A stretch of DNA of 64,000 bases from an uncultured Verrucomicrobiae bacterium (GTDB lineage Bacteria; Verrucomicrobiota; Verrucomicrobiia; Chthoniobacterales; JAFAMB01): contig CAVXLD010000009.1 of NCBI GenBank assembly GCA_963762565.1, positions 32,001 to 96,000 of the forward strand. The letters run 5' to 3'. A model generated the notes under the pieces. It made no database searches. It was not told where the DNA came from and saw only the letters and a list, made by a program, of their open reading frames with translations. A program made the translations under genes and the position numbers. Positions 1-64,000 of this stretch are shown piece after piece; position 1 is the stretch's first letter, and every line of letters begins with the position of its first letter.

Positions 1-1184
1 TTCTCCAGTTCGGTCAAGAAATCGTCGCTGCCCTGCCAGGTAGCCATCGAAGCTTTCTGCACGGCTTCGTAGGCGGCTTTCCGGTCCATCCCGCGCCGCG
101 TAAGCTCAAGCAGAATTGCTTGACTGAAATAGAGCCCCTTCGTGATGGCCAAGTTCTGCTGCATGTGCTCGGGATAGACCACCAACCCGTCCACGATATC
201 GGCCAACGTCAGCAACATGTAATCAAGCAAAATGCAGGAATCCGGTAGGATAATACGCTCGACACTACTGTGACTGATGTCTCGCTCGTGCCACAGAGCG
301 ACATTCTCGAGTGCGGCTACGGTATTCCCTCGCAAAACACGCGCCAAACCACTAAGCCGTTCACTCGTAATCGGGTTCCGCTTATGCGGCATCGACGAGC
401 TCCCTTTTTGCCCGGGTTTGAAAAACTCTTCTACCTCTAGAACCTCGGTCCGTTGCAGATGCCGGAATTCGGTTGCCCAACGATCAATGCTGGAAGCCAC
501 TAGGCCGAGAGTGGTGGAAAATTCTGCATGCCGGTCTCTCTGAATCACCTGCGTCGACAGCAGATCCGGTTTCAGCCCCAATCGCCGGCAAACTTGCTCT
601 TCGACTCGCGGGTCCAGATGGGCGTGCGTTCCAACCGCTCCACTTAGTTTTCCCACTGCAATCGTCTCTCGAGTCTGGCGCAATCGCTTCTGGGCCCGGT
701 CGAATTCGTCGTACATCAGAGCCATTTTTAACCCGAACGTGATCGGCTCGGCGTGAATCCCGTGGCTCCGCCCGATCATGGGTGTGTATTTGTATTCCAG
801 TGCCTTACGCGCGGCGGCTTGCCGGACCAACTCGACATCGGCGAGCAAGATATCGCACGATTTCACCAGCTGAATCGCCAGCGTGGTATCCAGAATGTCC
901 GACGAGGTCAGACCCTGATGAATCCAACGCGCTGCCGGCCCGACATTGGAGGCAACATTTTCGAGGAACGCGATGACGTCATGTTGGGTGCGCTTTTCGA
1001 TCTCTTGGATCTCAGGCACCGAAAAACGGGCCTTGGCTCGGATTTCCTCGGCATCCGCTGAGGGAATGAGCCCTAGAGAAGCCATCTCTTCACAAGCGAG
1101 CACTTCGATCTCCAGCCAAATGGAAAACTTCCTCTCATCAGCCCATATTTCCCTCATCTCTTGACGGGAGTATCTCTCGATCAC
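1..1184 (-). CDS. purB: Adenylosuccinate lyase (3' end runs off the window)
   Basis: Not in the ORF track. Manual minus-strand translation from GTG at 1184 gives MIERYSRQEMREIWADERKF, and the fumarate-lyase family signature GSSSMPHKRNP is at about 373-405. Confidence 0.95.
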   Translation of the reverse strand, partial: MIERYSRQEMREIWADERKFSIWLEIEVLACEEMASLGLIPSADAEEIRAKARFSVPEIQEIEKRTQHDVIAFLENVASNVGPAARWIHQGLTSSDILDTTLAIQLVKSCDILLADVELVRQAAARKALEYKYTPMIGRSHGIHAEPITFGLKMALMYDEFDRAQKRLRQTRETIAVGKLSGAVGTHAHLDPRVEEQVCRRLGLKPDLLSTQVIQRDRHAEFSTTLGLVASSIDRWATEFRHLQRTEVLEVEEFFKPGQKGSSSMPHKRNPITSERLSGLARVLRGNTVAALENVALWHERDISHSSVERIILPDSCILLDYMLLTLADIVDGLVVYPEHMQQNLAITKGLYFSQAILLELTRRGMDRKAAYEAVQKASMATWQGSDDFLTELE

Positions 1185-1261
1185 GCCCAGAGATTACGGG
1201 AGGCACGCCGGAAGCAAAGCGATATTTTATTCGAGGAGATCAGGGAACGTGATCTTACAAA

Positions 1262-1400
1262 GGGAGGGCGCACTGCCTGTCCGACATAGCCTTATGCTTC
1301 CGATCGGTTTTTCTTCGAGCGGGGCGACGTCGGATCCCCGCGCGCCGCGAGGATGTGCCACGACCCCAAGGCGTATTTTCGTCCGCGATTAGAACACGCG
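1262..1400. repeat. GGAG-type REP-like palindrome carrying an inserted GCCTGTCCGACATAGCC...GGCGACGTCGGA unit
   Basis: Near-identical to 36623-36730 and to the reverse complement of about 13395-13532. Confidence 0.85.
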
Positions 1401-1457
1401 CCCGGCTTTGGTAACGATCCCGCCGCCGCGACCCCTACCGGCCCACGCGACGAGGTT

Positions 1458-1631
1458 CTTGGACCGTGCGATCACCCCTTCTCCAGGGCAGGTCCGTGAT
1501 GCGGACAGAGCGAAGCGGTTCAGGCCACGGACTAAGTCATGTCATCCCTTTGGGAGAGGTCCGACACTTTCCTCCTCGAGAAAGTCCGTGACAGACACCT
1601 GCAAAGACAGCGGCCTCACGAGAGAAGCCGC
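1458..1631 (+). ncRNA. Putative structured RNA with two internally looped hairpins plus a third hairpin (IS110 bridge-RNA-like); strand uncertain
   Basis: Stems CTTGGACCG/CGGTTCAGG (1458-1524) and CACGGACT/AGTCCGTG (1526-1590). Each has an inner stem, an apical CCC..GGG hairpin and an AGGTCC bulge. Third hairpin GCGGC..GCCGC at 1610-1631. Confidence 0.45.
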
Positions 1632-1659
1632 CACAAAAGATTTTTGGTTTTTTTAATGC

Positions 1660-1833
1660 TTAGCGAACGCGGGCTCGAACTTTCCGGCCGTTGTTCATTA
1701 GCCGGACCTGGCCCGAAGCGAATAAATCAGCAACCGTTGCTACCGTCTCTTCGTTGGTTTTCGCGTATGCACTCACTACAGCAATCAAATCTCCCAGGCT
1801 AAGCGGCCGGGTCGTCACTTTGCGTCTCTTCAT
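1660..1833 (-). CDS. Small basic hypothetical protein (57 aa)
   Basis: MKRRKVTTRPLSLGDLIAVVSAYAKTNEETVATVADLFASGQVRLMNNGRKVRARVR*, with a strong RBS (AAGGAG) just upstream of the ATG. Below the ORF-track size cutoff. Confidence 0.7.
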   Translation of the reverse strand: MKRRKVTTRPLSLGDLIAVVSAYAKTNEETVATVADLFASGQVRLMNNGRKVRARVR

Positions 1834-2048
1834 TTTTCTCCTTATCCTCTCACTTTCTCCGTTTTCACTGTGAGCCGGCCTGGTGAAGATTACCCCAAAA
1901 GGCCGGACCCCAAAACTACGTCCATCAAATTAGACGGGGCTGTGCCGCTTTTGTTTAAAATTTGTGAGTTATTTCGTCCTTTGGACGCAGGGGCGGGATT
2001 TCGGTTGCATTTATTCTCGGATTCGTCGAGACATCGGCCAATAAATCT

Positions 2049-2711
2049 ATGCAGTTGATTACCGGCCTAATCGACCTCCTTCTTCACTTGGACAAACATC
2101 TCGACGAACTTGCCGGCCAGTTCGGAGGTTGGACTTATCTGCTGCTATTCCTGATCGTTTTCGCCGAAAGCGGGATTATTCTGACCCCTTTTCTTCCGGG
2201 TGATGCCCTGCTTTTTGCTTTGGGCGCGTTAACCGCTACGACGACCCACTTCAGTCTGATTTTGATCCTGCTGCTTCTAACGATCGCTGCCCTGTCCGGT
2301 TACTTCTTCAACTACTGGGTGGGAGCGAGTCTCGGGAGGACGCTGTTTAAAGATCCCAACTCTAAGATCTTCCGCCGCAAATACTTGGATCAAACCCACG
2401 CGTTCTACGAACGTTACGGCGCCAAAACGATTCTTATTGCCCGTTATTTGCCGATCATCCGTACGTTCGCTCCTTTCGTTGCCGGGATGGCGGCGATGAC
2501 ATTCTCGAGATTTGTGATTTACACAGTGGTGGGCGGTGTTGTGTGGGTCCTAGTGGTGGTTTTGGCAGGCCACTTTTTCGGCGGGCTGCCCTACGTCCAA
2601 CACAATTTCTCCATTGTGATCCTAGCGATCATCATCGTCTCGTTGATCCCTACCGGCATCGAAATCTTACGGGGATATCTGGGCAGATCCAAAGCGGAAC
2701 CGGCGGAGTAG
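2049..2711 (+). CDS. dedA: DedA family membrane protein
   Basis: FAESG..PFLPGD and ARYLPIIRTFAPFVAG motifs. Confidence 0.92.
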   Translation: MQLITGLIDLLLHLDKHLDELAGQFGGWTYLLLFLIVFAESGIILTPFLPGDALLFALGALTATTTHFSLILILLLLTIAALSGYFFNYWVGASLGRTLFKDPNSKIFRRKYLDQTHAFYERYGAKTILIARYLPIIRTFAPFVAGMAAMTFSRFVIYTVVGGVVWVLVVVLAGHFFGGLPYVQHNFSIVILAIIIVSLIPTGIEILRGYLGRSKAEPAE

Positions 2712-2719
2712 AGCAAGAC

Positions 2720-3034
2720 GTGATTGGTGATTAGTGATTGGTGATTGGTGGGGGCTCCACCCCCAAACAATCAACGTGCAAGGCCCTGTAAACGCGCCGA
2801 GCTGTGGTCTACCGGGGGGCCACGGCTCGGCGTGTTTTTAGTCCCGTTAAATGGTTGGTCGAGAGATGCATTTTTTCCTTGATTAAGCTCTGGGTCGTTC
2901 GGGAGCCTCGCCCTACCAATCACCAATCACCAATCACCAATCACCAATCACCAATCACCAATCACCAATCACCAATCACCAATCACCTCACCAATCACCA
3001 ATCACCAATCACCAATCACCAATCACCAATCACC
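2720..3034. repeat. Inverted heptamer tandem tracts (TGATTGG)n ... (CCAATCA)n bracketing a degenerate MITE-like core
   Basis: About 4 copies at 2720-2750 and about 16 reverse-complement copies at 2915-3034. The core has GGTGGGGGCTCC / GGAGCCTCGCCCTACC ends. Confidence 0.9.
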
Positions 3035-3099
3035 TCTCACTTCTCCCCTCCCCCCTTCCCACTCTCCACTTTCCGGTCTATTCTCTCTTTCTACTCAAA

Positions 3100-6084
3100 A
3101 TGAATCCTGGTGCCCTCCTACAACAGGAAATTGAACATACGGGTCGCGAGATCTTTGCCTTAATCGATCAGAATCAGCGGGAAGCATCCGTTCTTCGGCG
3201 AAACGACTTTTACGGCCGGCTAATGGACTGGTGCATGCGGGACGAAAGTTTCAAAACTCAAATGTTCCGGTTCGTTGATGTGCTGCCCACGCTGACTTCA
3301 GCCGATGACGTGGTCAGGCATCTATCCGAATATCTTCGGGACTCAAAAGCAACCATCTCCGGATTACTCCGGGGTGCATTAAGCGTTGGCGCGGTTCTAC
3401 CTGCGGTGCCTGCAACCGTGATCAGGAAAAATGTAGCCGCAATGGCCAACATTTTCATTACCGGCAAGGATGGACAATCCTCCTTACGGAACCTTCGCCA
3501 AATTTGGAAAGAACAAGCGAGATTCACGGTAGATATTTTAGGCGAGACCGTCGTGAGCGACCGCGAGGCGGAACAATACGCGCAGCGTTACGGCCAATTG
3601 CTTGAGTTCCTGGCCGGCGCCACCGCCGATTGGCGAGTCGAAGGCCCGCTGGCGCCGACCGAACCGCCCCTGGTAAATGTGTCGGTAAAAATCTCAGCCC
3701 TTTGCGCGCGGATTCAGGCAACCGATCCAGACCGCAGCATCGAGATGATCTTGGCCCGGCTTCGTCCCATTATTACTCAGGCCAAAAGGTTGGGCGCTTT
3801 TATCAACCTCGACATGGAACATTATGGGTTGAAGCAGCTGACGATCGATCTTTTTAAAAAACTGCGCACCGACCCGGATTTTGTTGATTACCCACACCTG
3901 GGCCTCGTCATCCAATGCTATCTACGGGATTCTTTTGCTGATGCCGAGGATCTGCTCTCCTGGAATTCCAGCGTACGCAGACCTTTCACTATCCGGCTAG
4001 TGAAAGGCGCCTACTGGGACTACGAAAAAGTGATTGCCGCTCAACGCACCTGGGATGTGCCGGTCTTTGTTTCTAAACCGGAGACAGACGCTAATTACGA
4101 AAAAATTTCCCGCCTGCTTTTAGAAAATCGAGATCTCGTTTACCCGGCATTGGCCTCTCACAACGTCCGGAGTATCGCGCACGCCATGGTTTATGCTCGC
4201 AAGGTTGGCCTGAAACCCGGCGATTACGAGTTTCAGATGCTGTACGGGATGGCCAAGCCGATTCGCCGTGCCCTCGTCAGCCTTGGGCATCGCGTGCGCG
4301 AATATTGTCCGGTGGGCGAACTAGTTCCCGGAATGGCGTACCTCGTTCGCCGTCTGCTTGAAAACACGTCGAATGAAGGATTTCTGCGGGCAAAATTCAG
4401 TTCCAACGCTTCCATCTCTGCTTTGCTCGAGGACCCAAGCTCATTGATCGGGGATAACCAGCCTAACGGCCAGACCCGGCCTGCCTTAGCCCAACCTGCG
4501 TTCGTTAATGAGCCACCGGCCGATTTTGCGCTGAGCGATGCTCGCCAAAAAATGGACCTCGCTCTGCAACAAGTGCAGAAGCAATTCGGCAAACATTTCC
4601 CTCTCGTCATCAACGGTAAAAAGCTCAGCACCGACAGCGAGCTTCCTTCAGTGAATCCGGCCAAGCCGGACGAGGTCGTCGGTCGCAACGCTGCCGGGAA
4701 TTCCGTCAATGTTATGGATGCCGTGGCCGCCGCCCGGATAGCGTTCTCGCGCTGGAGCCAGACTCCTTTTGCGGAACGCGCTGGCATTATCCAAAGAGTC
4801 GCCGACCGGCTTCGCCAACGCCGGTACGAGCTGGCCGCCTGGGAAGTATTCGAGGTCGGTAAAACCTGGATGGAAGCTGACGCCGATGTGGTTGAGGCGA
4901 TCGATTTTTGTGAGTTCTACGCGGAAGAGGCGCGCCGGTTAGGGCGCGGTAGACTCACTCAGGATATCCCCGGCGAAGTCAGCATCGAGAATTACGTCCC
5001 CAGGGGCGTCGGCGCGATCATTGCCCCTTGGAATTTTCCGCTCGCCATTCTCTGCGGGATGACAGTGGCCGCTCTGGTAACCGGTAACACGGTCGTGATC
5101 AAACCAGCCGAACAATCGGGTGTCATCGGCGCTCTTTTCATGGAGGCATTGGAAGAGGCTGGCATCCCTCCGGGAGTCGCTAACCTGGTGAGTGGCACTG
5201 GCGAAGCAGTCGGTTCTTACCTGGTCGTTCATCCGGAGGTCGATTTCGTTGCATTTACCGGCTCGCGCGAAGTGGGAACCTCCATCTGGCAGCTCGCCGG
5301 CATCACTCATCCCGAACAAAGAAACTTGAAAAAAGTGATCTGCGAGATGGGCGGGAAAAACGCGCTCATTGTGGATACCGATGCCGACCTCGATGAAGCA
5401 GTGCTCGGCATCATCCATTCGGCGTTCGGCTTTCAAGGTCAGAAATGTTCCGCGCTTTCCCGGCTGATTTTGGTGGGAGAAGTCGGTGACCGGCTAATGC
5501 CGCGTCTCACAGAAGCAGCCGCCGCCTTGAAGATCGGCTATCCTGAAGATCCTTCCACAGATGTCGGGCCGGTTATCGACGCCGATGCTAAATCAAAGAT
5601 CGATCGGTACCGGGCCATCGGAAAGCAGAAACACAAAACCGCCTTCGAAGCCGTTATACCTGACCACTTAAAAGGCTATTTCGTTCCGCCCACGATTTTC
5701 GTCGATGTACCCATCGATGCGCAGATCGCTCAGGAAGAAATCTTCGGGCCGGTTTTATCGGTCCATCAAGCCCTCGATCTCACGGAGGCGATCGAAATGG
5801 CAAATTCGACCCCGTTTGCGTTGACCGGTGGACTTTATTCCCGTAGCCCGGAGAACATCGCGAAAGTGCGAGATAGTTTCCAAGTTGGGAATCTCTATAT
5901 TAACCGGTCCATCACTGGGGCTATCGTCGGCCGCCATCCGTTCGGCGGTTTTTATATGTCCGGCGGCGGCACGAAAGCTGGTGGACGCGACTATCTGCTC
6001 CATTTCACCTTCCCACGCGTAGTAACCGAAAATACGCTGCGCCGCGGGTTCGCGCCGGAGACTGCGGAGGTGAGAAGTGAGTAG
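3100..6084 (+). CDS. putA: Bifunctional proline dehydrogenase / glutamate-semialdehyde (P5C) dehydrogenase
   Basis: PRODH motifs RLVKGAYWDYE and AYLVRRLLEN; ALDH motifs PWNFPLAI, EMGGKN, GQKCSA, EEIFGP. Confidence 0.97.
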   Translation: MNPGALLQQEIEHTGREIFALIDQNQREASVLRRNDFYGRLMDWCMRDESFKTQMFRFVDVLPTLTSADDVVRHLSEYLRDSKATISGLLRGALSVGAVLPAVPATVIRKNVAAMANIFITGKDGQSSLRNLRQIWKEQARFTVDILGETVVSDREAEQYAQRYGQLLEFLAGATADWRVEGPLAPTEPPLVNVSVKISALCARIQATDPDRSIEMILARLRPIITQAKRLGAFINLDMEHYGLKQLTIDLFKKLRTDPDFVDYPHLGLVIQCYLRDSFADAEDLLSWNSSVRRPFTIRLVKGAYWDYEKVIAAQRTWDVPVFVSKPETDANYEKISRLLLENRDLVYPALASHNVRSIAHAMVYARKVGLKPGDYEFQMLYGMAKPIRRALVSLGHRVREYCPVGELVPGMAYLVRRLLENTSNEGFLRAKFSSNASISALLEDPSSLIGDNQPNGQTRPALAQPAFVNEPPADFALSDARQKMDLALQQVQKQFGKHFPLVINGKKLSTDSELPSVNPAKPDEVVGRNAAGNSVNVMDAVAAARIAFSRWSQTPFAERAGIIQRVADRLRQRRYELAAWEVFEVGKTWMEADADVVEAIDFCEFYAEEARRLGRGRLTQDIPGEVSIENYVPRGVGAIIAPWNFPLAILCGMTVAALVTGNTVVIKPAEQSGVIGALFMEALEEAGIPPGVANLVSGTGEAVGSYLVVHPEVDFVAFTGSREVGTSIWQLAGITHPEQRNLKKVICEMGGKNALIVDTDADLDEAVLGIIHSAFGFQGQKCSALSRLILVGEVGDRLMPRLTEAAAALKIGYPEDPSTDVGPVIDADAKSKIDRYRAIGKQKHKTAFEAVIPDHLKGYFVPPTIFVDVPIDAQIAQEEIFGPVLSVHQALDLTEAIEMANSTPFALTGGLYSRSPENIAKVRDSFQVGNLYINRSITGAIVGRHPFGGFYMSGGGTKAGGRDYLLHFTFPRVVTENTLRRGFAPETAEVRSE

Positions 6085-6317
6085 CGTTGTGACGAAATTC
6101 GCAAGGGCGGAGAGATGAACGCCAAAGCGGCTCCCCTCCAGGCGATGCGAATAAACAGACCTTTTCCGGGTGCCACCCCAAGCGGGAGCACAGCCCACAG
6201 AGACAGATGAATCAATGCCTGTTAACGATTGTGAAGCCAGGGATATTTCCTCCCTGGCTTGGCTTACTAGTCAACCGATTCTGCCTCACACGACAACGGC
6301 GTGAGCGATCCAAACCC

Positions 6318-7412
6318 TCAAACCACACTCCGCTTCTTCTTTCCGAGAGCGGATTTCACCAGCAACAATTCGCTGACGTTCTCCGGCGTGAAGAGACCAA
6401 CCAATCGCCCGGTGTTATCCAGGACCGGCAATGCGGTCACTCCAGCCTGTCTGACGAAGTCCAGAGCCCGGTCTAGACTGGTTTGGGGAAGAACGGTCGG
6501 CAGGCCCTTCACCATGACATCGATCACGGGCGTATCGACGCCGCTGTTGCGGAGGGCCACCAGCAGATCATGTTTGGTTAACAACCCGGCGAAACCACCA
6601 TTGTCATCCAGCACCGGGAATTCATGCTGAGACGTTCCCAACAAAACATCGATCGCCTGGTTTAACGTCGCCCGATGATCCAGCGTATCGAAACGAGTCA
6701 CCATCGCGCTCGAAACTGGTAAGCCGGCTGTGACCGAGCGCATCTGCACGATGGCCGCTTCACTTTCCGCCGCCATATAAATAAAGATGGCAATCAGAAT
6801 CAGGAGAAATTGACCGGTGAATGCGGCGAAGATGCCAAGTGCCAGGGCAATACCTTGCCCAATACCGGCTGCAAGCCTGGTCGCCCGCGCGTATTCCATT
6901 CGCGTAGCTAAAAGCGCGCGCAGCACCCGACCTCCATCCAAAGGGAACGCCGGGATCAGGTTGAACACCACCATGATGACGTTCGCCGAAAATAACATTT
7001 GGAGGAGACTAGGATCGGTAACGATCGCTATCAGATCTAAACCGCCCGTCGCGAGTAACACCCCGCCCAGAGCGATAATAATCACTACATTGACCAGCGG
7101 CCCCGCGATTGCCACCACCAATTCTTGCACGGGTTTCTCCGGCATTCTTTCCATGCGAGCAACGCCGCCGATCGGATACAAAGTGATATCAACCGTCGGA
7201 ATCCCGTATGCCTTCGCAGCCAGCGCGTGCCCCAGTTCGTGCAGCAAGACACAAAGGAAAATCAAGAGCCAAATCACAACGACGCTAACCCCCGACCCTG
7301 CTCCTACCGTGTGACCGGAAAAGTACGCCACAAATCCTAGAAGTAGGAAAAACGTAGCGTGGATCCGAACGTCGATCCCTGCTATGCGCGCAACTTTAAA
7401 CGACCATCTCAT
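6318..7412 (-). CDS. Site-2 protease (peptidase M50) with C-terminal CBS domains
   Basis: HELGH zinc motif, NLIPAFPLDGG motif, CBS-like C-terminus. Confidence 0.93.
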   Translation of the reverse strand: MRWSFKVARIAGIDVRIHATFFLLLGFVAYFSGHTVGAGSGVSVVVIWLLIFLCVLLHELGHALAAKAYGIPTVDITLYPIGGVARMERMPEKPVQELVVAIAGPLVNVVIIIALGGVLLATGGLDLIAIVTDPSLLQMLFSANVIMVVFNLIPAFPLDGGRVLRALLATRMEYARATRLAAGIGQGIALALGIFAAFTGQFLLILIAIFIYMAAESEAAIVQMRSVTAGLPVSSAMVTRFDTLDHRATLNQAIDVLLGTSQHEFPVLDDNGGFAGLLTKHDLLVALRNSGVDTPVIDVMVKGLPTVLPQTSLDRALDFVRQAGVTALPVLDNTGRLVGLFTPENVSELLLVKSALGKKKRSVV

Positions 7413-7452
7413 TGTTAGGTTGTAACCTTAACTTCTCCTATAAGTTGCTATA

Positions 7453-7734
7453 ATGCTAACCCGACTGAAGGTCCGCGTCACCCCGAACGCCCGAAAGAAT
7501 GCGGTCGTTTCGTGGACTGACGATGAGCTCCGGTTGAAAGTCAAAGCGCCCGCTATCGACGGCAAAGCCAATGCCGCCCTCATCGAATACCTTTCTGAAC
7601 TGACCGGTGCACCGCGTTCAAAAATCCAAGTTAGGTTCGGCGAGAAGGCGCGAACAAAGATCATGGAGATAGATGGGCTGACGCCAGACGAGGTCCGGGA
7701 CCGGATCAGGGCTGAGGCCAGCAGAGTGAACTAG
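7453..7734 (+). CDS. DUF167/YggU family protein
   Basis: VRVTPNA...APAIDGKAN...GEKARTK pattern. Confidence 0.9.
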   Translation: MLTRLKVRVTPNARKNAVVSWTDDELRLKVKAPAIDGKANAALIEYLSELTGAPRSKIQVRFGEKARTKIMEIDGLTPDEVRDRIRAEASRVN

Positions 7735-8055
7735 CCCCCGGAACGAGCTTATCTTTAATGATGGCACACGCTGGACCGGCGGCTCGGCGGCGCAGAGACA
7801 TAGAGTCGCGCACAGCACAAGATCGTTCTGACCTCCGCTAACGCGTTGGGTAGCACAGGAGCCTCGCCCCACCAATTTTTCGGCCTACGACACCAATCAC
7901 CCCATCGACGCGCTCTATGCTTGCTCGGGGCAGGCCTTTCACCTTTCACCGTTTTGCCCCCATCGCCCGCCCTCTCACGTCTCACCTCTCACTTCTCACG
8001 GTTTCAGGCCCCTTTGCGTCCCACCCAAAAAATGGTAGCTTCGGTGCTCTTCGAA

Positions 8056-10788
8056 ATGAACTACAAAGAGACTCTCAATCTGCCGAAAACCGATTTCCCG
8101 ATGAAGGCTAATCTCACTACGCGGGAACCGGAGATTTTGGCGAAATGGGAGTCAAACCAGCTCTACCAGAAGATCCAGGATAAAAGCAAAGACGCGCCGC
8201 TATTTGTTCTCCACGATGGGCCGCCGTTCGCAAATGGCGACGTCCATATGGGGACCGCGCTTAACAAAATCCTGAAAGATCTGATCGTGAAGAGCCGGGC
8301 CATGGCCGGGTACCGGGCGCCGTACGTACCGGGGTGGGACTGCCACGGCCTGCCGATCGAATTTAAGGTCGTAAAAGAATCGCAAGGACTTTCCCCTCTT
8401 GAAGTCCGGGAGCGTTCGGAGAAATACGCTCGCAAGTACATCGATATCCAACGCCAACAATTTCGGCGTCTAGGCGTCCTCGGTGATTGGGAACATCCCT
8501 ACCTGACACTCGATCCTGCTTATGAAGCCGAGATCCTCCGAGTATTCGCGCAGATCGTCGAGCGCGGCTTAGTCTATCAAAGCAAAAAGCCGGTTTATTG
8601 GAGCACCGGAGCCCAGACGGCTCTAGCTGAAGCGGAGGTAGAATATAAAGAACGCCGGGACCCGTCGATCTATGTCCAATTTGCGCTGACCAGCGGCCCT
8701 TTTGCCGGAAAAGCATCGGTGGCGATCTGGACAACCACACCTTGGACATTGGCAGCCAACGTCGTGGTGGCGGTGCATCCGAATATTACTTATCTGGTCC
8801 AGAAGTTTGAGCATCCGGAGACTCAAGAGAGCGTTACTCTGCTGTTGGCCCAGGAACTTATAGGTTCGTTTTCACAGAACACGGGATGGAAGGCGGTTGG
8901 AGACCCTTTGACAACGCTGACCGGCAGGCAGTTTGAAGGCTGGAAATATCGGCATCCGTTCCTGGATCGGGAAGGAACGGTTCTGACCGCCGAATTCGTG
9001 ACCTTAGATGCCGGTACCGGATGTGTGCATATCGCTCCCGGGCACGGTGAAGACGACTACCAGCTCGGAGTAAAACATCAGCTACCTGTGTTATCTCCGG
9101 TCGACGATTACGGGCGCTACACGGACGAGGTCGGGGTTGCGGAATGGGTCGGGAAATATGTCTTTGATGCCAACCGCGATGTAATCGAGTTGCTCAAGAC
9201 CCGAAAAGCGCTTTTAGGCGAGCAACACTACGACCACTCCTATCCTCATTGTTGGCGATCGAAAACGCCGGTCGTATTCCGTGCGGTCGAACAGTTTTTT
9301 ATCCGGGTCGACACTATCAAACCGGCTGCGCTGGCCGCCATCGACCAGGTGAAATGGGTGCCAAGCTGGGGACGTAATCGTATCTACGCAACGGTAGAGT
9401 CGAGACCGGATTGGTGTATCTCGAGACAACGGAGCTGGGGTGTACCGTTACCCGTATTCTATCAAGAAGGTAAACCGGTGTTGAATTCTATCTGGATCCG
9501 GCGATTTGCAGATCTTGTGGCCAAGAAAGGCACCAATGTCTGGTATGCTCTCAACAACGAAGAATTGGCTAGGGAACTGGACTTACCTTTTGGATTAACC
9601 CGGCGAAATGACACGCTGGATGTCTGGATCGATTCCGGGGTTAGTCATGAAGCGGTCCTAAAGAGCCGGCCCGATCTTCGCTGGCCAGCTGATGTCTACA
9701 TCGAGGCCACAGACCAACATCGCGGCTGGTTTCAATCTTCACTGATCACCAGCGTCGCTCTTTACGATAAGGCGCCGTATCGAGAGGTTTTGACTCATGC
9801 GTTCGTAGTCGACGTCGATAGCCGGCAAAAGCTATCCAAGTCTCAGCAGGGCGCTTACGCCAAGCCGACGGAAGCGGAATATTTTGTTAAGAAATATGGC
9901 GCTGACCTGGTGCGTCTTTGGGTCGCAAGTGTCAATTTCGCGGATGAAGTGCCTTTTGGTGAAAAGCTGTTTGAACAGCTGACGGATACCTATCGCCGGA
10001 TCCGTAACACACTGCGCATTCTGTTAGGAAACCTTCACGATTTCGATCCCAATGCCGCAGGCAAAATCGAATTAACTTTAGTCGATCGCTGGATGGTTAG
10101 CCGGCTCGAAGAATTGGTCAGGTTATGTCGCGAAGCCTATGAACGTTACGAGTTTCATAAGGTCCACTATCTGGTTAATCAGTTTTGCTCGGTTGAGCTC
10201 AGCAGCCTTTATATCGATATCACGAAGGATCGCATGTATTGCGATGCGCCCAATGGACCGCGGCGGCGAGCGACTCAATCGGTGATGTACCGCGTGTTCG
10301 ACCGGCTTACTCGGTTGCTGGCGCCGATCCTTGTTTTCACCGCAGATGAAGCCTGGAGCTATTTCCACAAAGAAAACTCGATTCACCTCGAACAGTTCCC
10401 CGAGGCGGATTCTGCGCAGATCGATACGGAAGCGGTTCAGGATGTGGAAGCGCTTTTGCGAGCGCGCAATGTGGTATCTCACGCCTTAGAAACCGCGCGG
10501 CAACAGAAGCTCATCGGAAATAATCTCGAGGCGAATGTGCAATTGACTTTGCCCGCCGAAGATCGGGTCCATCGTTTGCATCTGGACGAGGTAGAGGAGT
10601 TTTTGATTCTGAGCCATCTCGATCTGTCGGCAGGAGAAGGTGAACCTGTGGCCACGGCCACCCGGACCGATCGACAACGGTGTGAACGTTGTTGGCGTCA
10701 TCGCGCCATGGTGGGCGCCATCGCCGAACATCCAACCCTCTGTGACCGGTGCGCGGAAGTAGTTGATGAAATAACCGTTCAGAAATGA
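8056..10788 (+). CDS. ileS: Isoleucine--tRNA ligase
   Basis: MNYKETLNLPKTDFPMKA start, HDGPPFANG, GWDCHGLP, WCISRQR, KLSKS and C-terminal CERCW/CDRC zinc finger. The ORF-track extension to 7846 runs through repeats. Confidence 0.97.
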   Translation: MNYKETLNLPKTDFPMKANLTTREPEILAKWESNQLYQKIQDKSKDAPLFVLHDGPPFANGDVHMGTALNKILKDLIVKSRAMAGYRAPYVPGWDCHGLPIEFKVVKESQGLSPLEVRERSEKYARKYIDIQRQQFRRLGVLGDWEHPYLTLDPAYEAEILRVFAQIVERGLVYQSKKPVYWSTGAQTALAEAEVEYKERRDPSIYVQFALTSGPFAGKASVAIWTTTPWTLAANVVVAVHPNITYLVQKFEHPETQESVTLLLAQELIGSFSQNTGWKAVGDPLTTLTGRQFEGWKYRHPFLDREGTVLTAEFVTLDAGTGCVHIAPGHGEDDYQLGVKHQLPVLSPVDDYGRYTDEVGVAEWVGKYVFDANRDVIELLKTRKALLGEQHYDHSYPHCWRSKTPVVFRAVEQFFIRVDTIKPAALAAIDQVKWVPSWGRNRIYATVESRPDWCISRQRSWGVPLPVFYQEGKPVLNSIWIRRFADLVAKKGTNVWYALNNEELARELDLPFGLTRRNDTLDVWIDSGVSHEAVLKSRPDLRWPADVYIEATDQHRGWFQSSLITSVALYDKAPYREVLTHAFVVDVDSRQKLSKSQQGAYAKPTEAEYFVKKYGADLVRLWVASVNFADEVPFGEKLFEQLTDTYRRIRNTLRILLGNLHDFDPNAAGKIELTLVDRWMVSRLEELVRLCREAYERYEFHKVHYLVNQFCSVELSSLYIDITKDRMYCDAPNGPRRRATQSVMYRVFDRLTRLLAPILVFTADEAWSYFHKENSIHLEQFPEADSAQIDTEAVQDVEALLRARNVVSHALETARQQKLIGNNLEANVQLTLPAEDRVHRLHLDEVEEFLILSHLDLSAGEGEPVATATRTDRQRCERCWRHRAMVGAIAEHPTLCDRCAEVVDEITVQK

Positions 10789-11288
10789 AGTTCCTGGTTC
10801 TGGTTACTTTGCCCCTGATCTTGATCGATCAGTTAACCAAGTGGCTTATCCAAACCCATATTCCTTATGGAGGCGTGGTCCCAATTATCCCGGGCTTTTT
10901 CAGCCTGGTTTATGTCAGCAATACCGGAGCCGCGTTCAGTATCTTTCAAGGGAACAACTTTTTCTTTATCGCGTTAGCCTTGGTTGCCTTGCTCGCGGTC
11001 CTGTTTTGGTTAATTCGGGACCAATTTAATCCCAAGAAAGAGCACCGGATGAGCGTGGTGACCAAAATTGCTTGCAGCCTCTTTGCCGCCGGGATCGTTG
11101 GTAACTTGTTAGATCGCGTTTTGAAAGGGTCAGTGGTCGATTTTCTCGATTTCTACATCAAAAGCTACTCCTGGCCTTCTTTTAATGTGGCAGATAGCTG
11201 TATCTGTATTGCCGCCGCGCTCTTGGTTTTGATGTCTTTTCGCAAGCCACAGCCTGGATCGCTAGCTGGATCGTCAAAATCCGGATAG
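10785..11288 (+). CDS. lspA: Lipoprotein signal peptidase II
   Basis: DQLTK, NTGAAFS, GNLLDR and FNVAD motifs; overlaps the ileS stop (classic ileS-lspA order). Confidence 0.96.
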   Translation: MKFLVLVTLPLILIDQLTKWLIQTHIPYGGVVPIIPGFFSLVYVSNTGAAFSIFQGNNFFFIALALVALLAVLFWLIRDQFNPKKEHRMSVVTKIACSLFAAGIVGNLLDRVLKGSVVDFLDFYIKSYSWPSFNVADSCICIAAALLVLMSFRKPQPGSLAGSSKSG

Positions 11289-11291
11289 GCC

Positions 11292-11474
11292 GGGAGGGAT
11301 CGCAGCCTGTCCGACATAGCCTTCCATCGTGGGGTCTTTTCTTCTCAGCTCTGGCGACGTCGGATCCCCGCGATCCGTTTGTTTGCGGAGCCGAGGACGT
11401 TCTATAATGGTGGGCGAAAATACACCCTTTGGTTGAAACACGTCCTCGCGGCGCGCTGGGGACGCGCGCCCTCC
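11292..11474. repeat. REP doublet (REPIN-like), GGAG type, with nested insert
   Basis: GGGAGGGATCGC... at left and ...GCGCGCCCTCCC at right, between convergent genes. Confidence 0.85.
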
Positions 11475-11482
11475 CCAATTGC

Positions 11483-12844
11483 CTACCCCTCCAACGCCTC
11501 TATCTTCGCCGCTGGAATTGACGGCTCTAGCGTCTGCAAAAGCTTCAGCGCCCCTGATCGGTCCTTAATCTCGCCATCCAATTGTGCGGTCTGGACCGCT
11601 TCTAAGATTTCGCCGAACCGGGGGCTTGGTTTGAGTCCAAGCGCGATCAAGTCACGTCCGGTCAGCAACGGCGGCGGAATGATCGGTTCGTTCTCAAACT
11701 CTTTCTGTTTGTTCACCAGCAGATCGTATGTCTGCAAATCTCCGTGGCTCCCAAGGCAGTCGACCCGGTGTAATTCCAACTCTAAAGGAAAATTCTGGCG
11801 TCCCATGAAGCGGCGCAGCTTCGCCGGCCGCATATTCGGCGTGTCCTTGAATACCATGTGATGGCGGATCGCCTCGACCACCGTTTCGATCTCCTCATTC
11901 GAAAAACGAAGCCGGGTCATGATTTCCACGGCCATATCTGCTCCGACCTGGTCATGACCGTTGAATCGAATCCGCTGGTCGACCTCATCAAAACTGTAGG
12001 TAACAGGTTTTCCAATGTCATGCAGAAGGACTGACAGGGCTAGCAACGGGGAAGCATCGGCCGGCAAAAGACTCAGCATCAACCGGGTATGGACATAGAC
12101 ATCTCCTTCCGGATGAAATTGTGGTGGTTGCTCACAACCATGCGTCCGGTTCACCTCCGGTAGGATGTTTTGCAAGAGCCCGCTTTGATCAAGCAGATCG
12201 AGTCCGCGAACCCGATGGGAATCGGCCATGATCTTCACCAACTCATCCCGGATCCGTTCCTGGCTTACGGTTTTAATCTGGTGCGCGTTTTCTGTGACCG
12301 CTTTCCAAGTAGCTGGTTCGATTTCGAAGTCGAGCGCAGCAGCAAAACGGACCGCGCGCAAAAGGCGAAGATGATCCTCAGAAAACCGTTCCTTGGGTTC
12401 TCCGATCGCCCGTATCAGCCGGCGCTCCAGATCCGATCTGCCGCCCACAAAATCAACGACTTGATCTTCGACCGGATCATAGAACATGCCGTTAATCGTA
12501 AAATCACGGCGTCTAGCATCTTCTCCCGGAGAAGAAAAAGTGACTGAGACTGGGCGTCGTCCATCGAGATAGACGCCATCGGAGCGAAAGGTTGCGACTT
12601 CAAACTCGAATCCTTCGTCCAACACCCGAACCACCCCGAATTTGGCTCCGACTGCCACTGTCCGAGCAAACAGCTTTTGTACCTCATCGGGCTTCGCGTC
12701 GGTGGCGATATCGATATCTTTCGGCTGTTTCCGCAGGAGCGCGTCCCGGACACTGCCGCCCGCGAAGTAAGCCAGAAAGCCGCTCTCCCGAAGGCGACGT
12801 ACCAGTTTCGTCGCCGCCCGCGAAAGCGAATCAGACAAAAGCAT
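11483..12844 (-). CDS. cca: CCA tRNA nucleotidyltransferase (class II) with HD domain
   Basis: GGSVRD...DIDIAT, RRDFTIN, EDHLRLLRAVRF, ERIRDE and LLHDIGKP motifs. ATG at 12844. Confidence 0.9.
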   Translation of the reverse strand: MLLSDSLSRAATKLVRRLRESGFLAYFAGGSVRDALLRKQPKDIDIATDAKPDEVQKLFARTVAVGAKFGVVRVLDEGFEFEVATFRSDGVYLDGRRPVSVTFSSPGEDARRRDFTINGMFYDPVEDQVVDFVGGRSDLERRLIRAIGEPKERFSEDHLRLLRAVRFAAALDFEIEPATWKAVTENAHQIKTVSQERIRDELVKIMADSHRVRGLDLLDQSGLLQNILPEVNRTHGCEQPPQFHPEGDVYVHTRLMLSLLPADASPLLALSVLLHDIGKPVTYSFDEVDQRIRFNGHDQVGADMAVEIMTRLRFSNEEIETVVEAIRHHMVFKDTPNMRPAKLRRFMGRQNFPLELELHRVDCLGSHGDLQTYDLLVNKQKEFENEPIIPPPLLTGRDLIALGLKPSPRFGEILEAVQTAQLDGEIKDRSGALKLLQTLEPSIPAAKIEALEG

Positions 12845-13002
12845 CAATCAGGGTCGACAAGTGAGGAACTCTCGTCAAGCACGACCATGTCCGCCTGGGC
12901 TGCTTCTTTGGCCGACGCGGCCGGCAGTTGCAACTCCATATAGGCGTGCAACAAAGCGGTTTCCCGCTGTTCTTCGTTCAAATGAAACGTTTGGCTCTCC
13001 AA
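12844..13002 (-). CDS. Small acidic hypothetical protein (52 aa), translationally coupled to cca
   Basis: TTG start after GGAGG: MESQTFHLNEEQRETALLHAYMELQLPAASAKEAAQADMVVLDESSSLVDPD*. Its TGA overlaps the cca ATG (TGATG). Confidence 0.65.
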   Translation of the reverse strand: MESQTFHLNEEQRETALLHAYMELQLPAASAKEAAQADMVVLDESSSLVDPD

Positions 13003-13050
13003 CTCCTTATCCTCCGTTCTAATTACTCCGCCAGAGCCCTACGGTTTCAG

Positions 13051-13080
13051 AAAAACCCACCGCGAACTCGGCGGTGGGTT
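13051..13080 (-). terminator. Intrinsic terminator (attenuator) in the cca operon leader
   Basis: Minus strand AACCCACCGC-CGAGTTC-GCGGTGGGTT followed by TTT: a 10-bp stem running into a U tract. Confidence 0.8.
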
Positions 13081-13108
13081 AAAAATCTAACGTTCGATTT
13101 TCGTCTCC

Positions 13109-13186
13109 CTACCGCCTGGCCAAGGCAAGCCAGCCAGCACGCATCTTGACGCAAATTTTGGCACGATCGCACCACTGATTAGCCAT
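13109..13186 (-). CDS. Putative attenuator leader peptide (25 aa; or 11 aa from the internal ATG)
   Basis: MANQWCDRAKICVKMRAGWLALARR*. The stop region GGCGGTAGGG is complementary to the terminator 5' arm CCCACCGCC (one bulge). Confidence 0.55.
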   Translation of the reverse strand: MANQWCDRAKICVKMRAGWLALARR

Positions 13187-13304
13187 ATATTTTGTCGGGG
13201 GTGTGGTGAGGTACACGAACATCTCCCGACTAATACGATCCGAAGGCCTTACTCGCAAACAGAAATTCAGGTTACAAAATTGTTACGATTGTGGCGAAGG
13301 CGCA

Positions 13305-13532
13305 CTACTCCAGCACTCCAATACTCCAGTACTCCATCACTCCGCGCGACCGGATTCGAGGACGAGGACGAGAACAAGAACGAAGCGTTCAGCACGCGTT
13401 GTAATCGGGGACAAAAATACGCCCTTCGGATGTGGCACGTCCTCGCGGCGCGCGGGGATCCGACGTCGCCCCGCTCGAAGAAAAAACCGATCGGATGCAT
13501 AAGGCTATGTCGGACAGGCAGCACGCCCTCCC
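13305..13532. repeat. Composite repeat: (ACTCCAnn)n octamers, GAGGAC tract and GGAG-type REP with nested insert
   Basis: Direct inspection; the right part is a reverse-complement copy of 1262-1400. Confidence 0.8.
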
Positions 13533-13696
13533 CGATTTGGACCCTGTGACCCCGCGGGGTTGGAACTGCGTTCAGCCGATGTAATATCAAATATTCGGAT
13601 TGCCCTTCGCAGTAGTACGACGTAGCATCGCGAGGTTGTTCGAACGGCGGCGCAATATTCTCACTGCGAAGTGCAGCGTGGGAACACTTTCTAGCC

Positions 13697-13975
13697 ATGG
13701 AAAACTCTTCAACAGCGAGGTTACAGCAGATGCCAAAACGGACCACCAGTGTCCGTCTTGAGAACCTAGAACGGCTCGAACGAGTGGTTCGAGAATTTGG
13801 ATTTAAGGATCGCAGCCACTTTTTCCAATTGTGTACCGATGCCTTGATACGAGCCCATTCCGAAAGCCAACAACTCGATTGGCCTCCACGTTTCGCGACG
13901 CGTAAAGAGCTGGAGCTGCGAGAAAGAGAGCTACCGCGAATGGATCATCCTGAGCCGGCGCAGCTTCCGCATTGA
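13697..13975 (+). CDS. Small ribbon-helix-helix (CopG-like) DNA-binding protein
   Basis: KRTTSVRL beta-strand followed by LERLERVVREFG and DRSHFFQLCTDALI helices. The start may be ATG 13730. Confidence 0.55.
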   Translation: MENSSTARLQQMPKRTTSVRLENLERLERVVREFGFKDRSHFFQLCTDALIRAHSESQQLDWPPRFATRKELELRERELPRMDHPEPAQLPH

Positions 13976-13990
13976 ATTTCTCGGCGCTGA

Positions 13991-14145
13991 TTTTGAACAG
14001 GAGGCAACAGAGCTAACAGAGGCCTTTCCCTCTGTTCCCTCCGTTTCTTCCTGTTCAAAACATCTTCTTGCGGTCCTAAATCAATTCCGTAGGGACCGAT
14101 TTTTTCGGCGGCTTCGATGGTCTTAACGAGTGACACAAAAACTGT
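13991..14145 (+). repeat. Copy 1 of a ~155-bp duplicated upstream segment (9-mer inverted hairpin plus promoter-like motif)
   Basis: Colinear with 14454-14610: TTTTGAACAGGAGG...GGACCGAT...TTTTCGGCGGC..CGATGGTCTTAAC.AGTGAC. Confidence 0.85.
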
Positions 14146-14284
14146 GCGTTCGCTCCTTCAGCATCTCCAATTCGCCAAGGCGGATGCTTTTCGGACTTGG
14201 CAGTACTCCAACACTCTCCGCGTGCCCGGATTCGAGGACAGCCTGTCCGACGAAGCCCATGGCCTATGTTGTCAACCGCTCGTT

Positions 14285-14407
14285 GGTCAACCTATCACGG
14301 TCGGTAATGGAGCTTCCCGAATGGCGATCGCACCCGACGGTGACTATGCCTACGTTCCGAATGGCACCGACAACACGGTCTCAGTGATCAATATACAACC
14401 CCAATAA
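14285..14407 (+). pseudogene. 3' remnant of a YVTN/YncE-type beta-propeller gene
   Basis: PITVGNGASRMAIAPDGDYAYVPNGTDNTVSVI is a single propeller blade; the sequence upstream is repeat-derived. Confidence 0.6.
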
Positions 14408-14453
14408 GGGGCGGTGTTTTGACGAGTCGTGACGAAAGGACTCGAAAATCATT

Positions 14454-14610
14454 TTTTGAACAGGAGGTAACGGAGATAACAGAGAGGTTCTCCCTCTGTT
14501 TCCTCTGTTCGCACCTGTTTAAGTGCCTTCCCTCGTCTCGGAACTATTTTCGCAAAGGACCGATTATTTTCGGCGGCCCCGATGGTCTTAACAAGTGACG
14601 CACAACCGTG
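14454..14610 (+). promoter_or_regulatory. Copy 2 of the duplicated segment; putative ECF-type promoter of the SDR-sigma operon
   Basis: CCGAT...GGTCT bipartite motif conserved in both copies, ending about 50 bp before the SDR start. Confidence 0.45.
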
Positions 14611-14638
14611 GGTTAACAACCCTCAATAAAGGTCGCAA

Positions 14639-15448
14639 ATGCTTCTAAAAGACAAAATTGCTGTCGTATACGGCGCCGGCGGCGGTGTCGGCAGCGCCAT
14701 CGCTCGGAAATTCGCGCTTGAAGGTGCGCATGTCTATCTGACAGGGCGCAGGCTCGCTCCAATTAAGAACATCGCTGCTGAGATTTTCTCATCAGGAGCT
14801 ATAGCGAAAGCGGCGGAGCTGGATGCGCTGGACGAGAAAGCAATCGAGGCCCACCTGGACTCTGTCGTTGCTGAGACAGACAAAATCGATATCTCGTTCA
14901 ACGCGGTCGGTGTTCCTGCCAGTCTCGTAGCCGAGAAAGGCATGCAGGGTCTTCCGCTGACAGATATTCCGCTCGAAAGCTTTACGGTACCGATCACGAC
15001 TTATACTCGCACCAACTTTCTCACCGCACGCGCAGCGGTACGGCGAATGGTTCAAAGACAGACCCAGGGCGTCATCCTGATGCATACGCCGGAACCTGCG
15101 CGGATGGGTGTCCCGCTACTAGGAGGAATGGCGCCGGCCTGGGCCGCCATGGAAGCTCTCTGCCGAGATTTCTCCGCGGAATTTGCTTCACACGGCATCC
15201 GGGCGGTCTGTCTCAGGACGACCGGGCTACCGGAAACAAAAACCATCGAAATCGTTTTCGGAATCCACGCCAAAGTACTCGGCGTTGATTGGGAACAGGC
15301 CCGAAATTTCATGGAGAGCACAACTCACCCTCGCCGCTCGTCAACCTTAGAAGAACTTACTAATATGGCTGCGTTCTTAGCTTCTGATTTTGCTAAAGGG
15401 ATGACGGGAACGGTAGCCAATCTGACGCTCGGTAAAGCAGCCGACTAA
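14639..15448 (+). CDS. SDR family oxidoreductase (atypical active site)
   Basis: YGAGGGVG Rossmann motif, DISFNAVG and AAFLASD...MTG; no YxxxK at the expected position. Confidence 0.9.
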   Translation: MLLKDKIAVVYGAGGGVGSAIARKFALEGAHVYLTGRRLAPIKNIAAEIFSSGAIAKAAELDALDEKAIEAHLDSVVAETDKIDISFNAVGVPASLVAEKGMQGLPLTDIPLESFTVPITTYTRTNFLTARAAVRRMVQRQTQGVILMHTPEPARMGVPLLGGMAPAWAAMEALCRDFSAEFASHGIRAVCLRTTGLPETKTIEIVFGIHAKVLGVDWEQARNFMESTTHPRRSSTLEELTNMAAFLASDFAKGMTGTVANLTLGKAAD

Positions 15449-15462
15449 ACCTCGCGTTGCCA

Positions 15463-15737
15463 AGTGTCCTGTCCCATAAATAACGTGGCTTTCGCCGTCG
15501 GTCAGTTGGCTGTTTTTCAAGGCGCGAGCGAAGCGCCCATATCTGGTTCATACGGGTCGAGCGAGCAACGCGGAAAAACAGCCAACTGGCCACGGCCCGG
15601 AGGGTTGCGATGAAAATGGGCCGGCGGCTACGTTGCTCGTCGGTTACGTATCAATCTATATATGCGCCCTCCTCGCGTCTTGCCGGCGGCCCATTTTGAT
15701 CGCAACGAAAGCCACGTTATTTATGGGACAGGACACT
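15463..15737. mobile_element. MITE with perfect 32-bp terminal inverted repeats and two internal hairpins
   Basis: AGTGTCCTGTCCCATAAATAACGTGGCTTTCG (15463-15494) is the exact reverse complement of 15706-15737. Confidence 0.85.
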
Positions 15738-15753
15738 AAGTCTGTATGAGTAA

Positions 15754-16842
15754 ATGAGAGCATCCGCCCACAAATCAGGCCTCGCCGAACCAGATTCATC
15801 TTCCCCGCCCCGGGATAAGGAAAGTTTTCAGGTAATCGTTGAATGGCATCGCCGAGAAATCATGCTGCATTGCTACCGGATGGTCGGATCGTTACATGAT
15901 GCCGAAGACCTCACCCAGGAGACATTCCTGCGGGCCTGGCAAAGTATCGACCGCTTCGAAGGGCGTGCCTCCCTCAAAAATTGGCTTTATCGGATCGCAA
16001 CCAGCGTTTGTCTGACTGCGATCTCTAAGAGTGCAAAGGCGCGCCGTGTTTTGCCGGAAGAAATTAATGGGCCGGCTACAAAAATGCCAAGCGGTTCGGC
16101 GACGGATGAGGTTCCGTGGGTCGAGCCGTATCCCGATTCGGCGCTGGAAAATTTAGCGGATACATCGCCAGGACCAGCAGTGCGCTACGAGATGCGCGAA
16201 GCGGTTCGTTTAGCTTTCGTAGTTGCGACCCAGCGTCTTCCCGCACGGCAACGCGCAGTTCTGCTGTTGCGGGACGTGCTGGGGTGGTCGGCCAGTGAAA
16301 CTGCCCAGGCGTTGGAGATAACGCTGGCATCGGCCAATAGCGCCTTGCAACGGGCTCGCCTGACGCTTGGAAAGAATCTTTCCAACGAGGAAATAGCGGA
16401 TCAGTCAACCGGTGATCCCTGCCGGCAGGCAATCGCCGAACGCTATGCAGCCGCCTGGGAAAACGCTGACCTTGACGGTCTCACCGGACTACTAGCGAAG
16501 GACGCGAAACTGAACATGCCGCCACGGATCGAGTGGTACCTGGGGCGGGCCCGCATCCGCGCGTTTTTGGCGTATGCGTTCGACTGGGTCTGGAGTTCAC
16601 ACCGTCAGGGTTCGTTCCGAATGGTACCCACCGCGGCGAACGGACAAGTCGCCTTTGGCACTTATGTCCGTGATCCCGAAGAACCCAAATATCATGCCCA
16701 TGCGCTCCAAGTCTTAACGTTTAAGCAGGAGCAGATCAGTCAGCTGACTTTGTTTGTGGACGCACAGTTCTTTCCAAAGTTCGGATTGCCAATCGAACTG
16801 CAATCCAAAGGAAAATCAAAAGTGTCCAGCTTGTCGGTCTGA
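15754..16842 (+). CDS. ECF sigma factor with C-terminal SnoaL-like extension (SigG-like)
   Basis: HCYRMVGSLHDAEDLTQETFLRAW (region 2), LPARQRAVLLLRDVLGW (region 4), WVEPYPD and MPP motifs. Confidence 0.9.
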   Translation: MRASAHKSGLAEPDSSSPPRDKESFQVIVEWHRREIMLHCYRMVGSLHDAEDLTQETFLRAWQSIDRFEGRASLKNWLYRIATSVCLTAISKSAKARRVLPEEINGPATKMPSGSATDEVPWVEPYPDSALENLADTSPGPAVRYEMREAVRLAFVVATQRLPARQRAVLLLRDVLGWSASETAQALEITLASANSALQRARLTLGKNLSNEEIADQSTGDPCRQAIAERYAAAWENADLDGLTGLLAKDAKLNMPPRIEWYLGRARIRAFLAYAFDWVWSSHRQGSFRMVPTAANGQVAFGTYVRDPEEPKYHAHALQVLTFKQEQISQLTLFVDAQFFPKFGLPIELQSKGKSKVSSLSV

Positions 16843-16861
16843 ATACATCCAGGATTGAGAA

Positions 16862-17251
16862 ATGGAGCCAGCCTGCCGAGCCTCATCTCCTTACCTGCTG
16901 GTGTTCCACGACTGCTTGCAGGGTGACCGGTCAAAAACTTCGCCACGAGAGATCGGGACGGTTCTAGCTAAATGGATTGAATGGCATGATTGTCTCGACG
17001 CGCAGGGCAAGATTCTTTTCCGCGGCGCGATTGGGCCGGAAGCTCGACGAGTCCAAGGCCCGCTCGGGGCCAACAGGTACCGGGTTGAAGCGGACAAACG
17101 TAATCCAATTGTCGGCTACCTATTAGTAGATGCTGTCAATTTCGATGAGGCTACCGAAATCGCCGCTGGCTGCCCTGGGCTAGAATATGACTTCGCCGTC
17201 GAAGTCTGCAAACCGTTCGCTGCGGATGTAACTGAAACACACAGAGGATGA
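16862..17251 (+). CDS. YCII-related (DGPF-like) protein
   Basis: YLLVFH...W..W...GYLLVDA..FDEATEIAAGCP...VEV pattern; adjacent to the ECF sigma gene. Confidence 0.75.
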   Translation: MEPACRASSPYLLVFHDCLQGDRSKTSPREIGTVLAKWIEWHDCLDAQGKILFRGAIGPEARRVQGPLGANRYRVEADKRNPIVGYLLVDAVNFDEATEIAAGCPGLEYDFAVEVCKPFAADVTETHRG

Positions 17252-17356
17252 TTTGCTCGAAATAGTGATCTTCTACTATTCTGTTCAAGATTAGTATTTG
17301 GCTTGAAATCGGCGCCTTACGACCGTCAAGGTCCATCAAAGAAGTCACGCACTGTG

Positions 17357-18022
17357 TCACCCATCCGTACCATTCCTGGACGCCGGCGGCGGGCTAAAGG
17401 GATCAAGCACACTAGGCCGGGTCGGCGCTTCCAAATTGGAAATGCGAGCGGCCATTCTAAGTACCCCCCAACCGACGCCCTCGGCCAACACCACGTTGTC
17501 TACCTCCGTCTCGGCGAAACTCTCTCGCCCGAGAAATTCTAACAACAACCGAACCCGCTCGTGCCCGGGCACAACATGCGTAACCACCGCTTCGATTCCG
17601 GCCAAGGGTCCCTTTAACAATCGCACCCGCTCGCCAGGCACCAAAGCCCGCACTAACTGGCCCACCGCCCCGTCATCTCCGGTCTCCGCCCGCAGCTCCT
17701 CGATTATGTTATCCGCTATCTCTGGATACCATTCGCCAAAACGCACCAAGCACGACACACCGTGTGCGCTACGCACTTGCGGCAGCATCTCTTTCAATGA
17801 AAAACGCGCGAAGAAATACCCAGGAAACAGGGCTTCGGTCACCCAAATCCATCCGTCCTTGCCAGGGCGTCGAAAGCGGATCCGCGGGCAAAAAACTGAG
17901 GTATCTCCTAATACCTTCACGTGGGCGGCAGCAACCTGTTCGAGCTTCCTTCTTGAGCGCAGGCAATACCACGCCGCGCCGTCTCCCAGCTGCTGCCTCG
18001 CCCCGTTAACTCTTTCCTGCAT
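17357..18022 (-). CDS. RfaH/NusG-paralogue transcription antitermination factor
   Basis: WYCLRS, EALFPGYFF, GVSCLVRFG (NGN domain) and KOW-like GERVRLLKGPLAGIEAV...RVRLLLEFLGR. Confidence 0.88.
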   Translation of the reverse strand: MQERVNGARQQLGDGAAWYCLRSRRKLEQVAAAHVKVLGDTSVFCPRIRFRRPGKDGWIWVTEALFPGYFFARFSLKEMLPQVRSAHGVSCLVRFGEWYPEIADNIIEELRAETGDDGAVGQLVRALVPGERVRLLKGPLAGIEAVVTHVVPGHERVRLLLEFLGRESFAETEVDNVVLAEGVGWGVLRMAARISNLEAPTRPSVLDPFSPPPASRNGTDG

Positions 18023-18319
18023 AAGCGATATTCTGAGTTAGCTTGATAGACAAAGAGGTGTACCAGTCAGGTGTTAGTTTAGGTAGTCAGGAATTGACCT
18101 GAATGGAAGCTCAGGTGCTTTATTCCGCCAAGGAACCCGACAGGCAAGCCTAGAAGTGTTAACGTTAGCATATTGATTCGAATTGATGGAACCTTAACCT
18201 GCATATGGTAATTATAATGGTTACTGCAAATCAGCTTGCTGCCGCGGAGCCGCTGGTATTGGAGAATTCCCTATTTGCGCCCTTCCGCAATTAGACCTTC
18301 TGAGTAGCCGACTAGTGCT

Positions 18320-18931
18320 TTAGAGATGACACTCACACTTTTGCGCCATGCGGACCAGTTCCGGAACGGAACCAGCCTTCATCTTTTGCATGACTCCCTT
18401 GCGATGGATTTTGACGGTGAATTCACTGGTCCCCAATATATCCGCAATCTGTTTGTTCATGAGGCCTGCGACGACATGCTTCAACACTTCTCGTTCCCTT
18501 TGGGTTAGACGCTCGTATCGAGCGCAACATTCTTGTATCTCGGCGCCTTCTTTTCGATTTTCCCGGTCAAGTTTGATGGCCACAGCAATGGCATCGAGCA
18601 AGACCTGATCTCGGAAAGGCTTGGTGAGAAATTCTACGGCCCCGGCCTTCATCGCCTGCACGGACATGGGAATGTCGCCGTGACCGGTAATGTAAATGAT
18701 CGGGAGCCCGCTCCCGTTCAACTCACGCTGAAGCTCTAGCCCACTCAATCCTGGCAGACGAACATCAAGCACCAGAGCGGCGGGGACATCTGGCCGCTTA
18801 AATTCCAAGAATTCTTCGGCTGATGAAAATACGTTCGCGCGCATTCCGATGGAACGGAAGAGGCGCGACAGGGCTTCCCTCATGGAAACATCGTCGTCGA
18901 TTGCAAAAACGATGGGCTCTGCTTTATCCAC
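18320..18931 (-). CDS. FixJ/NodW-type response regulator
   Basis: IDDD, LDVRLPG, ITGHGDIPMSVQAMKAGAVEFLTKP and LuxR HTH LTQREREV. Encoded on the minus strand although the track labels it +; likely GTG start at 18931. Confidence 0.93.
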   Translation of the reverse strand: MDKAEPIVFAIDDDVSMREALSRLFRSIGMRANVFSSAEEFLEFKRPDVPAALVLDVRLPGLSGLELQRELNGSGLPIIYITGHGDIPMSVQAMKAGAVEFLTKPFRDQVLLDAIAVAIKLDRENRKEGAEIQECCARYERLTQREREVLKHVVAGLMNKQIADILGTSEFTVKIHRKGVMQKMKAGSVPELVRMAQKCECHL

Positions 18932-20120
18932 CGCGTCGCTCCCGATCGAATGGCAGCGTAAAGCAAAAGGTACTGCCGCGTTCTCCCTTAGCTGCCCAAA
19001 GCCGGCCGCCATGCGCCTCTATAATTGAACGCGAAATAGTGAGTCCCATTCCTATACCATTCGTTTTCGTGGTAAAAAACGGTTCGAATATCCGGTTAGA
19101 ATGTTTAGGATCGATGCCGGCGCCAGAGTCGGCTACTTGCACCAGTAAATTACCTAAAACCTGCGTTTCCGTCCGAATCCATAGAACGCGGGAATATTGG
19201 CTCACCTCGAGCATTGCTTCGATCGCATTCATTAGCAGGTTCAACATGACCTGCTGCAATTGCACCCGGTCGGCCATCACCAGCGGCGGTTCTTGCTGGA
19301 GCTTGAGCCGCAATAGGACACCGCTTCGCTCAACTTTGTCATTCGTCCAGGCAACGACTTCCTGAACAACGCTGTTGATGTCCAGGCGCTCACGCAGGCC
19401 TTCTCCAGGTCCAACCAGTTTACGGGTACGCACCAAGACGTCACTGGCCCGGGTACCGTCTCGGATGATTGCCTCGACGGCTTGGCGAGCTTCCTCTATA
19501 TTTGGCGGGGTGCCTTCAAGCCAGCGTAAGCAGGCATCCCCATTGACCACAATACTGCCGAGCGGCTGATTAACCTCGTGCGCGATTGAGGCAGCCAACT
19601 CTCCCATCGTAGTAATTCTGGCAATTCGAGCTAACTCATTTTGCGACCGCAGTAACCCTTCCTGGGCCGCACGCCGCTCTGCGATTTCAGATTGGAGCCG
19701 CAGATACGCTTGGTTCAGATCGGCAGTTCTTTCTCTGACCTTGGCATCGAGCTCGTCACGCGCTTGCCGGAGCGAGCTCTTTACTTTTCTTTGGTCGCTA
19801 TTCAACCAACTAATAAACAAAGCGGTGGCACTGAAGGCCAACATGTCCGGGATCTCGTCCGGACTGATTCCCAAGGAATAGAAGGGCGGAATGAAATAAT
19901 AATCGAGTGCTAGCCAGGACAGAAGCGCTGACAACAGACCAGGCCAGAGTCCGCCGTACCAGCTGGAAATCATGACCGCGCAAAAGAAAAAGGTAAGTGA
20001 GTGCTTGAGGGCGGAACCCAGGCAAAGCGTGATCAGTACTGCCAGCCACACCGTTACAATCGCAACAAAGTAACTAGAAAAATATTGCCCCCACACCACT
20101 TTCCCACTGGATGTGAACAT
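18924..20120 (-). CDS. Membrane sensor histidine kinase (DUF4118-like input, NodV-like core)
   Basis: Four hydrophobic segments, GELAASIAHEVNQPL, DRVQLQQV..N, DSGAG, FEPFFTTK, GMGL. Confidence 0.92.
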   Translation of the reverse strand: MFTSSGKVVWGQYFSSYFVAIVTVWLAVLITLCLGSALKHSLTFFFCAVMISSWYGGLWPGLLSALLSWLALDYYFIPPFYSLGISPDEIPDMLAFSATALFISWLNSDQRKVKSSLRQARDELDAKVRERTADLNQAYLRLQSEIAERRAAQEGLLRSQNELARIARITTMGELAASIAHEVNQPLGSIVVNGDACLRWLEGTPPNIEEARQAVEAIIRDGTRASDVLVRTRKLVGPGEGLRERLDINSVVQEVVAWTNDKVERSGVLLRLKLQQEPPLVMADRVQLQQVMLNLLMNAIEAMLEVSQYSRVLWIRTETQVLGNLLVQVADSGAGIDPKHSNRIFEPFFTTKTNGIGMGLTISRSIIEAHGGRLWAAKGERGSTFCFTLPFDRERRGG

Positions 20121-20636
20121 ATTACAGATCTTAAATCTTTCATTCCATCCTGGGAGACTTCCCTGAGCGAATTCGACAAACTGATCGAACGTTAATCCGC
20201 GCCGTTCGGCCTAGGCGGCCTGTTGGCGAGAGCACCTTTCCATCATTCCTTCTGAAAAGCTGCTCGGCGCAACCTATCGTTCAATGGAGCTTTTGCAACT
20301 TCAAGAGACTCGTTCAATTCAAATTGATTTAGAAATCCTCGCCTAGGATTGAGGGAGCGGCAAAACCCGGAAGCCTTCCCCGAGCTTATGCTATCAGGTC
20401 GCGCCTATATAGCGGTAATAGTAGTGCCAGTAATTATAAAATTCCCTAAAGATTTTAGTCTTGTTGCGGCCGAAAGCCGTATTAGACGGTATCCAGTATC
20501 CACCTTCCGAAGATTTGGCAACGAAGTTTCTTCAACGCTTCGTGGCTCGGCGTGCTTCAAATTCCATCAGGCCGTTTCGGAATCGATGCTCGTTCGTTCT
20601 CCCTTGCGTGTCACTCCCCGGATCGTATCATCTGGA

Positions 20637-21161
20637 ATGCGAACGCCAACCCGGCACGCGCTGTTGACAGCGCTTCTGTTTGGTGGAGTCGTTTTAACGG
20701 GCAAGGCTGATAACCCGATCTCAAGCGAACTCCAGAATAAATCCGGCGCACCAGAAGTCTATCGAGTGGAGAACCAACACGCGGCGATGCACAAAGCGGT
20801 GGATCAAGCTCGCAAAACGGTTGGTGAATTTATCAAGGCCGTACAGCATCCCGCTACGGGACAGACGGACTTTGAGGTCAAGAAGCCCTTTGTCCAGGGT
20901 AACGAAGTCGAACACATTTGGTTGTCCGATGTCGAGTTTGTGGGCGGGCGATTCAAAGGCAAAGTGGATAACGCACCGATGAAGATCCACGGATTGAAGA
21001 TGGGGCAAGTGGTGTCGGTTAATCCTGACGAAATTTCGGATTGGGCTTACGTCGATAACGGCAAGTTAGTCGGTGGCTATACCATCCGGGTGCATTATAA
21101 CGAACTCTCACCGGCCGAGAAGAAGGAGTTCCAGCAGCAAGCCGACTTCAAAATTGAGTGA
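20637..21161 (+). CDS. Exported YegJ/DUF2314 family protein
   Basis: Signal peptide followed by A...AR.T...F, EHIWL, ISDW and GGYT motifs. ATG 20637 preferred over the track start. Confidence 0.85.
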   Translation: MRTPTRHALLTALLFGGVVLTGKADNPISSELQNKSGAPEVYRVENQHAAMHKAVDQARKTVGEFIKAVQHPATGQTDFEVKKPFVQGNEVEHIWLSDVEFVGGRFKGKVDNAPMKIHGLKMGQVVSVNPDEISDWAYVDNGKLVGGYTIRVHYNELSPAEKKEFQQQADFKIE

Positions 21162-21185
21162 GCGACAGCAGCACTCGCAAATCAA

Positions 21186-21488
21186 ATGAAAGCGATCAAG
21201 AGAATCCTGCTGCTTGGCCTTGCTAGCACGGCTTTATTATTTGCCGGATGCGAGGGTGCTTCCGTGACCGGTTCTTATGTGGGCGGTGGTTATGTGGGCG
21301 GTCCTTATGTTGGCCCCTATTACGGCGGTTGGGGGCCGTACGGCGGTGGTGACTTTATCTTCGGCGGAACCCACTACTACCACAGCTACGGCTACCACCA
21401 TTTCTACGGCCATAGCTTTAGCGTTCATCATTTTGGTGGCGGCGGGTTTCATGGGGGCGGACATGGTGGAGGTGGCGGTCACCGCTAA
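21186..21488 (+). CDS. Gly/Tyr/His-rich small lipoprotein
   Basis: Lipobox LFAGC followed by low-complexity YVGG repeats and a His/Gly-rich tail. Confidence 0.75.
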   Translation: MKAIKRILLLGLASTALLFAGCEGASVTGSYVGGGYVGGPYVGPYYGGWGPYGGGDFIFGGTHYYHSYGYHHFYGHSFSVHHFGGGGFHGGGHGGGGGHR

Positions 21489-21550
21489 GACCGTGGAGCG
21501 CTGCCTTCCCGCGGCCGCGGGACAAGGCCGATTCGGTCGGAACCGTGGAA

Positions 21551-21624
21551 CGCGCTCGGCGGGACTCGAACCCACGACCCAGGGATTAGAAATCCCTTGC
21601 TCTATCCAGCTGAGCTACGAGCGC
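21551..21624 (-). tRNA. tRNA-Arg (TCT), no encoded CCA
   Basis: GCGCTCGTAGCTCAGCTGGATAGAGC-AAGGGATT-TCT-AATCCCT-GGGTCGTGGGTTCGAGTCCCGCCGAGCGCG folds as a cloverleaf. Confidence 0.96.
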
Positions 21625-21753
21625 TAATGCACCGGATTGAAGGATGGGAAGGTTAACCTAGGATAGCGCAAGGTCAATCGGGGAAGTCCAGGACCGCGCC
21701 GGGACAGCTTCGAAATCCCACTCGGGCTCGCGGCGGGTCAGCTGAGCAGTCCG

Positions 21754-22179
21754 TTAACCTTCGCATGTAGACCCATCCGGTCTGAACCCGGTAATTTCTC
21801 TTCGCTTGCCTCCGACCACCGGTAGTGACATCAGAAGAATATTGAGCTGGGAATCGTGCTGCACCAGCCTCACTTCTGAATTATCGCCATCCAGAATTCC
21901 TGTGAGAATGATCATCTGCGGATTCTTATATCCAACTCTTTCGACTCTGATTTTCACGGCCGAGCCGAAGGACGCCAGCATTACGGCAACTTCTCTTTCC
22001 GGTGGTAATGTCGCTTTGTAATCGTTGAGCTCATTCAGCAGCTTTTCGCAGGTGGCTTCCGCACGCTCGGAAGTTGAGACAATGGATATTGGCTTCAGAT
22101 CGCTAATCTGCTCGGCCAGAGGCGGCGGTTTGCTCCAGTCCTGCGTCCGTCGTTTGTGCTTCAAAACAATGTTTGTCAT
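21754..22179 (-). CDS. DUF6173-like hypothetical protein
   Basis: EV...LASFG...I.V..VGY.NP.MI...G...LVQH.SQLNILL pattern recalled for this family. Confidence 0.65.
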   Translation of the reverse strand: MTNIVLKHKRRTQDWSKPPPLAEQISDLKPISIVSTSERAEATCEKLLNELNDYKATLPPEREVAVMLASFGSAVKIRVERVGYKNPQMIILTGILDGDNSEVRLVQHDSQLNILLMSLPVVGGKRREITGFRPDGSTCEG

Positions 22180-22380
22180 GGTCGGGGAACTAAAAACGCT
22201 GCGGTGGTTTATCGGGGCCTGTCTCCATCTTTTATTGTGACGCTAGGCAGGACCAGAGACAACGTTGTTTTTAGAGTGTGGAACCAAGGATGACTCAACA
22301 ATTTCGGCTGACCGAGCCCCTTGGGCTCTCACTTGAGACCTATCCTTGAACCTTTTGCTCGTTTTAGCTAAACCGCGCCA

Positions 22381-22644
22381 ATGAGCACCACCGACCTGGC
22401 CGAATTGGAAACTCGTTTACGCCGGCTTGAACTGCAAAATCGCGCCCTGATTTTGCTGGTTCTCGGGTTTGCCGGTATCGGGTCGATCGCCGCGACTAAC
22501 CGGCCATCCCGTATCGCCGCCGACGAGATCCTCACCTCCCACTTAATCATCGTCGATAACCGCGGCAAAGTTTTAACCGAGACACAAGGTGTTAACGGAA
22601 AAATCAATATCAGTAGATACGCCGAGCAGGAATTTTACTACTAA
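22381..22644 (+). CDS. Small membrane-anchored hypothetical protein
   Basis: LETRLRRLE.QNR coiled coil, a TM segment, then L.IVDNRGK. Confidence 0.6.
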   Translation: MSTTDLAELETRLRRLELQNRALILLVLGFAGIGSIAATNRPSRIAADEILTSHLIIVDNRGKVLTETQGVNGKINISRYAEQEFYY

Positions 22645-22802
22645 CAGGTACTAACCAGGCACAGGCTATCGAGCTTCTAGGTAGAAGTGTTCTTTTGTTT
22701 GATCGGAATCGAGCTGGAACCCGGAGTTAGTCATTTTCCGAGAGGCGGTACGGCCGGCCTCCCTCGCTTGTAAACAGCTCAGATTTGAATTACTAAAGTG
22801 AC

Positions 22803-23003
22803 GTGGAGAATGGATTCGCACGGATGTTCCTCCTCCCCCTGATCGGGGCAGTATTTTTGTTCTCCGCCTGTACCAGCTACGAAGACTCAACGCACCACGG
22901 TTCCCGGACACAAGACGGCTGGTACGGAGGACAAGATGCCTATCAAAAGACCGGACAACCATCAATGCTCTCGGGCTGGCGGCCAGAATATGATGGGGAT
23001 TAA
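22803..23003 (+). CDS. Small putative lipoprotein
   Basis: Hydrophobic leader with FSAC lipobox. Confidence 0.5.
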   Translation: MENGFARMFLLPLIGAVFLFSACTSYEDSTHHGSRTQDGWYGGQDAYQKTGQPSMLSGWRPEYDGD

Positions 23004-23245
23004 GGGCGCGGCCTGCACGGAGCGGAATGTGAAAAGTGAAAGGTGAAAAGAAAAGCCACGCGCAGCCTCTCACTTCTCACGGAGCAAGCTGCACTGCGGT
23101 GCCTACGGCTATCGGCCTCGCAAGCGAGGCAGCGCTCCACGGCGCGCTCGTCCTTGAGTTTTCGCGCACCTGCCCCACATTACCCCCTTCCACGATGGAA
23201 ATAGGGCAATTACAAGACGTAACACAAACTAGGGGAGGAAAATTC

Positions 23246-24319
23246 ATGACGAAAACAGTTAAGCTTTTTATTCCGGGGCCGGTTGAAGTGTCGCCGAAGA
23301 CTTTCGCGGCGATGACGGCGCCCATGATCGGGCATCGCAGCGGGGATTTTAAGAATCTGTACCGCGAGATTCATCCGCGTCTGCAAACGCTTTTTCAGAC
23401 CAGTAAACAAGTCTATCTATCGACCTCTTCAGCCTGGGGGATCATGGAGGGAGCTATCCGGAACCTGGTCAATAAAGGGGTGCTCAACTGCATGTGCGGG
23501 GCGTTCTCCGATAAATGGTACGATGTGAGCCGGCGTTGCGGGAAAGAAGCATCTGCTCTGCAGGTCGAATGGGGACAACCGATTGATCCAGCGGCGGTGG
23601 ATCAGGCGTTAGCGACCGGGAAATTCGATGCTTTGACCCTCATCCACAACGAGACTTCGACCGGGGTAATGAACCCGTTGGCTGAGATCAGCGAGGTAGT
23701 TAAGAAATATCCGGATGTGGTTTTCATTTTGGATACGGTTTCCTCGTTTTCCGCGATGCCGATTCCTACAGAAGAGCTGGGGATCGATATGATTATCACC
23801 GGCAGCCAGAAAGCGTTGGCTCTACCACCCGGGTTCGCACTCTTTGCTTGCTCGGATAAAGCGATGGAACGGGCCGCCCAGGTCTCGGGACGTGGCTATT
23901 ATTTCGATCTCTTAGAGTTCAAAAAGAACGGGGAAGAATTCATGACCCCGAGTACTCCGAGCATCGCGCATATCTTCGGGCTTCGTTCCAAGCTGGAAGA
24001 TATCTTTGATGAAGGTTTAGAGAACCGGTTCCGGCGGCATCGCGAGACCAATGCGATCGTTCATGAATGGGTAAAAGAGAACGGTTTTGAGTTCTTCGCC
24101 AAGGAGGGTTTTCGCTCGGTGACTTTAACCTGCGTACGCAATAATCAGGAGATCGATGTCCCGCAGTTTACCAAAAAATTAAGGGATGAATTCGGTTTCC
24201 AGATCGATGGCGGTTACGGGAAGATCAAAGGGAAGAGTTTCCGGGTTTCGAATATGGGGGATGAGACGGTGGAGACGGTCAAACCGCTGCTCGAGGCGAT
24301 GACGCGCTGTTTGCCGTAA
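23246..24319 (+). CDS. Class V PLP aminotransferase (serine-pyruvate/alanine-glyoxylate/phosphoserine type)
   Basis: LFIPGP, HNETSTG, DTVSS, GSQKALALPPG and TPSTP motifs; RBS GGAGG before ATG 23246. Confidence 0.93.
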   Translation: MTKTVKLFIPGPVEVSPKTFAAMTAPMIGHRSGDFKNLYREIHPRLQTLFQTSKQVYLSTSSAWGIMEGAIRNLVNKGVLNCMCGAFSDKWYDVSRRCGKEASALQVEWGQPIDPAAVDQALATGKFDALTLIHNETSTGVMNPLAEISEVVKKYPDVVFILDTVSSFSAMPIPTEELGIDMIITGSQKALALPPGFALFACSDKAMERAAQVSGRGYYFDLLEFKKNGEEFMTPSTPSIAHIFGLRSKLEDIFDEGLENRFRRHRETNAIVHEWVKENGFEFFAKEGFRSVTLTCVRNNQEIDVPQFTKKLRDEFGFQIDGGYGKIKGKSFRVSNMGDETVETVKPLLEAMTRCLP

Positions 24320-24631
24320 GGCAATATCGTCCTCGTGCTCGTGCTCGTCCTCGTGCTTGAAGATTTTGGTCACGCGCTGGGCCACGGCTCGGCGCGCTTT
24401 TCGGTCTAGGCAGGTGGCGTCGCAGGTCCGATTCGGGGCCCCTGGCGATGCCAAGGGTTATTTCGGGAGCCTCGCCCCACCAACCAAGGGGCGGGCGAGC
24501 CTTTTTTAAGTTCAAAAGCGTCACGCGCGAACACATCCTTTCGAGGACGAGGACGACGACGAAGGACGAGTACGATTCCTTGACCCGCGCGATTGACACC
24601 CAGACCCAACATTATCTAGACTTCGGCCACG

Positions 24632-25126
24632 ATGAAACTTCGTGTGGCCTTCTGTGCCCTCTCGCTTCTTCTGGCGCCTCTGGCCCTGGCGAAGGAAAGG
24701 ATGCTGGTCGAAGACCCAGACAATGTTGTGGTTGGGCGATATGCGATTACCGAATCCCAGAGAGCCGAAGCTCAACAAACTGCAGAAGCGTTTCTCGCGA
24801 GCGATAAGCTGGCCCAGGTACAAAAAGCTTATGCAATCCGCTATCTGGCGGTGGACGCAGCGCTAACACCGGATCAGAGCAGCAAAGAGCCACAGTCAAT
24901 GGCGGTCGCGGAAAAGCGCTTTAACCGTTACGGGGTGGACGTCGATCCAAATCAACCAACTCACGCGGTCGTAATCTATGACACCATGTGCCATCGCGTC
25001 ATTCACGGCCGGCTTTACACGGTGACATGGCTCCCGGAAAAATATCTCTACCAGCGCATGGATAGCTACGTCGTCATGTATATCGGCTCCTGGGGCGGCG
25101 AGGGGAAAGAGTCGCTGCGGAAGTAG
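24632..25126 (+). CDS. Exported hypothetical protein
   Basis: Signal peptide MKLRVAFCALSLLLAPLALA; protein-like composition. Confidence 0.75.
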   Translation: MKLRVAFCALSLLLAPLALAKERMLVEDPDNVVVGRYAITESQRAEAQQTAEAFLASDKLAQVQKAYAIRYLAVDAALTPDQSSKEPQSMAVAEKRFNRYGVDVDPNQPTHAVVIYDTMCHRVIHGRLYTVTWLPEKYLYQRMDSYVVMYIGSWGGEGKESLRK

Positions 25127-25134
25127 GAGTTAGC

Positions 25135-25320
25135 CGTGGAGCGCTGCCTCGCTTGCGAGGCCGTGGTGCGCAAGGGGATAAAGTAACGCGCACGAAAGTT
25201 CTGCCTGCGCTCTATCGTTCATACCTTCATTCCTAGTAACAGAGCGTTGCCCGACTATAGGACTGAACGCTGCCATCCGTTGTTCACCACGGCCTCGCAA
25301 GCGAGGCAGCGCTCCACGGC
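25135..25320. repeat. Inverted pair of GGCCTCGCAAGCGAGGCAGCGCTCCAC REP-like units
   Basis: The same unit recurs at about 23114-23140, 25495-25511, 49286-49309 and 54482-54508. Confidence 0.85.
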
Positions 25321-25416
25321 TTGAGCCATTCAGCAAGGATTGACAGTGGCGCAAGCCGCTTGGCTGGCTACTCTCTTGCTTAGAAGATAGCGGCACGGCA
25401 TAGAGCGCAGACAGAC

Positions 25417-26292
25417 ATGGGCTTGCAAGACGATGTTCCCCTAGTTACCACGGCCTCGCTACCTGTCGCGCCCGTAGGCCTTGCGAAGGCGGAAGCGAGG
25501 CAGCGCTCCACGGCTCCGGCCGGCCCTCGCAATGAAACCGAGGAGCATTGGCTCCTTAAGAAACTCGCTCTTGGGTGGGCTTATCAGCGCGGATTTAACT
25601 GTATTTCCTTCGAGGTTCGGGCGCCTCGCTCCCCTTATCGGGTTGACGTAGCTGGGTATCGGCCGGCTCACGACCAGGAGTCCCCAGTCGTCGCGTTGTT
25701 CGAATGCAAACAGAATCGGCCGGATCTGGATCGCGATTCGGCCCAGACTGCAGCGATCGAGGTTGAGCTTCGTGGATCACAAGAGCGCAGACAAAATCTT
25801 GAGCGCCTGTTAGCCGTCCACTTCCCTACCGCCCGGACTCCGAGCTCGCTTTTCCCGGAGTGGGACCCGTTCGATCCCGAAAGATTGCCGCACTCCGGCT
25901 ATCGGCGGCTCATCCGAAGAATCATGGCGCTACAGCGGAAGTTGGAGGGAAACACGAAATTTGAACGGGTAACCCGGTATCGATTGGCCAATCTCCATTT
26001 TCTGGTGGCGCCAGCCGGATTGGTGAAATCGGAACGAGTACCTCCAGGCTGGGGGCTATTGGAACTGCGCAACAATGAGCAACTTGAACTCCTGATTCAG
26101 CCACGCTTTTACTCGATCACTAACGGGCTCGATTGGCTGGAACGAATTTGTAAGAACAGCACGGTTCGGTGGCTAAAGACGGTTGGGGCCCTCGCAGCGG
26201 AGACAAACGAACCCAACAATCCAACTTTAGGAAACGCGACCAGCGATCAACGTCCCTCGCCTCTGACACCCCTTTCCCTCCTTCGCCTTTGA
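25417..26292 (+). CDS. Hypothetical protein with PD-(D/E)XK nuclease-like motif (MmcB-like); start uncertain
   Basis: H..LK...A..W, FEV...RVDVAG, FECKQ..PDL, and P.GWGLL. The N-terminal ~35 aa overlap repeats. Confidence 0.65.
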   Translation: MGLQDDVPLVTTASLPVAPVGLAKAEARQRSTAPAGPRNETEEHWLLKKLALGWAYQRGFNCISFEVRAPRSPYRVDVAGYRPAHDQESPVVALFECKQNRPDLDRDSAQTAAIEVELRGSQERRQNLERLLAVHFPTARTPSSLFPEWDPFDPERLPHSGYRRLIRRIMALQRKLEGNTKFERVTRYRLANLHFLVAPAGLVKSERVPPGWGLLELRNNEQLELLIQPRFYSITNGLDWLERICKNSTVRWLKTVGALAAETNEPNNPTLGNATSDQRPSPLTPLSLLRL

Positions 26293-26311
26293 TTTTTCGG
26301 GACGGGCGATT

Positions 26312-29300
26312 CTACTGACACTTCGAAAGTGTAAATTGAAATGTTGCGCCGGGACCGTCATTCGATTCTGCCCAGAGGCGCCCGCCGTGATTTTCCACAA
26401 TAGAACGACTGATTGATAGACCCATGCCAAGGCCGCCAGGCTTGGTGGTTTGGAAAGCATCAAAGATTCGTTCGACATGTAACGGATCTAAGCCAATCCC
26501 TGAGTCGCGGACCGCAACCCGGATTTCGTCTCCTTCGCCGCGTTGAGTCGTGATTAGCAGATTTCGGGCATGATTCTCCACGGTGGCCATCGCTTCGATG
26601 GCGTTCAGAATCAGATTCACAACCACCTGCTGTAGTTGCACTCTGTCGCCCATCACTGGAGGAAGGTCGGCGGCCAGTTCCGTTCGTAGTACCAGATTGT
26701 TTCTACGCGCTTCACCCTGCGTGAGGGTGACAACTTCTTCAATCGCCTCGTTTAGATCCAACCGGTCCTTTGCCGTGCCGACCTTTTTAAAGAGGGATCG
26801 CATCCGCGAGATGACATCGCCGGCTCGCGTTCCATCGCGAATGATGCGGCGGATGGCTTCACCGACTTCGGAGAGGTTGGGCGGATCTCCGGTCAGCCAG
26901 CGCAGGCTCGCGTTCGCATTGGTTAGCATACCGGCAAGCGGTTGGTTAACTTCGTGAGCAATCGAGGCGGCCAACTCTCCCAGCGCTGTCACCCGAGTGA
27001 CATGAGCCAGTTCTGTCTGCGCCTCCGCCAAATGGGCCTGGCTCCGCCGAAGTGCCTCCTCGGCGCGCTTTTGTTCACTCAAGTCGAGCACAAAAGCGAC
27101 ACCCTCGTCCTGACCTTCTTCGAAGACGGCGGAGCCAACTAGAACGGGCACCCGGCTGCCATCGTTTCGGAAGTATTCTTTCTCGTACGGTTGAACAATC
27201 CCAGTCACTTTTATTTGTGCTACGGCCCGTTCAGTAACGTCGCGCCATTCCGTCGGAGTGAGGCTCCTCCAGCTCAGCCGCCCGGCAACAAGATCTTCAC
27301 GGTTGAAGTTCACCATGTGGAGAAACGCTTGGTTGGCTTCAATAATCTGGCCTTCAAGGTTCCAGATGAAGATCCCCATTATGTTCGCGTCGACCAGACG
27401 CCGAATCTTCGCTTCGCGTTTCTCCAGATCGTGATAAAGACGCGTATTCTCAAGCGAGATCGCGGCTTGCGAAGCAAGGAGTTTCAGCACCGCGATCCGC
27501 GTTGGGGTGAACACGTGCGGAGTCAGGTTATTTTCGAGGTAGAGCACGCCAATCAGTTTGGCTTGGTTAATCAAAGGCAAACAGAGAATGGAACGGGCGT
27601 GCTGCTGACGAATGTAGGTATCCCTAGAAAACGGAGGCTGCGCTGAAGCATCGTCGAGAATCACACTCGCCTGGGTTCGCACAACATAGTGGACGATGGA
27701 CTCTGGCACCGCAGCCTGAGCGAGGGACGCCTGTCCCAAACGCACGATGATCGTCTCGCCGCTGGTGGTGGCTTCCGCCTCAATCCGCTGCTCAACACCT
27801 CGCGGAAGAAGCAACAGACCTCGCTCAGCACCCGCGTGCTCGAGCGCTGTACGCATGAGTGTATCGATCAGTTTCTCCAAGACAATCTCGCCGGATACTG
27901 CTTGCGAGACTTTGATAACGGTAGCCAGATCCAGGTGTTCAACCGGGGTCCCAATTGTGCTCGCCGGACCGGGTACCGGCTCTTCCCCTCTTAGCTGCGG
28001 ATACAGTTCGTCGAGCTGCCGCACCTTACCGAGGGCTCCCCAACGACCATAACAGTACCGGGCATCCCGCAAATAGGTATGCGCGATCTTCGCAAGTCCG
28101 CGTGTGGCATAAAAGCGGGCTGCCAGCTCGTTGGCGAGCGCCTCATTGTGTACGAAGCCATTTTCAAATGCAGACCGTATTGCCTGTTCGTAAAGATGTT
28201 CAGCCTCTAATGGTCGACCTTGGACGCGCTCGATCTCTGCGCCCACTAGAGCGACACGGTTCTCGAAATTCTCGGGGCAGTTCTCCTCCCATATTTGCAG
28301 TTGTCTATCGTGAGCAGCCAGAGCGTCAAGGTGCTGCCGTTGCTGGTCGGGAAATGCGGAATCGCAGGAAGCCGCATGAGCAAGCGCACTATAGAAGTGA
28401 TACTCCGCCGTCTCAAAGATTGACGGCGCTGCCCAGAGGAGCCGTTGTGCTTTTGAAGATGCGTCGAGGGCCGTATCGTAGTCCCCGGCAAAGAAGCGTG
28501 CTTGCAGCTTTCGGATCCAGTACCAGAGCTGGGGCAGCGTAGCTGCCGGAACGCTGGCAAAATGCCGCTCGATATCGGCCTCGTCATCGAAGGAGCCAAA
28601 CTTTTTGGTCAAACCCCTCAGGGTCCGGATTAGCGCGAGTTGCGGACCGATGACGCCAATGAAATAGGCGAATCGAGCCCTGCCGGCAAATTCAAGGCCA
28701 TTCTCGGCTACGCGTTGTGCCTCCACCAGGGGATGTCCAGTCGCAAGAGAGTTCGCCGTGAGGTGTTCGAAGGTGACCGCAACAGCGAAAAGGTCGCCGA
28801 CCTTATACGCTGCATCAAAAGCTCGCTGGGTGAACTCGCGACTGACTCGGAGATGTTTCGTCCAGGGCATAACGAATTGCCCAAACCACATGTAGGTTCT
28901 GGCCTGGAAACGCTGCAACTCGCCTTTTTCGACCAGTTCGTAACCCAGCCGGCCGAAACGAAACCCAGCCTTGTAGTTGCCGAAGTGCACCCCAGCTATC
29001 GCCCCAAACCACACATAAGCAACGCAAGAGCCGTCGCTGTGCCCTTGCTCGAGGCTCAGATTTACCGCCCGGCAGACGGTTAGCGAAAGAAGGTTCGGAT
29101 CCGTAAACATCGCGGGCGGCAAGAGCTTGATCAAAACATCCATTGTCCCAAGGGAAGTCGGATCGTCCATCAATGGCAATCCAATGAGCCCCTCGACCGT
29201 ACGCGTGCCAAGCCGTGCCCAAATTTGCTGATACTCCTGCCGGGCCTCCTCCTCTGTGGGATGGGACGACCATTCGATGCCTAGATAGCGAAGGTAATCG

Positions 29301-31945
29301 AGAGAGACAGCGATCGCCCGACTGCTCTCATTTAGGCTCGTGTACAAATCGATGAGCAAGGATGTGACCGTCGCCAAGTCGACGGCATTTGATGCCCGGG
29401 ATGAAAGCGCGGTCAAACGCTGCTCCGCAGCCGCTGTTTGGCCAGTCAGGAACTCGCATTCGGCCCGGAGCAACACCAGCGGGAAGATGAGGTGATACTT
29501 GCTATCCCAACAGTCGCCAGACAACAGTTCGGCTCCGGTAGCAAGGTAGTTCAACGCTGAGACGTAAGCCGTAGAAGCTCTGGCTCGCTTGCCCGCGATG
29601 AGGTTTAGCTCGGCGAGTCGCTCGCGCTCGTCTCGTGAGGTGATCAAGGCCGCACCGCGATTTAGCTGGTTGACGATTTCGAAGACGGCTTCTTCCCTCT
29701 TTTCTGGAGTAAAGTGTTCCCACAGCAGCCTTCCTACTCGCAGATGACTCTCGGCACGCGAATGTTCACTAATTAGTGAATAAGCTGCTTCATGGATGCG
29801 ATCGTGAATAAACTTATAGGCGCCCTCCTGACGGGTGATGAACTCCAGACGAATCGCTTCCCATAGATCGGAGTGGACTTGGTCCTCTGATGTTCCGTGC
29901 ACAATGGAAACCGTGGTGATTTCTGCGCTGTTTCCCAAGCAGGCAAGTTCCTGCACTGCTTTCTGGGTCTGGATTGGCAGACGGTTCAACTTTCCGACCA
30001 TGAGCTCCACCACATTATCAGTGTAACCCTTGGCGTGAATGCGATTCAGATCCCAAACCCATCGCGCAGCGTTGTGATCGAAGGCGAGTAGCTGTTCCTC
30101 GACCAACGCATAGATAAACTGGATAACGAAGAATGGGTTACCAGCAGTCTTTTCGTGCACTAGTTGGGCCAGCGGGATAGCGCGTTCTGGTTCGCACTGA
30201 AGCGAATCCGCAATCAACTGTCCCAAATCTTCGCAGGCCAATGGCGCCAGGACGATTTCGTGCACCAGCGCTCCGGTTAGGCGAATCGCCTCCAGCCTGC
30301 GCCATAGGGGGTGGGTGGAATCGACTTCATTGTCTCTATATGCACCGATTAACATTAAATGGTGCACATCTGGCTGGGTCGATAAATCCTCCAGGAAATC
30401 CAGTGTTGCCGCGTCGAGCCATTGTAGATCATCGAGGAACAAGGCCAAGGGATGTTCCGGCCGCGCGAATACGCCGATAAATCGGCGCAATACGAGTTGG
30501 AAACGGCCTTGCGTAGCCTGTGGCGGAAGGTCAGGCACGGGAGGCTGTTCTCCTATAATGAGCTTCAATTCAGGAACCAGATCCACGATGAGCTTTGCAT
30601 TCGGCTCGAGCGCTGCGCAAAAGGCGTCGCGCCAGATTTGCAGCTCGGATTCGCTCTTACTCAAAAGCGGACGGATAAGGTCGTTAAAGGCTTGAGCTAG
30701 AGTAGCGTAAGGGACATCGCGCTTGTACTGGTCGAACTTGCCGAACGCGAAGAGCCCACGCGGCGGAACGAGCGCCTTGTGCAACTCGTGTACTACCGAG
30801 GACTTGCCGATACCGGAATAGCCGGATACGAGCACCAGATTCGTTTTACCGGTGGTGACGACCTGATCAAAGGCATCCAGAAGCGTTTTGATCTCTCGAT
30901 CACGACCGTACAGTTTTTCCGGCGTATGGAGCCGATCTGAAATGTCGTCCTTGCCGAGGGAGAACGAGTTAATGCGTCTATGAGCTTCCCACTCGGTCAG
31001 GCATTTTCTCAGGTCAGCCACCAACCCGGCCGCCGTCTGGTAGCGGTCCTCGGCCGTTTTCGAGAGCAGTTTCAAAATGATGGCTGAGACGATCTCTGGC
31101 GCATCCTGCCGCCACTGACGAAGCGGAATTGGATGTCGCGCGATATGGCAGTGAACCCATTCCATCGGATCGGAAGCGATGAAGGGAAGACTCCCAGTCA
31201 GCATTTGGTAAAACGTGACGCCGAGCGAATAGAGATCGCTCCGGGAATCAATGGAACGATTCATTCGCCCGGTCTGCTCGGGCGCCATGTAGGGGAGTGT
31301 CCCGGCGATAAACTCGGGAGGTTCGGGAGCCTGACGCTCTCGTCGAAGCCGCGACGCAACTAACAAGCCCGTCAGCCAGCACTGGCCGGTGACAGGGTTG
31401 ACCAGAACATTGGCTGGCTTGATGTCTTTGTGGATAATGCCGCGGTGATGCAAGTGCCCAATGGCCATCGAAAGGCCGATAGCCATACGCAACCAAAACG
31501 CTAAATCCACTGGCTGACTGAGCGATTGATCAAGAGGCGCGCCACCGGGATCCTCCAATACAAGTACCGGCCGGTCCCAGTGGCGAGCAATTCCAATTGG
31601 CCGGGCAGCCCATTTCGGGTCAAGCTCTTCCCTCAGAGAATATGCGTGCTCCAGCCATTTCAGAATTTCCGGTGCAGCATACTCCGCCATAGGCGCAAGC
31701 ACGAGAACCCGACTAAGTCCCGCATCCGCGGGACTTAGTCGCGGCTCTTGACTGACGTCAGCCTTACCCAAGATTGAGGGCCCGCTGTAGCCTGCGACGG
31801 CGGCCTGAGATCCCTCGTCATTACTCCGTCCGCGATAAAGGATAAAGTCTTCTTCCTTCCGCAGCGACTCGAACGCATATCGCGATAGGTCAATCACAAG
31901 CCAGCTCCAGCTAACCACAATACACAGTTCGTGCCGAGCTACCAA
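26312..31945 (-). CDS. Trifunctional Ser/Thr kinase-like / AAA ATPase / GAF / PAS / histidine kinase
   Basis: HKDIKPAN, YMAPEQTGR, GYSGIGKS, LFLDDLQW, GNPFF, GAF YLENN, PAS EKEYFR.DGSRVPV and HEVNQPL. Confidence 0.93.
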   Translation of the reverse strand: MVARHELCIVVSWSWLVIDLSRYAFESLRKEEDFILYRGRSNDEGSQAAVAGYSGPSILGKADVSQEPRLSPADAGLSRVLVLAPMAEYAAPEILKWLEHAYSLREELDPKWAARPIGIARHWDRPVLVLEDPGGAPLDQSLSQPVDLAFWLRMAIGLSMAIGHLHHRGIIHKDIKPANVLVNPVTGQCWLTGLLVASRLRRERQAPEPPEFIAGTLPYMAPEQTGRMNRSIDSRSDLYSLGVTFYQMLTGSLPFIASDPMEWVHCHIARHPIPLRQWRQDAPEIVSAIILKLLSKTAEDRYQTAAGLVADLRKCLTEWEAHRRINSFSLGKDDISDRLHTPEKLYGRDREIKTLLDAFDQVVTTGKTNLVLVSGYSGIGKSSVVHELHKALVPPRGLFAFGKFDQYKRDVPYATLAQAFNDLIRPLLSKSESELQIWRDAFCAALEPNAKLIVDLVPELKLIIGEQPPVPDLPPQATQGRFQLVLRRFIGVFARPEHPLALFLDDLQWLDAATLDFLEDLSTQPDVHHLMLIGAYRDNEVDSTHPLWRRLEAIRLTGALVHEIVLAPLACEDLGQLIADSLQCEPERAIPLAQLVHEKTAGNPFFVIQFIYALVEEQLLAFDHNAARWVWDLNRIHAKGYTDNVVELMVGKLNRLPIQTQKAVQELACLGNSAEITTVSIVHGTSEDQVHSDLWEAIRLEFITRQEGAYKFIHDRIHEAAYSLISEHSRAESHLRVGRLLWEHFTPEKREEAVFEIVNQLNRGAALITSRDERERLAELNLIAGKRARASTAYVSALNYLATGAELLSGDCWDSKYHLIFPLVLLRAECEFLTGQTAAAEQRLTALSSRASNAVDLATVTSLLIDLYTSLNESSRAIAVSLDYLRYLGIEWSSHPTEEEARQEYQQIWARLGTRTVEGLIGLPLMDDPTSLGTMDVLIKLLPPAMFTDPNLLSLTVCRAVNLSLEQGHSDGSCVAYVWFGAIAGVHFGNYKAGFRFGRLGYELVEKGELQRFQARTYMWFGQFVMPWTKHLRVSREFTQRAFDAAYKVGDLFAVAVTFEHLTANSLATGHPLVEAQRVAENGLEFAGRARFAYFIGVIGPQLALIRTLRGLTKKFGSFDDEADIERHFASVPAATLPQLWYWIRKLQARFFAGDYDTALDASSKAQRLLWAAPSIFETAEYHFYSALAHAASCDSAFPDQQRQHLDALAAHDRQLQIWEENCPENFENRVALVGAEIERVQGRPLEAEHLYEQAIRSAFENGFVHNEALANELAARFYATRGLAKIAHTYLRDARYCYGRWGALGKVRQLDELYPQLRGEEPVPGPASTIGTPVEHLDLATVIKVSQAVSGEIVLEKLIDTLMRTALEHAGAERGLLLLPRGVEQRIEAEATTSGETIIVRLGQASLAQAAVPESIVHYVVRTQASVILDDASAQPPFSRDTYIRQQHARSILCLPLINQAKLIGVLYLENNLTPHVFTPTRIAVLKLLASQAAISLENTRLYHDLEKREAKIRRLVDANIMGIFIWNLEGQIIEANQAFLHMVNFNREDLVAGRLSWRSLTPTEWRDVTERAVAQIKVTGIVQPYEKEYFRNDGSRVPVLVGSAVFEEGQDEGVAFVLDLSEQKRAEEALRRSQAHLAEAQTELAHVTRVTALGELAASIAHEVNQPLAGMLTNANASLRWLTGDPPNLSEVGEAIRRIIRDGTRAGDVISRMRSLFKKVGTAKDRLDLNEAIEEVVTLTQGEARRNNLVLRTELAADLPPVMGDRVQLQQVVVNLILNAIEAMATVENHARNLLITTQRGEGDEIRVAVRDSGIGLDPLHVERIFDAFQTTKPGGLGMGLSISRSIVENHGGRLWAESNDGPGATFQFTLSKCQ

Positions 31946-32139
31946 AAGGCGGTTGGTGCGTGTGTCGGGGTAGCCGCTGGCTTAGTGGATAGATGGCCAC
32001 GCCGCGGTATTTATGCTGGCTCTGGCCGTGATGCTGGTTTGTCTGCTCCCGGCATCAGCCAATAACAATCAAAATGACTGCGATCTGCTATTCGGCGCGC
32101 AGCGCCCCTCCTAGCTCCTAGATTCTAGCTCCTAGCTCC

Positions 32140-33825
32140 TCAATCCGTCACCGCTCCTTCGGACGCCGACTTCACCTGACTCGCGTATTTCGCCAGGACA
32201 CCTCGGGGATATTTCGGTTTTGGCGATTTCCAGGCCTTTAGCCGCTCTTGCAGCTCGGCTTTCGAGATCTTGAGATCGATCGTTCGTTTCTCGGCATCGA
32301 TGGCGATCGGATCGCCGTTTTTAACCACGGCGATCGGTCCGCCTACAAACGCTTCCGGAGTCACATGGCCGATCACAAAACCATGGCTCCCACCTGAGAA
32401 CCGGCCATCGGTGATTAATGCGACCTCTTTACTCAGGCCTTTCCCCGCAATCGCCGACGTCGGAGAAAGCATCTCGCGCATACCGGGGCCTCCTTTCGGC
32501 CCTTCATAACGGATCACGATGACATCCCCTTTTTTGACCTTGTCGTCCAGGATCGCGCGCAATGCTCTCTCTTCCGATTCAAATACCCGGGCCGGACCGG
32601 AGAATTTTAGTCCTTCTTTACCGGAGATTTTGGCGACCGCTCCTTCCGTCGCCAGATTCCCGTAGAGAACCACCAAATGGCTCTCCGATTTGATCGGGTT
32701 CTTCAACGGGCGAATAATCTCTTGGCCTTTCGGGTAGGGCTTAATGGCAGCCAGATTCTGTTTCAGCGTTTTGCCGCTCACGGTCAGGCAATCGCCATGC
32801 AAAAGCCCTTCCTGAAGCAGGGTCTTCATCATCGGAATGATGCCGCCGATTTGCACCAGTTCCCACATCGAGTAGCGTCCGCTGGGTTTAAGATCGGCCA
32901 ACACCGGGACCCGTTTTCCGATTCGAGTCCAATCGTCTAGCTTCAACCGGATCCCGGCAGCGTGAGCAATTGCTAACAAATGCAAAACCGCGTTGGTCGA
33001 TCCTCCTAACGCGATAGCCACGGTCATGGCGTTCTCAAATGATTCTTTGGAAAGAATATCGGAAGGACGGATTCCTTTTTTTATGAGGTTGAGAACGGCA
33101 GCGCCGGCGCTGCGGCAGTCCGCCAGTTTTTCCTCTGAAATAGCCGCCTGGGCTGAGCTATTAGGCAGGCTCATCCCCAGGGCTTCGATCGCCGAGGCCA
33201 TCGTATTTGCGGTATACATGCCGCCACACGACCCCGGTCCAGGGATGGCGCAGGATTCAACCGCCTCAAGTTCTTGATCCGAAATCTTGCCGCTGGAATG
33301 AGCGCCGACCGCTTCAAAGATCGAAACAATATCCAGGTTACGCCCATTCAAACACCCGGGCAAAATCGTACCCCCGTAAACAAAGACTGAAGGCCGGTTG
33401 AGCCGAGCCAAAGCAATGAGACACCCGGGCATATTCTTGTCGCATCCGCCCACGGCCACAACCCCGTCAAAACCTTCCGCCGCGCTCACGGTTTCAATCG
33501 AGTCGGCAATAATCTCGCGGGAAACCATCGAATACTTCATCCCTTCAGTCCCCATCGAGATACCGTCCGAAACCGTGATCGTATTGAAAGTAATCGATTT
33601 CCCTCCGGCCCCTTCAACCCCCCGCACGACTTCACGGGCCAGCTTGTCGATATGAACGTTGCACGGGGTGACTTCTGACCAGGTGGAAGCCACTCCGATG
33701 ATCGGTTTCTTAAAGTCCTCTTTTTTGAACCCTACGGCATATAGCATCCCCCGGCTAAATGCGCGCTCGGGCCCATCAACAACCGGCGCCGAAAATTCGC
33801 GAGGATCATGACCATTTTTCTTCAT
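32140..33825 (-). CDS. ilvD: Dihydroxy-acid dehydratase
   Basis: [35 protein letters not shown] and TDGRFSGG. Confidence 0.97.
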
Positions 33826-33877
33826 GTGCAGTCATTCTGTAAGGTCCGAACTGGAAACTGGAAAGGGAATTTTTTTA

Positions 33878-34232
33878 AGGAGCTAGGAGCTAGAATCTAG
33901 GAGCTAGGAGCTAGGAGAAGCGTGTCGGCGTGTCGGCGTGTCGGCGTGGTTGCCACGAAGTGGCGAAACAGAATAGCCCAGGGCTTCGCCCTGGGTTGGG
34001 TTCCAAAAAGAGGATCGCCCTGAAGGGGTGACCGACATTGGACGCTGCGTTGGCCACATCGTCGCACAGGCTTGAACAAGAAACTTGGCGAGCACGGATT
34101 CTCCTCTCCCGCCCTTTCAGGGCGGATCCATGAGGGCCGTCATACCCAGGGCTAAAGCCCTGGGCTGTTCTGTTTAGCCACTTCGTGGCATTCGCCGCAT
34201 CGCCGACACGCTTCTCCTAGCTCCTAGCTCCT
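33878..34232. repeat. Nested repeat: (AGGAGCT)n / (GGCGTGTC)n brackets around an inverted-repeat element at 33951-34190
   Basis: TGCCACGAAGTGGCGAAACAGAATAGCCCAGGGC... pairs with ...GCCCTGGGCTGTTCTGTTTAGCCACTTCGTGGCA; the flanking tracts are reverse complements. Confidence 0.88.
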
Positions 34233-34233
34233 C

Positions 34234-34857
34234 TCACACCAGCGCTCGATTCGCCCACAGCATGAGCCTCTCGATCAGGCTCAACGCGTCCGCGCAACGG
34301 GTTTCCTCCACATGAAACACCACTCTCCCTTTTCCCCGGATCACAAAGATCTTGCTTAAGAGGGGAGCGGGGAGCTCGCCGAGCCTTTCCAATAGCTGAA
34401 GCGGCAACTGCTCTCTCACCATAGGCGATGAACCTGCTACGACAAAATGACGATCAAATTCCGGGAGCCCGGTATCGATTACCTTAGCGTGCATCCATTC
34501 CACAAACCACTCCGGCTCGGTCTTCCCGGCAAAGGTGCCAGCCAGAAACCGGGGGGGTTGCTCCGAATGCCGTTCCCTGGCCGTGATGAAGCACCAACTA
34601 TCAATGGCGGGTTCATCCGGCACCGACAACTCGACATAAGGACGTGGAACCCGCCCGTTCCATTCGGCTAACCACGCCATACCGGCTTTATCCCCGGTTA
34701 ACCGATACCAAAGCCCTTCATGATCTTCCTCCAAGCGCCATCGCCTTTTTCTAGCCTCCCATCTGACATGACGTAACGGCGATAGACCGAGAAACCAGAC
34801 CCACATGAGAAGTCCAGCTAATGCAACCACAGTTAGAGGTACGACAACTTGGGTCAC
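34234..34857 (-). CDS. Hypothetical membrane-anchored protein
   Basis: N-terminal TM helix and a TG.PEFDRHF motif. Confidence 0.7.
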   Translation of the reverse strand: MTQVVVPLTVVALAGLLMWVWFLGLSPLRHVRWEARKRRWRLEEDHEGLWYRLTGDKAGMAWLAEWNGRVPRPYVELSVPDEPAIDSWCFITARERHSEQPPRFLAGTFAGKTEPEWFVEWMHAKVIDTGLPEFDRHFVVAGSSPMVREQLPLQLLERLGELPAPLLSKIFVIRGKGRVVFHVEETRCADALSLIERLMLWANRALV

Positions 34858-34923
34858 CGCCCGGCAAGTGAAATCATGCCCCCAGTCTTCATCAATGAAA
34901 GCTTTGCAACATTTCAGTCACAC

Positions 34924-35210
34924 TAGCCTGCAAGGCTTTCTAAGGCGCCCGCCTTAGAAAGCCTTGCAGGCTATGGCAGCAACCTGATCTGGCCTACAGC
35001 GGATCAGGTTGCTGCTACTCTAAAAGGAGGATTGGTGGGTAGTTTAGGTCTTCTCAAAAAGCAGCAGAATGGCCGGCGTAAGCCGGGCATTCTGCTGCCA
35101 TAGCGAGCATTTCGCACAAATCCGCTGCCGCTGACTTTGTGGCTGTTACCGGAAACAGGTCCGAAAACCGGCGCTAGAACACAGAGCGGATTTGTGCGAA
35201 ATGCTCGCTA
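34924..35210. mobile_element. Tandem stack of three TA-bounded palindromic mini-elements
   Basis: 34924-34973 has perfect 23-bp arms; 34974-35100 is TGGCAGCA...TGCTGCCA with two internal hairpins; 35101-35210 has perfect 26-bp arms. Confidence 0.65.
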
Positions 35211-35735
35211 GTGCCAAGCGAACTTGACCTGCAGAGGATTGTTTCCGAGCTGTATTCGCCTGTCTATCGGTTCGCCTTCGCCTTGAGTAGAAACGAGACC
35301 CAAGCGGCTGATCTCGCTCAGGAAACGTTTCTGATCTTAACCAAGCAGCAGGCTCAGGTCCGGGATATCACCAAGATCAAGTCCTGGTTGTTTACGACGC
35401 TGCGCCGGGAGTTTTTGCGCGGTTTACGCTCCCAATCGTCGCATCCGGAGGTCGAGCTAAAGCCGGAGCACCAAGATGAATTGGTCGCCGACTCCCGAGT
35501 GCTCGAGGCGAGTGATGCTGCCACGGTCATCGAGGCGTTGACCCGCGTTGATGAGAGTTATCGGGTCGTCCTGGAATTATTTTACCTGGCAGACCTCTCC
35601 TATAAAGAGATAGCCGCAACCTTGGATATACCGATCGGGACGGTGATGTCCCGTTTGTCCCGAGGTAAAGAGCAACTGAGAACACTTTTAGCTAAAACCA
35701 CACCGCCCGACAGAATCATTCCTCGTCCCAAGTAA
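35211..35735 (+). CDS. ECF sigma-70 factor
   Basis: AADLAQETF, KSWLFTTL, LSYKEIA..LDIPIGTVMSRLSRG. Confidence 0.93.
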   Translation: MPSELDLQRIVSELYSPVYRFAFALSRNETQAADLAQETFLILTKQQAQVRDITKIKSWLFTTLRREFLRGLRSQSSHPEVELKPEHQDELVADSRVLEASDAATVIEALTRVDESYRVVLELFYLADLSYKEIAATLDIPIGTVMSRLSRGKEQLRTLLAKTTPPDRIIPRPK

Positions 35736-35753
35736 AAACCTGCCTTCTAAGAC

Positions 35754-36563
35754 ATGAATTCGGACGCCGCCAAAGAAATTCTATCAGCATACCGGTCCAG
35801 CGATCGGGATGGGGCGGATCCATTTTTTCGCGAAGCGCTCGACCAAATGGAGCGCGACGGCCAACTCAAGAAGTGGTTCGAAGAGCAACACGGCGTGGAC
35901 CGGGCGATCCGAGACAAATTGGCCAGCATCCAGCCGCCGGCTGATCTCCAGGCAAAAATTCTGGCTCAGATTAGAGGCCAGAAAGTCCGGCGATTCGCGT
36001 TACCTCCGGTCTGGCTAGCGGCGGCGGCTTGTTTGGTACTCGGGGGATTCGTTTTGTTTTATTCGAACCACCAGGGAGGACCCGATCGATTCCAGGAGTT
36101 CAAGAGCGACGCCCTGGCAATGGTTTCAGCGCAAGGTGGACCGGTGCTCGATTTGTGGACATCGAATCTAGACGAAACCCAGAGTTACCTGAAGGAACAT
36201 CAAGCGCCCTATGACGAATGGCTGCCAAACCGGCTAAAATCGATGGAAACGGCCGGGTGCAGGGCCTTTGTTTGGAAAGATTATCCAGCATCGCTGACCT
36301 GTTTTCGAATGGCCAACGGTATGCTGCTACACCTGGTTGTAATCAATCGAGACGCCATGGGAAACGCCAACATCCCAGTCGGAATGAAATCCATGGGAGA
36401 CTGGCACGTCATGTTCCAGCAGAAAGATGGGATGTTATTGATGTGGGCAACCCAAGCGCCCATGGAAAAAATGAAGGAGATGTTGCTGGTGGCGGCGGGG
36501 GGAAAAGGAGTTCGAGGAGTTGCAGGAGTTCAAGGAGTAGGTCTTCGGTCGGCCCTAATGTAA
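35754..36563 (+). CDS. Putative membrane-bound anti-sigma factor
   Basis: Directly follows the ECF gene; PP.DL..KI, WLAAAA TM segment and a periplasmic GCR...CF domain. Confidence 0.75.
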   Translation: MNSDAAKEILSAYRSSDRDGADPFFREALDQMERDGQLKKWFEEQHGVDRAIRDKLASIQPPADLQAKILAQIRGQKVRRFALPPVWLAAAACLVLGGFVLFYSNHQGGPDRFQEFKSDALAMVSAQGGPVLDLWTSNLDETQSYLKEHQAPYDEWLPNRLKSMETAGCRAFVWKDYPASLTCFRMANGMLLHLVVINRDAMGNANIPVGMKSMGDWHVMFQQKDGMLLMWATQAPMEKMKEMLLVAAGGKGVRGVAGVQGVGLRSALM

Positions 36564-36622
36564 GAGCGGAAAGCGCCCTGAAAGCATCTCCAACCCCCAA
36601 GGAGCTCCGCAGGGTCCAAATT

Positions 36623-36864
36623 GGGGAGGGCGCGCTGCCTGTCCGACATAGCCTTATGCATCCGATCGGTTTTTCTTCGAGCGGGGCGACGTCGGATCCC
36701 CGCGCGCCGCGGAGACGTGCCACGACAGAAAGGCATATGTTCATCCGCGGTCATAACATGTCCTCGGCTTCGGTAACAGCGGATCGCGAGGATCCGACGT
36801 CGCCAGCGCTGAGAAGAAAAGACCCACGATGGAAGGCTATGTCGGACAGGCTGCGATCCCTCCC
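36623..36864. repeat. REP doublet with nested inserts in both arms
   Basis: Left arm matches 1262-1350; right arm matches about 56550-56634. Confidence 0.88.
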
Positions 36865-36948
36865 GGGCGACGGCGCCGCTTCAAACACAAGAGCGAAAGC
36901 GCTTAGTGAATCGGTTCCGGCGAAGCAGTGATTCACCCAATCATTATT

Positions 36949-36965
36949 CCCTACTAATTAAATAG
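36949..36965 (+). promoter_or_regulatory. Putative operator (Rrf2/CymR-like pseudo-palindrome)
   Basis: CCCTACTAATTAAATAG, 13/17 identical to 39942-39958, upstream of the sulfate genes. Confidence 0.5.
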
Positions 36966-37072
36966 ACTTTACCGTCGCAGCGTACTAGCTTAGACGCGAT
37001 TTCACTAATTTATCGGAGGAACTGGGCCCCGAGCGATCCTGTCATTGACCCGGCGCGAGCGAGGCTCTCGCT

Positions 37073-38095
37073 ATGAAGAGAATTTTGGTCACTGTGCTTC
37101 CCCTCCTGGCGGTGGTTGCTGCGGTTGCGCTCGTCTACTTCGGAAACGTCGATGACGACAGATCAATTCAACTCTTGAATGTCTCCTACGATCCTACGCG
37201 TGAGCTCTTTCAAGATCTCAATCAACAGTTTGTTTCGAAGTACCAGCGAGAAACCGGCCGGAAGGTAACCATCAAACAATCGCATGGAGGTTCTTCGCGG
37301 CAGGCGGAGGCCGTCATCGATGGGTTAGCAGCTGACGTTGTGTCGCTGGCTTTGCCTTCGGACATCGACTTATTACGTAAACACGGCTTAATCAGCAACG
37401 GCTGGTCGGACCGCCTGCCAAACCATTCGCAACCCTTCACTTCGATGATCGTGTTCGTCGTGCGCAAGGGTAACCCTAAGGCTATCAAGGATTGGCCCGA
37501 CTTGGTCCGGCCTGGCATTTCTGTGATCACCCCGAATCCGAAGACATCCGGCAATGGCAAGCTGAGCCTGTTGGCCGCTTGGGGCTCTATTATTTATCGC
37601 GGCGGGACCGAAGAGCAGGCGCGAGATTATCTGAAACGTCTTTATCAGAATGTACCCGTCTTGGGGACCGGGGCGCGGGATTCGACGATCACATTCACTC
37701 AGGATAAAATCGGAGACGTTCATCTAACCTGGGAGAACGAGGCTCGGTTAGAGATTCAGGATACAGCCGGTGAGCTGGAGGTGGTTTACCCGCCCGTAAC
37801 TATCCGGGCGGAACCGAGTGTAGCCTGGGTTGATAAAAATGTTGAGCAACGGAAAAGCAAAGATTACGCGAGAGCTTACCTGGAGTTTCTGTTTAGCCGC
37901 ACCGCTCAAGAAACTATGGCCCGATATGGTTATCGCCCAGTCGATCCGGAAGTGCAGCCAGACCACGTTTCTCAACTGCCGGCCGTTCAATTGTTCCCGG
38001 TCACGCTCATTGCAAAAGACTGGGACGATGCCCAGCAAAAGTTCTTTGCTGATAGCGGCGTATTCGATCTGATCTACACACCACGGGCTAAGTGA
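37073..38095 (+). CDS. sbp: Sulfate ABC transporter substrate-binding protein
   Basis: LLNVSYDPTRE, QSHGGS, VRKGNPK.I.DW.DL, PNPKTSG, GARDST. Confidence 0.95.
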   Translation: MKRILVTVLPLLAVVAAVALVYFGNVDDDRSIQLLNVSYDPTRELFQDLNQQFVSKYQRETGRKVTIKQSHGGSSRQAEAVIDGLAADVVSLALPSDIDLLRKHGLISNGWSDRLPNHSQPFTSMIVFVVRKGNPKAIKDWPDLVRPGISVITPNPKTSGNGKLSLLAAWGSIIYRGGTEEQARDYLKRLYQNVPVLGTGARDSTITFTQDKIGDVHLTWENEARLEIQDTAGELEVVYPPVTIRAEPSVAWVDKNVEQRKSKDYARAYLEFLFSRTAQETMARYGYRPVDPEVQPDHVSQLPAVQLFPVTLIAKDWDDAQQKFFADSGVFDLIYTPRAK

Positions 38096-39867
38096 AACTC
38101 ATGGTTAACTACCGCTGGACCGATGCTCGCAAGGATCTTCTCGCGGGCGTGACGGTGGCCGCCATCTCTTTGCCCCAGGCCATGGCCTATGCGTTGATTG
38201 CCGGCGTCGACCCTCGCTTTGGCCTTTACTCGGCAATCGTGATCACCGCGGTTGCATCCGTCTTCGGTTCATCTTCTCACCTGATCAACGGTCCCACCAA
38301 TGCGATCTCTCTGGTGGTTTTTAGCTCGCTGGCATTTCTCGATCCTGACGCTCGTTTTGATGCCTATCAGGCGACTTTTCTGCTCTGTATTATGGCGGGA
38401 ATTGTTCAAATTCTAATTGCCGTCTTCAGGTTAGGCGACCTAACCCGCTATATCTCAGAATCTGTCGTGCTCGGTTTTATGGCTGGAGCGAGTTGTTTAA
38501 TCGCTCTCGGCCAGGTCGGCAATTTATTCGGGCTCCGCGACCAGGGTAGCGGTCACCAGCACGTCCTTCTCCGGCTGTGGTTGACTCTGACCCAAGGCGG
38601 CCCGCTTAACCTTTACGCCCTCGGAATCGGACTAGGAACAATTTTTCTGGTTGTTGCTCTCGGCCGGTTGCGAAGAACCTATCGCCTTCCCCAGATGGAA
38701 ATGTTGCTCACGTTAATAGTTGTGGCGATTGTTGCCGCGCTCTTCGGTTGGTCGGCGCCCGGGGCGAACGGCAAGACGGCTATCGCCGTGATTGGCCACG
38801 TGCCCGCCGGCTTACCTGGACCGCACATTCCCGTAATCAAGTTTTGGTGGGTAAAAGAGCTTTCCAGCAGCGCCTTAGCCGTCGCATTTCTTGGTCTGCT
38901 AGAAGCCCTGGCCATCGCTAAATCGATCGCAAATCAGACCCGCCAATCGCTGGACTACAATCGGCAATGTCTAGCCGAAGGTTTGGCCAATCTCACCGGT
39001 GGATTTTTTCAGTGTTTACCCGGTTCAGGTTCGCTGACGCGCTCTGCCATCAACTTTCAGTCCGGCGCCGTGAGCCGGGTCTCCGGTGTGTTTGCCGCGG
39101 GTACGGTCGCTGTGGTTGTGCTGTCGCTCGCGCCCCTAGCCCAGTACATTCCCAAGGCAGCTCTAGCCGGCTTGTTGTTTGTTACCGCAGCCAAACTCGT
39201 CGATTGGCGAAGGTTGCGTTTAGCGCTGCGTGCATCCGGATACGACGCCGGCTTGATCGCTATTACCGCTTTCTCGGCTCTCTTCATTAGCGTTGAGTTC
39301 TCGATTCTGATCGGGGTCGCTCTCTCCATCGTTTTGTTTGTGCCGAGAGCCGCCCGATTGCGTTGCTCCGAGTTGGTCGTCAGCACCGAGGGAGTCGTGC
39401 GGGAGCGCCTGCCAGAAGACCCCGTCTGTGACGCGCTAATTCTTTACGATCTCGAGGGCGAGCTGTTCTTTGGGGCGGCGCCGGAACTCGACCGCTATTT
39501 TAACGAGTTGAAGCAAAAAGCGCTGAGCAAGGCCATCCACGTGATTGTCGTTCGAGTGAAACGGACCCGAAATCCTGACCTGGTTTGTCTGGAGCGATTC
39601 GAACTCTTTGTCGACGACCTGAAGGAAAAAGGGATTACCGTTTTATTTTGCGGAGTTCGCCCTGATCTGGCCAAAGCCATGAAGAAAATGGGTTCTTCAA
39701 ACTGGCTTCGGCCAGATCAAGTTTTCTCTGAGGAAGACGACAAGGATTCAGCGACCATCAAAGCCGTCCGACATGCATACAGCCTACTTGGACAGAATGA
39801 CTGTTCGCATTGTAAGCAGAAGGGACTGCAGGATACGGGGCAAACGAAGTTGTATTACCTGGTCTGA
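38092..39867 (+). CDS. SulP/SLC26 anion transporter with STAS domain
   Basis: DLLAGVTVA...LPQAMAYA, GLY, GPT, SGSLTRSA and STAS GELFFG. Confidence 0.95.
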   Translation: MKLMVNYRWTDARKDLLAGVTVAAISLPQAMAYALIAGVDPRFGLYSAIVITAVASVFGSSSHLINGPTNAISLVVFSSLAFLDPDARFDAYQATFLLCIMAGIVQILIAVFRLGDLTRYISESVVLGFMAGASCLIALGQVGNLFGLRDQGSGHQHVLLRLWLTLTQGGPLNLYALGIGLGTIFLVVALGRLRRTYRLPQMEMLLTLIVVAIVAALFGWSAPGANGKTAIAVIGHVPAGLPGPHIPVIKFWWVKELSSSALAVAFLGLLEALAIAKSIANQTRQSLDYNRQCLAEGLANLTGGFFQCLPGSGSLTRSAINFQSGAVSRVSGVFAAGTVAVVVLSLAPLAQYIPKAALAGLLFVTAAKLVDWRRLRLALRASGYDAGLIAITAFSALFISVEFSILIGVALSIVLFVPRAARLRCSELVVSTEGVVRERLPEDPVCDALILYDLEGELFFGAAPELDRYFNELKQKALSKAIHVIVVRVKRTRNPDLVCLERFELFVDDLKEKGITVLFCGVRPDLAKAMKKMGSSNWLRPDQVFSEEDDKDSATIKAVRHAYSLLGQNDCSHCKQKGLQDTGQTKLYYLV

Positions 39868-39941
39868 GGGGCTGCCGCCCTTGGCCTGCGGTTCGGCGAA
39901 GGTCAAAAGCGGCTCCCGTTTCGGAAATTCCCACTTGAATA

Positions 39942-39958
39942 CCCTACTTACTTAGTAG
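39942..39958 (+). promoter_or_regulatory. Second copy of the operator-like motif, next to a TTGAAT -35-like hexamer
   Basis: CCCTACTTACTTAGTAG, 13 bp upstream of the poly-Cys sORF start. Confidence 0.5.
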
Positions 39959-39971
39959 TATATACGCCTTC

Positions 39972-40067
39972 GTGAAACCTATTCATCGACTTTCGTCAGC
40001 CAATTCTCTCGCCCCGGATCGGCTCGCCGCAGTGCTGACCTTGGTTGATTGCTGTTGTTGTCGCTAA
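39972..40067 (+). CDS. Putative cysteine-sensing leader peptide (31 aa, ends CCCCR)
   Basis: GTG start: MKPIHRLSSANSLAPDRLAAVLTLVDCCCCR*, with codons TGC TGT TGT TGT. Confidence 0.6.
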   Translation: MKPIHRLSSANSLAPDRLAAVLTLVDCCCCR

Positions 40068-40247
40068 CCTATCTCATCGATCCTCCGCCGTCCCGCGAAC
40101 GCGGCACTATAGCGGACAGGTAACCCAGCTCGTGTTTCCTTGTAGCATCCAACCAAACAACAACTCTTTAGTTTCACGTTATGTCATATTTTCACGCTGC
40201 TTGGCGAACTTGCTTGAACGTTTGGCACGGACGAACGATTTAGGCTC

Positions 40248-40748
40248 GTGGATCAACCAGTCGCAATCGTTCTCATGGGTGTATCCGGCTCTGGCAAGAC
40301 GGTCGTCGGGACCCGCTTGGCGGAGAAGCTAAAGTACGAATTCCTGGATGCGGATAATTTTCATCCGCCGGCCAACATCGAGAAGATGAAGCACGGCATC
40401 CCTCTAACCGATGAAGACCGATATCCCTGGCTACGCAATCTTCACGGGGAGCTCGGTTCCCGGTTAAGTCAAGGTAAGTCGGTTATCTTGGCATGCTCGG
40501 CCTTAAAAGAGACCTACCGTACGATTCTAGGGGAAGGTCTTACTCAGATAAGATTCGTGTATCTGCACGTCGACAAAGCGACACTCGCCGAACGCCTCCA
40601 AAAGCGAGCGGGACATTTCTTCCCAAAAGAGCTGCTCGATAGCCAATTGGCGGCTTTGGAGACGCCCCATGATGCCTTGGTCGTAGAAGAGAACCGGCCA
40701 ATAGATGAGGTCACCGACAACATCGTGAAGGCGATTGAGGGCCGGTAG
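40248..40748 (+). CDS. gntK: Gluconokinase
   Basis: MGVSGSGKT, DADNFHP..N..KM..G.PLTDEDR.PWL, CSALK, R.GHF...LL.SQ. Confidence 0.93.
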   Translation: MDQPVAIVLMGVSGSGKTVVGTRLAEKLKYEFLDADNFHPPANIEKMKHGIPLTDEDRYPWLRNLHGELGSRLSQGKSVILACSALKETYRTILGEGLTQIRFVYLHVDKATLAERLQKRAGHFFPKELLDSQLAALETPHDALVVEENRPIDEVTDNIVKAIEGR

Positions 40749-41026
40749 GGTGAAAAACTCGGCGCGCCGAGCGTTCCGTTGCCTCATTCGGCTATCCGCG
40801 CCGGTTTTGAGCCGTTCCGTGCGATCCGCTTTGCCGGGCGCTTTGCGAAAACCCTGGACAGCCGGAATTGATTGTGACCGCAACGTCATGGAAGCTCTTT
40901 TAAGACAGGCAGGTACGGGAGTCCAGGTGTCTTGGGAGAAAACCACCGCACGGCGCGGCTCAAAACCGGCGCGCGACACCAAAGGGGTTAGCAACATCAC
41001 CGGCGCGCCGAGTTTTTCGCCCTACC
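40744..41026. repeat. GTAG-type REP doublet (REPIN-like)
   Basis: GGTAGGGTGAAAAACTCGGCGCGCCG pairs with CGGCGCGCCGAGTTTTTCGCCCTACC; another arm lies at about 63657-63682. Confidence 0.85.
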
Positions 41027-41033
41027 AGCTTTG

Positions 41034-41714
41034 TTATTTCGCCTCGGCTTTCCCGAATTTTACGAGGATCTCGTTATTCGCGACCTGGATAGACTGGATG
41101 GAATTGATCAACGCCTGATCTTCGGGTTCGCTATCTCGCAACGCCTTGTTGATGGCTTCGGAAATAGACCGGCGATAGTCTTGACTAGTTGTTAGCCACG
41201 GAAGCCGGGCGCCGTTTCCCTCCAAATCAAAATTCTCGACCTTGAACTCGCCGTGATCGACAGAGAGCCGAGCTGCCAATTTTCCGTTGAAATAGCGGTC
41301 ATGGAACCCCGGTACCAAGGGGATCTGCGCCATGAAGGTGAGCGGGACGCTCACCTCTGCCACTAGCCAATCGGCCTCGATGCGAAAACGCATATGTTCG
41401 GCTAGTTCCCGGTTATTGGGGCTGCCGAGAAACCAGGCGTTGAGTTCATCAGCGGTCAGATGAATCTCCGCGGAATTGTTTTTGCTTAACTCGTCTTGAG
41501 CACGCTGAAGTTTGTCCTGAAAGGCTTGGCCACTGCCTTCAGCGATCGGTGGGAACGTCCGCGAACTGGGCGATGTCATCCCGTAAGCCACGCGATAAGT
41601 GGAGATCGCTCCCCAAGCGATCGCTCCGAGGATCAGGACAAAGACAAAAAGCAACAATAGGCAACCCCAACGACAGCCGGTTGGTTGGCGCTGAGGCTGA
41701 GGTTGGCCGCTCAT
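41034..41714 (-). CDS. Hypothetical membrane-anchored protein
   Basis: GCRWGCLL TM anchor and LTADELN motif; ATG at 41714. Confidence 0.75.
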   Translation of the reverse strand: MSGQPQPQRQPTGCRWGCLLLLFVFVLILGAIAWGAISTYRVAYGMTSPSSRTFPPIAEGSGQAFQDKLQRAQDELSKNNSAEIHLTADELNAWFLGSPNNRELAEHMRFRIEADWLVAEVSVPLTFMAQIPLVPGFHDRYFNGKLAARLSVDHGEFKVENFDLEGNGARLPWLTTSQDYRRSISEAINKALRDSEPEDQALINSIQSIQVANNEILVKFGKAEAK

Positions 41715-41866
41715 ACAAATAAACAGTAAGCAGTTAGCAGTAAGCGGTAAGCGGTAAGCGGTGTCTTTCGTCCTCACCTACTATCTGCGTCTATCTGTGT
41801 CCATCCTGCGGTTGAGGCTTTCGTTCGGCTCGCATTCGCGGTTCTGCGCCGCTTACTGCTTACTGC

Positions 41867-42883
41867 TTACTTTCTATCCGCGGCCGATTGTACTTGCGCT
41901 ACCGCCGGCGTCCCCGCCGCTAGAACGGCTCGCCACCACGGTTCGTTAACTCGGTACCAGTCGACCGTCCGCAACAAGGTCGGTTCAAAGTCATGCAACG
42001 GCTTCCAACCAATCTCGTTTCTAAGCTTTAACGAATCGAGGCTGTACCTGCGGTCGTGCGCCGGCCTGTCTTTCACATAACTGATCAGGTCTTCACTCCG
42101 ATGCAGATGTTTTAGAATCGTCTTCACCACGTCGATGTTTTTATGTTCTGACCCGGACGCGACATTGTAGATCGAACCGGAGATACCATTCATCAGAACA
42201 TCAAAAACTGCGGCGCAGTGATCCTCTACATACAACCAATCCCGCATGTAGAGGCCATCGCCATACACCGGTAAGGGCTGGTTCGCCAGCGCCCGCAGAA
42301 TCATCAAGGGGATCAGTTTCTCGGGATATTGGTAGGGGCCAAAGTTGTTCGAGGATCGCGTGATCACGATGTCTTGCCCATAGGTTTTGTGGTAGGCAAG
42401 GGCCAATAGATCACCCGACGCTTTGCTGGCCGAATAAGGAGAGCTGGGATTCAGAATCGCGGTCTCAGAGACTGGTACATCATTCGACCCGTACACCTCG
42501 TCGGTCGACACCTGTAAGAATCGTTTCACCCCATGCCGGCGAGCGGCGTCCAAGAGTACCCCAGTTCCGACCACGTTACTGTATATGAAGTCCGACGGGG
42601 AAATGATGCTGCGATCGACGTGACTTTCCGCCGCAAAATTGATGAGGCCGAAGTAGCTATGCGCGGACAAAATCTCATCCATTCTTTTGCGGTCCACGAT
42701 ATCGGCTCGAATAAACTCATACCGATCCTTGAACCGTTGGGCGAGATCAGCGGTGGTATTGAGTGAGCCGGCGTAGGTCAAAAGATCAACATTGGTTATG
42801 CTTTCCGGGTCGTAATGTTCCAAAACATAACGGATGAAATTGCTTCCGATAAAACCGCAGCCGCCTGTTACTAGCAATCTCAT
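41867..42883 (-). CDS. rfbB: dTDP-glucose 4,6-dehydratase
   Basis: TGGCGFIG, FAAESHVDRS, STDEVYG, SPYSASK, PEKLIP, RPAHDRRY. Confidence 0.96.
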   Translation of the reverse strand: MRLLVTGGCGFIGSNFIRYVLEHYDPESITNVDLLTYAGSLNTTADLAQRFKDRYEFIRADIVDRKRMDEILSAHSYFGLINFAAESHVDRSIISPSDFIYSNVVGTGVLLDAARRHGVKRFLQVSTDEVYGSNDVPVSETAILNPSSPYSASKASGDLLALAYHKTYGQDIVITRSSNNFGPYQYPEKLIPLMILRALANQPLPVYGDGLYMRDWLYVEDHCAAVFDVLMNGISGSIYNVASGSEHKNIDVVKTILKHLHRSEDLISYVKDRPAHDRRYSLDSLKLRNEIGWKPLHDFEPTLLRTVDWYRVNEPWWRAVLAAGTPAVAQVQSAADRK

Positions 42884-42929
42884 GCAGGCGTTTGTAGCAT
42901 AGAAGACCTCTCTGTCCAATTTTTCCACC

Positions 42930-43433
42930 ATGAGCGAACTCCAGATCCGATTCGCCCAACCCGAAGACGCAGAAACCGTTCATCGGCTCGTCTTCGAGCT
43001 GGCAGTTTACGAAAAGCTCACCCACGAAGTCGTATCGACTCCGGAAGACTTCCGGCGCGCGTTGGCGGGACCTGAACCGATGGTTGAAGTTTTTTTGGCC
43101 GAGATATCTGGGAAACCGGTTGCATTCGCTCTTTTCTTCCAAACTTTCTCTACTTTCGTCGGACGTCCGGGGATCTATCTGGAAGACCTTTTTGTTCTGC
43201 CGGAGTATCGGCGCCGCGGCATCGCCCAGTCTTTATTCGTCGAGCTATTTCGAATCGCCCGAGAACGAAATTGCGGCCGAGTGGAATGGACGGTCCTGGA
43301 TTGGAATGAGCCGGCCATCAAGTTTTATACCGAGAAACTCGGCGCCAAGATTCTGAAAGAGTGGTGGCGGTGCCGGGTGGAGGTAACGCCGACGGGAAAG
43401 CCGACATCGCCGACATCGCCGTCAACGACGTGA
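42930..43433 (+). CDS. GNAT N-acetyltransferase (diamine/SSAT-like)
   Basis: ELA.YE, YLEDLFV...RRRGI, VLDWNEPAI.FY. Confidence 0.92.
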   Translation: MSELQIRFAQPEDAETVHRLVFELAVYEKLTHEVVSTPEDFRRALAGPEPMVEVFLAEISGKPVAFALFFQTFSTFVGRPGIYLEDLFVLPEYRRRGIAQSLFVELFRIARERNCGRVEWTVLDWNEPAIKFYTEKLGAKILKEWWRCRVEVTPTGKPTSPTSPSTT

Positions 43434-43499
43434 ACGATGGGAGGGATCGCGTCCTCGCGATCCGCGGTTCCCGAAGCACAGGCTTAGCCAGGACGAAGC

Positions 43500-43997
43500 A
43501 TGACGATTCGGGAAGAAAACAAGGCTGACTTTCCGGAAATCGCGGCTCTAACGCAGGCGGCGTTCGGCGGCGACTATGAAGCAACGTTGATCGAGAAATT
43601 GCGTGCGGCTCACTTGGTGATCGTGTCGCTGGTGGCAGTCGAACAAGGCTCCGTGATTGGACATATTCCCTTCAGCGAACTGGAGGTTGAAGTAGATGGG
43701 AGACGAGTGACGGCAGCGGCATTGGCTCCCATGGCCGTCCGGCCAGATCGCCAGAGACGAGGTATTGGATCAAAGCTCGTGGAAACAGGATTGGACGGGC
43801 TGCGCGATCGCAGTTATGAGGCCGTCATCGTTCTCGGACACCCAGATTATTATCCGCGTTTCGGATTCACTCCTTCGTTGACGGCTTCTCTCGTTGCTCC
43901 GTTTAGCGGGAGGGCATTCATGGGTCTAGAGCTGATGTCGGGATCGCTGTCAGGGAGCAGAGGATCAGTAGAGTATCCGGAAGCGTTCGGCCTCTGA
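43500..43997 (+). CDS. GNAT N-acetyltransferase (YhbS-like)
   Basis: LAPMAVRP..QRRGIGS, VLGHPDYYPRFGF. Confidence 0.92.
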   Translation: MTIREENKADFPEIAALTQAAFGGDYEATLIEKLRAAHLVIVSLVAVEQGSVIGHIPFSELEVEVDGRRVTAAALAPMAVRPDRQRRGIGSKLVETGLDGLRDRSYEAVIVLGHPDYYPRFGFTPSLTASLVAPFSGRAFMGLELMSGSLSGSRGSVEYPEAFGL

Positions 43998-44010
43998 GAT
44001 TGGGCGAATC

Positions 44011-44209
44011 CGTTCCGTAGGAACGGACTGACCTTAGCCAGGCAATTTATTGCCCAGGAGTCGCACAAACGGACCTCGTCCCGAAGGGTACGGTGTGATC
44101 CGCACGCCGTGCTCTGCCACCGGACACGCATTTGCACCTGCTTTTTAATCGTTTGAGTCGCATCCCAAGCAATAAATTGCCTGGCTACGATCGGTCGTCC
44201 CTCCGGGAC
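44011..44209. repeat. REP-like inverted-repeat element
   Basis: TAGCCAGGCAATTTATTGC pairs with GCAATAAATTGCCTGGCTA, with GTCCC..GGGAC-type mini hairpins. Confidence 0.8.
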
Positions 44210-44388
44210 ACAGGCCACTGTCGCCAACACGCAGCACCGTCCCATTTTCGGTAAACATTCATCCCACTTGCGGGATGAAAATCAGGGATAGAGAGCCGTC
44301 ATTTTAACTGCCCAAAAAAATCTTTATTAAAAATTTCTTCTCGAGAAAGGGCCAAAAATTGGGGTTGGCACGCACTAAAAAAATCGCG

Positions 44389-44404
44389 TGGCATCATGGC
44401 TGCT
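44389..44404 (+). promoter_or_regulatory. Putative sigma-54 promoter
   Basis: TGGCATCATGGCTGCT has GG-N10-GC spacing, with an AT-rich tract upstream. Confidence 0.4.
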
Positions 44405-44608
44405 TAAGTAGTTTCCCGAGTATCGGATAAGACGAGACCGGAAACCCACTGAGACCAAACTTAACAGAGATGACTAACCCAGTGTGGATCGAAAGTTTGT
44501 CAAGAACGGGACTCAAATAAGAATAACAGCCACCTAAAAATCTTCTCCAGCCAGAAGCCAAAGGGACCGGTCGGTGCAAGTTCTCGACTCTGCGCCGACC
44601 GGTCAGTC

Positions 44609-44875
44609 TTTGGCGTTTGGCGTTCGGCGTTTGGCGTTTGGCGTTTGGCGTTCGGCGTTCGGTGTTCGGTGTTCGGCGTTTGGCGTTCGGCGGTTCGGCG
44701 TTCGGCGCTTGGCGGTTAGGGAGGGCGCGCGTCCTCGCGCGCCGCGAGGACGTGCCATCACCTAAAGGTGTATTCTTGTTCCGCGATTACAGCATGTCCT
44801 CGGCTTCGATAACCACGGATCGCGAGGACGCGATCCCTCCCAGGCCACCGCCCGAACGCCGAACGCCAAACGCCT
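44609..44875. repeat. (GGCGTTY)n ... (RAACGCC)n heptamer brackets around a GGAG REP doublet (44719-44841)
   Basis: Direct inspection. Confidence 0.9.
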
Positions 44876-45543
44876 TACCGCATCTTTAGCCGTTCGGTCA
44901 TGATGGTTTGGACCCGGAGTCGTTCGGCTTCGAATTTTCCATCGCCGACGGTTGGTGCAACCTCGATAAACGGCATGATGGTCACTTCGATTTTGGAAAA
45001 TGGTTTCGGGATGGCGAAACCGTCCCATGACTTTAACCGCCAATAACTGCTGTACTCGATCAGCAGAGGCATTAATGGGACCTTGCAAAGCTGAGCCAAA
45101 AGGAGGGCTCCCGGACCGAAAGAATATCGGGGACCGCGAGGTCCGTCTGGCGTGATACAAATATCGTAGCCCTCGCTCAACTTCCGCGCCATATCCAGCA
45201 GGGCGGCACTGCCACGACGAGAGGTTGAGCCGCGAACTGCACCTACTCCAAAATTGCGCACGAACTCCGCCAGATAAGCGCCATCCCGGCTGGCGCTAGT
45301 CAAGACCAGCGCTCCTTTTCGGCCGGGATAATACCGGCTGAATGCGGTGGTTAAGCCCAACATCCGATTGTGCCAGATCAACGCCACTACGGATCTAGGG
45401 GCATTCTCGGCAAAAAAGCCGGCCTCATCCTTAACTTCACAGCGGAGTGTCCGCATAATGAGTTTGAGCACCAGCGCAGCAAGCCAGACCAAGATCTTCG
45501 ATCGACGGTCGAGTTCCCGAATCGTTCCGCTATTTACTGGCAT
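44875..45543 (-). CDS. DUF374 lysophospholipid acyltransferase family protein
   Basis: WHNR, SASRDG, VRGSTSRRG, TPDGPRGP, SWD.F.IPKPF. Confidence 0.9.
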   Translation of the reverse strand: MPVNSGTIRELDRRSKILVWLAALVLKLIMRTLRCEVKDEAGFFAENAPRSVVALIWHNRMLGLTTAFSRYYPGRKGALVLTSASRDGAYLAEFVRNFGVGAVRGSTSRRGSAALLDMARKLSEGYDICITPDGPRGPRYSFGPGALLLAQLCKVPLMPLLIEYSSYWRLKSWDGFAIPKPFSKIEVTIMPFIEVAPTVGDGKFEAERLRVQTIMTERLKMR

Positions 45544-45566
45544 TCGCGCAACAGCTTAAAACCATA

Positions 45567-45890
45567 ACCGCGAATGGACACGAATACACGAATAAGAGAA
45601 AGGCCAACCGCAGATTAACGCAGATGTACGCAGATAGAAGTGGGCTTCGGTTAGAGCGCACGCAGAAGCTCTTCACTGAGCATTCCTTGATAGCGGCCAT
45701 CTAATTTGTCGAAAGGTAAAGGGGAAATCCAAAAACGATCTGGTTACGCGCTTAAGACTGACCGAACCTCCCTGAACTGAACGGAGCTCCATTTTATCTG
45801 CGTAAATCTGCGTCCATTTCACCCCGGAGAATTTCGGGGCTGCGGTTAAAGTCTTTACTTCGCGTTCATTCGTGTCAATTCGCAGTTTGT
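45567..45890. repeat. Nested inverted short-period repeats (ACACGAAT / ACGCAGAT types)
   Basis: AACCGCGAATGGACACGAAT and AACCGCAGATTAACGCAGAT at left; ATCTGCGTAAATCTGCGT and TTCATTCGTGTCAATTCGC at right. Confidence 0.8.
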
Positions 45891-45906
45891 TTGTGTCTTT
45901 TCGCAT

Positions 45907-47676
45907 TTACACCATTGGGCGGAATCGCCCGACGACCTCGGCCAGCCGAGTGGTTATCTGGCCGAGAGAACAATGTTCAACGCAGCTAATCAGTTCGGAG
46001 AAGGTATTGCCTCCATCCTCCACAACTGCAGCTAGCCGGTCCAGGGCGCGTTCGGATTCGCCAGCGTGTCGCCGGTGAAAATCTTCGACTAGCCCCTGGT
46101 GTATCTTCTTTTTCTTTGCCGGGGTACGGATCGTCTCCAGTTTCGGCCAAGCCAGATCCTCGAGCGTATAACGGTTAAGACCAATAATCGGCCGGCTGCC
46201 ATTGGATATTTGGCTTTCGAGAACGTGGGCAGCCGTCTGGATCTGACTACGTTGGTAACGACGTTCGACGGCCCCTAGAACACCTCCTTGCGCCTCAATG
46301 GAATCAAACTCTCCCAGGATCGCGCTCTGGACGGCTTCTCCCACCACTTGCATCCCGGGTGAACCAGGAAGCGTGTTCATCATGTGTTTAAAGACACCGC
46401 TTTCTTCCAACAGGATGCCTTGAGCGTGAGCTGCATACCGGGCGTACTCTTCGCTCGGGGTGGTAAACGGTTCATCGGCAGCATTGCTGTGACAGGAATT
46501 AGTGGCGTTCATACAGGCCAAGACCAACTCAATCGCCGTACGGGTCAGATTATTTTTCCAATCGGCTGCTACCAACGATCTTCCACTGGTCTGAGTGTGC
46601 AGTTTGAATCGCTGGGTGCGCTCATCGCCGTGGAACACGTCGCGCATGCCAATTGCCCAAATCTTTCGGCAGACCCTGGACAAGGCCACATACTCGACAT
46701 CGAGCCCGCAATCGAGAAAGAACGATAGCCTGGGGCCGAATACATTGACGTCCATTCCCTTGTTCTTGAAATAATCGACGTAAGCAAAGCCGTTCGACAG
46801 AGTATAGGCGGCTTGCTGGACCGGGGTCGCTCCGGCCTCGGCAATATGATACCCGCTGATCGAGATCGGATACCAGCGACGCATGTTCACCGAGCAGAAC
46901 TCAACCATATCCGCCAGGAACCGAAGCGACGGACCAATCGGGAAAATCAACTCATTCTGAGCCTGAATTTCTTTGAGCACATCGGCTTGAATAGTGCCTC
47001 GAAGCTTAGGAACCACATCCGGCCCAAATCGATGTTTAGCGGCCGCTATATACATCGCCAGCAGAATAGGCGCCGGCCCGGAGATGGTCATTGAAACCGA
47101 CACATTCGGCTGGTCGAGATCGAACCCGGCATAAAGCGTTTCCACATCCTCGATGGTATCAATCGCTACCCCGCCCTCCCCAATCTTGCCAAAAACCCCG
47201 GGAGCGAGTGCTCCAACGCCGTAAAGAGTCGGACCATCAAAGGCGGTACTGAGCCGCTTATTGCGTTGATTGCGAGACAGGTAATGAAAACGTTGATTGG
47301 TGTCTTCGGCCAAGCCAAGCCCAGCGAACAGCCGGGTCGGTTCTTCCCCTTTCTTTTCGCCGTCGGCGCCATTCTCTTGATCCCGAGATAGGTACTGCTC
47401 GCTGTAAGCCGCGGAAACGTAAGGAAATTCTCCGGGTAATCCGCCTTCCAACAAAAAGCGGCAGATCTCTCCGGGATCGTCGTACCGCGGCAATGCTAAG
47501 GTCGGCAATTCCAAGCCGGTTGGGGTTCGGGTCTTTCCTACCTTGGCGGCAATATCCCGCCACCTTCCCATGACTTCGTTCGCTTTCGCTGAATCTTTAC
47601 GCACCCGGGCTACCTCCGCTTCAACGAAGCGGTCGTAGCCGCGCACTGACTCAATAATCTGACCGAGATAACTCAT
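45907..47676 (-). CDS. Acyl-CoA mutase substrate-binding subunit (IcmF C-terminal-like; isobutyryl-CoA mutase type)
   Basis: PGEFPY, PTRLFAG, RLSTAFD, SVSMTISGPAP, RGTIQAD.LKE, SISGYHIAEAG, H.QTSGRSL. Confidence 0.9.
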   Translation of the reverse strand: MSYLGQIIESVRGYDRFVEAEVARVRKDSAKANEVMGRWRDIAAKVGKTRTPTGLELPTLALPRYDDPGEICRFLLEGGLPGEFPYVSAAYSEQYLSRDQENGADGEKKGEEPTRLFAGLGLAEDTNQRFHYLSRNQRNKRLSTAFDGPTLYGVGALAPGVFGKIGEGGVAIDTIEDVETLYAGFDLDQPNVSVSMTISGPAPILLAMYIAAAKHRFGPDVVPKLRGTIQADVLKEIQAQNELIFPIGPSLRFLADMVEFCSVNMRRWYPISISGYHIAEAGATPVQQAAYTLSNGFAYVDYFKNKGMDVNVFGPRLSFFLDCGLDVEYVALSRVCRKIWAIGMRDVFHGDERTQRFKLHTQTSGRSLVAADWKNNLTRTAIELVLACMNATNSCHSNAADEPFTTPSEEYARYAAHAQGILLEESGVFKHMMNTLPGSPGMQVVGEAVQSAILGEFDSIEAQGGVLGAVERRYQRSQIQTAAHVLESQISNGSRPIIGLNRYTLEDLAWPKLETIRTPAKKKKIHQGLVEDFHRRHAGESERALDRLAAVVEDGGNTFSELISCVEHCSLGQITTRLAEVVGRFRPMV

Positions 47677-47681
47677 ACATT

Positions 47682-48806
47682 TTAGGGGAAAAGACTACGG
47701 AAAATCTGGTCAACCCCTGTATCCCGGTGACGATTTGCCTGCGTTTGTAACAAGGTTTGGTTTCGGGGACTACTCCGGAGACGGCTTTCAATTTCAGAAA
47801 CAGCGGTACGAGCGCCCCGGAGATCCGCCTTATTTAATACCACCATATCAGCCGCTTCCAGCATTGCGATCTTCAGCAGTTGCAGCCGGGCGCCGTAATC
47901 AGGTGGCATAACCAAAACGGCGAGGTCCGTGAATGAATGATCAAATCCGAATGGCAAGGCTTCTTGTCCGGTGCCCACGGTTTCGATAATCACGGCATCG
48001 AAGATCCCTAAGCCTCTGAGGTATTTGACGGCTCGTTCGGAAGCAGCCGCTAAACCACCCGCTATGCCGCGGGTTGCCATGCTTCGCATAAACACCCGGT
48101 TGTCCTGGGAGTAAACCATGGTGGCGCGATCTCCTAAGAGCGCACCCGACCCCACCATACTGGGGTCATGCGATAAAATCGCCAGGCGGTGATCGGCTGG
48201 AGAGGTGTGAAGAAATCTGAGGACCAACTCGTCGATCAACGTCGTTTTCCCGGCGCCGCCAGGACCGCTGAAGCCAAACACCTTAGTCTCCCGCTTGGGA
48301 ACGATCCGGTTAGCCGCTTGTGAATCCACGCCATTACCAGCTTCGATCTCGCTAAGCTTGGCCGCGATGATGCGGTCCTCGAATGAAGTGTTAACCACAG
48401 CCGGGACCGGGATAGAAAACCGTGACTGAACATACCGGACCATTTCCTCGAGCGGAGTGCCCGCAAAAAAAATCTGATCAACTCCGTGCTGATACATCAC
48501 CTCGGCATCGTCTTTGGTTATGGTGGCGCCACCGCCGCCGAACACCCGGATATGCCCGCAATCGCGCCCCTGCAGCAGGGATATCACCTCGGAGAAAAAT
48601 TCGACATGCCCACCGTTGTAACTCGAGATACCGATCGCTCGCACATCTTCCTGGATCGCAGCCCGCACAATATCGTGGGCCGATCGATGAAACCCCAGAT
48701 AGATGACCTCAATCCCGTAACGGATCAGATCGAGGTTGATCGTATTGATCGCGCTATCGTGTCCGTCGCAGATGGGGACAGCGGTGAGGATCCGAATGGG
48801 GGCCAT
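47682..48806 (-). CDS. Cobalamin-binding domain fused to a MeaB-like GTPase (IcmF N-terminal-like)
   Basis: DGHD..IN, AIQED, SSYNGGH, FGGGG, then GPGGAGKT, GALLGDR, RSMATR, ETVG.GQ and NKAD. Confidence 0.9.
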   Translation of the reverse strand: MAPIRILTAVPICDGHDSAINTINLDLIRYGIEVIYLGFHRSAHDIVRAAIQEDVRAIGISSYNGGHVEFFSEVISLLQGRDCGHIRVFGGGGATITKDDAEVMYQHGVDQIFFAGTPLEEMVRYVQSRFSIPVPAVVNTSFEDRIIAAKLSEIEAGNGVDSQAANRIVPKRETKVFGFSGPGGAGKTTLIDELVLRFLHTSPADHRLAILSHDPSMVGSGALLGDRATMVYSQDNRVFMRSMATRGIAGGLAAASERAVKYLRGLGIFDAVIIETVGTGQEALPFGFDHSFTDLAVLVMPPDYGARLQLLKIAMLEAADMVVLNKADLRGARTAVSEIESRLRSSPRNQTLLQTQANRHRDTGVDQIFRSLFP

Positions 48807-48935
48807 GGGGGGAAACTCGCCTTAGGCTCGTTTCATGACAAATGACAAATGGCAGATGACAGATTGCCCGCGGTCCCAACCCAGCGGCTGCAACGACAAT
48901 CGTCCTCATTCTCGTCGCCGTCCTCGATCCGATGC

Positions 48936-49500
48936 GCGCGTTCGAGGATCGGCTTTCGCCCAGGATCGGTAGGCTAATTTGGTGGGGCGAGGCTCCGGAA
49001 TAGCCGATCGTTCTCGCAGGGCAAATCGATGTTTCGTAGTTATATGGCTCGCAATACCTGAAAGCTGCCGAGCCGCGGGTCGCGCAACCCTCGGCTCGGC
49101 ACCGATCAGACGTCGCAGCCGATAGACCGACGAAATGATATTTGACGCTGCGAATCCTTTTCAGCTATTCCGCAGCCTCGCCCCACCAGCGCTGGGCGAA
49201 TGCGTCTCGTGGAATGTTCGCGCCCAATTCGAGGACAGCCTGTCCGACGAAGCCGAGGCTCTATGTTGCCAACCCGCTCAAGGTCGGCCTCGCAAGCGAG
49301 GCGCGCTCCAGAACCAGCAGTCGGCGAAGTCGGAATGACGACGAGGACGAGAACGATTATCAGGGGTGTTGGACCCAGCACAGGGAGGGATCGCGTCCTC
49401 GCGATCAGTGGTTTCGGGAACTGCTATAGACCCGATGAAGCGTTTTCGCTATTTCGACGCTGCAGACCTGTTCACGGCGCGCGAGGACGCGCGCCCTCCC
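48936..49500. repeat. Composite dispersed repeat (MITE-like core 48980-49188, GAGGAC tract with nested inserts, REP doublet 49383-49500)
   Basis: Core and flanks recur at 60787-61052. Confidence 0.88.
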
Positions 49501-50464
49501 TCGTCGTGGAGGCCAATTCGTTTTGTCGACACGCATGGGCGCTGCCGGATACTCTGACAAACCTAAGGCGAGTTTCGCAAACCCATTAGTTAGTGATAAC
49601 GCACTCCGCTTCAAACAAAGTCGGCTGATCAGTTTTAGAACGACCTGTCAACCCCAAAAACCAGCGGCTCCCCGATATACGCCAAATTACGTGGGAAACT
49701 TGAGCACAGATTAGCACTTCCTCTAGGTAAGAGTTAAATCCGATCACCACTGTCAAACCCGCACAAGTTTCTCTAACAAGCTGATCGATAGGTGTTAACA
49801 CAACACAGCCACCTCGAACCTAAATTTGGTTCTCGTGCATTCTACAATCGCTAGTCCATTCGTCTTTGCGCGAAGCCCAATAATTTTTGCAAGTCAATCT
49901 TAGCCCTACCGTCATATCGACACTGATTACCGATATGAATGATCAGTTAATTCCTAACAAAACTATTGTCTAAATGACATAACCAGCTCAACAAGAACGT
50001 CATGCTAAGAACAACAGAAAAAAGGCAAACTCGAGTCACCAAAATAGCAATTCCGACAGGCCGTCAAGCTTTCTCTTTACGTAGTTGTGAGAGTTGCCGG
50101 CCGTGAAAATTTAGTTCACTGAAAACGTATTGACAGACTCGATCACACTTCGATACGGTCCGCGAGAAATTGAAATGGCCAGTCTTTTGGAAGAATTGGA
50201 CAGTTTCGCGAGGCGGCAAATTAACTAACTATCTCGCGGTCAGGCAGTACTGACTTGAGTGTTGCCAATTTAGCTTTGCCAGGGTCGGATCGATAAAGGA
50301 TCCGAGTCTTCGCACTCGAGCATGGCGGCTCTTCTGCGACCCACCGCATTTTAACTCTAATGGAGTTTTTGTCCCGGACTTGGGTCTGTGACGGGTTATG
50401 CCCCTAAAAGGTTGTCTTAGAGGGGTGGTCGAATCTCAGTTTATTTAATTCAGCTTTTTCAAAA

Positions 50465-52975
50465 ATGAAATTTTTCGATCTCTTCCGACGATTCAGTCGG
50501 AGAACAATTACGGGGGCTTCTTTACCGCTGGCCGCCGGTTTTCTATTGTGGGCGGCGCCGTTGCGAGCAGAATTCGTCTACCTGTTAAATCAGACGGGCG
50601 AAGCCATCACGACCTACACCATCGGTTCAAACGGAGCACTGTCCCAGGTGGGTTCGCCCCTCAAGCCAACGTCCCCGTATTACCCCCTTTCTGAAACGAT
50701 GGATCCCAAAGGCCGGTTCGTGTTCTTCACAGACCTGTCAACGAACGGGACCAGCAACTACATCCAGGTCTACAGCATCGGTTCAAACGGAGCCCTTACC
50801 CAGGTGCCGGGGTCACCCGTCTCTCTACCAGTTGTCGGCAATTCGTTAACCGTGGATCCCACCGGCAAGTTCCTCTACGCAATATCCCCCGCGACTACCA
50901 CAGACCAAGGCACCATTGTGGCCTACAAGATCGGTGTTGACGGAACCCTAACAGCAGTCCCAGGGTCACCCTTCACGATAACACCGCTTCTTTATACCCG
51001 GTTCTGTACCATCGACCCGACCGGTAAATTCCTCTACACATCCGGTGGCGGGGGAAGCTCAGGTGGTGGCATCGCAGCCTACAGCATCGATTCAAACGGA
51101 GCCCTAACCCCGGTACCGGGATCGCCCTTCCCAGCCAGCACCGGCGTACTAGGTGCGACTTATGTGACGATAGATCCCACGGGGCGAGATCTCTTCACAT
51201 TGGATGTCTCGAATAGTAGGATCTTGGCCTACACCATTGGTTCAAACGGAGCCCTGACGCCGGTCTCGGGGTCGCCCTTTGCAACGCAGCCCCAGCCCGC
51301 GTCACTGACTCTGGATCCCACGGGCCAGTTTTTGTATGTAGGAAACCTTAGCGGCAACAACAACACCGTCTCGGTCTACAGTAACTCTGCCGGAACCCTG
51401 ACACCGATCTCCGGGTCACCTTTCCCTTTGCCCGTGCCGAGTGACCAGATTTGGTCTGTAACCCTGGACCCCACGGGTAGGTTCGCCTATGTCCAAGATT
51501 ATTATGACAGCACCCTCTTTACCTACAGCATCGGTTCGGGCGGAGGGCTAACGCTGGTCACCAGCAGCGCAATCCAAGCGAGTTCGTTTATTTCCATGCC
51601 ACTGCTTCCGCCGTTCATCTACGTACAAAACGAAAACGAATACACCAACATCACCACCTCCGCCTTTACTACCGATGCAAACGGGGCGCTCCTACCAGTC
51701 CCCGGGTCGCCGTTCCTAACCGGTCTTGACAACTTTGGTATTCCGGCGGTGGATCCGACCGCTAAGTTCGTCTACATAGTAAATTATGCCGACAACAACG
51801 CGTCGGTCTACAGCATCGGATCAACTGGATCATTGACCGCGCTATCGACCGTCGCAACCGGAAATGGACCCACGTCAGTGGGTGTAGACCCAACGGGTAG
51901 GTACCTTTACGTAGTCAACAGCCTTGACAACACCGTCTCTGCTTACACTGTCGGGTTAACCGGAACTCTGACACCGGTTACGGGCTCGCCCTTCGCTACC
52001 GGAGTCAGTCCGGAAACAGTCACCGTTGATCGCTCAGGTCAGTTTGTCTACGTGGTAAACTTGTACGACAACACAGTGTCGGCCTACAAAATCGGTTCAA
52101 CCGGAGCCCTGACCCCGGTCAAGGGGTCGCCCTTCGCAACTGGGAATTCCCCCTTTTCACTGACCGTCGATCCTGTGGGTAACTTCGCCTATGTAACTAA
52201 CGATAACGACAACACCGTCTCAGCCTACAGCATCGGGTCAAACGGAGCGCTGACCCAGGTTTCAGGATCGCCCTTCGCAACTGGGCAATCTCCGACTTCA
52301 GTGACGGTAGATCCCACGGGTCTATTCGTGTACGTAGTAAACGATGGCGACAACACCGTCTCGGCTTACAGCATTCTGGCGAACGGAGCACTGACACCGG
52401 TCACGGGAGCGCCCTTCGCAGCGGGGGAAGAACCCTATTGGTTGGCCATAGACCCAACCGCTAGCTACGCCTATGTCACCAACTTCGGAAATGACAACAT
52501 GTCCGCCTACGCCATCGGGTCAAATGGAGCCCTAAGTCCCATCTCTGGGTCGCCATTTGGGGGGTTAAGCTTGCCTGTTATAGTAAATGTTTCACCTATC
52601 CCGTTCGCGGCATCGACGACGTCCTTAGAAACCGTGACCGGGACGCCGCCGACCTTCACTCTGGATGACACTTTCACCCTGGGTAGGAACAGCACCGGGA
52701 TTGATCCTGTCACCCAACAGGTGACACTGCGGATTGACACCTTCGCCGTCACGATTCCGGCTAACAAGTTCAATCTGCTGACCGACGGCACCTTTAGGTT
52801 CGCTGGGACCATCAACAAGGTAAAATATCTGGTGACGATCAAGCCGCTGGGAAGCAATTCGTTTAAATTGTCTGCCAAAGGTACCGGTCAGGACTTGAGT
52901 ACTCTCGGGAAACAGGTCCCAATCGCGTTGACGGTTGGAGGGAACACCGGCGCCAGCACGGCGATTCACAAATAG
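50465..52975 (+). CDS. Secreted lactonase-family double beta-propeller protein
   Basis: Signal peptide ending LRA, about 14 blades of VDPTG.F.YV.N..DNTVSAY.IGSNGALT.V.GSPF, and a distinct beta-rich C-terminal domain. Confidence 0.9.
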   Translation: MKFFDLFRRFSRRTITGASLPLAAGFLLWAAPLRAEFVYLLNQTGEAITTYTIGSNGALSQVGSPLKPTSPYYPLSETMDPKGRFVFFTDLSTNGTSNYIQVYSIGSNGALTQVPGSPVSLPVVGNSLTVDPTGKFLYAISPATTTDQGTIVAYKIGVDGTLTAVPGSPFTITPLLYTRFCTIDPTGKFLYTSGGGGSSGGGIAAYSIDSNGALTPVPGSPFPASTGVLGATYVTIDPTGRDLFTLDVSNSRILAYTIGSNGALTPVSGSPFATQPQPASLTLDPTGQFLYVGNLSGNNNTVSVYSNSAGTLTPISGSPFPLPVPSDQIWSVTLDPTGRFAYVQDYYDSTLFTYSIGSGGGLTLVTSSAIQASSFISMPLLPPFIYVQNENEYTNITTSAFTTDANGALLPVPGSPFLTGLDNFGIPAVDPTAKFVYIVNYADNNASVYSIGSTGSLTALSTVATGNGPTSVGVDPTGRYLYVVNSLDNTVSAYTVGLTGTLTPVTGSPFATGVSPETVTVDRSGQFVYVVNLYDNTVSAYKIGSTGALTPVKGSPFATGNSPFSLTVDPVGNFAYVTNDNDNTVSAYSIGSNGALTQVSGSPFATGQSPTSVTVDPTGLFVYVVNDGDNTVSAYSILANGALTPVTGAPFAAGEEPYWLAIDPTASYAYVTNFGNDNMSAYAIGSNGALSPISGSPFGGLSLPVIVNVSPIPFAASTTSLETVTGTPPTFTLDDTFTLGRNSTGIDPVTQQVTLRIDTFAVTIPANKFNLLTDGTFRFAGTINKVKYLVTIKPLGSNSFKLSAKGTGQDLSTLGKQVPIALTVGGNTGASTAIHK

Positions 52976-53363
52976 TAACCAAATTCGTGGGTCAGGGACG
53001 GGCCGGAAATCGGCCTGTCCCTGGCGTCGCGGGCGTCGCCTTCAGCTCCTTAAATGACGGATAACAGATGACAAATGACAGATTGACCAGGTCGGAGCGT
53101 TATGTCGTAGCGCGAGCGTCCCATCCTGAATTTGTCATTTGTAATCTGTCATCTGTCATCCGAACGAGCCTAAGGCGCCGCGCCCGCATCGCTACGCGAA
53201 GCGTTGCGGGCGGGAGTTCGGTAAGTGCCATCTTGACGGATAGGCCCCGGAAGGTGTTCTATTTCAAAGGGTTAGTTAACCATTCGGAGCGAGGGTTAGA
53301 TCGAACGGATTCACCGTTTAGAAGAACGATATTTTTGTAGCGGTTAGCTGGAGCACGACCAAT

Positions 53364-54146
53364 ATGCCAGACCCAGAAGAGGTGATCAGTCATTTCAAGA
53401 TTTGGGACGTCACGCCGGAACAGATGGACGTATCAATAAAGGTCTTCCTTACCGATCAGTCCCAAGACCATAAGCGAGAAGCAAACGCCAAAAAGCTAGT
53501 GTGGCTGGCAAACCCGGTCGAAAAGAATAACAAAAAGGAACCCAAAAAGAGTGAGAGACCCGGGAAAAAGAACAAGAAGTATGTGCATCTCACCGGATGG
53601 GAAATGAACTTCGACCCGGGCGATGACAACCCGCCAGCAGATACTTGACAGATCAGTAATCAGTTGAACGATTACAAGTTTGAGACCTGGACAATCGGCA
53701 AGCCGAAAATTCTGTTGCTTCCTGCTGCTAAAGCCGAACCGGACGAGAAGCTACCCGGCGCGTATCCGAAAGAGAAGGATCATTACTTGTGTTACGCCGT
53801 CGAGAAAGGAACGACCATTGACGTCGACATTGGGCTGACCGATCAGATCGATGACAAATTTAAGAAAGAAACAGGAGGGAAAGCGACAGAGGATATTACT
53901 AAGCTTACGCCGAAATACTTAGGCGTCCCCGTAAAAAAGGAGGGTGTCGGTGAGCCTAAAGATCGGATCAACCTAGACGCGCATCTCGCGATCTACGAGC
54001 TGAACAAGAAAAAGCGGCGCAAGTTTTCGGTCCAGTATCAGGTGCTTGATCAGTTCGTGCCCGGAAAGGGTGCAACGGTGACGGTAAACGAGAGCCACTA
54101 TCTGGCGGTACCGTCCAAGAAGAAACCCATAAAACCTAATAGATAA
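53364..54146 (+). pseudogene. Lys-rich repeat protein split into two ORFs (53364-53648, 53664-54146)
   Basis: The unit H-x-x-x-[YW]...DQ...L..P..K repeats four times and runs across the break; GATCAG-TAATCAG-TTG looks like a 7-bp duplication. Confidence 0.55.
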
Positions 54147-54154
54147 GCTAGATA

Positions 54155-54226
54155 AGCCGGTGGTCGGGATTGAACCGACGACCCGCGCATTACGAATGCG
54201 CTGCTCTACCACTGAGCTACACCGGC
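54155..54226 (-). tRNA. tRNA-Thr (CGT), no encoded CCA
   Basis: GCCGGTGTAGCTCAGTGGTAGAGCAGCGCATT-CGT-AATGCGCGGGTCGTCGGTTCAATCCCGACCACCGGCT folds as a cloverleaf. Confidence 0.96.
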
Positions 54227-54305
54227 GGATTGGAGAGCCCAATTTATCGCCCGGTGAGGCGGCTCCGTCAAGCAGAGGCGGTAGGGCGTGCCTAGCTTGC
54301 GACCT

Positions 54306-54508
54306 GGGAGGGATCGCGTCCCCGCGACCAGTGGTTCGCGGAGGGCGGTACAGAGCAGATCGAGCGTTTTCCTAACTCCACGACGCAGACCTGTCGCGGC
54401 GCGCGAGGACGCGCGCCCTCCCACGTCAGGGGCACAGGTCAGCCTCCGGTAGGCAGCGCTCCACGGGTGGCGACCCCTTTCGGCCTCGCAAGCGAGGCAG
54501 CGCTCCAC
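54306..54508. repeat. GGAG REP doublet (54306-54422) plus GCAGCGCTCCAC units
   Basis: GGGAGGGATCGCGTCC...GGACGCGCGCCCTCCC, similar to 49383-49500. Confidence 0.85.
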
Positions 54509-54639
54509 GATGTCGCTCCTGAATTGTCACTCGCGCGCTCGCCCGGCCTGTAATATTAGTAACAAACATCCCCGGCGTTTGACGGTTTCACGTACTGAGT
54601 CGGGGAAATCGAAAACACCAATTAGGAACTCTAGATTTT

Positions 54640-56439
54640 ATGCCAGAGGCCGATCCGCACCCAGCGAGCCCTTCGGAACAGGAAAATTTACCCCCAGCAA
54701 ATGTAACCGGCGAACTCCAGCTTGGCCCTTCGACAAGCTCAGGGCAGGCCCATCCGACAAGCTCAGGGCAACCCCTTTCGACGAGCTCAGCGGAGCCAAT
54801 TTCGACCAGCTTAATTGGGTCACCGAAACAGCCTGAAGAAGCCGTTTCTCGGAGAGATATTCCCTGGTTTCATGCGGAGCCCGATATCACCAGAGCGGTG
54901 ATCTCGAAGACGGAAGAGGAACTGTTGAGCAGCCTTTCGGCTTTGATGCGTAACCGGGTCGAGAACGAAAAATTGAAACGCCAAATGACGGCGAGCATGC
55001 AGGCGATCGAGGACGCCCACAAAGAGCATGCTGCGATCAAGAACCAGATTCGGAGCGCTGGGGATGAATTAGCCGCCCGGACTAAGGAACACGAGTCCAT
55101 CCGGGATGAGATCGCGCAGACCCAACAAAAACTGCAAGAGGAACGCAGCAAACATATTGAGCATCAGGAAGCCTGGTTCAAAACGCGTCACGAATTAGAA
55201 GAATCCCGGCGAAATGTGCAATCGGCTGCGTCCGAGCTAGGCGATACGCAGGAGACGAGTCGCTTGATGAAGTCCCAAGTGGCTGAGCTAAAGAAGGAGA
55301 TTAGCCGGTTACTTGGACAACGCGAATCGATGCTGGCTCAGCTACAACCGATCCGCGATGAACTGGATCAGCGTCTATCCGCTCGAGAAGCAATCATCGA
55401 GCAAGTCTCCGTCCTTGAACGACACGTTGAGTCTTTAACCGCAGAAAAGACCACCCTTTCAAAGGCGACGCCCGAGCAAGTCGGCGAACGGGTTCAGATA
55501 CAAAAAGAGCTGGACCAAGCTCGCGAAGAAATTGCTCAGCTTCGGCAAGAGGGCGAACGCTTGCGTTCCGATCATCAGCGTTTGACCACCGCAAAACAGG
55601 ATGCAGGAGCGGAGCTTTCGGATGTACAGGGACGGTTAACCAGTCTTCGGTTCGGACACGCCGAGCTTCTGGAGCAGATAAATCAAGCTCACCAAAATCA
55701 CACGGTGCTGCAAGAGAACATCAAGCAGGCCGGGGAAACCCATAGCGATCTGTTGCAGAAGATCGCGGAGGCCAAAGAAGCCCTGGCTCTTACACAGCGG
55801 CAGCACGAAGAAGCTAGCAAGCAGCGGCCGGTTGAAGCGCCACAAGCTCCGGCTGTTCTTAAAGAGCCGGAAGCCCCGGCACTCGAACCGGTTGCCAAAG
55901 AAGCGCCTAAGGTAGAGGTAAAGGCGGAACCCCCGCCCAAGGTCGAGCCTCCGGAGCCGGAACTCCCGCTGGTTGCATCGCATCCTATCCCGCCAGTGGC
56001 TTCTTCCTGGGATTCTTACGTATTGGAGAGTGAATTTTTCACTGAGGAAACGCTGGACGCGTCGCGCATCGCCGAGCTAGTGACCAACCTACCGGGAATT
56101 GAGCACTCGCTAATCGTCCAACAATTTGGCTTCGTTTTAGCGAATCGGTTGCCTCAACGTCTGCATTCCTTGTTCCAAGTCCCGCGTCGCGACTACTCGC
56201 TTCTGTACGACCGGCTACCGAATAAGGTCCGAGATTATCCGAATCTCGCTACTCGCGTGAGTACGTTCCAGACCGGAGACGAGTTTCTCACTTTATCGGG
56301 TAGCAAGGACGTTTTCTTAGCCCTTACCCACGAGGCGCCGACGCTTCGCCCTGGCTTGCCTGAAAAAATCGCTATCGTAGCGGAGGAACTGGGCAAGATG
56401 TATCCCCAGGTAACGCCGGCAACGCCGGCAGCGCCGTGA
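54640..56439 (+). CDS. Long coiled-coil protein with Pro-rich linker and roadblock-like C-terminal domain
   Basis: About 300 aa heptad-rich region, a PEAP linker, then LPGIEHSLIV...G.VLA...FLALTH. Confidence 0.8.
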   Translation: MPEADPHPASPSEQENLPPANVTGELQLGPSTSSGQAHPTSSGQPLSTSSAEPISTSLIGSPKQPEEAVSRRDIPWFHAEPDITRAVISKTEEELLSSLSALMRNRVENEKLKRQMTASMQAIEDAHKEHAAIKNQIRSAGDELAARTKEHESIRDEIAQTQQKLQEERSKHIEHQEAWFKTRHELEESRRNVQSAASELGDTQETSRLMKSQVAELKKEISRLLGQRESMLAQLQPIRDELDQRLSAREAIIEQVSVLERHVESLTAEKTTLSKATPEQVGERVQIQKELDQAREEIAQLRQEGERLRSDHQRLTTAKQDAGAELSDVQGRLTSLRFGHAELLEQINQAHQNHTVLQENIKQAGETHSDLLQKIAEAKEALALTQRQHEEASKQRPVEAPQAPAVLKEPEAPALEPVAKEAPKVEVKAEPPPKVEPPEPELPLVASHPIPPVASSWDSYVLESEFFTEETLDASRIAELVTNLPGIEHSLIVQQFGFVLANRLPQRLHSLFQVPRRDYSLLYDRLPNKVRDYPNLATRVSTFQTGDEFLTLSGSKDVFLALTHEAPTLRPGLPEKIAIVAEELGKMYPQVTPATPAAP

Positions 56440-56457
56440 ACGGCGAGAACGCCGCAA

Positions 56458-56634
56458 GGGAGGGCGCGCGTCCTCGCGCGCCGCGAAAACGTGCCGGGCC
56501 TACAGACGGTGTTTAATCGCTCAAGGGACACGCGCTCGGCTCCGCGAATAACGGATCGCGAGGATCCGACGTCGCCAGCGCTGAGAAGAAAAGACCCACG
56601 ATGGAAGGCTATGTCGGACAGGCTGCGGTCCCTC
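56458..56634. repeat. GGAG REP doublet with nested insert in the right arm
   Basis: The left arm is the uninterrupted GGGAGGGCGCGCGTCCTCGCGCGCCG. Confidence 0.88.
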
Positions 56635-56657
56635 CTTCGTTAAAACGCGCCACGGAA

Positions 56658-58577
56658 TCACCGGCCGCCTACGCTCGTCACCGTCCGTTTCGTGACTTGG
56701 ATCCCTCGAGACTTTGCACCTCGGATCTGCATATCTTTCGCTGCGAAGGTTTGTTCATCGACACGAGTACCTTTCGCATGCCGGTATTTCAGACGCAGCT
56801 CCGTCACCGGTCGATCGGTGATAAACTTAATCTTGGCGCCTTCCTGGGTGCAGAAATAATCCCGGTTCATAATGGCGCCACCGAAAGCGAACCGCTTGAT
56901 AAAGCTCGCCTTGGGCGTGCTATACACGATCGTGAATACCTTTTCCCGATCATAGATTTGGAAATACTTCACGTCCTTATCCACAAACAGTTTGTCGGGT
57001 GGCGGGATCATCTGGTAGCGGCCGTTTTCCCAAACCACCAATAACTTATCTAGTGGTGAACAGCGAAAAGCGGCTTCGCCTTTGACTTCCGACCCGAGAA
57101 ACCCCCGTTCTTGATCGTAGACGATGGCTAGTTCGTTCGCGGTTAGCTCTCTAACGTCGATCTCCTCTGTCTCGATGCTTTTCGTGCGCCGCTTATACTG
57201 TTTGCCATAGCGTTCGATCAGGCCTTCGAGATAACCGATGACGTACGAGGTCAGCTGTCGAAGGTTCTTTCGAGCCTCCTTCAGGTCTTCCACGATTTTG
57301 AGTTTCTCGTCTTCGTTCTTCTGGAGATCGAACTTCGAGATCCGTTTGATTTGGAGTCCGAGCAGCATCTCCACGTCGTCGATCGTGATCTCGCGGGTTA
57401 ATTGCACTCTCAGAGCAGCCAGACCTCGCAAGACAGTTTGCTGGACATCCTCGTAAGTCTCGCAATCTTCAATCCGCTTGTAGATCCTGTGCTCGATAAA
57501 AAGTTGGACCAGGGTCTTACGATGAAGTTCTTCCGTGAGCTCGTCTCGGCGAATCTCAAGCTCGCGTTTTAGAAGGCTAACTAATTGGTCCGTATTGGCG
57601 CGAATAACTTGCTCAACATCGAGTTGGACCGGGCGTTCTCCCTGAATCACAACCAGGTTCGAATGCAGAACGACTTCGCACTGCGAAAAATGATAGAGAG
57701 CCGCAATCGCTTTATCGGGGTCTTCACCCGGCGATAGAGTAATTACGATTTCAACCGTGGCAGCCGTGAAATCGTTGATCGAGCGGATCTTGACCTTCTT
57801 TTTTCGAGCAGCATCTTCAATCGAGCTGATCACGGACTCCGTCGTGGTACTAAATGGGATCTCCCGAATTACGAGGTGGTTCTGATCACGTTTTTCGATC
57901 TTCGCCCGGAGTTTGACTTTGCCGTTTCCTTTATCGTACTCGCTGGCGTCCATGAGCCCGCCTTGAGGAAAGTCCGGCAACAGCTTGAATTTCTTGTCTT
58001 GGAGGACGGCGATCTGCGCCTTGAGTAATTCCACGAAATTGTGGGGCAAGATCCGCGTCGACAGTCCCACCGCGATCCCTTCGGAGCCCAGCATCAAAAT
58101 CAGGGGCAACTTGCTTGGCAAAATAACCGGTTCTTGATTCCGGCCATCGTAACTCGGGACGTACTCAGTCAGCTTCGGATTAAATAGCTCGTTCCTGGCC
58201 AGGTCGGTGAGCCGGCATTCAATGTACCGAGACGCTGCAGCAGGATCACCGGTGAAAATATTCCCGAAGTTACCTTGTCCTTCGATCAGGTAGCTCCGAT
58301 TAACCAGGTTGACTAAGGCGTCCTCGATCGAAGCATCGCCGTGGGGATGATACTGCATGCAGTGGCCAACGATGTTTGCCACTTTGTTGAAGCGGCCATC
58401 ATCCTTCTCATAGAGCGCATGCAGGATCCGGCGTTGCACCGGCTTAAGCCCATCTTCCAACTGCGGAATAGCCCGATCCCGAATGACGTACGACGCGTAC
58501 TGAATGAAATTCTCGTTAATCAGATCCTTTAGGGGATCTTCGGGCAGGTGAATGAGGGTGGCGGAGTTAGACGACAT
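56658..58577 (-). CDS. parC: DNA topoisomerase IV subunit A
   Basis: RAIP...DGLKPVQRR, YHPHGD, GQGNFG, AASRY catalytic Tyr; short C-terminus; downstream of parE. Confidence 0.9.
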   Translation of the reverse strand: MSSNSATLIHLPEDPLKDLINENFIQYASYVIRDRAIPQLEDGLKPVQRRILHALYEKDDGRFNKVANIVGHCMQYHPHGDASIEDALVNLVNRSYLIEGQGNFGNIFTGDPAAASRYIECRLTDLARNELFNPKLTEYVPSYDGRNQEPVILPSKLPLILMLGSEGIAVGLSTRILPHNFVELLKAQIAVLQDKKFKLLPDFPQGGLMDASEYDKGNGKVKLRAKIEKRDQNHLVIREIPFSTTTESVISSIEDAARKKKVKIRSINDFTAATVEIVITLSPGEDPDKAIAALYHFSQCEVVLHSNLVVIQGERPVQLDVEQVIRANTDQLVSLLKRELEIRRDELTEELHRKTLVQLFIEHRIYKRIEDCETYEDVQQTVLRGLAALRVQLTREITIDDVEMLLGLQIKRISKFDLQKNEDEKLKIVEDLKEARKNLRQLTSYVIGYLEGLIERYGKQYKRRTKSIETEEIDVRELTANELAIVYDQERGFLGSEVKGEAAFRCSPLDKLLVVWENGRYQMIPPPDKLFVDKDVKYFQIYDREKVFTIVYSTPKASFIKRFAFGGAIMNRDYFCTQEGAKIKFITDRPVTELRLKYRHAKGTRVDEQTFAAKDMQIRGAKSRGIQVTKRTVTSVGGR

Positions 58578-58625
58578 TTACCAAATCGTGAGAAGTGAGA
58601 GGTGAGAGGTGAGAGGTGATTGGCC

Positions 58626-58744
58626 GGGAGGGCGCGCGTCCTCGCGCGCCGCGTTAGATCTGCAGTTGTCCATATACTTGAACGCTCGATAAGATCCCAC
58701 CATTACCTCCGCGAACGACTGATCGCGAGGACGCGATCCCTTCC
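58626..58744. repeat. GGAG REP doublet between parE and parC, preceded by (GTGAGAG)n
   Basis: Both arms are uninterrupted. Confidence 0.85.
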
Positions 58745-58770
58745 GGCGCTGGGTCTGCCACTTCTCATCT

Positions 58771-60589
58771 TTAGGCCGACACGGGTTCCTCGACCACCAG
58801 ATGGTCCATGATGAACTGCCGCCGGGCGGGAGTGTTTTTGCCCATATAGAATTGCAGGAGAGGCTGGACCACATGGCCGTCATCGACTGAGACATGGGTT
58901 AACTTCATCGCTGGACCGATGAATGCCTTGAACTCTGATGGAGAGATTTCTCCCAAGCCTTTGAACCGGGTGATCTCCGGGTTCTTAATCTTGCGCATGG
59001 CTTCATCGCGTTCGGCTTCCGAGTAGCAATAGAAGGTTTGCTTTTTGTCTCGCACCCGGAACAGCGGCGTTTCCAAAATAAAAACGTGGCCGGCGGTAAT
59101 AATGTCCGGAAAAAAGCGAAGAAAACAGGTGATTAGAAGGTTGCGGATATGGAGTCCATCGACATCGGCGTCCGTTGCCAGGATCACTTTGCCGTAACGC
59201 AAATTCTGCAGAGTTTCCTCCACGTTCAAGGTCCGCATCAGATTGAAGATCTCGTCGTTCTTGTAAACGATCGTGCGGTTGAGATCCCAAACATTGAGCG
59301 GTTTCCCTTTCAAGGTAAACACGGCCTGCACATTCGGATCCCGGCAACTGGTGATGGAACCCGCCGCCGACTGGCCTTCGGTTATAAAAATCATGGATTC
59401 ATGGCCAGCCCCCTTTTCTAAGTTCAAATGAACTTTGCAATCCTTGAGTTGAGGAATGCGTAAGGAGATGGCCGCTGATCGTTCCCGGGCGAGTTTACGG
59501 ACATCTTGCAATTCTTTACGCAGCCGCTGGGTTTCCTGAATCTTCGTCAGTAAGCGTTCGGTTGCTTCGCTGTTCTTATGGAGAAGCGTGGCAACGATGT
59601 CGCGGACCTTCGCGACCAACTCGGTTCTGATTTCGGTATTACCAAGTTTGTTTTTGGTTTGAGATTCGAAAACCGGGTCCTTCAACCGAATCGCGATCGC
59701 GCCCACTAAACCTTCACGCACATCGTCTCCTTCGAACTTCGCTTTGCCCACATCGTTAATCGCTTTCAGGATCCCTTCCCGGAAAGCGCTCAAATGCGTT
59801 CCCCCATCCGAGGTATACTGACCGTTAACGAAGGCGTAATGCTCTTCGGACAATCGATTCGTGTGAGTAAACGCTATCTCGATCATCTTTTCCCGGAGAT
59901 GGAGAATTGGATAAATCGCGTTCCTCCGCCACGTCCTCTTCCAGCAGGTCTTTGAGTCCGTTTTCAGAGGTGAACACCTGCCCGTTGAATTTGATTCTGA
60001 GCCCGGCGTTCAGATAGGTGTAGAGATGGATTCGGCGAAATAGATGTTCTTCCCGGAACCGGAAGCTCTTAAAGATGGCGGGATCTGGCGCGAACACGAT
60101 TTCGGTGCCGTCGGGCGCGTTTTGTTTCCCCCGTTTTTGTGATTTTAATTCGCCCCGGCTGAAATCCGCTTTAAAGAACTGGCCGTCCCGATAACTGGTG
60201 ACCGTGAACTCCTCTGACAACGCGTTTACCGCCTTAGTGCCCACCCCGTTCAAGCCGACGCTGAATTGGAAAACATCGTCATTATATTTAGCGCCGGTAT
60301 TAATCCGAGAAACGCAATCGATGACCTTGCCCAATGGGATCCCGCGACCAAAATCCCGGACGCGCACAACGCTGGTATCGAGCGAGATTTCGACCTGTTT
60401 GCCATATCCCATAATGAACTCATCGATGGCGTTATCGATGACCTCTTTGATCAAGACATAAATGCCGTCATCATAATGGCTACCGTCGCCCAACCGGCCG
60501 ATGTACATGCCGGTTCGAGTCCGGATATGCTCCAGGGACGAGAGGGTTTTGATCTTGCTCTCATCGTAATTGTGTTTCTTAGACGACAT
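58771..60589 (-). CDS. parE: DNA topoisomerase IV subunit B, interrupted by an apparent +1 frameshift near 59923
   Basis: EHIR.R.GMYIG, EVIDNAIDE, GLNGVG in one frame; GGTH, FESQTK, TEGQSA, TDADVDG, RFKGLGE in another. Removing one G restores EDVAENAIYPILHLREKMIEIAF. Confidence 0.9.
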
Positions 60590-60786
60590 AGAATTAGGAT
60601 CGGGAGAGTGACATGGAGGCCCCCTGCTTGCAAGACGCGGCAAGCGGGTCGGGGTAGAGGTTATCGGAGTAGAAAAGGCGATCTGAGATTACGCGGCAGT
60701 ATAACGCAAAATGCTCAAAACCGGAAGGGGTGTGCGAAGCCCACGTTGTTTTTTTTCTTTCCCGTCCTCGTCCTCGATTTGGGCCC

Positions 60787-61100
60787 GCGCGTTCGAGGAT
60801 CGGCTTTCGCCCAGGGCTGGTGGGGCGAGGCTCCGGAATAGCCGAAAAGGATTCGCAGCGTCAACCGTCATTTCGTCGGTCTACCGGCTGCGACGTCTGA
60901 CCGCTGCCGAGCCGAGGGTTGCGCGACCCACGGCTCGGCAGCGTTCAGGTATTGCGCGCCGTATAACAACGAAACATCGATTTGCCCTGCGACAACGATG
61001 GCCTATTCCGGAGCCTCGCCCTAGCAGCGCTGGACGAATGCGTATCGTGGAACGCGCATGCCCATATCGAGGACGAGGACGACGACGAGGACGAGAACGA
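60787..61100. repeat. Second copy of the composite repeat, with the core in opposite orientation
   Basis: Compare 48936-49214. Confidence 0.88.
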
Positions 61101-61327
61101 TTGATACGTGGCACACCCTGGGCAACGGCTCGGCGCGTCAATAGGCCCTGGTTACTAATTGGTCGAGTACCTGCAGCTTCCCTTGACTAAAGCGGTGGGT
61201 CTTTCGGGAGCCCGCCTCCGCCAGGCCTGCGGCGCGGCAGGCTCTCGCCCCACCAAGTGCGGCACCGATTTGTCATTTGTCATTTGTCATCCTTCCCCCC
61301 TGCCGCTTACCATACTCCCGACTCTCA

Positions 61328-62248
61328 ATGATTCGGTTCATCGCGAAACGGATGCTCGGGCTGGTGGCAATTTTGTTTTGCGTGATCAGTATCACGTTCT
61401 TTTTGATTCGGTTAATGCCAGGCGGTCCTTTCGACCGAGAACGGAAGCTGCCCGAACACATCGAGAAGGCCTTACTAGCCAAATATAAATTGGATGGCCC
61501 GATCTGGAGCCAATATTTCGGGTACCTGGGAGATCTCTTGCATGGCGATCTCCGGCTATCGACCAAATATCGCGACCGGTCAGTGAACGAGATTTTGGCC
61601 GATGCTTTGCCAGTTTCAGCCACGCTGGGTGGCATCGCCTTCGTGTTGGCCATCGCTGGCGGCGTTTTCGTGGGGTGCCTGGCCGCGTCTCATCAACATT
61701 CCTGGGTCGACCGGTCCGCCATGCTGGGCGCAATGTTGGCTATCTCGCTGCCATCATTCGTGATCGGCCCTCTGCTCATCCTGATCTTTGCCATCTACAC
61801 CAATCTGTTACCGGTAGGCGGCTGGGGCACGCTAAGGAGTCTCATTCTTCCGTCGATCACGTTAGCTGCGCCTTACGCCGCCTATATCGCTCGCCTGACC
61901 AGGGCCAGCATGTTAGAGGCGCTAACCCAGGATTTCGTGCGCACCGCGCGCGCTAAAGGTCTGCCGGAGAGCCAAGTTATTTTCAAACACGCTCTTAAAG
62001 TCGCGATTCTACCGGTCGTCTCTTTTATGGGTCCGCTAGCGGCCAACCTGCTAACCGGATCGATCGTGGTGGAAAGTATCTTTTCGATACCGGGGGCGGG
62101 CGGCTTTTTCGTGAATTCGGTGCTTAATCGCGACGGATTTCTATTGGGCGGAATCGTGATTATCTACTGCGTGCTGCTCGTGGGGTTTAACCTGATTGTA
62201 GATATCCTCTACGGCTGGCTCGACCGGCGGATCGTTCTGTATGGTTAA
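61328..62248 (+). CDS. oppB: Oligopeptide ABC transporter permease
   Basis: MIRFIAKR, PGGPFD, LPVSA.LG, DFVRTARAKGL...KHALK. Confidence 0.92.
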   Translation: MIRFIAKRMLGLVAILFCVISITFFLIRLMPGGPFDRERKLPEHIEKALLAKYKLDGPIWSQYFGYLGDLLHGDLRLSTKYRDRSVNEILADALPVSATLGGIAFVLAIAGGVFVGCLAASHQHSWVDRSAMLGAMLAISLPSFVIGPLLILIFAIYTNLLPVGGWGTLRSLILPSITLAAPYAAYIARLTRASMLEALTQDFVRTARAKGLPESQVIFKHALKVAILPVVSFMGPLAANLLTGSIVVESIFSIPGAGGFFVNSVLNRDGFLLGGIVIIYCVLLVGFNLIVDILYGWLDRRIVLYG

Positions 62249-63140
62249 CTCCCGTTCGCCTTGGGTCAGATTTTTGCGCAACCGCGCCGCCATGGTCTCG
62301 CTGTCGGTGCTGGTGCTGGTCGCGGCCGCTGCGTTAATCGGTCCCCATCTGCTATCCGCCGCCGATGCCAATGTAAGCCAATCCAGCTTCTTGCCGCCGT
62401 CCCAGATGCATCCGTTCGGTACGGATTTGAATGGCCGGGATCTGCTTTACCGAGTCTTGCTCGGAGCCCAAATTTCCTTGTTGGTCGGCTTCTCCGGGGC
62501 CGTAGTCAGTTTCGCCATCGGAATCACCTATGGGATGATAGCCGGTTACTTGGGTGGATCGGCGGACTCCGTGATGATGCGCCTGGTCGATATTCTCTAC
62601 GCCATTCCCCGTCTCATTTTTATCTTGATCTTAATCAGCGCGGTCGACCCTATTCTGCGGGCCAGCTTGGCTGCTCACGGTTTTCAAAGCTTAGTGGGCT
62701 ATTCTAAAATCTTCATCTTGGTCACTTGCCTCGGATTCACCTCGTGGCTGACCATGGCCCGGATTATTCGAGGTCAGGTGCTCAGCTTGAAGTCGCAGGA
62801 GTTCGTGATGGCGGCGCGGAGCATCGGTCAAAGCCACTGGAATATCATCTGGCAACATCTGCTACCGAACCTAATCGGTGTCGCCATTGTGTATCTGACC
62901 CTGACCGTGCCTTCGGTGATTCTGGACGAATCATTTCTCAGTTTTCTCGGGGTCGGCATTCAAGCGCCTCTAGCCAGCTGGGGTCTATTACTAAGCGATG
63001 CTGCTCAGGTGATTAATCCGATAAAAGGCTATTGGTGGTTGTTGGTTTTCCCGGCAATCGCGATGGCGAGCACATTGCTCGCCCTTAATTTTCTAGGAGA
63101 CGGTCTTCGGGATGCATTCGATCCCCGGCAAAAGAAATAA
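62241..63140 (+). CDS. oppC: Oligopeptide ABC transporter permease
   Basis: HPFGTD..GRD, ARIIRGQ, EFV.AA, HLLPN, ESFLSFLG, GDGLRDAFDP. Confidence 0.92.
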   Translation: MVNSRSPWVRFLRNRAAMVSLSVLVLVAAAALIGPHLLSAADANVSQSSFLPPSQMHPFGTDLNGRDLLYRVLLGAQISLLVGFSGAVVSFAIGITYGMIAGYLGGSADSVMMRLVDILYAIPRLIFILILISAVDPILRASLAAHGFQSLVGYSKIFILVTCLGFTSWLTMARIIRGQVLSLKSQEFVMAARSIGQSHWNIIWQHLLPNLIGVAIVYLTLTVPSVILDESFLSFLGVGIQAPLASWGLLLSDAAQVINPIKGYWWLLVFPAIAMASTLLALNFLGDGLRDAFDPRQKK

Positions 63141-63761
63141 GAAATGACAGATGACAGATGACAGATTGCGGATGGCTGCCGTGGCCCCGGCGCCTGGAGG
63201 GGAGCCGCTTTTGACCATTGCCAAACCGGCGACAGGACCGCGCCAGAAATCGTGGCGTAACCAAGGTTTGTTAGCAGGCGGCTCCCGGGAACGTCTCCAC
63301 GCGTGAATTACCTGGGCGGTGTTGGATCGTTCGAACCACACGTACACGCGATCGGTATTGGCAAGATCAGCAGACGTTCGCGGGAGCCGCCTGCCAGGCA
63401 CACGCTCAGTCTGGCTAACGCAATCTTCCAAGACAGTCTGTTCAACTCAGGACGGGCGGAAGCGGCTCCCCTCCAGTGGTTGGACCCTAAGCGCGCGAGG
63501 ACGCGCGCCCTCCCGAACCTGGTACGATCGCGCCTCTCGCTCGGCCCATCGACGTCCCAAATGGAAGCGCCGGATCACGAATTACCACGTCCATGCCAAC
63601 CCCACGGCGCGGCTCAAATCCGGCGCGGAATCACGTTTCCCAAGTGGCAACGCCCTCGGCGCGCCGAGATTTTCGCCCTACCGGAGAACAAGATCTTAGA
63701 TGACAAAGCCGAGAGAGCGTCTTTATTTCGCCTCCAGGAGTAAAACTAAGGGAATTAAGTT

Positions 63762-64000
63762 ATGGGGATAAAATTACAAGATGCGCTGCAGGAGTCGATT
63801 GTGTGCGGAGATGGCGCCATGGGGACCGAACTATTGGCGGCCGGGGTTGCGCTAGACGTGTGCCTAGAAGAGCTCAATGTTAGTCAACCAGACCTAGTCA
63901 GCAAGGTCCACGAGAGCTATGTGGATGCCGGCTCTCAGCTGCTGGAGACCAATACTTTCGGGGCAAATGCAGTTCGGCTGGCAAAGCACGGTTTGGAAAG
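63762..64000 (+). CDS. Homocysteine S-methyltransferase domain protein (YitJ/MetH N-terminus), partial
   Basis: Not in the track. MGIKLQDALQESIVCGDGAMGTEL...PDLV..VH..YV.AG...ETNTFGAN. Confidence 0.9.
   Translation, partial: MGIKLQDALQESIVCGDGAMGTELLAAGVALDVCLEELNVSQPDLVSKVHESYVDAGSQLLETNTFGANAVRLAKHGLE

Follow-up and report, generated by a model that had tools for sequence, protein, structure and literature searches.

Sequence evidence for a conserved transcription attenuator upstream of a small-protein gene and, in one family of Chthoniobacterales, of cca

Judged by sequence comparison, the region upstream of the cca gene in an uncultured Verrucomicrobiae genome holds a real, conserved transcription attenuator, which is new in having a leader of mixed codons, a small-protein family as target, and interchangeable passenger genes behind it, cca being the passenger in one family. 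In the window, by which we mean the whole 64,000-nucleotide (nt) stretch of DNA analyzed, the module runs in the order promoter, nearly leaderless upstream ORF (uORF) of 37 codons, antiterminator, U-tailed terminator, gene for a 52-amino-acid (aa) protein (here called the small gene), and cca (Table 1). We favor, with somewhat better than even confidence, a ribosome-coupled attenuator that would report broad translation trouble, with the small gene as its target and cca topped up. A first-pass annotation of the same DNA had been right about the class of mechanism and partly wrong about the target, which it took to be cca, and the trigger, which it sought in the last codons of the leader. The mechanism itself is textbook; the module has no description in the literature searched, which covered few subscription journals.

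According to the favored reading, transcription from the promoter P1 would start almost at the uORF start. A ribosome keeping pace over the last 8 to 10 codons would mask the antiterminator, and the terminator would form. An earlier stall, caused by an uncharged or CCA-damaged tRNA, starvation, or antibiotics, would leave the antiterminator to capture the 5' arm of the terminator, and transcription would then continue into the small gene. The small gene, conserved as the target throughout Chthoniobacterales and in some further Verrucomicrobiae, would encode a short-lived helical-hairpin protein, and the genes downstream would be carried along: exporters in some families and cca in the window's family, where cca would also be transcribed constitutively from a second promoter, P2, inside the small gene and topped up by read-through. 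The unannotated small-protein family would then probably serve as a translation-stress effector; the soil lineage that carries it is abundant and for the most part uncultured, and the related 'Ca. Udaeobacter' is reported to be multidrug resistant (PMC7343977).

Anatomy of the module and folding of its RNA

Table 1. Features of the locus, in window positions, with their sequence elements or the basis of the call
Feature	Position	Strand	Elements or basis
P1, predicted sigma70-like promoter	13230..13258	-	-35 TTGCGA 13258-13253, 17 nt, -10 TATTAG 13235-13230
uORF (leader peptide), 37 codons, nearly leaderless, mixed codons	13109..13222	-	stop 13111-13109
Antiterminator segment, complementary to terminator 5' arm	13107..13116	-	duplex -17.9 kcal/mol
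Intrinsic terminator: stem, loop, five U	13051..13080	-	folding, covariation
Post-terminator segment, complementary to terminator core	13028..13045	-	duplex -24.8 kcal/mol
Small gene, 52 aa, acidic, TTG start, helical hairpin, uncharacterized family	12844..13002	-	codon-position signal, AlphaFold
P2, candidate internal promoter, leaderless cca, within small gene	12850..12878	-	silent-site bias; predicted
P2 boxes		-	-35 TTGACG 12878-12873, 17 nt, -10 GACCCT 12855-12850, 5 nt, ATG
cca, CCA-adding tRNA nucleotidyltransferase with HD domain, 453 aa	11483..12844	-	Pfam
Divergent conserved small gene, ribbon-helix-helix-like	13697..13975	+	Atlas match

The elements named in the first-pass annotation were all found on the minus strand where it had placed them, namely, the uORF end (...MRAGWLALARR and the stop codon), a terminator beginning 28 nt past that stop, a segment spanning the stop that can pair with the terminator 5' arm, and an acidic 52-aa ORF overlapping the cca ATG at 12844; both tRNA genes of the window indeed lack an encoded CCA. 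The leader start, which it had put at 13186, most likely lies at the ATG at 13222, 7 nt behind the -10 box; in the relatives the leader begins at the corresponding distance from the promoter. A P1-like TTG...TA pattern was seen at the equivalent position, 6 to 12 nt 5' of the uORF start, in the family loci; P1 itself was absent from the output of a consensus promoter scan of the window.

For the comparisons we curated 45 loci, 29 from the window's family and 16 from other families, leaving out L017 for its frameshifts, the truncated loci L053 and L003, and L102, which has no U tail; the genomes are related and not independent, and the significance of all p-values given here is therefore overstated. 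The terminator stem of the window has an energy of -17.7 kcal/mol, and the 111-nt region around it gave a z score of -3.2, none of 200 shuffles being equally stable. Across the curated loci the terminator energies ranged between -11 and -26.5 kcal/mol, and in all 45 the uORF stop lies 20 to 47 nt 5' of the terminator. Among the 41 aligned loci, 93.6% of the terminator cells are paired, and changes on both sides were found at 6 of the 11 pairs, a covariation above that of 500 of 500 shuffles and of all slid registers.

In the window, a single one of 100 dinucleotide-shuffled leaders equaled the antiterminator duplex. In 42 of the 45 loci the leader segment that pairs best with the 5' arm ends 28 to 49 nt before the terminator; the duplex was better than shuffles (p ≤ 0.05) in just 29 and spans the uORF stop in 10. 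The leader was fitted better by its own terminator arm than by swapped arms in 40 of 45 loci, with 0 of 5,000 permutations as low, a result inflated by kinship. The leader ORF, the antiterminator, and the terminator are conserved and co-vary, which supports the earlier proposal of a translation-coupled transcription attenuator.

Folding of the two conformations agreed with that proposal. When a ribosome footprint at the stop was masked, the antiterminator was lost in 44 of 45 loci, and with the ribosome at least 12 codons before the stop it formed (mean, 0.85 to 0.9), so that the models predict read-through dependent on ribosome position. At equilibrium the terminator was favored in 42 of 45 loci, and the switch must therefore be kinetic and co-transcriptional. 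Folding without a ribosome gave the antiterminator in 32 of 45 loci; it was rejected as a test for a general sensor because 9 of 10 ilvB-type control leaders behave alike.

After the U tract the window carries a second inverted copy of the terminator core (the post-terminator segment of Table 1), which tracks the loop changes in many relatives. Its duplex was equaled by 1 of 100 shuffles in the window and reached p ≤ 0.05 in 24 of 45 loci; it may serve the refolding of read-through RNA. Rfam gave no match at the gathering score at the window site or, tRNAs excepted, in 20 related loci, the best sub-threshold match at the window site being anti-hemB (E = 1.7). Elsewhere in the window, two Acido-Lenti-1 RNA matches exceed the gathering score (44165-44210, plus strand, and 33951-33995, minus strand).

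The uORF and what it may sense

With starts picked by eye in the curated loci, the uORF measures 33 to 41 codons in the 29 family loci and 35 to 55 in the 16 others. Its frame has zero in-frame stops versus 49 and 55 in the other two frames, with about 26% of shuffled leaders being stop-free by chance. The differences are spread evenly over the codon positions (75/77/69), and 35 synonymous codon changes stand against 137 non-synonymous ones; such an even spread in an open frame is expected if translation matters and the peptide product does not. The missing purifying selection on the peptide would also suit a terminator controlled by a small RNA, a protein, or a ligand, with the ORF incidental, as would the extensive hairpins that folding predicts in the leader, the unexplained post-terminator duplex, and the share of stop-free shuffles. 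We consider such control very improbable, since the frame, length, and start position of the uORF are kept across genera and families, the same RNA scaffold bears Val-rich or Leu-rich leader peptides before ilvB or leuA in other Verrucomicrobiae, and no Rfam family matches.

The uORFs are rich in residue types, with a mean of 17.1 distinct residues. Of the 45 uORFs, 44 lie above proteome windows (mean, 15.0) and 42 above stop-free dinucleotide shuffles (mean, 15.5), and the other two frames have 14.1 and 15.0; 18 of 20 hand-picked divergent representatives exceeded their own shuffles. The commonest residue makes up 14% on average and never more than 21%, the longest run is 3, and Ala stands at 1.2 times the background. 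Classical attenuators are marked by a single control codon that is repeated in a run or strongly enriched, and the uORFs show neither. Cys, enriched 4.5-fold over the proteome, was rejected as a control codon because TGY is enriched in all frames, which points to nucleotide content. Of the conservation that the first-pass annotation had expected in related genomes, that of the leader ORF and of the paired terminator and antiterminator was found, whereas the Trp and Arg codons of the tail, its proposed sensor, were not conserved: of the 29 family leaders, 11 have Arg among the final two codons and 4 have Trp among the final eight.

In composition, a mixed, run-free, and residue-rich uORF suits a sensor of stalling in general, of the kind known from whiB7. 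We rate as unlikely a Trp-specific or arrest-motif attenuator, in which one positioned Trp codon or an M-x4-W-type motif would be the stall site. In its favor, 43 of 45 uORFs contain a Trp codon, as against 21 and 34 for the other two frames (the uORF frame is enriched in Met and Lys too). Within groups the Trp codon keeps a fixed distance, and it lies 10 to 21 nt before the antiterminator in 14 of the 16 other-family loci and 16 nt before it in the window, a spacing close to trp-leader geometry. Against this, Trp falls in that range in 5 of the 29 family loci, where it mostly lies 36 to 42 nt upstream of the antiterminator; 2 of the 45 loci have no Trp, tandem Trp codons are absent, no Trp-pathway gene was found among the downstream ORFs scanned, and in the folding models a stall at any codon at least 12 before the stop frees the antiterminator.

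The broad-sensor reading draws on the likeness to whiB7/wblC of Actinobacteria, with which the module shares a variable uORF, a terminator/antiterminator switch, and a small protein as first target (PMC10274678). The whiB7 uORF is reported to be variable in both length and sequence and to sense whichever amino acids its codons specify; that of Mycobacterium smegmatis, which has codons for all amino acids except Cys, responds to many kinds of starvation (PMC10274678). The module differs in its target, which has no WhiB match, in a uORF that is not Ala-dominated, and in belonging to another phylum, where it is known from sequence. The trpL, ilvB, and leuA leaders likewise have a leader ORF, a competing antiterminator and terminator, and a stop 20 to 47 nt before the terminator; unlike them, the module has no control-codon run, a longer leader, and no matching biosynthetic gene among the downstream ORFs scanned. 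On the shared RNA scaffold, the 10 leaders of ilvB type contain 9 to 13 residue types (12 to 13 expected for their length) and mostly 5 to 10 Val.

Gating of a translation-stress gene by uORF translation, as proposed here, is also described for three antibiotic-responsive attenuators. The uORF of rli80-hflXr (PMC6310831) differs in having 14 aa and an RLR motif; toiL of toiL-topAI (PMC12121999) differs in acting via translation repression and Rho; and the Sinorhizobium meliloti uORF-DUF1127 case (PMC12218461), which shares a small target gene of unknown function, differs in resting on C-rich codons at the uORF start.

The small gene and its shifting neighbors

The differences among the small genes by codon position (53/24/111), with 89 synonymous and 61 non-synonymous changes, mark the ORF as a real gene under purifying selection. 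AlphaFold predicts helices at residues 10 to 23 and 28 to 46 (pLDDT, 78), i.e., a helical hairpin. Pfam, NCBIfam, a PDB sequence search, and the Atlas gave no family match, Pfam and NCBIfam none to WhiB or DUF1127 in particular, and three alignments contained no conserved cysteines. Foldseek returned nothing at E ≤ 0.001; its top match, EF-Ts, was dismissed as not significant (E = 2.4). The best VIA match (Z, 6.3; rmsd, 4.6; 49 residues aligned) is at the background level for short helical models. We found 244 representatives at E ≤ 0.001, and those with a source name are labeled "hypothetical protein." The protein ends in -AA in 33 of 45 loci, the window's genus having lost this end, and the genome's tmRNA tag ends in LAA; the -AA end suggests a ClpXP-type degron, and the protein is probably short-lived. 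That it is a transient stress regulator or adaptor is a guess, to which we give slightly less than even weight.

Distribution separates the module from cca. The first set of 30 cca loci comprised 20 from the window's family and 10 from others: the terminator and layout were present in all 19 family loci with upstream sequence, including L017 with frameshifts in the uORF and the small gene, and in none of the 10. Of 12 further family loci, 11 were complete and the 12th, with 58 nt upstream, shows the U tract only. In an independent set of 80 cca loci at the level of Chthoniobacterales, the module was present in 5 and absent in 72 of the 77 having at least 500 nt upstream; in each of the 5 the cca product is closely related to that of the window, and the loci correspond to ones already found. 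Since the module stands beside cca in the window's family only, the link to cca is a one-family trait. There the small gene adjoins cca, mostly by a stop-start overlap, in all loci checked except L020, which has a second small ORF between the two.

Run against 250 genomes of the order, a broad profile of the small protein matched 47 (E ≤ 0.01), and 22 of these lie outside the family. Sixteen of these 22 matches carry the promoter, uORF, antiterminator, terminator, and small gene, and none has cca; the remaining six are L102, whose Val/Ile-rich leader lacks a U tail, L084, which has no terminator, and L087, L096, L101, and L103, which were judged spurious. Behind the module in the other families we found EamA (5 loci), LexA-like (2), ABC transporter, GNAT, 3-hydroxy-3-methylglutaryl coenzyme A (HMG-CoA) reductase, cytidylyltransferase-like, transposase, and TPR genes (1 each), an ORF of no family (2), or no same-strand gene (1), and among the 16 downstream ORFs scanned there was no Trp-pathway or matching amino acid biosynthetic gene. 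The EamA and ABC genes overlap the small-gene stop, as cca does. With the same attenuator and small gene preceding other genes outside the window's family, cca is not supported as the main target; the conserved target appears to be mainly the small gene, and the gene context argues against the small protein as a dedicated partner of the CCA enzyme.

When 141 genomes of the class were scanned with an RNA model of the switch, 52 gave a match; in the window's genome the model matched one place only. Among the 29 model loci read, 10 have Val-rich leaders before acetolactate-synthase-like (ilvB) genes (L215-L217, L220, L223-L225, L227, L228, and L233) and 4 have Leu-rich leaders before leuA-like genes (L214, L219, L231, and L240); an Rfam scan of L215 and L240 and a literature search returned no described family for these Verrucomicrobiae leaders. 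Three of the 29 have a small-protein homolog downstream, two of them directly behind the terminator. Phylum-wide protein searches gave G038 and otherwise weak matches inside long ORFs (2 of 301 and 7 of 401); they missed true homologs shown by the RNA model, and the range is thus under-sampled.

Small-protein homologs in L102 and L236 lie behind Val/Ile-rich leaders, which suggests that the trigger differs by lineage. A second unannotated family, of 112 to 124 aa and with no Pfam match, lies behind a similar mixed-codon attenuator in other Verrucomicrobiae (L218:1116-1451, L230:1608-1979, and L235:1080-1436), and attenuators also precede a MATE exporter (L222), a methyltransferase with a Val-rich leader (L232), and a small gene with an SMR/EamA-like transporter (L239). 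Longer fused forms of the small protein amounted to 17 scattered matches among 8,000 candidates scored, with no recurring domain. Short homologs, mostly family paralogs, lacked the attenuator terminator in 26 of 26 cases checked; such paralogs (L104-L123), of which a genome may hold as many as 8 matches, are scattered, differ in their ends, and lack the attenuator, and one in the window's genome (G000:C8:61757-62074, minus strand) has a basic N-terminal extension.

The CCA-adding enzyme and a candidate promoter inside the small gene

The cca product has the Pfam domains PolyA_pol, RNA-binding, HD, and tRNA_NucTran2_2, and its best NCBIfam matches are CCA enzymes, all below the cut-off. Invariant in the enzyme are D43/D45, R112-R113-D114, and E156-D157-x-L159-R160, which we take to be the class II motifs DxD, RRD, and EDxxR, as well as Y92...G95-R96-x-P98. 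With the head motifs, the flexible loop, and its place as the sole such enzyme beside CCA-less tRNAs, the protein is by prediction a CCA-adding enzyme of class II; it has the domain set and the invariant catalytic and template motifs of other such enzymes with HD, and its position behind the module alone is unusual. The genome (93.7% complete) has no other match, and of its 40 placed tRNA genes 9 encode CCA and 31 do not, with 3 more not placed. As a single gene among mostly CCA-less tRNAs, cca is very probably essential.

A candidate promoter below the terminator would explain how such a gene can sit behind it. At the 3' end of the small gene, silent sites are biased across the family: CTT is used in 20 of 29 cases versus 11 of 221 elsewhere in the gene, and the P2 region differs from the rest of the gene in the use of GAC (20/22 versus 22/48), GAA (23/24 versus 54/114), and GCT (22/25 versus 51/214). 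In 18 of 30 family loci the biased codons yield TTGAC and GAnnnT at a spacing of 17 nt, the cca start following 5 nt on, and GAnnnT is kept in 27 of 30, even where, as in the window, the residues change. Outside the family, TAnnnT occurs 4 to 9 nt before the start in 13 of 73 cca genes versus 1.6% per random position, and the consensus promoters of the window's genome show a modest cluster of starts 5 to 12 nt downstream. On the other side, of 11 genera 7 have the -35 box and 4 lack it, position -12 is a G, and GAAG could instead be a ribosome-binding site. On balance we think it rather more probable than not that P2 is real. Transcription of cca from a promoter downstream of the terminator would, by the first-pass annotation's own account, refute its proposal, and the conserved promoter-like element found there, the predicted P2, counts in part against it.

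That proposal, which has the attenuator serving to control cca, routes the whole of cca expression through it as a feedback loop of tRNA repair, and makes the small protein a partner of the enzyme, appears quite improbable to us. It has on its side the adjacency of the small gene and cca in the family loci and the HD domain of the enzyme, which is the repair domain of the Escherichia coli CCA enzyme. The sensing arm is plausible too, as in Pseudomonas aeruginosa the loss of cca is reported to raise stalling on a leader peptide and through it to induce armZ, a reverse link and the nearest case in the literature searched (PMC13041342). It is weakened by the module without cca in other families, by the cca loci without a module, by the candidate P2, and by the extra ORF in L020. 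Under the broad-sensor reading, cca is probably constitutive from P2 and boosted by read-through, a stress boost made plausible by the lack of a terminator between the small gene and cca. Attenuator control of cca has no description in the literature searched, with few subscription journals covered; if the boost occurs, tRNA 3'-end repair would here be induced by stalling, a case not found in that literature either.

A doubtful further step, which we take only tentatively, would be to see in the module a Verrucomicrobia counterpart of whiB7, with an all-codon leader that would read overall tRNA charging and ribosome speed, a short-lived regulator of a new family, and, through cca, a tRNA-end repair loop above the constitutive baseline. 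If so, damaged tRNA ends would raise their own repair above that baseline.

Interspersed genome repeats (482 local matches in the genome) flank the module and cca at window positions 13291-13540 and 11381-11480, the upstream insertion being missing from close relatives. Beyond it lies the divergent ribbon-helix-helix-like gene, a single copy in the genome, whose third Atlas match is named "putative ribbon-helix-helix" (score, 0.92), with PF01402 on 13% of its members. The gene was not found in other-family loci (1 to 4.5 kb examined); it is present in 27 of 30 family loci with a core 65 to 95% identical, and it could regulate P1 or itself.
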